A DNA stretch of 32,000 nt from Candidatus Saccharimonadota bacterium (GTDB taxonomy: Bacteria > Patescibacteriota > Patescibacteriia > 2-12-FULL-60-25), in assembly GCA_963718585.1 (NCBI GenBank), contig OY970357.1:150001-182000 (forward strand), written 5' to 3'. Made by a program: the position numbers and the translations under genes. Below, piece after piece: positions 1 through 32,000 of the stretch; position 1 is the stretch's first letter, and the number at the start of each line of letters is the position of its first letter. The notes under the pieces are model-generated. The model ran no database searches, had not been told where the DNA came from, and saw nothing but the letters and a program-made list of their open reading frames with translations.

Positions 1-258
1 GACGCCAAACTCATGGCGAAGGTGGCCAAGCTCACCCCGGGCGACAAGACCGTCATCAAGACGTGGTCGCGCGCATCCACCATCACGCCGACGATGGTCG
101 GTTTCACGTTCGGCGTGCATAACGGTCGTCAGCACACACCGGTCCTCGTCGTCGAGAACATGGTCGGGCACAAGCTCGGTGAATTCGCGCCGACGCGCAA
201 GTTCGTCCACCACGGCGGGAAACTGCAAAAGTCCGCGGAAGGTGGAGCGAAGAAATAA
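1..258 (+). CDS. rpsS: 30S ribosomal protein S19 (5'-partial, runs off window start)
   Basis: Frame 1 is open from base 1. [10 protein letters not shown]...HNGRQH...[14 protein letters not shown] is the conserved S19 core. The sequence upstream of the track's Met (DAKL) still looks like S19. Confidence 0.9.
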
Positions 259-263
259 TCGAT

Positions 264-734
264 ATGGAAGTCAAAGCCTCACTCCGCATGCTCCGCATGG
301 CCCCGCGCAAGGTGCGTCTCGTCGTGGATACGATCCGCGGCCTTAAGGCGACCGATGCCGAGGTGAAATTGCAGTTCGTCCAGAAGGCGGCATCTTTGCC
401 GGTCCTCAAGTTGCTCCGTTCGGCCATGGCCAATGCCGAGCACAATTTCAAGCTCGACCGGGAGACATTGTTTGTGAAGACCATCACGGCAGACGGTGGC
501 CCGACGCTCAAGCGGTCCCGGCCGCGCGCACACGGTCGTGCGGCGCCGATCCGCAAGCGGACGACGCATATCAATATCATTCTTTCGGACGAGAAACCGG
601 TCAAAGCAACGTCTGCTTCGGTCGCGAAGAACGCGAAAGCTGCACCGAAGGCCTCCGCCATCGCGAAGAAGAAGGCCGTGACGCCCCGGCGCACCGCCAA
701 ACCGGCCGCGAAAGCCGCCGATACCAACGCCTAA
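264..734 (+). CDS. rplV: 50S ribosomal protein L22, with a ~40-aa Lys/Ala-rich C-terminal tail
   Basis: ASLRMLRMAPRKVRLVVDTIRG...ANAEHN...FVKTITADGGPTLKRSRPRAHGRA matches L22. The position after S19 fits. Confidence 0.92.
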   Translation: MEVKASLRMLRMAPRKVRLVVDTIRGLKATDAEVKLQFVQKAASLPVLKLLRSAMANAEHNFKLDRETLFVKTITADGGPTLKRSRPRAHGRAAPIRKRTTHINIILSDEKPVKATSASVAKNAKAAPKASAIAKKKAVTPRRTAKPAAKAADTNA

Positions 735-743
735 CCAACGCAT

Positions 744-1487
744 ATGGGTCACAAAGTCCATCCCAAATCCTTCCGCCTCGGAACGACCACGACCTGGCCG
801 TCCCGCTGGTTTGCGCGTGACGACGCCTACCGCGCTCAGCTCAAGGAAGACCTGCATATCCGCGCCTTCTTCCAAAAGGAGTTGCGTGACGCCGCAGTGA
901 GCAGCGTCCTCATCAGCCGGTCGCGCGGAACGCTCGAGATCACGATCGCGACCGCCAAGCCCGGTATGGTCATCGGCCGCGGCGGCGCCGGTATCGAAGA
1001 TCTGAAGAAGAAGTTCCTCAAGACGTTCTTCCCGGGGAAGAAGATCCAGTTCCAGCTGAACGTCACCGAGGTGGCGAAGGCGTCGCTCGAATCGACGATC
1101 GTCGCGCAGCAGGTCTGTCAGGATCTGGAGCGACGCATGCCGTACCGACGCGTCATGAAGATGGCGATCGAGCGGGTGAAGAAAGCCGGCGCGCTTGGCG
1201 TGAAGATCATCGTCGCCGGTCGATTGAACGGTCGTGAGATCGCTCGGACCGAACGTCTTGTGTGGGGGAAGATCCCGCTGACGAATCTCCGTGCGGACAT
1301 CGATTATTGTCAGGATACGGCGCGTACCATCGCTGGAGCGGTCGGCGTGAAGGTCTGGATCTATCGTGGCGACATCTTTGAACAGGACCGCCGGTCGCAG
1401 TATGAGCCGACGACCCCGACGCGCGATCGTCGACGTGCGCCAGATCGCCGTGATGCAGCGCCACGCGCGGCGTCATCCAATGTTTGA
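744..1487 (+). CDS. rpsC: 30S ribosomal protein S3
   Basis: MGHKVHPKSFRLG...KPGMVIGRGGAGIE (KH domain)...GRLNGREIARTE is classic S3. It has a basic C-terminal extension. Confidence 0.95.
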   Translation: MGHKVHPKSFRLGTTTTWPSRWFARDDAYRAQLKEDLHIRAFFQKELRDAAVSSVLISRSRGTLEITIATAKPGMVIGRGGAGIEDLKKKFLKTFFPGKKIQFQLNVTEVAKASLESTIVAQQVCQDLERRMPYRRVMKMAIERVKKAGALGVKIIVAGRLNGREIARTERLVWGKIPLTNLRADIDYCQDTARTIAGAVGVKVWIYRGDIFEQDRRSQYEPTTPTRDRRRAPDRRDAAPRAASSNV

Positions 1488-1496
1488 TCCACGTCT

Positions 1497-1910
1497 ATGT
1501 TGATCCCTCGCAAAGTCAAACATCGTAAGTGGCACAAAGGCCGCGCCCGCAACATTCGCTGGGCGACCGATAAGATCGAGCTCGCCTTCGGTGCGCACGG
1601 TCTTAAGGCGACGAGCAATGTATACGTCAGCTCCCGTCAGATCGAGGCTTGTCGTCGTGTCCTGACGCGGTACACGCGTCGCGGTGGCAAGATCTGGATC
1701 CGGATCTTCCCGGACAAGCCGATCACGAAAAAGGGCAATGAGGTTCCGATGGGTGCCGGAAAAGGCGCCGTGGACCACTATGTCGCGGTCGTGAAGCCGG
1801 GGACCATCCTCTTCGAGATGGACGGCATCCCGGACGCGCAGGCGAAGGAAGCGCTGAAGTTGGCCGCGTATAAATTGCCCTGTACTACGAAATACGTGAC
1901 CTCACACTAG
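1497..1910 (+). CDS. rplP: 50S ribosomal protein L16
   Basis: [16 protein letters not shown]...[16 protein letters not shown] matches L16. Operon order fits. Confidence 0.95.
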
Positions 1911-1911
1911 T

Positions 1912-2106
1912 ATGGAAATCAAAGAACTCCGTCTCAAGACCCCCGAAGAATTGCTCGTCCTCGAGCGTGAACTTCGTGTCGCGGTCCGTGAAAACCGGTT
2001 CTCCCTCGCGTCCGGGCAGGCGACGAGCGTGACGAAACTCCGGAATGCCAAGACCGACCTCGCGCGCGTCCTGACGGCGCTTCGCGACCTGACCCCCAAT
2101 GCCTGA
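1912..2106 (+). CDS. rpmC: 50S ribosomal protein L29
   Basis: MEIKELRLKTPEELLVLERELR is an L29-type N-terminus. It is 64 aa and lies between L16 and S17. Confidence 0.9.
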   Translation: MEIKELRLKTPEELLVLERELRVAVRENRFSLASGQATSVTKLRNAKTDLARVLTALRDLTPNA

Positions 2107-2110
2107 TCCT

Positions 2111-2389
2111 ATGTCTACCTCTACTCCCACGTCCCGTACCTCGGGCCGGCGCCGGCTCTCCGGCACCGTCGTGTCCACGAAGATGGTGAAGACCATCGTG
2201 GTTCGCGTCGATCGCCACGTCCCGGATCCGAAGTACGGGAAGTATCACACGCTTTCGACCAAGCTCAAGGCGCACGATGAGAAATCGGCGGCCAAGCTCG
2301 GTGATGTCGTCGTGATCGAAGAGACCCGTCCGTTGTCTAAGGATAAAGCGTGGCGGTATATCTCCACCGTGAAAGCGGCCACTGCCTGA
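2111..2389 (+). CDS. rpsQ: 30S ribosomal protein S17
   Basis: [20 protein letters not shown]...[27 protein letters not shown] matches S17. I chose the ATG at 2111 (TGAtcctATG context) over 2099, which would overlap L29. Both are in frame. Confidence 0.88.
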
Positions 2390-2391
2390 AT

Positions 2392-2763
2392 ATGATCCAG
2401 CATCGAACCATGCTCGCCGTCGCGGACAACTCTGGAGCCAAAAAGCTCCAGTGCATCCGCGTACTCGGCGGTTATAAAAAGCGGACCGCCGGTCTCGGCG
2501 ACATCGTCACGTGTGTGGTGAAGTCGGCCGCGCCGCGTGGTGCCGTGAAGAAGTCGGACGTCGTCCATGCCGTGCTCGTGCGTGTCCATAAGGAGACGCG
2601 TCGCGCGGATGGGACGTACATCCGTTTCGATGACAATGCGGCCGTGATCGTGGATAAGAAGAGTAAGGAACCGAAAGGGTCCCGCATCTTCGGCCCGGTC
2701 GCGCGCGAAGTCCGCGCCCGCGGGTTTTCGAAGATCGCATCTTTGGCTCCCGAAGTGCTCTGA
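2392..2763 (+). CDS. rplN: 50S ribosomal protein L14
   Basis: [27 protein letters not shown] is the canonical L14 N-terminus. The track ORF start at 2350 is an upstream in-frame artefact. Confidence 0.95.
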
Positions 2764-2764
2764 T

Positions 2765-3034
2765 ATGACGAAACTCAAGATCAAATCCGGCGACATGGTC
2801 AAAGTCATCGCCGGTGCGCAAAAAGGGAAGTCAGGCAAGGTCCTCCAGGTGTTCCCCAAGTTGGAACGCGTGGTCGTGGAGGGTGTGAATGCCCGCAAGA
2901 AGCACGTCCGCTCGCGTCAGGAAGGACAAGCGGGTCAGATGATCGAGTTTTTCATGCCGATCCACATCTCGAATGTCCTTCCGCTTGATGCAGCTGGGAA
3001 GACGATCCGACATGATGACAAGCCCAAGGCCTAA
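2765..3034 (+). CDS. rplX: 50S ribosomal protein L24
   Basis: KIKSGDMVKVIAGAQKGKSGKVLQV is the KOW motif. It lies between L14 and L5. Confidence 0.9.
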   Translation: MTKLKIKSGDMVKVIAGAQKGKSGKVLQVFPKLERVVVEGVNARKKHVRSRQEGQAGQMIEFFMPIHISNVLPLDAAGKTIRHDDKPKA

Positions 3035-3037
3035 TCT

Positions 3038-3574
3038 ATGAAGCTCAAAGAACAGTTCACCAAGGAGATCGCTCCGGCGCTCGCAAAGGACCTCGGGATC
3101 AAAAACCCGATGTCTGTTCCGCGTGTCACCGCGATCACGATCGCCGTCGGCTTGTCGCAGGGCGTGAAGGACGCCAAGGTCACCGAGACGGCAGAGAATG
3201 TCCTGACGCGCATCGCGGGGCAGAAGCCGGTAAAGACCAAGGCCAAGAAGTCCATCTCCAATTTCAAGATCCGTCAGGGGATGACCGTCGGCATGCGCGT
3301 GACGCTGCGTGGCGAACGGATGTGGTCCTTTCTCGATAAATTGCTCAACGTCACCTTCCCGCGTATCCGCGACTTCCGTGGCATCAGCTCGAAGATCGTG
3401 GATGCCCGCGGCAATCTGACCGTCGGCTTCCGTGAGTTCCTCCCGTTCCCGGAGATCAGTCCGGATGAGGTGGAGCGGATCCATGGGCTCCAGGTGACGA
3501 TCACGACGACCGCCGGAGACCGGGCAAAGGGGCTCGCTCTCGCGAAGGCGCTCGGTTTCCCCTTCAACGACTAA
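3038..3574 (+). CDS. rplE: 50S ribosomal protein L5
   Basis: [16 protein letters not shown]...[11 protein letters not shown]...[16 protein letters not shown] matches L5. Confidence 0.95.
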
Positions 3575-3578
3575 TCGT

Positions 3579-3764
3579 ATGGCAACCACTTCTCAGATCG
3601 TCAAATCACAGCGTAAGCCAAAGTTCAGCTCCCGGAAGGTCCGCCGGTGCTGGCGGTGTGGTCGACGGCACGGCTATATGCGTGACTTCGACCTCTGCCG
3701 TATCTGCTTCCGCGAACTCGCGAACCGGGGTGAGCTGCCCGGTGTGACCAAGTCCAGCTGGTAA
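3579..3764 (+). CDS. rpsN: 30S ribosomal protein S14, short zinc-binding (type Z) form
   Basis: It is 61 aa with [23 protein letters not shown] (CxxC...CxxC). It lies between L5 and S8. Confidence 0.92.
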
Positions 3765-3768
3765 ATCT

Positions 3769-4161
3769 ATGTATACCGATCCCATCAGTGATTTCCTGAC
3801 GCGCATCAAGAACGCGCAGGCCGCCCGACACGCCTCTCTGGAGGCGCCGTCTTCGCGGATGAAATATACGATCGCAAAGATCCTCGAGCGCGAAGGGTAT
3901 GTTGGCGCCGTTTCAGAACGGTCCGAAGGCGCGAAGAAGACCCTGACCGTCGGACTGAAGTATGACGGCAAGGACCCGGTCATCCGCTCGATCACCCGTG
4001 TCTCTACGCCTGGTCGTCGGGTCTATCGTGGCGCGAGCGAATTGCCTCGCGTCCTCTCCGACATCGGCATCGCCATCGTGTCCACGTCCGCTGGCGTCAT
4101 GACCAACAAAGACGCACGTCGCCGAAAGCTCGGAGGCGAAGTGCTGTGTGAAGTCTACTAA
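3769..4161 (+). CDS. rpsH: 30S ribosomal protein S8
   Basis: DPISDFLTRIKNAQ...GIAIVSTSAGVMT...GGEVLCEVY matches S8. Confidence 0.95.
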   Translation: MYTDPISDFLTRIKNAQAARHASLEAPSSRMKYTIAKILEREGYVGAVSERSEGAKKTLTVGLKYDGKDPVIRSITRVSTPGRRVYRGASELPRVLSDIGIAIVSTSAGVMTNKDARRRKLGGEVLCEVY

Positions 4162-4162
4162 T

Positions 4163-4717
4163 ATGTCACGTATCGGAAAGAAACCCATCCCGCTCGCGGC
4201 CGGCGTCGAAGCAACGATCACGCCGGACCTCGTTACGGTAAAAGGCCCGAAGGGCACGTTGACCGTCCCGATCCATCGGGATGTCACGGTCACGCTCGAA
4301 GGGGAGCCAAAGACCCTCGTCGTCCACGTCAAAGATGAGAACGACGGAACGCAACGCGGTCTCTGGGGGCTGACCCGTCAGCTCTTGGCCAACGCCGTCG
4401 ACGGTGTACAGAAGCCGTACGAGAAATCGCTCGAGTTCGTCGGCGTCGGTTTCCGTGTCGCTCTCGCGGGCCCGCAAAAGCTCACCATCGAAGTCGGATT
4501 CTCGCATCCGGTCGAATTCGCATTGCCCGAGGGGATCGAAGCGAAGGTCGATAAACAGATCCTGACCCTCTCCGGCATCGACAAACAGCTCGTCGGCGAG
4601 ATGGCCGCCCAGATCCGCCGGATCAAGCCCCCGGAACCCTATAAGGGAAAGGGGATCAAATATACCGATGAGGTGATCCGTCGCAAGGCTGGAAAAGCCG
4701 CGACTAAGGGCGCCTAA
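4163..4717 (+). CDS. rplF: 50S ribosomal protein L6
   Basis: MSRIGKKPIPL...VTVKGPKGTL...PEPYKGKGIKY matches L6. The start was moved to the ATG at 4163, just after the S8 stop. Confidence 0.95.
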   Translation: MSRIGKKPIPLAAGVEATITPDLVTVKGPKGTLTVPIHRDVTVTLEGEPKTLVVHVKDENDGTQRGLWGLTRQLLANAVDGVQKPYEKSLEFVGVGFRVALAGPQKLTIEVGFSHPVEFALPEGIEAKVDKQILTLSGIDKQLVGEMAAQIRRIKPPEPYKGKGIKYTDEVIRRKAGKAATKGA

Positions 4718-4726
4718 CGTACTCCT

Positions 4727-5083
4727 ATGAATCGCCAACAGCTCAAAACCAAGGCTCAGGCCCAGCGTATCGCGCGCGTTCGCGCCAAAGTGCGCGGCAC
4801 GACCGAGCGCCCGCGGCTCACCGTCCGCCGGACGTTGAAGCATGTCTATGCGCAGATCGTGAACGACGAGACGGGGACGACGCTCGTCGCCGCGTCCGAT
4901 GCGGACGTGAAGGCAGACAAGAAGACCAAGACCGAGGTCGCGGCAGAGGTCGGTACGCTTCTCGCCGAACGCGCCATCGCTAAAAAGGTCACGACCGTCG
5001 TTTTCGACCGGCGCGACAAAAAATACCACGGCCGTATCAAGGCGTTGGCGGATAGTGCCCGCGCCGGCGGATTGAATTTCTAG
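4727..5083 (+). CDS. rplR: 50S ribosomal protein L18
   Basis: [18 protein letters not shown]...[26 protein letters not shown] matches L18. Confidence 0.93.
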
Positions 5084-5089
5084 ACCTCT

Positions 5090-5854
5090 ATGAACGACGA
5101 GAACACACAAGCGACGAACGCGCCGGAAACGGCCGCTCCCGCACCGACGGATACGCCGGCCAAAGCACCGGAGAAGGCACCTGCCGATCAGGCGCCTGCG
5201 AAGGCACCAGAGAAGGCACCTGCGAAGGCGCCAACGTCAGGCCGTGGACCGATGATGGGCCGCGGTCGGGGTCCGGGCTCGGGTACGGGTCCGGGTGGGC
5301 GTGGCCGTGGACCGATGGGTCGCGGTGGACGCCGTCCGCCGGGGAAGAGACCGGACGTGCCGGCCGAGTCGGACTATGAAGAGAAGAATCTCGAGATCGC
5401 CCGCGTGACGCGTGTGACCAAGGGAGGAAAGCGGATGCGCTTTCGTGCGCTCACGGTCATCGGCAACCGTAAGGGCCGGGTCGGCTTCGGGCTCGCCAAG
5501 GGCGGGGACGTGGCGCTGGCGACCGGGAAAGCGACGGCGCAGGCCCGCAAGGCGCTGCTGACCGTTCCCATGGTCAATGAGACGATCCCGTTTCCGGTGA
5601 CGGCAAAGTTCGGGGCAGCGAAGATCTTGCTCAAGCCGGCTCCGAAAGGGACCGGGGTGCGCGCAGGTGGCGCGGTCCGTGTCGTATTGGAGCTCGCGGG
5701 GATCCCGAACGTCGTATCCAAGATCCTTGGGGCCAACAACAAAGTGAATAACGTCAAAGCGACGTTCGTAGCGCTGCGGAAGTTGAAGGCACCGGCATCG
5801 GACGAAAAGGAAACGAAGGAATCCAAGACCGAACCGACGGAAATCAAGAAATGA
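5090..5854 (+). CDS. rpsE: 30S ribosomal protein S5 with a ~95-aa low-complexity N-terminal extension
   Basis: The C-terminal 160 aa (LEIARVTRVTKGGKRMRFRALTVIGNRKGRVGFGLAKG...) is canonical S5. The ATG at 5090 lies 6 nt after the L18 stop in the same TAGacctctATG context seen at L15. Confidence 0.88.
   Translation: MNDENTQATNAPETAAPAPTDTPAKAPEKAPADQAPAKAPEKAPAKAPTSGRGPMMGRGRGPGSGTGPGGRGRGPMGRGGRRPPGKRPDVPAESDYEEKNLEIARVTRVTKGGKRMRFRALTVIGNRKGRVGFGLAKGGDVALATGKATAQARKALLTVPMVNETIPFPVTAKFGAAKILLKPAPKGTGVRAGGAVRVVLELAGIPNVVSKILGANNKVNNVKATFVALRKLKAPASDEKETKESKTEPTEIKK
5162..5326 (+). repeat. Imperfect direct DNA repeats inside the S5 N-terminal extension
   Basis: GCACC(G/A)GAGAAGGCACCTGC occurs twice (about 5165 and 5206). 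GGCCGTGGACCGATG occurs twice (about 5241 and 5303). They encode AKAPEKAP and GRGPM(M)GRG repeats. Confidence 0.6.
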
Positions 5855-5859
5855 CCTCT

Positions 5860-6351
5860 ATGACACTGACACTTCACTCACTCAAACCGGCCAAAGGTTC
5901 TCGGACCAAGAAGTTCCGCCTGGGACGCGGCGAAGGTTCCGGCCGTGGCAAGACCGCCGGCAAAGGGACCAAGGGACAGCGTGCCCGGTCAGGTGGTCGG
6001 AAAGGCCTCAAGCAGCTCGGGATCCGTCCGATGCTGTTGAGCATGCCGAAATCGCGCGGTTTCAAGAGCCGGTATCTGAAGACGGCGACCGTTCGTCTCG
6101 ACCAGGTCGAAAAGCTCTTCGATGCGGGAGCCCGCGTGGATCTCAAAGCATTGAAGGCTAAAGGTCTGATCCACCCGACGTCCACCACGGCAAAGCTCGT
6201 CGGCAAGGAGATCGGGAAGAAACTCACGTTCGTGAACGTGATGGCGTCCGCCGCTGCCACCGAAGCGGTGACCAAGGCTGGTGGCTCTTTTGAGCGCACC
6301 AAGGCCGTGGTCAAGACGACGAAAGTCAAGAAGGTGGCCAAGAAGAAGTAA
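5860..6351 (+). CDS. rplO: 50S ribosomal protein L15
   Basis: LHSLKPAKGSRTKKFRLGRGEGSGRGKTAGKGTKGQRARSG matches L15. I chose the ATG at 5860 (TGAcctctATG). An ATG at 5851 overlapping the S5 stop is also possible. Confidence 0.92.
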   Translation: MTLTLHSLKPAKGSRTKKFRLGRGEGSGRGKTAGKGTKGQRARSGGRKGLKQLGIRPMLLSMPKSRGFKSRYLKTATVRLDQVEKLFDAGARVDLKALKAKGLIHPTSTTAKLVGKEIGKKLTFVNVMASAAATEAVTKAGGSFERTKAVVKTTKVKKVAKKK

Positions 6352-6375
6352 TCGACGTACCCTACGCCCCATCCT

Positions 6376-7650
6376 ATGTGGGAAAAACTCCAAGAGATCT
6401 GGCGCGTGAAGGAGGTCCGTAACGGCCTACTTTTCGTGATCATCATGATGGTGCTGTTCCGGTTTGCGGCGCATGTGCCGCTCCCGGGCATCGACGTAGA
6501 AGCCCTCCATCGGTATTTCCAGGCCAATCAGGTCCTTGGACTCCTTAACCTCTTCTCTGGTGGAACGATCCGGAACTTCGCGATCGTCGCCCTCGGGGTC
6601 GCGCCGTTCATCACGTCATCCATCATCTTCCAGCTGTTGGCGATGATCATTCCGCGGCTTGAAGAGATCCAGAAGGAAGGGGAGCAGGGGCAGCAACGTA
6701 TCAATCAGTGGACGCGGCTTCTGACGGTCCCGTTGGCCGTTCTCCAATCTTTCGCGCTTATCCAGTTGCTGCGAGGTTCGCAGTTCCAGATCCTGAAGTA
6801 TACCGACTGGTTGCATATGACCACGTTGGTGATCACGGTGTCTGCTGGAACGGTCTTCCTGATGTGGATCGGAGAGCTGATCAGCGAAAAGAACGTCGGA
6901 AATGGTATTTCGCTCATGATCACGGCGGGGATCCTTGCCGGACTCCCGACGTCCTTGAGTCAGTTGGCGGTATCGTATGACGCATCGCAGCTTCCGACGT
7001 ATCTTCTGTATGGGGCGATCGCGATCGTGACGGTCGTGGCCGTTGTCTTCATCACTGAAGGACAGCGCAATGTCCCAATCCAGTATGCCCGACAGGTCCG
7101 TGGGTCCACGATGACCGGCGGCGTGGCGACACATCTGCCGATCCGCGTGAATATGGCCGGTGTGATCCCGATCATCTTCGCGATCTCGATCCTGCTCTTC
7201 CCGTCGGTCGTGGCGCAATTCTTCATCCACGCGCGGACGCCGTGGATCGCGAACGCCGCGCAATGGATCATCACGATCCTGCAGAATCAGATGGTCTACG
7301 GGGTCACGTATTTCCTCCTGGTCGTCGCATTCACTTTCTTCTACACGGCGGTCGTCTTCCATCCGGAACAGATCGCGGAGAATCTGCAGAAGCAAGGTGG
7401 CTTTATCCTCGGCATCCGTCCGGGCAAGCCGACGGCGGAGTATCTTCAGCGGATGATCAATCGCATCAACCTCACCGGTTCGCTCTTCCTTGGTGCGATC
7501 GCGGTCCTCCCGATCGTCGCGCAGGGGAGCGGAGGCAATCGGCTGCTCGCCATCGGCGGGACGTCGCTCCTGATCGTCGTTGCCGTGGTCATCGAAAGTG
7601 TGAAGGCGATCGAGGCGCAGTTGACCATGCGCGAGTACGACGCATACTAG
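6376..7650 (+). CDS. secY: Preprotein translocase subunit SecY
   Basis: It is 424 aa and multi-TM. GIDVEAL...LFSGGTIRNFAIVALGVAPFITSSIIFQLL...WIGELISEKNVGNGISL matches SecY. It lies after L15. Confidence 0.95.
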   Translation: MWEKLQEIWRVKEVRNGLLFVIIMMVLFRFAAHVPLPGIDVEALHRYFQANQVLGLLNLFSGGTIRNFAIVALGVAPFITSSIIFQLLAMIIPRLEEIQKEGEQGQQRINQWTRLLTVPLAVLQSFALIQLLRGSQFQILKYTDWLHMTTLVITVSAGTVFLMWIGELISEKNVGNGISLMITAGILAGLPTSLSQLAVSYDASQLPTYLLYGAIAIVTVVAVVFITEGQRNVPIQYARQVRGSTMTGGVATHLPIRVNMAGVIPIIFAISILLFPSVVAQFFIHARTPWIANAAQWIITILQNQMVYGVTYFLLVVAFTFFYTAVVFHPEQIAENLQKQGGFILGIRPGKPTAEYLQRMINRINLTGSLFLGAIAVLPIVAQGSGGNRLLAIGGTSLLIVVAVVIESVKAIEAQLTMREYDAY

Positions 7651-7657
7651 CTCGGCC

Positions 7658-7703
7658 TCCCGTTTTGGCGCATTACATCGCGCGCGCTGCATCCAAAACG
7701 GGA
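7658..7703 (+). other. Perfect 11-bp stem (TCCCGTTTTGG / CCAAAACGGGA) with a 24-nt loop in the secY 3' region
   Basis: The inverted repeat was read directly. It starts 8 nt after the secY stop and has no U-tract. Confidence 0.5.
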
Positions 7704-7791
7704 AGCCCTCGGGAAGAGGACGTCGCATTTCATCGATCCGGATGGAGGCGTGATCCAATAAGCGTTCGGCACTGAACGTTCAAAACGAGAG

Positions 7792-7815
7792 AAATGGCTG
7801 TGAGGCCATTTTTTT
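7792..7815 (+). terminator. Rho-independent terminator after secY
   Basis: AAATGGC-tgtgag-GCCATTT followed by a T-run (to 7815). Confidence 0.65.
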
Positions 7816-7849
7816 CGTTTTCCGCGTGCGGTTGCTATCCTGTCCACGC

Positions 7850-8683
7850 ATGGAACATCGATCCGATCCCCTCGTCCGGCGTACGATGCGTGCTTCGCTC
7901 ATCACGACCTTCGCGCTAGCCGGCGGGGTCATCATCCTCATCCTTTGGGCGGTCCGGACAAAGACCATCATCGTCTCGTCGTCATCCGTAAGTATCTGGC
8001 AGACGGTTTTTCTGGTCCTTGTCGGTGTGACGATCGCTATCTCACTCATCCGCAAGATCCATTCGCGGGTGTTTTGGGAGGGGATCTTCTCCCTGACCGT
8101 CTTCCTTGGTGTCTGGTTTGCGTTTCTCCTGATCCTGCCGCTTTGGTGGGCACTCGGGATCGCCGCCGTCCTCCTTTTAGGCGAGATCTTCCTCCGTATG
8201 GTCTGGATCCACGATCTGCTGTACCTCCTTGGGTGTGCCGGGGTGGCGTTGAATTTCGCGAACTGGCTGCCGGCCGAGGTCCTGATCGCAGGATTGGTCG
8301 TCCTCACGGTCTATGATATGGTGGCCGGACCCCCTGGAGGTCCCATCGAAGCCCTGGCGGCCCATCTGGTGCGGACCGGGGTCGTTCCCGGTCTCGTGAT
8401 CCCCGGGCGCATCCGTCAGCTCAGCGATACGCTCGAGCGGGTGACGCATGAGGATGCTGCCTTGCTCGGTGCGGGCGATCTGATCGTCCCACTGACGCTC
8501 GTTGCGAGTGCGGGGTTTCGAGGTATCAGATCTGCAGTGATCGTCCTCGCTGGCCTGCTTCTTGGCGCGATCGTCCTCGGGTGGCGACAGGCGACACACC
8601 CGCGGGCCGCCCTTCCATTCCTCGCCGTCGGCGCCGTCGTGCCGTATCTCATCCTTCTTGCGCTCCCACTCGTATGGCCGTGA
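7850..8683 (+). CDS. Presenilin / signal-peptide-peptidase-like GxGD intramembrane aspartyl protease (family A22-like), ~9 TM
   Basis: There are about nine hydrophobic segments. VYDMVAG (YD) lies in the 6th, LLGAGDLIVPL (GxGD-hydrophobic-P, as in SPP GLGDIVIPG) in the 7th, and AALPFLAVGAVVPYL (PAL-like) at the 9th. The start is uncertain (GTG 7826, ATG 7850 or ATG 7886). Confidence 0.6.
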   Translation: MEHRSDPLVRRTMRASLITTFALAGGVIILILWAVRTKTIIVSSSSVSIWQTVFLVLVGVTIAISLIRKIHSRVFWEGIFSLTVFLGVWFAFLLILPLWWALGIAAVLLLGEIFLRMVWIHDLLYLLGCAGVALNFANWLPAEVLIAGLVVLTVYDMVAGPPGGPIEALAAHLVRTGVVPGLVIPGRIRQLSDTLERVTHEDAALLGAGDLIVPLTLVASAGFRGIRSAVIVLAGLLLGAIVLGWRQATHPRAALPFLAVGAVVPYLILLALPLVWP

Positions 8684-9333
8684 AAAAACTCCGTGCCGTG
8701 ATCTATGGTCCACAAGGATGCGGCAAGGGGACGCAGGGTCTTTTGCTTGCAGAGCGTTGTGATGTCGCTCTGGTCGGTGCCGGGGACCTATTTCGTGCGG
8801 AGATCGCGGAAGAGACCCAGCTCGGGAAGATCCTAAAAGATTATGTGGACGCCGGGACCTTGGCACCGGACGAGATCGTGAATGCGGTCATGGCAAGCCG
8901 GCTGAAAAAGATCGACACCGACCGCGGATTCCTCCTGGATGGATATCCGCGCAACGTCGAACAGGCGACCCAGCTCGATCGGTTGCTCAAGATCAATCTC
9001 GCCATCTGCATCAAGCTCTCCGATACGGAAGCGATCCGACGGCTTGAAGGACGGTTGCAGTGCGGCCGGTGCAAGACCGTATATCATGTGACCGACGCCC
9101 CACCAGCGAAGCCTGGGATCTGTTCCATCTGTGGCGGCAAGCTCAAACGACGCGATGATGACCGCGCGGATGCGATCGTCCGTCGGCTTGCGGCGTATCA
9201 TTTCATGACCGAACCGCTCGGGACCTATTATCGGCAGCGCGGGGTCCTGCTGACGGTGAACGGCGAGCAGCCGATCCCGTACGTATTCGAAGACCTCGTC
9301 AAAAAGATGGCGAAACTCGGTTTCGGTTGTTAA
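8674..9333 (+). CDS. adk: Adenylate kinase (Zn-finger lid)
   Basis: YGPQGCGKGTQ is the P-loop. The lid is CGRCKTVYH...CSICGGKLKRRDDD. The start is the ATG at 8674, and the track's upstream extension overlaps the protease gene. Confidence 0.93.
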   Translation: MAVKKLRAVIYGPQGCGKGTQGLLLAERCDVALVGAGDLFRAEIAEETQLGKILKDYVDAGTLAPDEIVNAVMASRLKKIDTDRGFLLDGYPRNVEQATQLDRLLKINLAICIKLSDTEAIRRLEGRLQCGRCKTVYHVTDAPPAKPGICSICGGKLKRRDDDRADAIVRRLAAYHFMTEPLGTYYRQRGVLLTVNGEQPIPYVFEDLVKKMAKLGFGC

Positions 9334-9345
9334 CCCCATTTCCTC

Positions 9346-10125
9346 ATGTCTCTCATCAAAAGCATTCAAGAGATCGATACGCTCCGTACAGGCGGTGCGA
9401 TCTTGTCGCGTGCGCTCAAAAACGCCGCACAGGCCTGCATCGCGGGTGCATCGACCGAAGAGGTCGATCGGATCGCGCGCGCGTCGATGGAGGCGGAAGG
9501 CGCGACGCCGTCCTTCCTCGGATATCGCATCATGCCCCAAGATCCGGCTTTCCCCTCCACGCTGTGCATTTCCATCAACGATGAGGTGGTCCATGGTCCG
9601 GCGACGCCATCGCGGATCATCCAAGACGGAGATATCGTCGGCCTCGACATCGGATGTTGGTACGACGGACTCGCGACAGACATGGCCATGACCGTGATCG
9701 TCGGCGACGTGCCGGAAAAGGTCCGGATGCTGGTCGCAGATACGCGGCAGTCGCTCGTCGAAGGACTGTCTGCCATCAAAGCGGGTGCAACGACTGCAGA
9801 TATCGGAGCGAAGATCGAAGATTTCTTAAAGCCGAAGAAATACGGGATCGTCCGCGATCTCGTAGGCCATGGGGTCGGTCATGCCGTGCACGAGGAGCCG
9901 CAAATTCCCAATTTTCGCGATCCGCGCGCACCGCGCATCGTGTTGCAGGAGGGGATGGTGCTTGCGATCGAGCCCATGGTGACGCTCGGTGGGTGGCAGG
10001 TGGTGATCAAAGATGATCAGTGGACCATCGCAACGCGCGATCATGCGCTCGCCGCGCACTGGGAGGTGACCATTGCCGTGACCAAGGATGGCTACGACCT
10101 CCTGACACCCTGGCCGGACGCCTGA
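9346..10125 (+). CDS. map: Methionine aminopeptidase type I
   Basis: VVHG...GDIVGLDIG...DMAMT...GHGVGHAVHEEPQIPNF...AIEPM...HWEVTIAVT gives the metal-ligand pattern of MetAP. Confidence 0.93.
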   Translation: MSLIKSIQEIDTLRTGGAILSRALKNAAQACIAGASTEEVDRIARASMEAEGATPSFLGYRIMPQDPAFPSTLCISINDEVVHGPATPSRIIQDGDIVGLDIGCWYDGLATDMAMTVIVGDVPEKVRMLVADTRQSLVEGLSAIKAGATTADIGAKIEDFLKPKKYGIVRDLVGHGVGHAVHEEPQIPNFRDPRAPRIVLQEGMVLAIEPMVTLGGWQVVIKDDQWTIATRDHALAAHWEVTIAVTKDGYDLLTPWPDA

Positions 10126-10131
10126 GGACAT

Positions 10132-10527
10132 ATGCGCGTGCTCGGCATCGACTACGGTTCCGCCCGCACCGGCCTCGCGCTCGGAGATACGGAGTCGCGC
10201 ATCGCGAGTCCATGGGGCGTGATCACCGAAGCGGATCGCTTGTCATTGATCGCGCGTATCCATGAGGTGGTCGCACGCGACCTCGTCGAAGCGATCGTGG
10301 TCGGCGTGCCCAAGCCGCTCAAAGATACAAAGCGAAAGAATGCACAGGTCCGAGAGATCGAGGCATTCATTGAGGACCTCAACGGCTTGGGATTGCCCAT
10401 TCACGAAGTGAACGAGGCATTGTCCTCCAGGCTCGCGGCGCGACAGATGGTCGAACGCGGCCAATCCGGAAAACGCGATGACCTTGCCGCGGCGAACATC
10501 CTGCAAACGTGGTTAGATCGGTCATAA
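10132..10527 (+). CDS. ruvX: Putative pre-16S rRNA nuclease / Holliday-junction resolvase-like YqgF
   Basis: MRVLGIDYGSARTGLALGD N-terminus, ~130 aa, and C-terminal DDLAAANILQTWLD match the YqgF family. Confidence 0.85.
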   Translation: MRVLGIDYGSARTGLALGDTESRIASPWGVITEADRLSLIARIHEVVARDLVEAIVVGVPKPLKDTKRKNAQVREIEAFIEDLNGLGLPIHEVNEALSSRLAARQMVERGQSGKRDDLAAANILQTWLDRS

Positions 10528-11195
10528 TGCCCTACCTTCGTGACACCGTCATCGTCCTCAAGAAAGAGCCGTTCCGCGAGCAGGATCGGCGGTATGTGAT
10601 GTACGGCCGTGAACACGGTCTCTTGAGTGCGGTCGCGCGTGGATCATCGGTGCGCACCTCCAAGCAAGCTGGGCATCTCGAGCCATTCTCGATCTCGGAG
10701 GTGATGATCGCCAAGGGCGCGGCGTTCGACAAGCTTGCGGTCGCGCGGTTGACGCGGGCTTTTACGGGAGACACGGTCGCCGCCTTCGCCATCTGTGGCG
10801 CGGCGGCGGACTTGGCCGTTCGGCTCCTCCGTCCAGGGATCGCGGATGATCGTTTGTTCGATCTGGTTTCAGACTTGCTCCGTATGGCTGAAGCCTTGCC
10901 ATCCGAGCCATCGCCGGAGCGTGCTCAACTCCTTCTCGCGGCTGCGACCCTTAAATTCCTCGATCTGCTCGGCTATGCGCCACGGATCGAGCCGGCCCTT
11001 GCGGACACGACACCGGTCCCGGCCCTGGCCGTTGTGTCTTTTCTTCGAGGTGCGGCCTTCGTGGATATTCTTCGTCTGACCGGGACCACGGATGTCTTCG
11101 AGGCGGCGTGTGGTTTCGTGGCTGAAGCCCTCGAAGCTGCGCCGTTGCCGCAGGCGCCCCATGGACCGCGGAGTCTCGCTGCCGTCCTGGGATGA
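10527..11195 (+). CDS. recO: DNA repair protein RecO
   Basis: The N-terminal OB-like VIVLKKEPFREQDRRYVMYGREHGLLSAVARGS...LEPFS and the size fit RecO. Its ATG overlaps the ruvX stop (TAATG). Confidence 0.8.
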   Translation: MPYLRDTVIVLKKEPFREQDRRYVMYGREHGLLSAVARGSSVRTSKQAGHLEPFSISEVMIAKGAAFDKLAVARLTRAFTGDTVAAFAICGAAADLAVRLLRPGIADDRLFDLVSDLLRMAEALPSEPSPERAQLLLAAATLKFLDLLGYAPRIEPALADTTPVPALAVVSFLRGAAFVDILRLTGTTDVFEAACGFVAEALEAAPLPQAPHGPRSLAAVLG

Positions 11196-11196
11196 A

Positions 11197-11225
11197 TTGA
11201 CGAAGTTCCGATATTTTGCTAACAA
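11197..11225 (+). promoter_or_regulatory. Candidate promoter TTGACG-N17-TAACAA
   Basis: The hexamers and 17-nt spacer were read directly in the AT-richer recO/orphan-gene spacer. The -10 is weak because it lacks the final T. Confidence 0.3.
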
Positions 11226-11272
11226 GACCTCTTGTCCTTTTGTAATTTGGAACACCAACCCACGAGGCGTTG

Positions 11273-12061
11273 ATGCAACGGAAGAAGCGGTTTCTCAAGA
11301 CGAGTCATCAGTCGGCTCCATCGCAGAACATCCGGACGAGGAAAAAGCAGAAGACCGGATCTGCGGTCTCTCGTGCGGATCAGCGGAAAAAGGAGAATCA
11401 GGAAGAGCAGAGGGTTCTGCAGCAGATCGCGAAGCTCACCCCGCTCAAGACACCGCGGGACGGGATCGTCCGTTCTGTCTCCTCGGAGATGGCCAAGCGG
11501 CCGCCGGCCTGTTCGGAGATCGCGAACTTCAAGTCCGTGATCCGGACATATTGCCAGCAATGGCTCGGGTATACGAGTAAGCATGCGGTCCAGACCTATC
11601 TCTACCTCCAGCTCAATCGGATGTTGGAGGAGAAGAAGATCCAGGCGCGTGAGGAGGCGATCAAGGCGATCCGCGAGAACGCGGCGCCGTCGCTAAAATT
11701 GCTCCTGCGGCACCAGCTCAAGATCCTCCTGAGGCCCGTCGAACGCGAGGACCTCAAGCGGATGGCGAACGTGGCATTCTACGAGATCAAGCTGGAGATC
11801 CTGGCGCTCGCGCGCGCAGGTCGGAAGTGCAAGGACGAATCCAACCATCGTCCGGAGTACGAATCCCGTCTCGTCGAGATCGGCGATCGTGGATCGCGTA
11901 CCTGCATCGTCATCCTCAAGATGCGGAACGGCGGGGAGACGTTCAAGGTCGTCGGTCTGGCGACCGAGGCCGAGTTCAAGCGTCGCCGGCGCCGCGGACC
12001 GCTCCGCAGGCAGTCGCTCGGGTTCGTGAATCGGCCGCCCCTTCCGTCGCGAAACATGTGA
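11273..12061 (+). CDS. Hypothetical protein, 262 aa, very basic disordered N-terminus, no family recognised
   Basis: It is the longest ORF in the region. This frame has a strong G/C third-position bias like neighbouring genes, and a terminator follows. A GAGG lies 7-10 nt upstream of the ATG. Confidence 0.6.
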   Translation: MQRKKRFLKTSHQSAPSQNIRTRKKQKTGSAVSRADQRKKENQEEQRVLQQIAKLTPLKTPRDGIVRSVSSEMAKRPPACSEIANFKSVIRTYCQQWLGYTSKHAVQTYLYLQLNRMLEEKKIQAREEAIKAIRENAAPSLKLLLRHQLKILLRPVEREDLKRMANVAFYEIKLEILALARAGRKCKDESNHRPEYESRLVEIGDRGSRTCIVILKMRNGGETFKVVGLATEAEFKRRRRRGPLRRQSLGFVNRPPLPSRNM

Positions 12062-12065
12062 CCTC

Positions 12066-12101
12066 ACCCCCTCCTTGCGCCTTGCGCGGGGAGGGGTTTT
12101 T
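12066..12101 (+). terminator. Rho-independent terminator
   Basis: CCCCTCC ... GGAGGGG stem followed by TTTTT (12097-12101). Confidence 0.6.
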
Positions 12102-12215
12102 CTATGGGCGATACTTGCGTTGCTCCAGTGCGTCGCATCTCATCCCGGGCCGCGATCCTCGTGTTGGACCATTCCATTTTAATGAGCTTTCTGCTACGTT
12201 TCGAACTCAACATAT

Positions 12216-13508
12216 ATGGATATCTTGATCTCAAAATGCTCCGAGCATGTCGGAGGGACGGTGACGGTGAAAGGATGGGCGTATAACGTCCGGTCGTCTG
12301 GATCGATCGCCTTCCTCCAGTTGCGCGACGGATCCGGATTCATGCAAGCGGTCGTGGCCAAGCAGTCCGTGGACGACGCGTCGTGGAATGCGGCGAGCAC
12401 GTGTACGGTCGAATCGTCCGTGGTCGTGACCGGGGCGGTCTCCAAACATCCGAAGAAAGAGGATGTGTATGAATTACAGGCGACGACGGTCGAGGTCATC
12501 CAGCGTGCGGAAGAATATCCCATCGGGAAGAAAGAGCATGGGCCGGATTTCCTGCTCGACAACCGGCATCTGTGGCTTCGTGCGCCGTCGCAATGGGCGA
12601 TCCAGCGGGTCCGCAATGAGATCATCCTCGCGACGTACGATTGGATGCATGCGCATGATTTCATCAAGATCGATTCGCCGATCTTCACGCCGAATGCATG
12701 CGAGGGGACGACGGATCTCTTTGAAGTCGATTACTTCGAGGATCGAAAGGCCTATCTCACACAATCGGGGCAGTTGTATTTAGAGGCGGCGATCGCGTCC
12801 GTCGGACGCTGCTTTGACTTCGGTCCCGTGTTCCGCGCGGAAAAGTCCAAGACGCGTCGGCATCTGACGGAGTTTTGGATGATGGATGCCGAAGCCGCAT
12901 TCACGGATCATGCGGGAAACATGGAGATCCAGGAACAGCTCGTCTCCTTCATCGTTGCGCGGATCCTCGAACGGTGTCGGGCCGAATTGAAGATCCTCGA
13001 ACGCGACACCGCACCGCTTGAAAAGGTCCAAGCGCCTTTTGAACGGATCACGCATGCGGACGCGATCCGGATCTTACGCGAAAAGGGGAGTGATATCGGA
13101 GACATGGATGATCTTGGCGCGGATGATGAGACCGTACTGACACAGATGTATGAGAAGCCGATCTTCATCGAGAAGTACCCGGCGGCTGTGAAGGCGTTCT
13201 ATATGAAGCGTGATCCGTCCGATCCGACGCGTGTGTTGAATTCCGATCTTCTGGCGCCGGAAGGGTACGGTGAGATCAGTGGCGGCTCTCAGCGTGAAGA
13301 TTCGTATGACGAACTCCTTGCCCGGATCCGGGAGCATCACCTGCCGGAAGAGGCGTTCGGGTGGTACCTCGATCTGCGCAAGTATGGTTCGGTCCCGCAT
13401 TCCGGTTTTGGCTATGGACTTGAGCGGATCGTGGCGTGGATCTGTGGCCTGCATCACGTTCGGGAGACCATTCCATTCCCACGTCTTCTGAACCGGCTGG
13501 AGCCATAG
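12216..13508 (+). CDS. asnS: Asparaginyl-tRNA synthetase (class IIb)
   Basis: It is 430 aa with an N-terminal OB fold (VKGWAYNVRSSGSIAFLQLRDGSG), motif 2 FRAEKSKTRRHLTEFWMMDAE, and C-terminal GFGYGLERIVAWICG...IPFPR. An archaeal-type AspRS is the less likely alternative. Confidence 0.82.
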   Translation: MDILISKCSEHVGGTVTVKGWAYNVRSSGSIAFLQLRDGSGFMQAVVAKQSVDDASWNAASTCTVESSVVVTGAVSKHPKKEDVYELQATTVEVIQRAEEYPIGKKEHGPDFLLDNRHLWLRAPSQWAIQRVRNEIILATYDWMHAHDFIKIDSPIFTPNACEGTTDLFEVDYFEDRKAYLTQSGQLYLEAAIASVGRCFDFGPVFRAEKSKTRRHLTEFWMMDAEAAFTDHAGNMEIQEQLVSFIVARILERCRAELKILERDTAPLEKVQAPFERITHADAIRILREKGSDIGDMDDLGADDETVLTQMYEKPIFIEKYPAAVKAFYMKRDPSDPTRVLNSDLLAPEGYGEISGGSQREDSYDELLARIREHHLPEEAFGWYLDLRKYGSVPHSGFGYGLERIVAWICGLHHVRETIPFPRLLNRLEP

Positions 13509-13524
13509 CCGTTCCCGGCCGGCT

Positions 13525-13553
13525 TTCGCGTCTGAAACCGCGCGTGATATCCT
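13525..13553 (+). promoter_or_regulatory. Candidate extended -10 promoter (TTCGCG-N17-TGaTATCCT), 6 nt before the ATG
   Basis: TGATATCCT at 13545-13553 was read directly. The -35 is poor. Only 6 nt separate the -10 from the start codon at 13560. Confidence 0.35.
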
Positions 13554-13559
13554 AAGCCC

Positions 13560-14636
13560 ATGCCAAAACGGCGTGGGGGTTCCACTACCGCGGGCGGCCC
13601 GAACAAGCCGCTCGCGTTGTTCGCGACCTTCCTCGTCGTCGTCGGGATCGTGGCAGTCGCCCTCGTCTCAAGCATGAAGACAGGGTCTCCGGGATCGACG
13701 ACATCGGTTTTGAGCGCCTCAAGTACGGTCGCCATGACATCGAGCACCGCAGCAATCGCGCTGGTCAATGACAGTGCGGTGACACTTTTGCATTTCGATG
13801 GTACGAGCGAGCGGTTGAAGCCACAGCAATTCACACAGGCCTACGGCGCCGGTCCGTTGCCGGTCGAAGGAGTCCAAGTCGCGAACGGATCAGAAGCCTA
13901 TTTTCACGCCCCCGGCGAAACGGTGGGAGGTATCCCATCGCCAAACGGTCAGTATCTTGCGCACCTCGAGAGCGCGAAATCCGACGGCGCCGGGGTGATC
14001 CAAGTGTCCAAGGACGGAGAAACGCCCCAGAGTGTCGTTTTGCGGAGCGGTCGGACCGCGCTTACCGATCCTTTTGTCCAAGGGTGGTTCGATGATGACA
14101 TGATGATCGTGACCGCGCATGCGACCTCGACGCGATGGGTCTATGCCGTCAGCCGGACCGGGACCATCGAGCCCATTGTGACGTTACCGGACAATGTGAC
14201 CTTCCTCGCCGGTCGGGGAGGGATGTTGTGGTATGCGACGGCAACGCTAGGCGAAGGACTCGAGTCGCCACCGACCGGACCATCGGAGATCCATCGGGTC
14301 ACCCTGCGGCCTGCGCAGGACGTGCGGGTCGCCGATGACGCGACGCATGCGATCAACATGGTCGTGCCAGGGACCGACGGGTGGTTCGCCTATACGACGG
14401 ATGATGGCCGATCCTATGTCGAACGTGTCGATGGTTCGGGAGCAATGCAGGGGGAGCGGATCTCTCTTGGATCGGAACGTCCGTTACTGTTCCTTTCGGC
14501 GGATCGTCTCGTCCTTCGTGACAATTTTTCACTGGTCTTGAAGGACCTTCGGACCGGACAAGTCACGACGCTCGGTGCGCTTCCGGAAGGGCAGGTCGAC
14601 GCGTTCTACCTCGACGCGTCGTCGTCGACACCGTAA
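13560..14636 (+). CDS. Hypothetical membrane-anchored protein (N-terminal TM, extracytoplasmic domain, possibly beta-propeller-like)
   Basis: A basic N-terminus is followed by LALFATFLVVVGIVAVALV (TM) and then a Ser/Thr-rich linker. SPNGQYLAH resembles a TolB/PD40-type repeat. The family assignment is not secure. Confidence 0.65.
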   Translation: MPKRRGGSTTAGGPNKPLALFATFLVVVGIVAVALVSSMKTGSPGSTTSVLSASSTVAMTSSTAAIALVNDSAVTLLHFDGTSERLKPQQFTQAYGAGPLPVEGVQVANGSEAYFHAPGETVGGIPSPNGQYLAHLESAKSDGAGVIQVSKDGETPQSVVLRSGRTALTDPFVQGWFDDDMMIVTAHATSTRWVYAVSRTGTIEPIVTLPDNVTFLAGRGGMLWYATATLGEGLESPPTGPSEIHRVTLRPAQDVRVADDATHAINMVVPGTDGWFAYTTDDGRSYVERVDGSGAMQGERISLGSERPLLFLSADRLVLRDNFSLVLKDLRTGQVTTLGALPEGQVDAFYLDASSSTP

Positions 14637-14646
14637 ACTGTCGCGT

Positions 14647-15378
14647 ATGCCACGACCTTCCTCAACGCGCTCATTGGCCGCTCTCGCATGGATCGGTGCC
14701 GCTGCCGTGATCATCTTGTATGTTCTCGTCCAGTCGCAGAACGTCCAAGGACCGGCGACGTCGTCCTCACCGACGACGGCCACACAGACCGCCGCGGGAC
14801 AGCTCCCCCCCGGAGAACCGCTCGGAGAACTTAACAGTCACTGCGGCGGGCCTTTGCGACTCCCATGTCGTCCAGGGTTGGTCTGTTCGGTCGATACATC
14901 GCAGACTTCTGATCTTGGGACCTGTGAAAAACCAGCGAACGGCGGAGCGGATCTCCCACGCCAGCTTAGCGAAGCATGTGGACGTGATCTTCCGTATTGC
15001 GCCGCGGGCCTGTTTTGCCAAGAGAGCGGGTCGGCCACGGGATCCTGCGCCATGGTCGGAGATGCGACCGTGCGGATCTTGTCATTGAAACCTCAGGGGA
15101 TGCAGTTCAGCAATGGGTGGTATGCGGCATCGCCGGGCACGATGGTCCGCGTCGAGGCGCAGGCCGTCAATGCGAAGCAAATGGACTTCAAACTCGTCCC
15201 GAAAGGCACATCCGTGCAAGCGGCCAAGGCGCTGACGCAGGTCGATGCCAAGAACGGCGGTGTCTATGACGTCTCCTTCTCGCTTGAGAATGGGGCGCAG
15301 GCGGATCTGTATGCCATCGCCACGGATGCGGCTGGGGAGACGGCGGCGTTGAGCGTCCAGGTCACGACCCAGCAATGA
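14647..15378 (+). CDS. Hypothetical membrane-anchored/secreted protein with two 4-Cys mini-modules and a C-terminal beta-rich domain
   Basis: The start is the ATG at 14647, and the upstream track extension overlaps the previous gene. It has a TM segment LAALAWIGAAAVIILYVLV. Twin motifs follow the pattern CG..L..C..GL.C....G(T/S)C. Confidence 0.65.
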   Translation: MPRPSSTRSLAALAWIGAAAVIILYVLVQSQNVQGPATSSSPTTATQTAAGQLPPGEPLGELNSHCGGPLRLPCRPGLVCSVDTSQTSDLGTCEKPANGGADLPRQLSEACGRDLPYCAAGLFCQESGSATGSCAMVGDATVRILSLKPQGMQFSNGWYAASPGTMVRVEAQAVNAKQMDFKLVPKGTSVQAAKALTQVDAKNGGVYDVSFSLENGAQADLYAIATDAAGETAALSVQVTTQQ

Positions 15379-15429
15379 CCCTTTACGGGAGTGTGGGGGC
15401 GCGGTAACCTCGCTCCGAACCGTTTTTCT

Positions 15430-16824
15430 ATGCATCGAATGATGAATCGCGAGACTGTCGAACAGGTCGGCCAGACGGTCCGGGTCTGTGGGTGGGTCAA
15501 TACGCGTCGGGACATGGGAAAGATCGTTTTCCTGGACCTCCGTGACCGATCCGGTTTGTTACAAGTCGTTCTCGTGCCCGACGAACTGACCGAAAGCGCG
15601 CGTACGTTGATGGACGGGATCCGGACCGAATACTGTTTGGAGATCACCGGCGTGGTCCAACAACGTGGGGCCAAGCAGGTGAATCCGAATCTCGAGACCG
15701 GGAGCGTTGAACTGCTTGCAAAGGATGTCGTGATCCTCAATCCGTCCAAGACGCCGCCATTCGAATTGGAGGATACGTCCGGTATCAACGAGGAGTTGCG
15801 TTTGAAATACCGCTATCTTGATCTGCGCAGCAGACGGATGCTGCGGAACCTCGTGCTCCGCGATGCGGTGGCATCATTCTTCCGTAACTATCTGCACGCG
15901 CAGGGTTTCCTCGAGGTGGATACGCCGATGCTCACAAAGGGGACGCCGGAAGGCGCACGCGAGTTCATCGTTCCCTCGCGGCAACATGAAGGGAAGTTCT
16001 ACGTTCTGCCGCAGTCGCCGCAACAATTCAAACAGCTTCTGATGGTCGGCGGCGTGGAAAAATATTTCCAGATCGCACGGTGCTTCCGCGACGAGGATCA
16101 ACGCGGCGACCGCCAGCCCGAGTTCACACAGCTCGACCTGGAGATGTCATTCGTTGAAGAAGAGGATGTCTTGCAGCTGGTCGAGGATATGATGATCAAG
16201 CTGGTGCAGGCTGTCACGCCGCAGAAACGCATCCAGCAGGTCCCGTTCCCGCGGATCACGTACAAGGAGGCCATGGACACCTATGGGACAGATCGACCCG
16301 ATCTTCGCGAGGATACGAATGATCCCGATCTTCTCGCGTTTTGCTGGGTCGTGGACTTCCCGTTCTTTGAGCGGACCGATGAGGGAGGGTGGACGTTCAG
16401 CCACAATCCGTTCTCCGCGCCAAAGCCGGAACATATGGAATGGTTGATGAAGAAAGAAAACCTCGGGGAGATCCTGACGACGCAGTACGACATCGTCCTC
16501 AATGGCTACGAGGTCGGCGGGGGGAGTATCCGGAACCATACGCCGGAATCCCTACGGACGGTCCTCGAGATCCTGGGCATGACGGACGAGGAGATCGATG
16601 AACAGTTCGGCCATATGTTGGAGGCTTTTGCGTTCGGTGCACCGCCGCACGGTGGGATCGCCCCAGGTCTCGACCGGATCGTGATGATCTTGGCGAACGA
16701 ACCGAACATCCGCGAAGTGATCCCGGTCCCCAAGACCGGAGACGCGCGCGACCTCATGATGGGTGCGCCGTCGCCTTTGCCGACCAAGCGGCTCGATGAG
16801 GTCCACATCAAGACGAAGAAATAG
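15430..16824 (+). CDS. aspS: Aspartyl-tRNA synthetase, bacterial type but lacking the GAD insertion domain (464 aa)
   Basis: Evidence is the OB fold, motif 2 FRDEDQRGDRQPEFTQLDLEMSF, and GGGSIRNH...GAPPHGGIAPGLDRIVMIL. DRPDLR is followed after ~12 aa by WVVDFPFFE, the point where E. coli AspRS carries about 130 aa. Confidence 0.9.
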   Translation: MHRMMNRETVEQVGQTVRVCGWVNTRRDMGKIVFLDLRDRSGLLQVVLVPDELTESARTLMDGIRTEYCLEITGVVQQRGAKQVNPNLETGSVELLAKDVVILNPSKTPPFELEDTSGINEELRLKYRYLDLRSRRMLRNLVLRDAVASFFRNYLHAQGFLEVDTPMLTKGTPEGAREFIVPSRQHEGKFYVLPQSPQQFKQLLMVGGVEKYFQIARCFRDEDQRGDRQPEFTQLDLEMSFVEEEDVLQLVEDMMIKLVQAVTPQKRIQQVPFPRITYKEAMDTYGTDRPDLREDTNDPDLLAFCWVVDFPFFERTDEGGWTFSHNPFSAPKPEHMEWLMKKENLGEILTTQYDIVLNGYEVGGGSIRNHTPESLRTVLEILGMTDEEIDEQFGHMLEAFAFGAPPHGGIAPGLDRIVMILANEPNIREVIPVPKTGDARDLMMGAPSPLPTKRLDEVHIKTKK

Positions 16825-16865
16825 AAAAAAACCCGTCGTTCGCCAAATGGCGGTGACGGGTTTTT
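16825..16865. terminator. Bidirectional rho-independent terminator shared by aspS (+) and the 16874-17230 gene (-)
   Basis: AAAAAAACCCGTC...GACGGGTTTTT has an A-run on one side and a T-run on the other. It sits between convergent stops. Confidence 0.8.
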
Positions 16866-16873
16866 GATAGGCG

Positions 16874-17230
16874 TTACATCTTCGCCAGTGCGAATGCGCG
16901 ATGAAGGATCTCGCGCAGTGCGCGAAGGAGCTGATCGTCGAGAATATGGTCACGACTGATACGAAAGGTCTTTTGGACCAGACCGCCGCCGATGAGGTCC
17001 TCGACGATGTGCCATTCCCCGTCTGTCGGACGGTTCGGGTAGCCGATAATGGCCACGCAGAGAGGCGGGTACCATGATGCGCGTGCAAAGTAACACGTCT
17101 CGGTATGGCTGGAGAGAGGCGTTGTGACGTCCGTCAGATGGCACAGGGCCGATTCGACCGGGTGGATGGATGTCCCCAGGTCTTCCAGGGTTCGGATCCG
17201 TTGGTGTGAGAACAGGGCGTGAAGGTACAT
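16874..17230 (-). CDS. Hypothetical protein, 118 aa, no family recognised
   Basis: It has G/C third-position bias in this frame. It is convergent with aspS, shares the terminator, and lies divergent from scpA. Confidence 0.55.
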   Translation of the reverse strand: MYLHALFSHQRIRTLEDLGTSIHPVESALCHLTDVTTPLSSHTETCYFARASWYPPLCVAIIGYPNRPTDGEWHIVEDLIGGGLVQKTFRISRDHILDDQLLRALREILHRAFALAKM

Positions 17231-17250
17231 GGCGGCACGCTAGAACGGGC

Positions 17251-17279
17251 TGGATTTCCTGTCAATCCTGCGCTAATCT
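17251..17279 (+). promoter_or_regulatory. Candidate promoter TGGATT-N17-TAATCT, 6 nt before the scpA GTG start
   Basis: The hexamers were read directly. The -35 is weak. Confidence 0.3.
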
Positions 17280-17285
17280 GGTGCG

Positions 17286-18029
17286 GTGCCAGTCCAGTTC
17301 AAGATCGAGCGTTTCGAAGGCCCATTGGACCTCCTGCTCCAGCTCGTGGAGCGGGAGGAGCTTGATATATCGCAGGTCGCGCTTGCACAGGTCGCGGATC
17401 AGTTCATTCGGTACGTCAATGAACACCCCGGCATCGAACTGATGGAGCTGGCTGACTTTCTCGTCGTCGCGGCCAAACTCGTCTACCTCAAGTCAAAGCT
17501 CCTCCTTCCATCTTTGACCGATGAGGAGATGGAAGACGGTCCGGATCTCGAGACCCAGCTTCGTCTGTATCGCGCGTTCGTCCGCGCCTCTCGCGACATC
17601 GATACATTATGGGGATCCAATGTGCGTTCGTTCCCGCGCGTCCGTCGTCCGGTGAAGAAGACGGAGATCGCCTTCGCACCGCCACCAGGCGTGACCGCAT
17701 TGACACTCGAAGAGCTGATGGGCCGGGTGATCGCCCGGCTGACGCCGATCGTCCGTCTCCCCACAGCCTCTGTCGAACGGGTCGTGACGATCCAAGAGAA
17801 GATCCGGCAGTTGTTCGACCGGATCCGATCGGTCGCCAAGACGACGTTTTCCGCCTTTGTCGGGAAGCAAGCGACGCGGCCGGAGACCGTCGCAAGTTTC
17901 CTCGCACTTCTTGAGCTCACGAAACAGCGATTCATCCGCGTCTCGCAGAATGAGCTCTTCCGTGATATCCATATCGAGGCGCATCCGGAAGCACCGGAGG
18001 CCGATCCGCTCGCTGAATCATTTGTATGA
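17286..18029 (+). CDS. scpA: Segregation and condensation protein A
   Basis: FEGPLDLLLQLVEREELDISQVALAQVADQF is the ScpA N-terminal signature. It has a GTG start and overlaps scpB by 4 nt. Confidence 0.88.
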   Translation: MPVQFKIERFEGPLDLLLQLVEREELDISQVALAQVADQFIRYVNEHPGIELMELADFLVVAAKLVYLKSKLLLPSLTDEEMEDGPDLETQLRLYRAFVRASRDIDTLWGSNVRSFPRVRRPVKKTEIAFAPPPGVTALTLEELMGRVIARLTPIVRLPTASVERVVTIQEKIRQLFDRIRSVAKTTFSAFVGKQATRPETVASFLALLELTKQRFIRVSQNELFRDIHIEAHPEAPEADPLAESFV

Positions 18030-18628
18030 AACTCGATCAGACCATTGAAGCCGTCCTTTTCGCGGCCGCACGGCCGTTTACGGTCAAGAAATTGGCGACC
18101 CTGCTTGAGGTGCCGACCAAAGAGGCGGAAGAAGCGCTCACCGTCCTCGCTGAGCGCCTTGTCGCATCCGGAAGCGGGGTCATGCTGCAGAGGAACGCCG
18201 GCGAAGCAGAGATCGTGACGCGTCCGGAAGCGGCAGACGCGGTGAAGACCGTTGTCACCGAAGAGGCGAAGGGTGAACTCACGCGCGCCGCGCTCGAAGC
18301 GCTCACCATCCTGGCATACCGGGGTCCCATGACGCGTCCGGAGCTCGAACAGATCCGTGGGATCAACTCCGCGATCATTTTGCGGAATCTCATGATGCGC
18401 GGATTGGTGGAATCGAAGGAGGGAGGACCGCTCGGTCAACCGACCTATGCGGTCACCTTTGAATTTTTGAATCATCTTGGTCTTTCCGGCGTATCGGAGT
18501 TGCCCGAGTACGATGCACTACACGGCCACGAGACGATCGCGCAGGTCCTTTCGGATCTGGATGAGGCAAAGCCGTCCGAAGAAGAGAAACCATCGGTCGA
18601 GGGCGAAGAGACGACGTTGTCGGTCTGA
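18026..18628 (+). CDS. scpB: Segregation and condensation protein B
   Basis: IEAVLFAAARPFTVKKLA...LTRAALEALTILAYRGPMTRPELEQIRG matches the ScpB winged-helix repeats. Confidence 0.88.
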   Translation: MKLDQTIEAVLFAAARPFTVKKLATLLEVPTKEAEEALTVLAERLVASGSGVMLQRNAGEAEIVTRPEAADAVKTVVTEEAKGELTRAALEALTILAYRGPMTRPELEQIRGINSAIILRNLMMRGLVESKEGGPLGQPTYAVTFEFLNHLGLSGVSELPEYDALHGHETIAQVLSDLDEAKPSEEEKPSVEGEETTLSV

Positions 18629-18632
18629 ACGT

Positions 18633-19538
18633 ATGATCGGAGCGTTGTTCGGACTCGCTACGTCCCTCATCATCAGCGAACCATCGCACGCGCGACAGAT
18701 CGCACAGACCGTTCTCGCGCCGTTGCCGCAGGCGGGGGATGTGGTCCGACCGCAGCCGCCGGTGAAGAAAGATCCGAATGACGTCGGTGTGAGGACGACG
18801 TCGGCATCGGCGTTCGTCGCGGATATCGCGACGGGCAAGGTGTTGTACGCCAAGGATCCGCATCACGTACAGCCGATCGCGAGTTTGACCAAGCTTATGA
18901 CCGCGATGGTGTTTTTAGATCAGAAGATCGATCTCCAGTCCAAGATGGTCTTTGCGGAACAGGATTTTGATGGCGCGGATCGGCCGGTCTTTCATCCGGG
19001 CGATGCGATCACGTATGAGCAGGCGCTCCGGGCAATGCTGATCGGATCCGTGAACGAGGCCGCAGATGCGATCGCACGGACATCGATGGGTCAACAAAAA
19101 TTCGTTCAGGCCATGAATGACAAAGCACATGCGCTGGGTCTCTCCTCTCCACATTTCGCAGATCCGTCAGGCGTGGATCCCCGCAATCAGGCGGATGCTG
19201 CGGATGTCGCAGCCATGCTCTCGGATGCGGTCGGGTATCCGGAGATCCGGGAGATCGCGCATCTTTCAAGTGTGGATATCAAGACGTCGAGCGACGATCT
19301 GCATATCACGTCGACGAATCTGCTTTTACCGACGTACTTGAACAAGAAGCCGTTTACGATCATCGCAGCAAAGACCGGATCCTTGCCCGAGGCCGGATAC
19401 TGCATGGCGCAGGTGACGCAGAATGGAGACGGACATGAGATCATCGCCGTGGAGCTGGGGAGCGATAACCACTTTTCTCGGTATCAGGACATTAAGGCAT
19501 TGACCACGTGGGCATTTGACGCCTATCAATGGAAATAG
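18633..19538 (+). CDS. D-alanyl-D-alanine carboxypeptidase (peptidase S11, PBP5/6-like)
   Basis: SLTK (SxxK), SVN (SxN) and KTGS (KTG) occur in the correct order after an N-terminal hydrophobic signal (MIGALFGLATSLII). The start was taken as the ATG at 18633. Confidence 0.85.
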   Translation: MIGALFGLATSLIISEPSHARQIAQTVLAPLPQAGDVVRPQPPVKKDPNDVGVRTTSASAFVADIATGKVLYAKDPHHVQPIASLTKLMTAMVFLDQKIDLQSKMVFAEQDFDGADRPVFHPGDAITYEQALRAMLIGSVNEAADAIARTSMGQQKFVQAMNDKAHALGLSSPHFADPSGVDPRNQADAADVAAMLSDAVGYPEIREIAHLSSVDIKTSSDDLHITSTNLLLPTYLNKKPFTIIAAKTGSLPEAGYCMAQVTQNGDGHEIIAVELGSDNHFSRYQDIKALTTWAFDAYQWK

Positions 19539-19675
19539 CTTACGTGTTCATATCCGCGACCTGCTCGGGCTTCGCTGCGAAATGCGCTCAACGTACGCGA
19601 CAGTACATCTCGTGCATTTTCTCGCTCCAGCCTGTCGCACCTCATCGCATATGAATACGCTCAACATTTCTTTCT

Positions 19676-20818
19676 ATGATCATCGGACTTGATCTCCGTT
19701 GCCTCCCGACAGACGGCAGTCCGGGAGCGGGCATTGCGCATGCGGCGCGGGCGATGGCGCGAGCACTTGTCTCCCGTCCGGATCGCAGTGTTCGTTTCGT
19801 CATCTATCTTCCGCATGGAGCTGCATGGGGTGTTGCGTCATCGCATCATGTCGAGGTGGTCCGTCTCCCCAATGCAGGTGGTTCGTCTATCCGCATCGCG
19901 CTCTCACACGTTCCATGTGATGCGCTTATCGTCCTTTCCGGTGCGGTCCCGCCTCGGATCGATGTTCCCGCGATCCCATGGATCCACGATGTCGCGATCT
20001 TCGACCATCCGGAGTGGTTCCCGCAGGGTCCTTTGCGTCGCGCGTTGACGACACATCTTTTCAAGCAGGGGATCCATCAGGCGCCGGCATTGTTGACCGT
20101 GTCGCAGGCGACCAAGGATGACGTCATCCGCTTGTTCAATGTGGGATCTTCGCGGATCCACGTCACGCATGAGGGAGGGGATACGGTCCTTGCAGAGCTA
20201 CAAGGCACCGCCCTCCGAGCCGCAAAACGACAGGCACGGATACGCGTCGCGGAACGCGGCGTGAGCCAGCCGTATGTTCTCGTGCTCGGTACCGTCGAAC
20301 CGCGCAAGAACATACCGTTCCTCATCTCCGCATGGTCCCATGCGATGCGGATATCCGATCGTCCAGCGGACTTGGTGATCGCTGGCCGGGACGGTTGGAA
20401 GCTCGGTCCGGCGCGTCGCGCCATGCGTCATGCGGCGTATCCGGAAGAAGGAGGGCCGCGTTTGCATCGGATCGAAGCCGTGACAGATGAGGATCGTCGG
20501 GACTTGCTCCTCGGGGCCTCTGTGGTCACGATCCCGTCCTTGACCGAAGGGTTCGGATTGGTCGCGCTCGAAGCCATGCAGGCGGAGACCGCGGTCATCG
20601 CCTCCGACGTCGGCGCGCATCCAGAAGTGGTCGGTGATGCCGGACTTCTCTTATCTCCCGTGGCCGCTGAAGCCTGGACAGGTGCGCTCCATGGACTCCT
20701 TGTTGACGATCGAACACGGCAGCATATGGCCGAACAAGGGAAGGCGCGGAGCCAGGGAATGACCTGGGAGCGCGCGGCGATGACTGCGATGGAGACCTTG
20801 ACGGGATCGCAAAGCTAG
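19676..20818 (+). CDS. Glycosyltransferase family 4 (GT-B, retaining type)
   Basis: The C-terminal motif PSLTEGFGLVALEAMQAETAVIASDVGAHPEVVGDAG is typical of the GT4/Glycos_transf_1 family. Confidence 0.8.
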   Translation: MIIGLDLRCLPTDGSPGAGIAHAARAMARALVSRPDRSVRFVIYLPHGAAWGVASSHHVEVVRLPNAGGSSIRIALSHVPCDALIVLSGAVPPRIDVPAIPWIHDVAIFDHPEWFPQGPLRRALTTHLFKQGIHQAPALLTVSQATKDDVIRLFNVGSSRIHVTHEGGDTVLAELQGTALRAAKRQARIRVAERGVSQPYVLVLGTVEPRKNIPFLISAWSHAMRISDRPADLVIAGRDGWKLGPARRAMRHAAYPEEGGPRLHRIEAVTDEDRRDLLLGASVVTIPSLTEGFGLVALEAMQAETAVIASDVGAHPEVVGDAGLLLSPVAAEAWTGALHGLLVDDRTRQHMAEQGKARSQGMTWERAAMTAMETLTGSQS

Positions 20819-20826
20819 GATATCCT
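20798..20826 (+). promoter_or_regulatory. Candidate promoter TTGACG-N17-TATCCT for tRNA-fMet
   Basis: The hexamers and 17-nt spacer were read directly. The -10 ends 22 nt before the tRNA 5' end. It overlaps the end of the GT4 gene. Confidence 0.5.
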
Positions 20827-20848
20827 GCGGCAACAATGACAAAGCCGT

Positions 20849-20924
20849 CGCGGGGTAGAGCAGATGGCAGCTCGCCAGGCCCATAACCTGGAGGTCGTGG
20901 GTTCAAGTCCCACCCCCGCAACCA
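20849..20924 (+). tRNA. Initiator tRNA-fMet (anticodon CAT), CCA encoded
   Basis: It folds by hand as a 76-nt cloverleaf. The acceptor CGCGGGG/CCCCGCA gives a C1xA72 mismatch. It also has an A11:U24 pair and the T-arm GTGGG-TTCAAGT-CCCAC. The ends are identical to the E. coli tRNAfMet acceptor. Confidence 0.93.
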
Positions 20925-20957
20925 AAACAATGCACCCGGAAACGGGTGTTTTGTTTT
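20925..20957 (+). terminator. Rho-independent terminator directly after tRNA-fMet
   Basis: CACCCG-gaaa-CGGGTG followed by TTTTGTTTT. The flanking AAAACAA/TTGTTTT can extend the stem. Confidence 0.75.
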
Positions 20958-21116
20958 GGTTCGTGAGACCGTTGGGACTTGAACTTGAAGGGGCTTGGGG
21001 AAACAAGCCATGCATGTTTCCCCACCGTATCCGGGGAGGGTCCATGGGAGGGTGGAAACCCTCTCATGGGAGTCTGGCGGAACCGGACGACGTGAAAATC
21101 ACACCCCCCGCAACCA
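20958..21116 (+). other. tRNA-fMet-linked structured module 1, ending in a copy of the tRNA 3' end (candidate sRNA or att-type scar)
   Basis: It contains GTGAGACCGT (20963-20972), a pseudoknot-capable hairpin (20992-21023), GGAGGGTC (21035-21042) and an 11-bp hairpin (21042-21069). It ends in CACACCCCCCGCAACCA (21100-21116). Confidence 0.4.
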
Positions 21117-21148
21117 GATCAAGAATCCCCGAAAGGGGATTCTTGATC
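21117..21148 (+). other. Perfect 14-bp stem-loop (GATCAAGAATCCCC-gaaa-GGGGATTCTTGATC) immediately after the tRNA-3'-end copy
   Basis: Read directly. It has a GNRA-type loop and only TT follows, so it is an atypical terminator. Confidence 0.5.
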
Positions 21149-21183
21149 TTCAGGGCTGGAGCAAAGGGCTTTGTATGGAGGTC

Positions 21184-21212
21184 TTGCCTGATGGTTCATG
21201 ATAGGCTATATT
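21184..21212 (+). promoter_or_regulatory. Candidate promoter TTGCCT-N17-TATATT for the second CAT tRNA
   Basis: The hexamers and 17-nt spacer were read directly. It lies about 68 nt upstream of the tRNA 5' end. Confidence 0.55.
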
Positions 21213-21280
21213 CTCGCCACGTTTTGTGCGGACATTCCTGATCCCTTCCGAGGTCCGTCGCCGTCGTATCTTGTACGCAG

Positions 21281-21357
21281 GTCGGGGTAGCTCAGTTGGT
21301 TAGAGCGCGGGACTCATAAGCCCGAGGTCGCCGGTTCGATCCCGGCCCCCGATACCA
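21281..21357 (+). tRNA. tRNA with anticodon CAT, elongator type (tRNA-Met, or tRNA-Ile2 if C34 is lysidinylated), CCA encoded
   Basis: It is a 77-nt cloverleaf with acceptor GTCGGGG/CCCCGAT (G1:U72), D-arm GCTC-AGTTGGTTA-GAGC, anticodon loop CTCATAA and T-arm GCCGG-TTCGATC-CCGGC. There is an A31/G39 mismatch at the loop-proximal pair. Confidence 0.9.
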
Positions 21358-21360
21358 GAT

Positions 21361-21394
21361 AAAACGACCTGAGACATCTCGGGTCGTTTTGTTT
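21361..21394 (+). terminator. Rho-independent terminator directly after the CAT tRNA
   Basis: A 13-bp stem AAAACGACCTGAG-acat-CTCGGGTCGTTTT followed by GTTTG. Confidence 0.8.
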
Positions 21395-21524
21395 GTTGCT
21401 GACTGGGATCGAATGTAGGGAAGGGTGAGACCGTGAGGTTTCACATGCCGAGGAGGGTCTGCGGGAACCCGAAGGTTCCCGCAAAGGAGCGGAGCGACGC
21501 GTGAGATCCCGGCCCCCGATATCA
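21395..21524 (+). other. tRNA-linked structured module 2, ending in a copy of the tRNA 3' end (candidate sRNA or att-type scar)
   Basis: It contains GTGAGACCGTGAGG (21425-21438), GGAGGGTC (21452-21459) and a 10-bp hairpin (21460-21483). It ends in GATCCCGGCCCCCGATATCA (21505-21524), which matches tRNA positions 21338-21357 at 19 of 20 nt. Confidence 0.4.
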
Positions 21525-21527
21525 GAC

Positions 21528-21554
21528 AAAAAAAGACCCCTTAGGGGTCTTTTT
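21528..21554. terminator. Bidirectional terminator (A7-AGACCCC-tta-GGGGTCT-T5) serving module 2 (+) and tRNA-Leu (-)
   Basis: Read directly. It lies 3 nt from the tRNA-Leu 3' end. Confidence 0.8.
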
Positions 21555-21557
21555 ATA

Positions 21558-21644
21558 TGGTGGGCGAGGAGGGAATCGAACCCTCATGACCTTGCGATCG
21601 CAGGATTTTGAGTCCTGTGCGTCTACCAATTCCGCCACTCGCCC
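21558..21644 (-). tRNA. tRNA-Leu (anticodon CAA), long variable arm, CCA encoded
   Basis: The reverse complement folds with acceptor GGGCGAG/CTCGCCC, anticodon stem-loop CAGGA-CTCAAAA-TCCTG, a variable arm, and T-arm GAGGG-TTCGATT-CCCTC. It is 87 nt. Confidence 0.93.
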
Positions 21645-21669
21645 TGAGCGCGGTACAGAGTCGTGCGGG

Positions 21670-21698
21670 AATATAGCGAAAAACACGTTATACGTCAA
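21670..21698 (-). promoter_or_regulatory. Promoter TTGACG-N17-TATATT for tRNA-Leu (minus strand)
   Basis: The near-consensus hexamers with a 17-nt spacer were read on the reverse complement. The -10 ends about 25 nt before the tRNA 5' end. Confidence 0.6.
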
Positions 21699-21719
21699 TC
21701 TAAAACCCGACCTCAGCCC

Positions 21720-21749
21720 TTGCCCGTTCAGGGTCTCTGACGGTACACT
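21720..21749 (+). promoter_or_regulatory. Candidate promoter TTGCCC-N18-TACACT for parA-parB
   Basis: The hexamers were read directly. The -10 ends 19 nt before the parA ATG, and a GAGGA tract lies between them. Confidence 0.4.
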
Positions 21750-21768
21750 GACACTCACAGCGAGGACT

Positions 21769-22548
21769 ATGGGACGTATCATTTCCGTCGTAAATCAAAA
21801 GGGGGGCGTCGGCAAGACGACGACGGCCGTCAATCTTGGCGCCTATCTCGCGGAAGCCGGGAAATTCGTATTGGTCGTTGACTTGGATCCGCAGGCGAAC
21901 GCGACGTCCGGTCTGGGGATCGACCATCGGAACCTCGAACGTGGGGTGTACGAAGCGATCCTCGGCGAGGTCAACATCCGCAACATCGTTCAACCGACCG
22001 CGCATGAGACCCTTCGCGTCGCGCCTGCGACGACCGGTCTCGCCGGTCTCAACATCGAATTGGTGGAACAGCAACGACGCGAGTTCAAACTCTACGATGC
22101 GCTTCTCGAAGTCCGCAATGACTACGATTACATCTTGATCGATTGTCCGCCCACGCTCGGACTCATCACCCTCAATGGGATCGTGGCCGCAGACGAGATA
22201 TTGATCCCGGTCCAAGCCGAGTACTATGCCCTGGAAGGGCTTGGTCAGTTACTTGAGACCGTCCAACTCGTGAAAGATCGCATCCGTCCGGAGGTCGATG
22301 TCCTCGGCGCGGTCCTTACGATGTACGACAATCGTACGAAACTCTCCGACGATGTCATGCAGGAACTGTATAAGTATTTTCCAAACAGCATCTTCCGTTC
22401 TGTGATCCCGCGAAGCGTTCGCCTCGCAGAGGCACCGTCTTTTGGGCGATCCATCGTCATGTTCGATGCAACATCCAAGGGCGCCAAAGCGTACGAGCGG
22501 TTGGCGCGCGAGATCATTGATACGGAGTATCTCCGCATGGCGGTCTGA
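21769..22548 (+). CDS. parA: Chromosome partitioning ATPase ParA/Soj
   Basis: Evidence is the deviant Walker A NQKGGVGKTTT, DLDPQANAT, and DYILIDCPP. The start is the ATG at 21769, since the track's upstream extension overlaps tRNA-Leu. Confidence 0.9.
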   Translation: MGRIISVVNQKGGVGKTTTAVNLGAYLAEAGKFVLVVDLDPQANATSGLGIDHRNLERGVYEAILGEVNIRNIVQPTAHETLRVAPATTGLAGLNIELVEQQRREFKLYDALLEVRNDYDYILIDCPPTLGLITLNGIVAADEILIPVQAEYYALEGLGQLLETVQLVKDRIRPEVDVLGAVLTMYDNRTKLSDDVMQELYKYFPNSIFRSVIPRSVRLAEAPSFGRSIVMFDATSKGAKAYERLAREIIDTEYLRMAV

Positions 22549-22551
22549 TCT

Positions 22552-23463
22552 ATGGCGATCATGGGAGGACGGCAATCGGGATTGGGACGCGGCCTCGGCG
22601 CGCTCATCCCACCGAAACCGCAGGCGGTTCCTGCGCCGGCGGTACCACCCCCTCCGGGGCATCCGGTCGAGGAAGAGGGCGTTCGACCGAATACGAACCA
22701 GATCCACCAGATCCCGGTCGACACGATCGATCCGAATCCGCATCAGCCACGGACGCATTTTGATCGGACGCAGTTGGAAGACCTGATCGGGTCCATTCAG
22801 GCGCACGGGGTGATGCAACCGATCGTCGTGACGCCGAAAGGGGACGGGCGCTATGAACTCATTGCGGGGGAGCGGCGGTTGCGTGCGAGTAAGATCGCCG
22901 GGCTCGAGACCATCCCTGCGATCGTCCGGACCGCGACCGATCAACAGAAGCTGGAACTTGCACTTATCGAGAACATCCAGCGACAGAATCTTGATCCGAT
23001 CGAGGAGGCACATGCGTATCTGCGTCTGCAGAATGAATTCAACCTGACACAGGACGAGGTCGGCTTACGGGTCGGAAAAAGCCGTCCGCAGGTCGCGAAT
23101 ATCATTCGTCTGCTCCAGCTGCCGCAGGAGATCCAGATCGCCTTGGCAGAAGGGAAGATCTCTCACTCCAACGCGCGGACCCTGCTGTCGCTCCCGACCG
23201 ATGATGAACGTATGGCCATGTTCCAGATGATGCTTGATGGGAATTTCACGGTCCGGCAGACCGAGGCCCGGATCCCGAAGCGTCGGGGCCGCCATGTGCA
23301 TGCAACGGATCCGAATCTCGCGCAGACGGAGGATGACCTTCGACGGGCCCTGGGCACCAAGGTCGCCATCAAGCGGGACGCGCGCGGAGAAGGAGAGGTC
23401 CGGATCACGTTCTTGAACGAAGAAGACCTCCAGAACATCGTGAAACGGATCACGGAGGAGTAG
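22552..23463 (+). CDS. parB: Chromosome partitioning protein ParB/Spo0J
   Basis: GLGRGLGALIP, IDPNPHQPR, QPIVV, the GERR motif (IAGERRLRASKIAG), and ENIQRQNLDPIEEA match ParB. Confidence 0.92.
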   Translation: MAIMGGRQSGLGRGLGALIPPKPQAVPAPAVPPPPGHPVEEEGVRPNTNQIHQIPVDTIDPNPHQPRTHFDRTQLEDLIGSIQAHGVMQPIVVTPKGDGRYELIAGERRLRASKIAGLETIPAIVRTATDQQKLELALIENIQRQNLDPIEEAHAYLRLQNEFNLTQDEVGLRVGKSRPQVANIIRLLQLPQEIQIALAEGKISHSNARTLLSLPTDDERMAMFQMMLDGNFTVRQTEARIPKRRGRHVHATDPNLAQTEDDLRRALGTKVAIKRDARGEGEVRITFLNEEDLQNIVKRITEE

Positions 23464-23484
23464 CTGACAGGTATCGTCAGGGGC

Positions 23485-23509
23485 AGAAGGCGTCCGCCTT
23501 CTTTTTTTT
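23485..23509 (+). terminator. Rho-independent terminator after parB
   Basis: AGAAGGCG-tc-CGCCTTCT followed by T8. The T-run overlaps the rel stop codon on the opposite strand. Confidence 0.75.
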
Positions 23510-25010
23510 ATTTCCGATTGTTCTCCTTTTTGAGTCCAGGGATCACGCCTTTGATCCACGTGGCAAGTCCCGCGCGGGCGAATTGGCGGATCTTGGAGCG
23601 CGCATGACGGGTCTTCACGAAATGGAGCCAATCCGGGTTCGGTCCTTTGCGGTTCCGGTCCGTGACGATCTCTACGACATCGCCGGACTTGAGTGGGCGG
23701 TCCAACGGGGCCATGTCCTCATTTACCTTGGCCGCCGTACAGGTGTTGCCGATATCCGTATGGATCGCGTATGCGAAATCAACGGGGGTGGAATCTTCCG
23801 GAAGGTCGATGACCTCTCCTTGAGGGGTGAAGACAAAGATCCGGTCTTTGAAGATGTCGATCTTGATCTCTTCAAGCGAACGGAGATACTGCCGACGGTC
23901 TGAGATCTCTCGTTGGATGTCCGCTAATTGGGCCATCCAGTCGATCTTCGGGGCATCATGATCGGCTTTGAATTTCCGTTCATCATACGACCAGTGTGCG
24001 GCGATGCCGAATTCAGCCGCTTCGTGCATCTCCGGCGTCCGGATCTGGAATTCGACGATCTCGCCATCATCACAAAAGACCGTGGTATGCAGGGAACGGT
24101 AGCCATTCGGTTTCGGTTGGGCGATGTAGTCCTTGATCCGGCCTTTGAGCGGAGTCCAGCGTCCATGGATCACGCCGAGTGCGGCGTAGCAATCCGCGAT
24201 CGTGGGCACGAGGACCCGGACGGCGATGATGTCGTAGATCCGCGCGATGCTGCGGTCGTTCTTCAGGAGTTTTTTGTACAGTGAATAGAGATGTTTGGTC
24301 CGACCGTGGACGTCCGCAAACGTAATGCCGGTCTTTTCAAGATCCGTGCGGATCGAGGACATGATCTGTTCCAGGTAGGCGTCTTTGCCGGTCGTCGCAT
24401 TCGCCGCCAGTGTCTTGGTCCATTCGTACTCTTTGGGGAGGACATAGCGGAACGCGGCATCTTCCAAGCGGCCCTTCATCTCACCCATCCCCAGTCGATT
24501 GGCGATCGGGGCATAGATATCCAAGCTTTCCAGTGCGATGCGATATTGTTTTTTTGGAGGGATGGCGTCCAGGGTCTCGAGGTTGTGCAGGCGGTCGGCG
24601 AATTTGATGATGATGACGCGGACATCTTCGGCGATCGCGATGAACATCTTCCGCAGGTTCTCGATGTACCGTTCCATCCCGCGATATTTGATCTTCCCCA
24701 GCTTGGTGATCCCCGCGACGAGTGTCGTGACCTCTTCACCGAATACCTCTCGGATATCTTCGAGCGTGCGGGTCGTGTCTTCCGGTACATCGTGCAGGAT
24801 GGATGCGATGATGATGACGGGCGGGAGCCGCATCTCGGCCAGCGTCATGGCCGCGGCCAACGGATGGATGATATAGGGTTCGCCGCTCGCGCGTTTTTGT
24901 TTCGCATGGGCCTCAGCCGCAAAATCGTAGGCCTTTTGGATCTGCGCCAAATCCGCCTGCGGGTCGTAGGCGCGGACGAGATCCACCAGTTGATCGATGG
25001 TTTGCGGCAT
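23508..25010 (-). CDS. rel: Bifunctional-type (p)ppGpp synthetase/hydrolase Rel/SpoT, short form (HD + synthetase + TGS, no distal C-terminal domains)
   Basis: Evidence is the HD domain (LHDVPEDT), the synthetase region (YRSLHTTV, EFQIRT) and TGS (IFVFTPQGEVIDLPEDSTPVDFAYAIH). The start was taken at the ATG at 25010 (cctATG). A TTG at 25052 would lie inside the predicted promoter. Confidence 0.9.
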   Translation of the reverse strand: MPQTIDQLVDLVRAYDPQADLAQIQKAYDFAAEAHAKQKRASGEPYIIHPLAAAMTLAEMRLPPVIIIASILHDVPEDTTRTLEDIREVFGEEVTTLVAGITKLGKIKYRGMERYIENLRKMFIAIAEDVRVIIIKFADRLHNLETLDAIPPKKQYRIALESLDIYAPIANRLGMGEMKGRLEDAAFRYVLPKEYEWTKTLAANATTGKDAYLEQIMSSIRTDLEKTGITFADVHGRTKHLYSLYKKLLKNDRSIARIYDIIAVRVLVPTIADCYAALGVIHGRWTPLKGRIKDYIAQPKPNGYRSLHTTVFCDDGEIVEFQIRTPEMHEAAEFGIAAHWSYDERKFKADHDAPKIDWMAQLADIQREISDRRQYLRSLEEIKIDIFKDRIFVFTPQGEVIDLPEDSTPVDFAYAIHTDIGNTCTAAKVNEDMAPLDRPLKSGDVVEIVTDRNRKGPNPDWLHFVKTRHARSKIRQFARAGLATWIKGVIPGLKKENNRK

Positions 25011-25023
25011 AGGCAGCTTTTCT

Positions 25024-25052
25024 ATGCTAAGCCAGTCTTGCGAGACTGGCAA
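25024..25052 (-). promoter_or_regulatory. Candidate promoter TTGCCA-N17-TAGCAT for rel (minus strand)
   Basis: The hexamers and 17-nt spacer were read on the reverse complement. The -10 ends 13 nt before the ATG at 25010. Confidence 0.5.
25031..25050. promoter_or_regulatory. Perfect 20-bp palindrome GCCAGTCTTGCGAGACTGGC (candidate operator) inside the rel promoter spacer/-35
   Basis: The 8-bp arms plus the self-complementary TGCG/CGCA centre were read directly. It lies in the divergent rel / coiled-coil gene intergenic region. Confidence 0.45.
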
Positions 25053-25095
25053 TGGGCTTTCGGTCAGGGCTGAATTTTGCTACGCTGAGAGCCAT

Positions 25096-27054
25096 ATGAG
25101 CGCCCCTGCAGAAGCCCGACGGCCGGTCGAGACGCCGGAACGGCCCTCCTCCGATCCAGAGGCGGCGATCGATCGTGCGCTGGACAGCGGAGTCTTCGAG
25201 GCCGTGAAAGACGTCATGCAGTCCGAACGCGACGCTGAGATACAGGTGTTATCGTCATACGCAGAGATCGCGAATGATCTGGATGCACCTGACCTTACAG
25301 CCGCTGCACAACAGGAGGCGCAGGCCGCATCCGCCGAGATGCAGGCGGCGTGGGAGGCGGCGGCGCAAAAACTCACGATCGTATTCGGGGAGACGATGAT
25401 GCCGTCAGCCAGCGAAGCTCCGGAGACGACGAAGGCTACATGGGACCAGGCGGCGCAGGCGTATGAAGAAAGTTCAACACTCACGCCCGAACCATCGCAG
25501 GGAGAGGATCTCGCGAAGCTCGAAAAAGGGTGGGATGATCTGGCGAAGCGTCCGACGACCGCAGAAGCATCTTTGACGGCGCAAGAGCGTGTCGCGGAGA
25601 AAGAGCAGCAGATCGAGGACCGTCTACGTCAGATCCAGGGCATGATCTACGAGACAGCGGGTCAGGACATGCCAGCGGCGGAACGGACCGCTGCATTCCA
25701 GAAGATCGAGGCGCTTCAACGCCAGAATGTCGGTGATTGGGACGAGGTCAGGGATCTTTCCGCAAATACCGAACAGGGACTGGTCGCGCGGAACGAGGCG
25801 TTGAACGACGTACAATCGAATGTGACGGACATGTTGAAGTCGTTAGAGCGATTGACGTTCAACCCGGCGCTTGATGACGCGTCGCGTACGCAGGCGCACG
25901 AAGCCATCATGGGCAAGATGCAGGACAATCTTGCGCACTGGGATCTGATCAATAAGACAAAGAGTGGGAAGGGTCCTTCGGAATCTGAAGGATTGAAGCT
26001 GAAGATCGAACAGGGGATCGAGGCCGCCGGGTCGGCTGCAGAGGCGTTCATCGTCAGCGTGGAGCGTGGAGAGATGGCCCCGGGAACGAAAGAGCCGGAA
26101 GCGGTCCGTTTGGCGCGTGAGCGCGCGGGATTGGATGGGTTTGCTGGACGGATCAATGCCGCGGGCGAAGAGATGCAGCAACGGTATCCAGGGCCGGTAG
26201 AGCTCATGGCCGCGCAAAGCGCATTAGACGGAGCACGGCTCCGGCTGGAAGAGGCAAAGCAGACTGGAGCGGATGCGGGGCAGTTGCAGGCTTTGGAGGG
26301 GGAGGTCGCGAACGCACAGGCCGCCGCAGAAGCTGCGGAAGCTGCGCATCCGGACGTCGATATGCATCGCATCATCGACGTCGGGGTTCCCTTCGAAGAG
26401 GCGCTGGAGCAAGGCGAGGCGGCGCGTGAAGAGAAAGAGGAGCATCCGGAGCTTGCGGAACGGCGAAAACAGATAGGTGAGATCGCGGAAGAAATGACTC
26501 AAGCCGAGGAAAAAGGAGATGGCGCCGGGTACGAAGATGCGATCAGGAGCGCGATCGACGCGAAGCAGGGCTTGGCAGACGAACTGCGGAAATTGCCGGC
26601 ACCGACCGAAGCGCAACGTGAGGAATTGAAGCGATTGGAAGTCGAGATCGCGCAGCATGAAAAGGAGCTCGATCTTCGGGAAGGAAAGAACGAACTCTCT
26701 TCTCTGGAAGATCAAAAGCACGAGCTGGAGGTAAAGCTTGCGGAACTGGAAGCATCCGGTGCTTCTCCCGAAGAGATCGCTGCCGTCAAACAGGAGCTGG
26801 AAGATGTCGACGCGAAGCTCAAGGCGAAGCGCTCCTCTGTCGCGGATCTGGAGACCGTCCAAGGAAAGTATGATGATGTGTTGAGATCATACGGTGGTGT
26901 GATGGACTACAGCCCGGCCGGCCGGGCAAAACAAAAGAACGAATCAGGTGTCGCCGGGAAGATCGCGGATACGATCGTCGATGGGATCCATGATCCGTCC
27001 GTACTCGCGTTCGCGTTGCTGGATAAACTCGGCGTTGGCAAAGCCCGGCATTGA
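25096..27054 (+). CDS. Hypothetical acidic Glu/Ala-rich coiled-coil protein, 652 aa, no signal peptide or TM seen
   Basis: It is a long ORF with gene-like G/C third-position bias. The start is the ATG at 25096 (catATG). Heptad-like E/A/Q/L/K-rich stretches run throughout. No family was recognised. Confidence 0.7.
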   Translation: MSAPAEARRPVETPERPSSDPEAAIDRALDSGVFEAVKDVMQSERDAEIQVLSSYAEIANDLDAPDLTAAAQQEAQAASAEMQAAWEAAAQKLTIVFGETMMPSASEAPETTKATWDQAAQAYEESSTLTPEPSQGEDLAKLEKGWDDLAKRPTTAEASLTAQERVAEKEQQIEDRLRQIQGMIYETAGQDMPAAERTAAFQKIEALQRQNVGDWDEVRDLSANTEQGLVARNEALNDVQSNVTDMLKSLERLTFNPALDDASRTQAHEAIMGKMQDNLAHWDLINKTKSGKGPSESEGLKLKIEQGIEAAGSAAEAFIVSVERGEMAPGTKEPEAVRLARERAGLDGFAGRINAAGEEMQQRYPGPVELMAAQSALDGARLRLEEAKQTGADAGQLQALEGEVANAQAAAEAAEAAHPDVDMHRIIDVGVPFEEALEQGEAAREEKEEHPELAERRKQIGEIAEEMTQAEEKGDGAGYEDAIRSAIDAKQGLADELRKLPAPTEAQREELKRLEVEIAQHEKELDLREGKNELSSLEDQKHELEVKLAELEASGASPEEIAAVKQELEDVDAKLKAKRSSVADLETVQGKYDDVLRSYGGVMDYSPAGRAKQKNESGVAGKIADTIVDGIHDPSVLAFALLDKLGVGKARH

Positions 27055-27061
27055 ATCAAAA

Positions 27062-27084
27062 AACGCCCCCGGTCGGGGGGCGTT
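27062..27084. terminator. Terminator hairpin between the convergent coiled-coil gene and topA
   Basis: AACGCCCCC-ggtcg-GGGGGCGTT. The A6 on the left gives a U-run for the minus-strand (topA) transcript. The U-tract is weak for the plus direction. Confidence 0.65.
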
Positions 27085-27087
27085 CCC

Positions 27088-29322
27088 TTAATCCGTCTCG
27101 ACCTTGCGGGTATATCCGCAGCCGTCATTCGGACAAGCGATCTTTGATTTGCCTTTCTGGACCAGGGTGGGATACCCGCATTGTGGGCAGGGATCGCCGG
27201 TCGGGCGGTCCCAGAACGCCTGGTCGCATTCCGGGTAGCGATTACAGGAAAAGAAGATCTTCCCCTTCTTGGATTTGCGTTCGACGATCGTGCCTTTTTT
27301 GCATTTCGGGCAGGTGATGGGCTGACCGTTTTCGTCCAAGACCGGTTTTTCGATGTTCTTGATCGTCTTGCACTCTGGATACCGTGAGCAGGAGAGGAAC
27401 GGACCGTAACGTCCGATCTTCTTTACCATGGGCGCACCGCAGGTCGGGCAGATCTCATCCGTCGGTTCGGGCTCTGCACGTTTCGCCTCCCCGGGCATGG
27501 GTTTCGTGAATTTGCATTCCGGATAACGCGTACAGGCGAGGAACCGTCCGAAGCGGCCGTGCTTCACGACCATCGGACTTCCGCATTTTTCGCAGACTTG
27601 GCCTTCAGCTTCGGCCTGCGCTTCTTCCTCGACGGCCTTCTCTTGCTTCTTGAGATTGATCTCAAACGGACCGTAGAATGCCTCAAGAAGGGGCTGCCAT
27701 TCCATCTCGCCGTCCGCGATGCGATCGAGCGAATTCTCCATGCGGGACGTGAAGTCAAAGTCCACGATATCGGGGAAGTGCTTCACGAGCAGATCCGTGA
27801 CCTCGCTCCCGGTCTGGGTCGGGACAAGCCGTTTGCGGTCGTCGCGCTCCACGTAATCGCGTTCGATGATCGTGGAGATGGTCGGCGCATAGGTAGACGG
27901 CCGGCCGATCCCAAGTTCTTCAAGGGATTTCACGAGCGACGCATCGGTGTAGCGCGGCGGCGGTTCGGTGAAGTGTTGTTTCCCTTCGATCGATTCCGGC
28001 TTCACATCCATACCCTCTTCGAGTTTTGGAAGGAATTTGTCCTTGTCCTGATCGGGGAAGAGCTTCAAATACCCGTCGAAGACGACGCGCTGACCCGTTG
28101 CGCGGAACATGGCACGTTCGGCGGTGAGGTCTGCGGCCGTATTCTCGAGTTTTGCGTCTGCCATCTGCGTCGCGACGGCGCGTTGCCAGATGAGTCGATA
28201 GAGTTTGAGGTCACTCGCGTCCAGATGTTTGGCCATGGACTCCGGCGTCCGCGTCGGATCCGAGGGTCGGATCGCCTCGTGCGCCTCCTGTGCGCCCTTG
28301 GATTTGGTCTTGTACCGCCGCGGGGAGCCAAGTCCATATTCCGCGCCGTATGCCTTCGTGATGTGCGCCGCAGCTTCCCCTGTGAATTTATCACTCAGGT
28401 TCACCGAGTCGGTACGCATGTAGGTGATGAGACCGACGGCGCCAGATGTGCCAAGTTCAACCCCCTCATACAGCCGCTGCGCGATGCGCATGGTCTGCTT
28501 GGCCGAGAAGCCGAGCCGTTTGTTCGCCTCCTGTTGGAGCGTGGAGGTCGTGAACGGCGGCGGTGGGCTCGCTTTGCGGTCTTTGGTCTCGACCTTGGTG
28601 ATCGCAAATGGCTTCCCTTCGAGCTGCTTCAGGATCGCATCCGTATCATCCTTCGATCTGAGCGCCATCTTATCGAGCGTCTTGCCGTCGAGTGCGTGCA
28701 GTTTCGCTTCAAAGGTCTCGCCACTCTTCGGTTCCTTGAACAGTCCTTCGACGGACCAGTATTCCACGGGCACGAACGCTTGGATCTCACGTTCGCGATC
28801 CACGACGAGGCGGAGCGCGACCGATTGGACACGGCCAGCCGAGAGTCCCCGGCGCACTTTACGCCACAGGAACGGGGAGAGCTCATACCCCACAAGCCGG
28901 TCGAGGATGCGACGTGCCTGCTGGGCATTCACCAGCCGGAGGTCGAGTTTGCGTGGATGCGACAATGCTTCAAGGATCGCGTTCTCGGTGATCTCGTGGA
29001 ATGTGATGCGGTCGACCTTCTCCGGATCCTCGTCCAAAACGTGCGCGAGGTGCCAGGCGATCGCCTCTCCTTCACGGTCTTCATCAGTGGCGAGGAGGAC
29101 CTTCTTGGCTTTTTTAGCTGCGGTCTTGATCTGCTTCACCTTGTCCTTATGATCCGATGCGACGACGTACGATGGTTCAAAGCCATGTTTGACGTCGACG
29201 CCGATCTTGGATTTGGGGAGATCCCGGATATGTCCGAAGCTGGCGAGGACCGTGTAGTCCTTGCCGAGGAAGCGAGAGATCGTCTTCGCTTTAGTGGGAG
29301 ATTCGACGATGACCAAGTTCAT
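27088..29322 (-). CDS. topA: DNA topoisomerase I with four C-terminal Zn-ribbon motifs
   Basis: Evidence is the TOPRIM N-terminus (MNLVIVESPTKAKTI...LATDEDREGEAIAWH), the active-site region (ITYMRTDS), and four CxxC...C..C fingers. Confidence 0.95.
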   Translation of the reverse strand: MNLVIVESPTKAKTISRFLGKDYTVLASFGHIRDLPKSKIGVDVKHGFEPSYVVASDHKDKVKQIKTAAKKAKKVLLATDEDREGEAIAWHLAHVLDEDPEKVDRITFHEITENAILEALSHPRKLDLRLVNAQQARRILDRLVGYELSPFLWRKVRRGLSAGRVQSVALRLVVDREREIQAFVPVEYWSVEGLFKEPKSGETFEAKLHALDGKTLDKMALRSKDDTDAILKQLEGKPFAITKVETKDRKASPPPPFTTSTLQQEANKRLGFSAKQTMRIAQRLYEGVELGTSGAVGLITYMRTDSVNLSDKFTGEAAAHITKAYGAEYGLGSPRRYKTKSKGAQEAHEAIRPSDPTRTPESMAKHLDASDLKLYRLIWQRAVATQMADAKLENTAADLTAERAMFRATGQRVVFDGYLKLFPDQDKDKFLPKLEEGMDVKPESIEGKQHFTEPPPRYTDASLVKSLEELGIGRPSTYAPTISTIIERDYVERDDRKRLVPTQTGSEVTDLLVKHFPDIVDFDFTSRMENSLDRIADGEMEWQPLLEAFYGPFEINLKKQEKAVEEEAQAEAEGQVCEKCGSPMVVKHGRFGRFLACTRYPECKFTKPMPGEAKRAEPEPTDEICPTCGAPMVKKIGRYGPFLSCSRYPECKTIKNIEKPVLDENGQPITCPKCKKGTIVERKSKKGKIFFSCNRYPECDQAFWDRPTGDPCPQCGYPTLVQKGKSKIACPNDGCGYTRKVETD

Positions 29323-29379
29323 AACGTGGCAACAAGATAACAGACAGAGCCTGTGATGTACCAGCGATCAAGCAAAATG

Positions 29380-30540
29380 TCAATGGATATGGCCATTTTT
29401 CGCGATCATTTGGCCACCCATTGGAGAAATGGCGTTTTTGAGTTCTAGGCCGCTCACGAGCGGAAGGAGGGCGCTGGGTGTGAGGTCGAGACGCCGGGCG
29501 AGCTCATCGAGGGCAAGGGGTTCGTTCAGGGCATTGAGGACGCGACGTTCCGGATCTGTGAGGTCTGCGATCCGGATCAGTGGCCGGGGCGGGAGATCGG
29601 AGAGGACATCTTCCGGACCCAGGCAGGGAGTGGCGCCGTCACGGATCAGCCGATTCGTTCCCGTACTCTGTCGGGAGGTGATGGGGCCTGGGACCGCGAA
29701 GACCTCCCGGTTCTGCTCTAGCGCTTGGTGGGCGGTGATGAGGGATCCGGATCGTTCATCCGCCTCGACCACGACCACGATCTTTGCCAAGCCGGAGATG
29801 ATCCGGTTCCGGAGCGGAAAGTGGAACTTGTTCGATCCGGTGCCGGGCGGGAATTCGGAGATGATCGAGCCACCCTCGTTCAAGATCCGATGGGCGAGGC
29901 CGATATTCGTCCGCGGGTAGAGCGAGGCGTCATCGCATCCCGTCCCGAGGACGGCGACGCAAGCGCCGCCGGCATCCAAGGCCGCCGCGTGCGCGATCGC
30001 GTCGATCCCGAGTGCGAGTCCGGAGATGACACAGGCGCCGGTGCGGGCGAACGCCTCTCCAAGGAGTGATGCGACGCGGCGTCCGTACATCGTACACGCG
30101 CGCGTGCCTACGATCGCGATCGGGAGTCGGTCGTCTGTGAGGGGCGTGCCACGAATGAAGAGCGCGAATGGCGGGTCCGCGATCTCGGCGAGCAGGCGTG
30201 GGTAGGTCTCGTCCGTGCGGAGGACAAAGGCGATCCCTTCCGCATCCATGCGCGCGATGGCAGATCCCGGGTCGAACGTTTTCCGGTGTTCGACAAATCG
30301 ATCGATCACATGTGCAGGATGGCCCAGACGCGCGAGCGTCTTCCGGTCGACCTGCGCGGCGCGTGTGCCGTCTCCATACTGCGCGTGGAGGCGGGTAAAC
30401 GTCTTACTGCCAAATCCATCGAACGAGTTCAGCATCAACCAGCCCATGCGGTCGGGGCACCAGGTTACGGGGAGTTGGACGTGGGACGTTGGGAGTGGAG
30501 GCACTCTTCCACCGCTGCCCGAGTTCAACTGAAACGTCAA
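29380..30540 (-). CDS. dprA: DNA processing protein DprA (Smf)
   Basis: The Rossmann core AIVGTRACTMYG...SGLALGIDAIAHAAAL...VAVLGTGCD..YP...SEFPPGT matches DprA, as does the dprA-topA adjacency. The start is uncertain (TTG 30540 or ATG 30447). Confidence 0.88.
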   Translation of the reverse strand: MTFQLNSGSGGRVPPLPTSHVQLPVTWCPDRMGWLMLNSFDGFGSKTFTRLHAQYGDGTRAAQVDRKTLARLGHPAHVIDRFVEHRKTFDPGSAIARMDAEGIAFVLRTDETYPRLLAEIADPPFALFIRGTPLTDDRLPIAIVGTRACTMYGRRVASLLGEAFARTGACVISGLALGIDAIAHAAALDAGGACVAVLGTGCDDASLYPRTNIGLAHRILNEGGSIISEFPPGTGSNKFHFPLRNRIISGLAKIVVVVEADERSGSLITAHQALEQNREVFAVPGPITSRQSTGTNRLIRDGATPCLGPEDVLSDLPPRPLIRIADLTDPERRVLNALNEPLALDELARRLDLTPSALLPLVSGLELKNAISPMGGQMIAKNGHIH

Positions 30541-30550
30541 GCGCGCCCGA

Positions 30551-31108
30551 TCAGGCGCGCTTGTTCCACTGGGTCATGGCGGCGTCGAGACCGTCGGTGA
30601 TCCATGTTCGGATCGCATCTGGTGCGCGAGCGATCGTTTCGAGCGTCCGCTCATCCGCGTTCTGCAGGACCCAATCTTCGGTCGGGATCAGACCCTCGGG
30701 CCGGCCGATGCCGATCCGGAGGCGATCGATGTCACTGCGACCGAAGAGTTCCTGGATCGAGGTGATGCCGTTATGCCCGGCTGCGCCCCCTTTGGCCAAA
30801 AAGGCCATGGCTCCAGGCGGGAGGTCCATCTCATCCTGAACGATCAGAATGTCTTCCGGGCCTACCTTATAATAGGAAGCAAGAGCGGTCGCCGCCTCGC
30901 CCGAGAGGTTCATGAAGGTCGTAGGCTTGGCCAGGAGGATGGTCGTTCCAGCGATCTGGCACTTTGCGACCCAGGCGTGATGCTTTGCGTCTTCGGACCA
31001 GGCGGCACCTTCGTCTGTCACGAGCGCGTCGACGGAAAGGAATCCAGCGTTGTGCCGGGTCTTTTCGTACTCTATTCCGGGATTGCCGAGACCGACGATG
31101 AGTTTCAT
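30551..31108 (-). CDS. pth: Peptidyl-tRNA hydrolase
   Basis: MKLIVGLGNPGIEYEKTRHNAGF and GHNG(I) match the Pth signatures. Confidence 0.93.
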   Translation of the reverse strand: MKLIVGLGNPGIEYEKTRHNAGFLSVDALVTDEGAAWSEDAKHHAWVAKCQIAGTTILLAKPTTFMNLSGEAATALASYYKVGPEDILIVQDEMDLPPGAMAFLAKGGAAGHNGITSIQELFGRSDIDRLRIGIGRPEGLIPTEDWVLQNADERTLETIARAPDAIRTWITDGLDAAMTQWNKRA

Positions 31109-31109
31109 A

Positions 31110-32000
31110 TCAATATCTGAATCCCTTCCGGCCGATGGGGCGCTTCCGTCGCGGCTTCTGTCCTTTTTTGGTGACGTTCATCATGTCTTTGTCTGAGATG
31201 GCGACGGTCTGCGCCTTGATCACGATCGGCGTGCCCTGGAAACCGAATTTTTCGCGAAGACGATTCTCGAAATATCGAAGCCAGGATTCATGGAGGTTGC
31301 CTTTGCGACCGCGGACCGTGATCTGGAATCGTGGCGGATCGATCCCGATCTGCGTCACATCGTGGACGTACGGGGAGAAGGCACCGACTTCGGCGAGTGG
31401 TTTTTTCCGCGCAAGGACGACCTTCAAGAATTTTTGCAGGGCGTTGTATGTGATCTGGCGCCGGCGTTCCTCACGGATGTTGAAGGCAAGGTCCAGGACC
31501 TTGTGGACGCGTTGACGGTCTTTGGCGGAGATGAAGATGATCGGCGCCCAGGCGAGGAACGGAAAATCCCGACGCAATCGCTGCTCGAATTCCTTTGTGC
31601 TCTTTTCTGTCTTGTCCGGAACCAGATCCCATTTGTTCGCGACGAGGACGAGTCCCTTGGTCTCGTCTTTCATCAGACCGGCGAGACGCTTGTCTTCCTT
31701 TTTTGGCGACTCGGTCGCGTCAAAGACGAGGAGGGCGATGTCCGCCCGCTTGAGCGCCAGCCGGTTGCGTTCGAGGCTTTCTTCCTCCAGCCCGGGTTCC
31801 GCAAGCGAACGACGTCGCATGCCGGCTGTGTCCACCAGGGTCACGGGTTCACCTTTCCATTCCAACGCCGTGTCGATCGGCTCGCGTGTCGTGTGCGCGA
31901 TGGGGGAGACGATGACGCGTTCCTCGCCGAGGATCCCGTTGACGAGCGAGGATTTCCCGACATTCGGTCGGCCCATGACCACGACACGAAGGCCGCCAGG
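31110..32000 (-). CDS. der: GTPase Der/EngA, C-terminal part (second GTPase domain + KH-like domain); N-terminus lies beyond the window
   Basis: GRPNVGKSSLVN (G1), DTAGMRR (G3), NKWD (G4) and a KH-like tail match Der. The frame stays open to base 32000. Confidence 0.9.
   Translation of the reverse strand, partial: PGGLRVVVMGRPNVGKSSLVNGILGEERVIVSPIAHTTREPIDTALEWKGEPVTLVDTAGMRRRSLAEPGLEEESLERNRLALKRADIALLVFDATESPKKEDKRLAGLMKDETKGLVLVANKWDLVPDKTEKSTKEFEQRLRRDFPFLAWAPIIFISAKDRQRVHKVLDLAFNIREERRRQITYNALQKFLKVVLARKKPLAEVGAFSPYVHDVTQIGIDPPRFQITVRGRKGNLHESWLRYFENRLREKFGFQGTPIVIKAQTVAISDKDMMNVTKKGQKPRRKRPIGRKGFRY

Follow-up and report, generated by a model that had tools for sequence, protein, structure and literature searches.

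Two tRNA-Met genes (20849–20924 and 21281–21357) lie in the window, the whole 32-kb stretch of DNA analysed here, and each has one ordered, conserved unit directly at its 3′ side. What are these units? The initial annotation proposed a candidate novel family of structured RNA or cis elements, with protein-binding DNA such as recombinase arm sites as the alternative. Each unit is approximately 170–190 bases long, is protein-less, and is bounded by a repeat of the last 20 bases of the tRNA. It runs from a terminator through an inverted copy of the T arm of its own tRNA and a hairpin (P2) to CCGRGGAGGGTC. A second hairpin (P3) follows, then a purine-rich linker to GACG(N)CGTGA, a copy of tRNA positions 57–76 and a further hairpin. 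Module 1 consists of the following parts.

20849–20924, + strand: tRNA-Met(CAT) no. 1, initiator type (C1:A72), host gene of module 1 (ARAGORN; Rfam tRNA, 59.6 bits)
20905–20924, + strand: left repeat of module 1, tRNA positions 57–76 (AAGTCCCACCCCCGCAACCA), the functional 3′ end (sequence comparison)
20924–20957, + strand: terminator hairpin directly 3′ of tRNA 1 (inverted repeats, fold)
20973–20984, + strand: inverted T-arm copy of tRNA 1 (TGGGACTTGAAC), complementary to 20901–20912 at 12 of 12 positions
20996–21024, + strand: hairpin P2, TGGGGAAACAAGC cat GCATGTTTCCCCA (inverted repeat, fold, covariance-model alignment)
21031–21042, + strand: conserved purine motif CCGGGGAGGGTC (direct-repeat comparison)
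21042–21069, + strand: hairpin P3, perfect 11 bp, loop TGGAAA (fold, covariance model), the hairpin of the initial annotation
21072–21088, + strand: extra hairpin of module 1 only, GTCTGG cggaa CCGGAC (fold, sequence comparison)
21086–21095, + strand: right end of module 1, GACGACGTGA, then junction GTGA/A57
21096–21116, + strand: decayed downstream copy of tRNA 1 positions 57–76 (AAATCACACCCCCCGCAACCA; two substitutions and one inserted base)
21116–21149, + strand: perfect 15-bp hairpin without a T tract (inverted repeat, comparison with relatives)

The terminator at 20924–20957 is the apex of a long imperfect palindrome (20899–20986) made with the inverted T-arm copy, and the fold of 20895–20990 has an energy of −52.5 kcal/mol (z = −7.9). 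The hairpin at 21116–21149 is similar to tRNA-fMet terminators native to relatives (ATCAAAATGCCCCGAAAGGGG... in L097), which makes it the probable original terminator of tRNA 1. The extra hairpin occupies the place of the tRNA anticodon arm, and ACCGGACGACGTG resembles CCTGGAGGTCGTG of tRNA 1. The parts of module 2 and of its convergent neighbour are listed below.

21281–21357, + strand: tRNA-Met(CAT) no. 2, host gene of module 2 (ARAGORN, Rfam)
21338–21357, + strand: left repeat of module 2, tRNA positions 57–76 (GATCCCGGCCCCCGATACCA) (direct repeat)
21361–21390, + strand: terminator hairpin 3′ of tRNA 2, at the tip of the palindrome made with its inverted T-arm copy (inverted repeat)
21403–21413, + strand: inverted T-arm copy of tRNA 2 (CTGGGATCGAA); GGGATCGAA is complementary to TTCGATCCC at 9 of 9 positions
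21415–21424, + strand: purine tract GTAGGGAAGG ahead of P2
21425–21444, + strand: hairpin P2, GTGAGACC gtga GGTTTCAC, with a GNRA-type loop and one G.T pair
21448–21459, + strand: conserved purine motif CCGAGGAGGGTC
21460–21483, + strand: hairpin P3, perfect 10 bp, loop CGAA (inverted repeat, alignment)
21484–21504, + strand: purine-rich linker to GACGCGTGA (21496–21504), the right end of module 2
21505–21524, + strand: downstream copy of tRNA 2 positions 57–76, with CCA changed to TCA (direct repeat)
21530–21554, unstranded: bidirectional terminator common to the module 2 tail and the convergent tRNA-Leu (inverted repeat)
21558–21644, − strand: tRNA-Leu(CAA), convergent neighbour (ARAGORN)

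Here the fold of 21330–21420 has an energy of −47.6 kcal/mol (z = −7.2). The tract before P2 reads AGGGRAKGG in three of four copies, and the P3 apex ACCCGAAGGT of module 2 is identical in L097 and L105. The tail of module 2 agrees with the tRNA-Met at 21338–21364 in 25 of 27 positions (93% over 27 nt). All the ordered elements that the initial annotation described in the two modules are present. Its octamer GGAGGGTC occurs at 21035–21042 and 21452–21459 and nowhere else in the window; the 11- and 10-bp hairpins directly after it were recovered at 21042–21069 and 21460–21483. The purine-rich stretch indeed leads into the tRNA tail, ending in GACGACGTGA and GACGCGTGA, and the tRNA 3′ copies (21096–21116 and 21505–21524) are followed by hairpins (21116–21149 and 21530–21554). 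The proposed extent of 21035–21524 holds for the right-hand part of each unit only. Each unit begins approximately 60–80 nt further upstream, with the inverted cognate T arm and P2.

All four distinct copies have a downstream tRNA piece that begins exactly at position 57, within the T loop, with GTGA before it, so that the right junction GTGA/R57 is identical. The 20-nt direct repeat of tRNA 57–76 is likewise present in four of four, with 138–172 nt between the repeats. Similarity ends at the CCA (TTC/GATC, TTC/AAGT and TTC/GATT in distinct copies). The tRNA-derived parts, both the inverted and the direct one, correspond in every case to the tRNA beside them, with exact matches of 20, 12, and 9 nt against a background for the inverted match of at most 8 nt at tRNAs without a module. 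The inner joins, from inverted T arm to purine tract to P2, are uniform across the copies; therefore, the modules are not independent deletion scars. In the window, the right-hand tRNA copies are decaying (CCA to TCA in module 2; two substitutions and one insertion in module 1), unlike the inverted T arm, which is still perfectly complementary to the functional tRNA. Given the inverted T arm, P2, and the exact T-loop junction, the downstream tail is most readily explained as the original 3′ end, now displaced.

The modules belong to a real family, as the initial annotation supposed. Homologues are found on other Patescibacteria contigs, in two further lineages, lying 3′ of tRNA-Leu (L097/L140) and 3′ of tRNA-fMet (L105). 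One core is thus attached to three tRNAs (fMet, Met, and Leu), and the carrier in L097/L140 is of the same type as the convergent neighbour in the window. The nhmmer E-values of 1e-28 to 1e-33 belong to sequences that built the profile; an independent truncated copy was found in L096 (7e-07). A covariance model built without module 1 places module 1 correctly. Searches of the fetched Patescibacteria loci (255 kb) with nhmmer and the covariance model gave no further full copies, only weak matches in coding regions. The distribution is patchy, with three lineages among approximately 25 distinct lineages with tRNA-bearing syntenic loci, and the relatives L090 and L091 (∼60% protein identity) are without the module. 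The copies are old (52–73% identical), with no sign of recent movement.

The sequence to the right of the module was compared with relatives. The module 2 tail, its terminator at 21530–21554, and the convergent tRNA-Leu are collinear with the tRNA-Met, terminator, and tRNA-Leu of L095 and L109, where this arrangement is the native context of the tRNA-Met 3′ end. The L097 tail adjoins a tRNA-Met, much like the tRNA-Leu ahead of tRNA-Met in L118. Judged by these comparisons, native context lies to the right of the module. Some further features of these loci were observed. Full-length copies of tRNA-fMet with the anticodon arm replaced by TCCGCC-nnn-GGCGGA lie in L088 (6867–6948) and L112 (807–880), and ARAGORN called one relative “tRNA-Stop”. 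In L088, an uncalled ORF of 150 aa, lipoprotein-like, separates tRNA-fMet from a tRNA-like copy, which makes this locus a lead to gene-carrying relatives. The contigs of the GT4 homologues P0002 and P0006 end at the tRNA, and Logan contigs also break there.

P2 and P3 covary. In an alignment of only four sequences, fitted to the structure model, 98.3% of cells are paired and both sides have changed in 11 of 15 pairs; this level was reached by none of 500 shuffles, and slid controls gave 30–53%. The changes are truly compensatory and preserve the helices, as in a structured non-coding RNA (n = 4 copies, alignment fitted to the model), which bears out the proposal that hairpin structure is kept while the sequence changes. 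Three G.U pairs and zero A.C pairs are seen on the tRNA strand. The P2 loops GTGA (module 2) and GATA (L105) are of the GNRA type, and the CGAA loop of P3 is common to three copies. The long palindromes fold with z = −7.2 to −10.9 and the modules with z = −3 to −4.6, that of L105 with a 14-bp closing helix. The degenerate tRNA-like fold that had been considered conceivable is seen in module 1 only, as a cloverleaf-like four-way junction (z = −4.1), and not in the other modules. The supposed echo of the tRNA 5′ acceptor and D arm did not hold up well: GGAGGGTC does not vary with the acceptor stem of the tRNA beside it, and the motif also precedes the tRNA-Leu tail in L097, so the idea is weak. 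The core of module 2 is 73% identical to that of L097, rising to 82–84% from ACATGC to GTGA, and the neighbouring GT4, ParA, and ParB genes lie below this, at 58–70% nucleotide identity. By this comparison, the module core is under constraint.

Known families were searched for over the units. Rfam cmscan at E ≤ 10 found the three real tRNAs and zero matches over either module, and the same holds for L105 and L097. A match to a described RNA family, which the initial annotation had named as a refutation of novelty, was not found. Rfam 15 gave only scattered sub-threshold matches that differ per copy (sraL, 22 bits; Clostridiales-2, 22 bits; miRNA models on the palindrome). The only tRNA-clan model near the modules was Tymo_tRNA-like, below threshold (E 0.2–3) and over genuine tRNA genes. 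The units do not belong with the tRNA-like RNAs of clan CL00001; GTGA stands where the 5′ half of an intact T arm would be. No ORF lies within the unit, and the neighbours are housekeeping genes. A recombinase, transposase, or reverse transcriptase was found neither in the 32-kb window nor inside any copy, and the searches gave no larger relative that carries genes and has matching ends. The module 2 core had zero BLAST matches among phages and plasmids. Pattern scans of viral contigs gave chance matches only (screened by the hairpin test) or nothing, and a scan of genome contigs with 22 specified bases gave five matches, all coding and without a hairpin. Literature searches did not find a description of such an element.

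Several known element types were compared with the units. A small ORF starting after the GGAGG motif was rejected: it has no conserved start codon, and it is not conserved between copies because the indels are not multiples of three. A parS site, the binding site of ParB (parAB is nearby), was also rejected: judged by eye, the resemblance is that of a half-site only. A TnpB/IscB guide RNA, a retron, an integron attC site, and an IS110 bridge RNA were rejected because the units lack the protein gene or core motif that defines each of them; in TnpB-type homing, moreover, the filled site would remain a target. Compared with T-loop integrative elements, the 3′-end direct repeat and the intact tRNA at one end are present, and an integrase gene and cargo were not found between the repeats (138–172 nt, zero ORFs). 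The units are not MITEs, which have constant terminal inverted repeats and a short target-site duplication; here the inverted repeats change from tRNA to tRNA and the duplication measures 20 nt. PATEs have subterminal hairpins, insert 3′ of a short target, and make no target duplication. The units have hairpins and always lie directly after TTC, yet a 20-nt repeat flanks them; guide-to-cleavage-site complementarity was looked for by eye and not found.

In agreement with the initial annotation, neither unit showed a sigma-70-like site in the stretch from the tRNA terminator to the module. Read-through, which it suggested as the route of expression, or co-transcription is plausible. The L140 module follows a tRNA-Leu that has a promoter ahead of it and precedes a tRNA-Met, and the interval from one tRNA to the other was found to contain neither a promoter nor a terminator.

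We tentatively favour, at a little under even odds, a reading in which each module is a copy of one small insertion cassette, protein-less and approximately 160–190 bp long with one repeat included, that sits in the tRNA T loop of some Patescibacteria; the source of the window is Uhrbacteria-like. The recombinase-related alternative of the initial annotation is at least as well supported as its pure RNA reading. The family and its covariation were upheld; the initial annotation had missed three features that point to DNA insertion at the T loop (the inverted T-arm copy, P2, and the exact junction). The left part of such a cassette would comprise a replacement for tRNA 57–76, the terminator, the inverted T arm, the purine tract, and P2, and the right part (C)GRGGAGGGTY, P3, and the purine linker ending GACG..GTGA. 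The terminator would be absent where a downstream tRNA needs co-transcription. Its junction with the tRNA gene would fall between positions 56 and 57; since the cassette brings its own 3′ end, the tRNA gene would stay intact. The displaced original 3′ end, with its own terminator, would remain downstream as the 20-nt direct repeat.

Insertion may proceed by conservative site-specific recombination at the T arm. The recombinase would be encoded elsewhere and act in trans, in the manner of T-loop-targeting tyrosine integrases, and the cassette would in essence be an attP complete in itself. A long hairpin that recreates the duplex T-arm site could form from the replacement 3′ end together with the terminator and the inverted T arm. 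The predicted empty site is CCCCCGATACCA joined to GACAAAAAAAGACCCC, and the predicted circle junction runs from GACGCGTGA to GATCCCGGCCCCCGATACCA to GATAAAACGACC. Because it is located in tRNA transcription units, the cassette would be transcribed with the tRNA; the operon layout of L140 suggests that it is probably also transcribed as a structured RNA. Selection may keep the covarying hairpins and the GGAGG/GGA tracts either as a tRNA-borne RNA or as single-strand DNA structure for recombination. Against the cassette, a move to a new tRNA needs a matching 3′ end, which is an extra step (gene conversion or capture). The covarying hairpins, the G.U pairs on the tRNA strand, and the GNRA-type loops would be expected in RNA rather than in att arms, and there is no recombinase nearby, no sign of recent movement, and only four distinct copies.

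The units could instead be a resident, non-mobile structured non-coding RNA gene of approximately 110–150 nt, derived from the spacers or trailers of tRNA operons, which we consider possible but rather unlikely. Its closing helix would pair the upstream antisense (or GGAGG) with the tRNA-derived 3′ strand and enclose P2 and P3; single-stranded GGAGG/GGA could bind a protein or the anti-Shine-Dalgarno sequence, and the tRNA-like 3′ end could provide processing and stability. The covariation of P2 and P3, the three G.U and zero A.C pairs on the tRNA strand, the GNRA-type P2 loops with the CGAA P3 loop of three copies, and the module folds (z = −3 to −4.6) with the 14-bp closing helix of L105 all fit such a gene, as do conservation exceeding that of the flanking genes, obligatory co-transcription in L140, and the absence of ORF conservation. 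However, it leaves unexplained the exact copy of the adjacent tRNA's positions 57–76 with its constant GTGA junction, and the native context to the right. The tail decays in the window (TCA; indel) while the antisense has kept its match to the functional tRNA, and as a result module 1 has a disrupted closing helix. The patchy distribution and the lack of a detected promoter also weigh against this gene.

A tandem tRNA duplicate remodelled into a tRNA-like pseudogene or RNA, its D arm turned into a hairpin and its anticodon loop lost, has precedents in the tRNA-fMet copies of L088 and L112 with their replaced anticodon arm. The four-way junction of module 1 (z = −4.1) and the similarity of this module to tRNA 1 upstream of the T loop also suit it. 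Yet the 5′ three-quarters of the module are common to the Met, Leu, and fMet copies and unlike the adjacent tRNA, the Rfam tRNA model matches zero modules, and a tRNA duplicate would contain neither P2 nor an inverted copy of the T arm; we regard this origin as improbable. Functionless decay products of larger prophages or genomic islands, of which only the att arms survive, are a slightly poorer prospect still. Direct repeats of the tRNA 3′ end that start in the T loop are the classical tyrosine-integrase signature, as in mycobacteriophage Ms6, whose integrase targets the tRNA T loop and leaves attL/attR repeats (PMC1762012), and integrated elements commonly leave fragments of tRNA genes behind (PMC9897764). 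However, four loci in three lineages share the same inner boundaries and a similar size (138–172 nt), which independent deletions would not yield; conservation is above that of the protein-coding neighbours, the hairpins covary, and gene remnants are absent. A chance likeness of two GC-rich intergenic regions can be set aside almost entirely. The octamer count is at chance level (2 found against 1.6 expected; at least 2 in 48 of 100 shuffles), but the ordered co-occurrence is not chance because the order recurs in other genomes, where nhmmer finds homologous modules. The placement of module 1 by a covariance model that was built without it, and tRNA-derived repeats far above background, likewise oppose chance.

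Beyond the tentatively favoured cassette lies a more specific proposal, which we hold to be unlikely. The units would form a new class of protein-less mobile cassette of less than 200 bp that parasitises tRNA genes. It would mimic the T-arm duplex with a hairpin, use a host recombinase as CTX phage does at dif, make good the tRNA by supplying a 3′ end, and draw on the tRNA promoter for a structured RNA with GGAGG/GGA tracts and its own function.

Integration sites in tRNA genes were reportedly divided into sublocation classes by Williams in 2002. The T-loop att repeats of tyrosine-integrase elements share with the modules a 3′-end repeat from the T loop, an element-borne tRNA 3′ end, and a displaced fragment downstream. 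Unlike these elements, the modules have 138–172 nt between the repeats, are gene-less, and carry covarying hairpins, purine tracts, and an inverted T-arm copy. CTX phage and other IMEX lack an integrase and use a hairpin attP and host XerCD at dif. They resemble the modules in having inverted target-like copies that can fold into a duplex site, a direct–inverted–direct order after integration, and no recombinase; the candidate target of the modules, however, is the tRNA T arm and not dif, and the modules are at least 10 times smaller. MITEs and PATEs (IS200/IS605-derived) are likewise tiny, non-coding, and hairpin-rich, with a defined short target, whereas the modules have inverted repeats that follow the sequence of the neighbouring tRNA and are not constant, a direct repeat of 20 nt, and sites seen beside tRNAs only. 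By nhmmer, no similarity to the IS200-like gene region in L090 was found.

Functional RNAs also arise from tRNA precursors, as in the 3′ external transcribed spacer of E. coli leuZ and in dicistronic tRNA–small RNA genes. The modules share with them a trailer or spacer location, the lack of an own promoter and, probably, release by tRNA processing, and differ in the copy and antisense copy of the tRNA 3′ part and in a multi-hairpin core found across tRNA loci and genomes. The TnpB right-end RNA and the delocalised crRNA of type V-K CRISPR transposons are guides of elements homing to tRNA genes. Like them, the modules present a structured scaffold and then a 3′ segment identical to the tRNA target; unlike them, they have no effector gene and no sequence or Rfam similarity, and the filled site with its full target would cause self-targeting. 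The tRNA-like domain of tmRNA, YrlA, and pseudo-tRNAs (PMC9897764) have in common with the modules the 3′ T-stem strand, the acceptor strand, and CCA. The modules, however, lack the 5′ half of the T arm, with GTGA instead, and matches to the Rfam tRNA clan are zero.

The tails and tRNA-like copies can confuse tRNA annotation and may contribute to short-read contigs ending at a tRNA. If the unit is a functional RNA instead, or also, it would be a new RNA family riding on tRNA operons in a poorly studied phylum. Transfer RNA genes are classic landing sites of large integrating elements; a conserved gene-less unit of 160–190 bp, with covarying hairpins and an invariant junction in the T loop, would show how small tRNA-targeting elements can become. 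Such a cassette would also suggest that the reduced genomes of Patescibacteria support recombination at tRNA T arms by enzymes acting in trans, possibly encoded by the host.

The window contains three tRNA genes, two tRNA-Met(CAT) and one tRNA-Leu(CAA), and a conserved insert without protein genes follows each tRNA-Met (modules 1 and 2). The features are as follows.

19676-20818, GT4 glycosyltransferase gene, flanking the tRNA cluster on one side
20849-20924, tRNA-Met(CAT) no. 1, initiator-like, with a C1:A72 mismatch
20973-20984, inverted T-arm segment of module 1, TGGGACTTGAAC, 12/12 complementary to its own tRNA T arm
20996-21024, hairpin P2 of module 1
21281-21357, tRNA-Met(CAT) no. 2
within 21403-21413, inverted T-arm segment of module 2, GGGATCGAA, 9/9 complementary to its own tRNA T arm
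21425-21444, hairpin P2 of module 2
21558-21644, minus strand, tRNA-Leu(CAA)
21769-23463, parA-parB, flanking the cluster on the other side

The wider window holds only housekeeping genes (SecY, methionine aminopeptidase, ScpA/B, RelA/SpoT, TopA, DprA, Pth, EngA and two class-II aminoacyl-tRNA synthetases), and the window encodes no integrase, transposase or reverse transcriptase. Two plus-strand ORFs are without a Pfam match, one of 685 aa (24997-27054) and one of 358 aa (13560-14636), the latter conserved in position in the same-species Logan contig L001. Homologues of the GT4 protein carry the source names Candidatus Uhrbacteria or Patescibacteria. The short-read Logan contigs from the window species and its closest relatives (L001, L150, L151 and L152) all end about 70-120 nt past the GT4 gene, near the position of the tRNA-fMet in the window; short repeats common to tRNA loci are one possible cause.

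The ordered elements that the initial annotation listed for both modules were all found where it had placed them, in units larger than it had described. After each tRNA-Met the order is terminator hairpin, T-arm complement, P2, CCGRGGAGGGTC, P3 (the hairpin noted initially), linker, tail copy and second hairpin. The linker is purine-rich and ends in GACG(N)CGTGA in both window units, directly before the tail copy, which repeats tRNA positions 57-76 at a distance of 192 nt (unit 1) or 167 nt (unit 2) from the tRNA's own. GGAGGGTC occurs twice in the window, each time inside a module. This count alone is at chance level (1.6 expected; at least two in 48 of 100 shuffles), so the observation draws its weight from the order of the elements and from homologues elsewhere. 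A perfect 15-bp hairpin with a GAAA loop and no T tract follows the module 1 tail (21116-21149); it is similar to the terminators of tRNA-fMet in relatives and has the look of a terminator whose U tract was lost.

The synteny of ScpA, ScpB, peptidase S11, GT4 and tRNA-fMet is kept in relatives. Every tRNA of the syntenic loci was screened for a second copy of its own 3' end, and the matches were then read. The homologues sought were found at two independent loci, L097 (from the same organism as contigs L140-142, GCA_018829575.1) and L105. The L097 module follows tRNA-Leu(CAA) and ends in GCGACGATGTGA joined to GATTCTCTCCTTGCCCACCA, with tRNA-Met beginning two bases further on. The L105 module follows tRNA-fMet, ends in ACGACGTGA joined to AAGTCCCACCCCCGCAACCA, and carries an inverted T-arm copy, GGGGGTGGGACTTGAACCCA, matching at 20/20 positions. 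Long inverted matches to a tRNA's own T arm were seen only at module-bearing tRNAs (20, 12 and 9 nt, versus at most 8 nt at about 50 other tRNAs). Across all fetched Patescibacteria loci, a profile HMM of the four copies matched these copies and otherwise just the truncated duplicates in L096 and L143 of the L097 module. With module 1 left out, a covariance model of the other three copies (module 2, L097 and L105) placed module 1 correctly (20991-21101) in a structurally consistent alignment. The score was 12.5 bits (E of 0.069 against 48 kb and of 0.36 against 255 kb, rough values from a short-calibrated model), and module 1 is thus a distant member of the family. A partial module follows tRNA-Met in the comparison locus L101 (about 4140-4248, minus strand): it has a terminator, GGGAGTTGAAC as a T-arm-like antisense segment, AAGGAAGGG, GTCGGGAAACttagGTTTCCCGAT as a P2-like hairpin, and AGTGAAAAC, and is without the GGAGG-P3 part and the tRNA tail copy.

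RNAalifold predicted both hairpins, P2 and P3, together with a long-range helix that pairs the antisense T-arm segment with the tail copy. Covariation, proposed initially for the hairpin P3, is seen in P2 and P3 alike: in the model-based alignment of four copies, standard pairs fill 98.3% of cells and 11 of 15 pairs have changed on both sides, with the reservation that these are four sequences in an alignment fitted to the structure. The observed values were reached in 0 of 500 shuffles, and pairing fell to 30-53% in the partner-sliding control. On the tRNA strand there are three G.U pairs (P2 of module 2, P3 of L097 and P3 of L105) and no A.C pairs. In P2 the loops read GTGA and GATA; in P3, three copies share the same apex, ACCCGAAGGT. 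Single-sequence folds of whole modules gave z = -3.0 to -4.6. Another strong structure, a long imperfect palindrome made up of the tRNA 3' half, terminator and antisense segment, competes with the module fold (z = -10.9 in L105, -7.9 in module 1 and -7.2 in module 2).

All module pairs are 52-73% identical, and the four copies are not recent duplicates of each other. Module 2 and the L097 module share 73% identity over the core and 82-84% from ACATGC to GTGA. The two genomes are 58% identical in GT4, 70% in ParA, 61% in ParB and 88-92% in tRNAs at the nucleotide level. Neutral sequence would no longer align at this distance; the module core is therefore under selection or was transferred after the split.

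As the initial annotation had it, no promoter-like site lies between the tRNA terminators and the modules. On L140, tRNA-Leu has a good promoter upstream (TTGCCA-17-TATAGT), and neither promoter nor terminator separates the members of the tRNA-Leu, module and tRNA-Met stretch. This layout suggests that the module is transcribed as an internal spacer, which fits the lack of a strong post-tRNA terminator in this copy; the other three copies have one.

Several observations point to an insertion at the T loop. The downstream tRNA piece begins exactly at position 57 in every one of the four copies, with GTGA just before it, versus TTC at positions 54-56 of the tRNA itself. Similarity between tRNA and tail stops at CCA; module 2 is the exception, with seven more bases alike. 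The same core is joined to three different tRNAs, and in every case the two tRNA-derived segments match the tRNA beside them. The native tRNA context lies to the right of the modules. The module 2 tail, bidirectional terminator and convergent tRNA-Leu reproduce the tRNA-Met/terminator/tRNA-Leu layout of loci L095 and L109, and the L097 tail lies directly upstream of tRNA-Met (compare L118, with tRNA-Leu 25 nt upstream of tRNA-Met). The right-hand tail copies in the window are decaying: in module 2, TCA stands in place of CCA, and the module 1 copy differs by two substitutions and an inserted base. The left-hand 57-76 copies belong to working tRNAs, to one of which the module 1 antisense segment is still perfectly complementary. 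Loci L090 and L091 (about 60% GT4 identity) have the tRNA and terminator and no module. At L090 10670-11140, a few kilobases from the tRNA cluster of this module-less relative, is a gene for an IS200-like Y1 transposase (PF01797); its region had no similarity to the module by nhmmer.

Other tRNA-like copies occur in relatives. L088 has a full-length tRNA-fMet-like copy (6867-6948) 600 nt downstream of the real tRNA-fMet (6188-6263), with identical acceptor stem and T arm, TCCGCCgcGGCGGA in place of the D loop and TCCGCCataGGCGGA in place of the anticodon arm; it folds as a cloverleaf without anticodon loop (z = -3.9). Between the two lies an uncalled plus-strand ORF of about 150 aa (6356-6808) with a lipoprotein-like signal (…LIAGAGCGKG…), a region that could represent a tRNA-flanked cassette with cargo. 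In L112 (807-880, minus strand), another tRNA-fMet-like copy, 124 nt after tRNA-fMet (931-1006), carries TCCGCCttaGGCGGA in place of the anticodon arm, a stem shared with the real tRNA's terminator; its ARAGORN label, 'tRNA-Stop (tta)', is an annotation trap. Occurrence of the same replacement in two distant lineages suggests that such copies are maintained. L117 has a tRNA-fMet (5729-6036), missed by ARAGORN, with a group I intron in the anticodon loop (Rfam Intron_gpI, 72.9 bits, 5769-5954). Just upstream of its real tRNA-Met is another tRNA-like remnant of this gene cluster (5511-5590), in which two hairpins, the first of them CCCCCC...GGGGGG, come after a tRNA-Met 5' fragment GGCGGGGTAGCTC.

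Elements such as Ms6 integrate at the tRNA T loop (PMC1762012), and integration can leave tRNA fragments (PMC9897764). Like T-loop-integrating elements, the modules would supply a replacement 3' end and displace the original one; unlike them, a module has only the size of an attP site and contains no gene. Hairpin attP sites serve integrase-less elements that use host recombinases. The direct-inverted-direct T-arm arrangement and foldable left part of the modules recall such sites, as a lead only. Initially a novel RNA or cis element family was proposed, and indeed no Rfam family matches the modules, nor are they tRNAs by the Rfam model. Phage, plasmid and viral contigs had no similarity to them, a literature search gave no description of such a module, and they fall outside the definition of a MITE. 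In the comparison with IS200/IS605 derivatives, hairpins and a fixed position following TTC were seen, together with a 20-nt repeat on either side, and inspection by eye showed no complementarity between a guide and a cleavage site. Of the hallmarks of tRNA-targeting integrative elements they have the repeat and sublocation. We file the module as a member of no described family, comparable to these elements yet without integrase and cargo.

The best fit, held tentatively, is a defined 160-190 bp cassette whose junction with the tRNA gene falls between positions 56 and 57. It would bring a replacement tRNA 3' end, plus a terminator where tolerated, and would displace the original 3' end downstream; its left part could fold into a hairpin recreating a duplex T arm. 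We infer the recombination step and its enzyme. A purely resident RNA is rather unlikely. We consider remodelled tandem tRNA duplicates improbable. Ordinary island scars are slightly less probable again; all copies share their inner joins (antisense segment, purine tract, P2), which argues against independent deletion remnants. Chance resemblance is next to negligible. Hairpins that covary, G.U pairs, loops of GNRA type and conserved GGAGG/GGA tracts in single-stranded stretches are expected of a functional RNA. The cassette and RNA readings are compatible and can both be true, in that the module may spread by recombination and be expressed by riding tRNA transcription.
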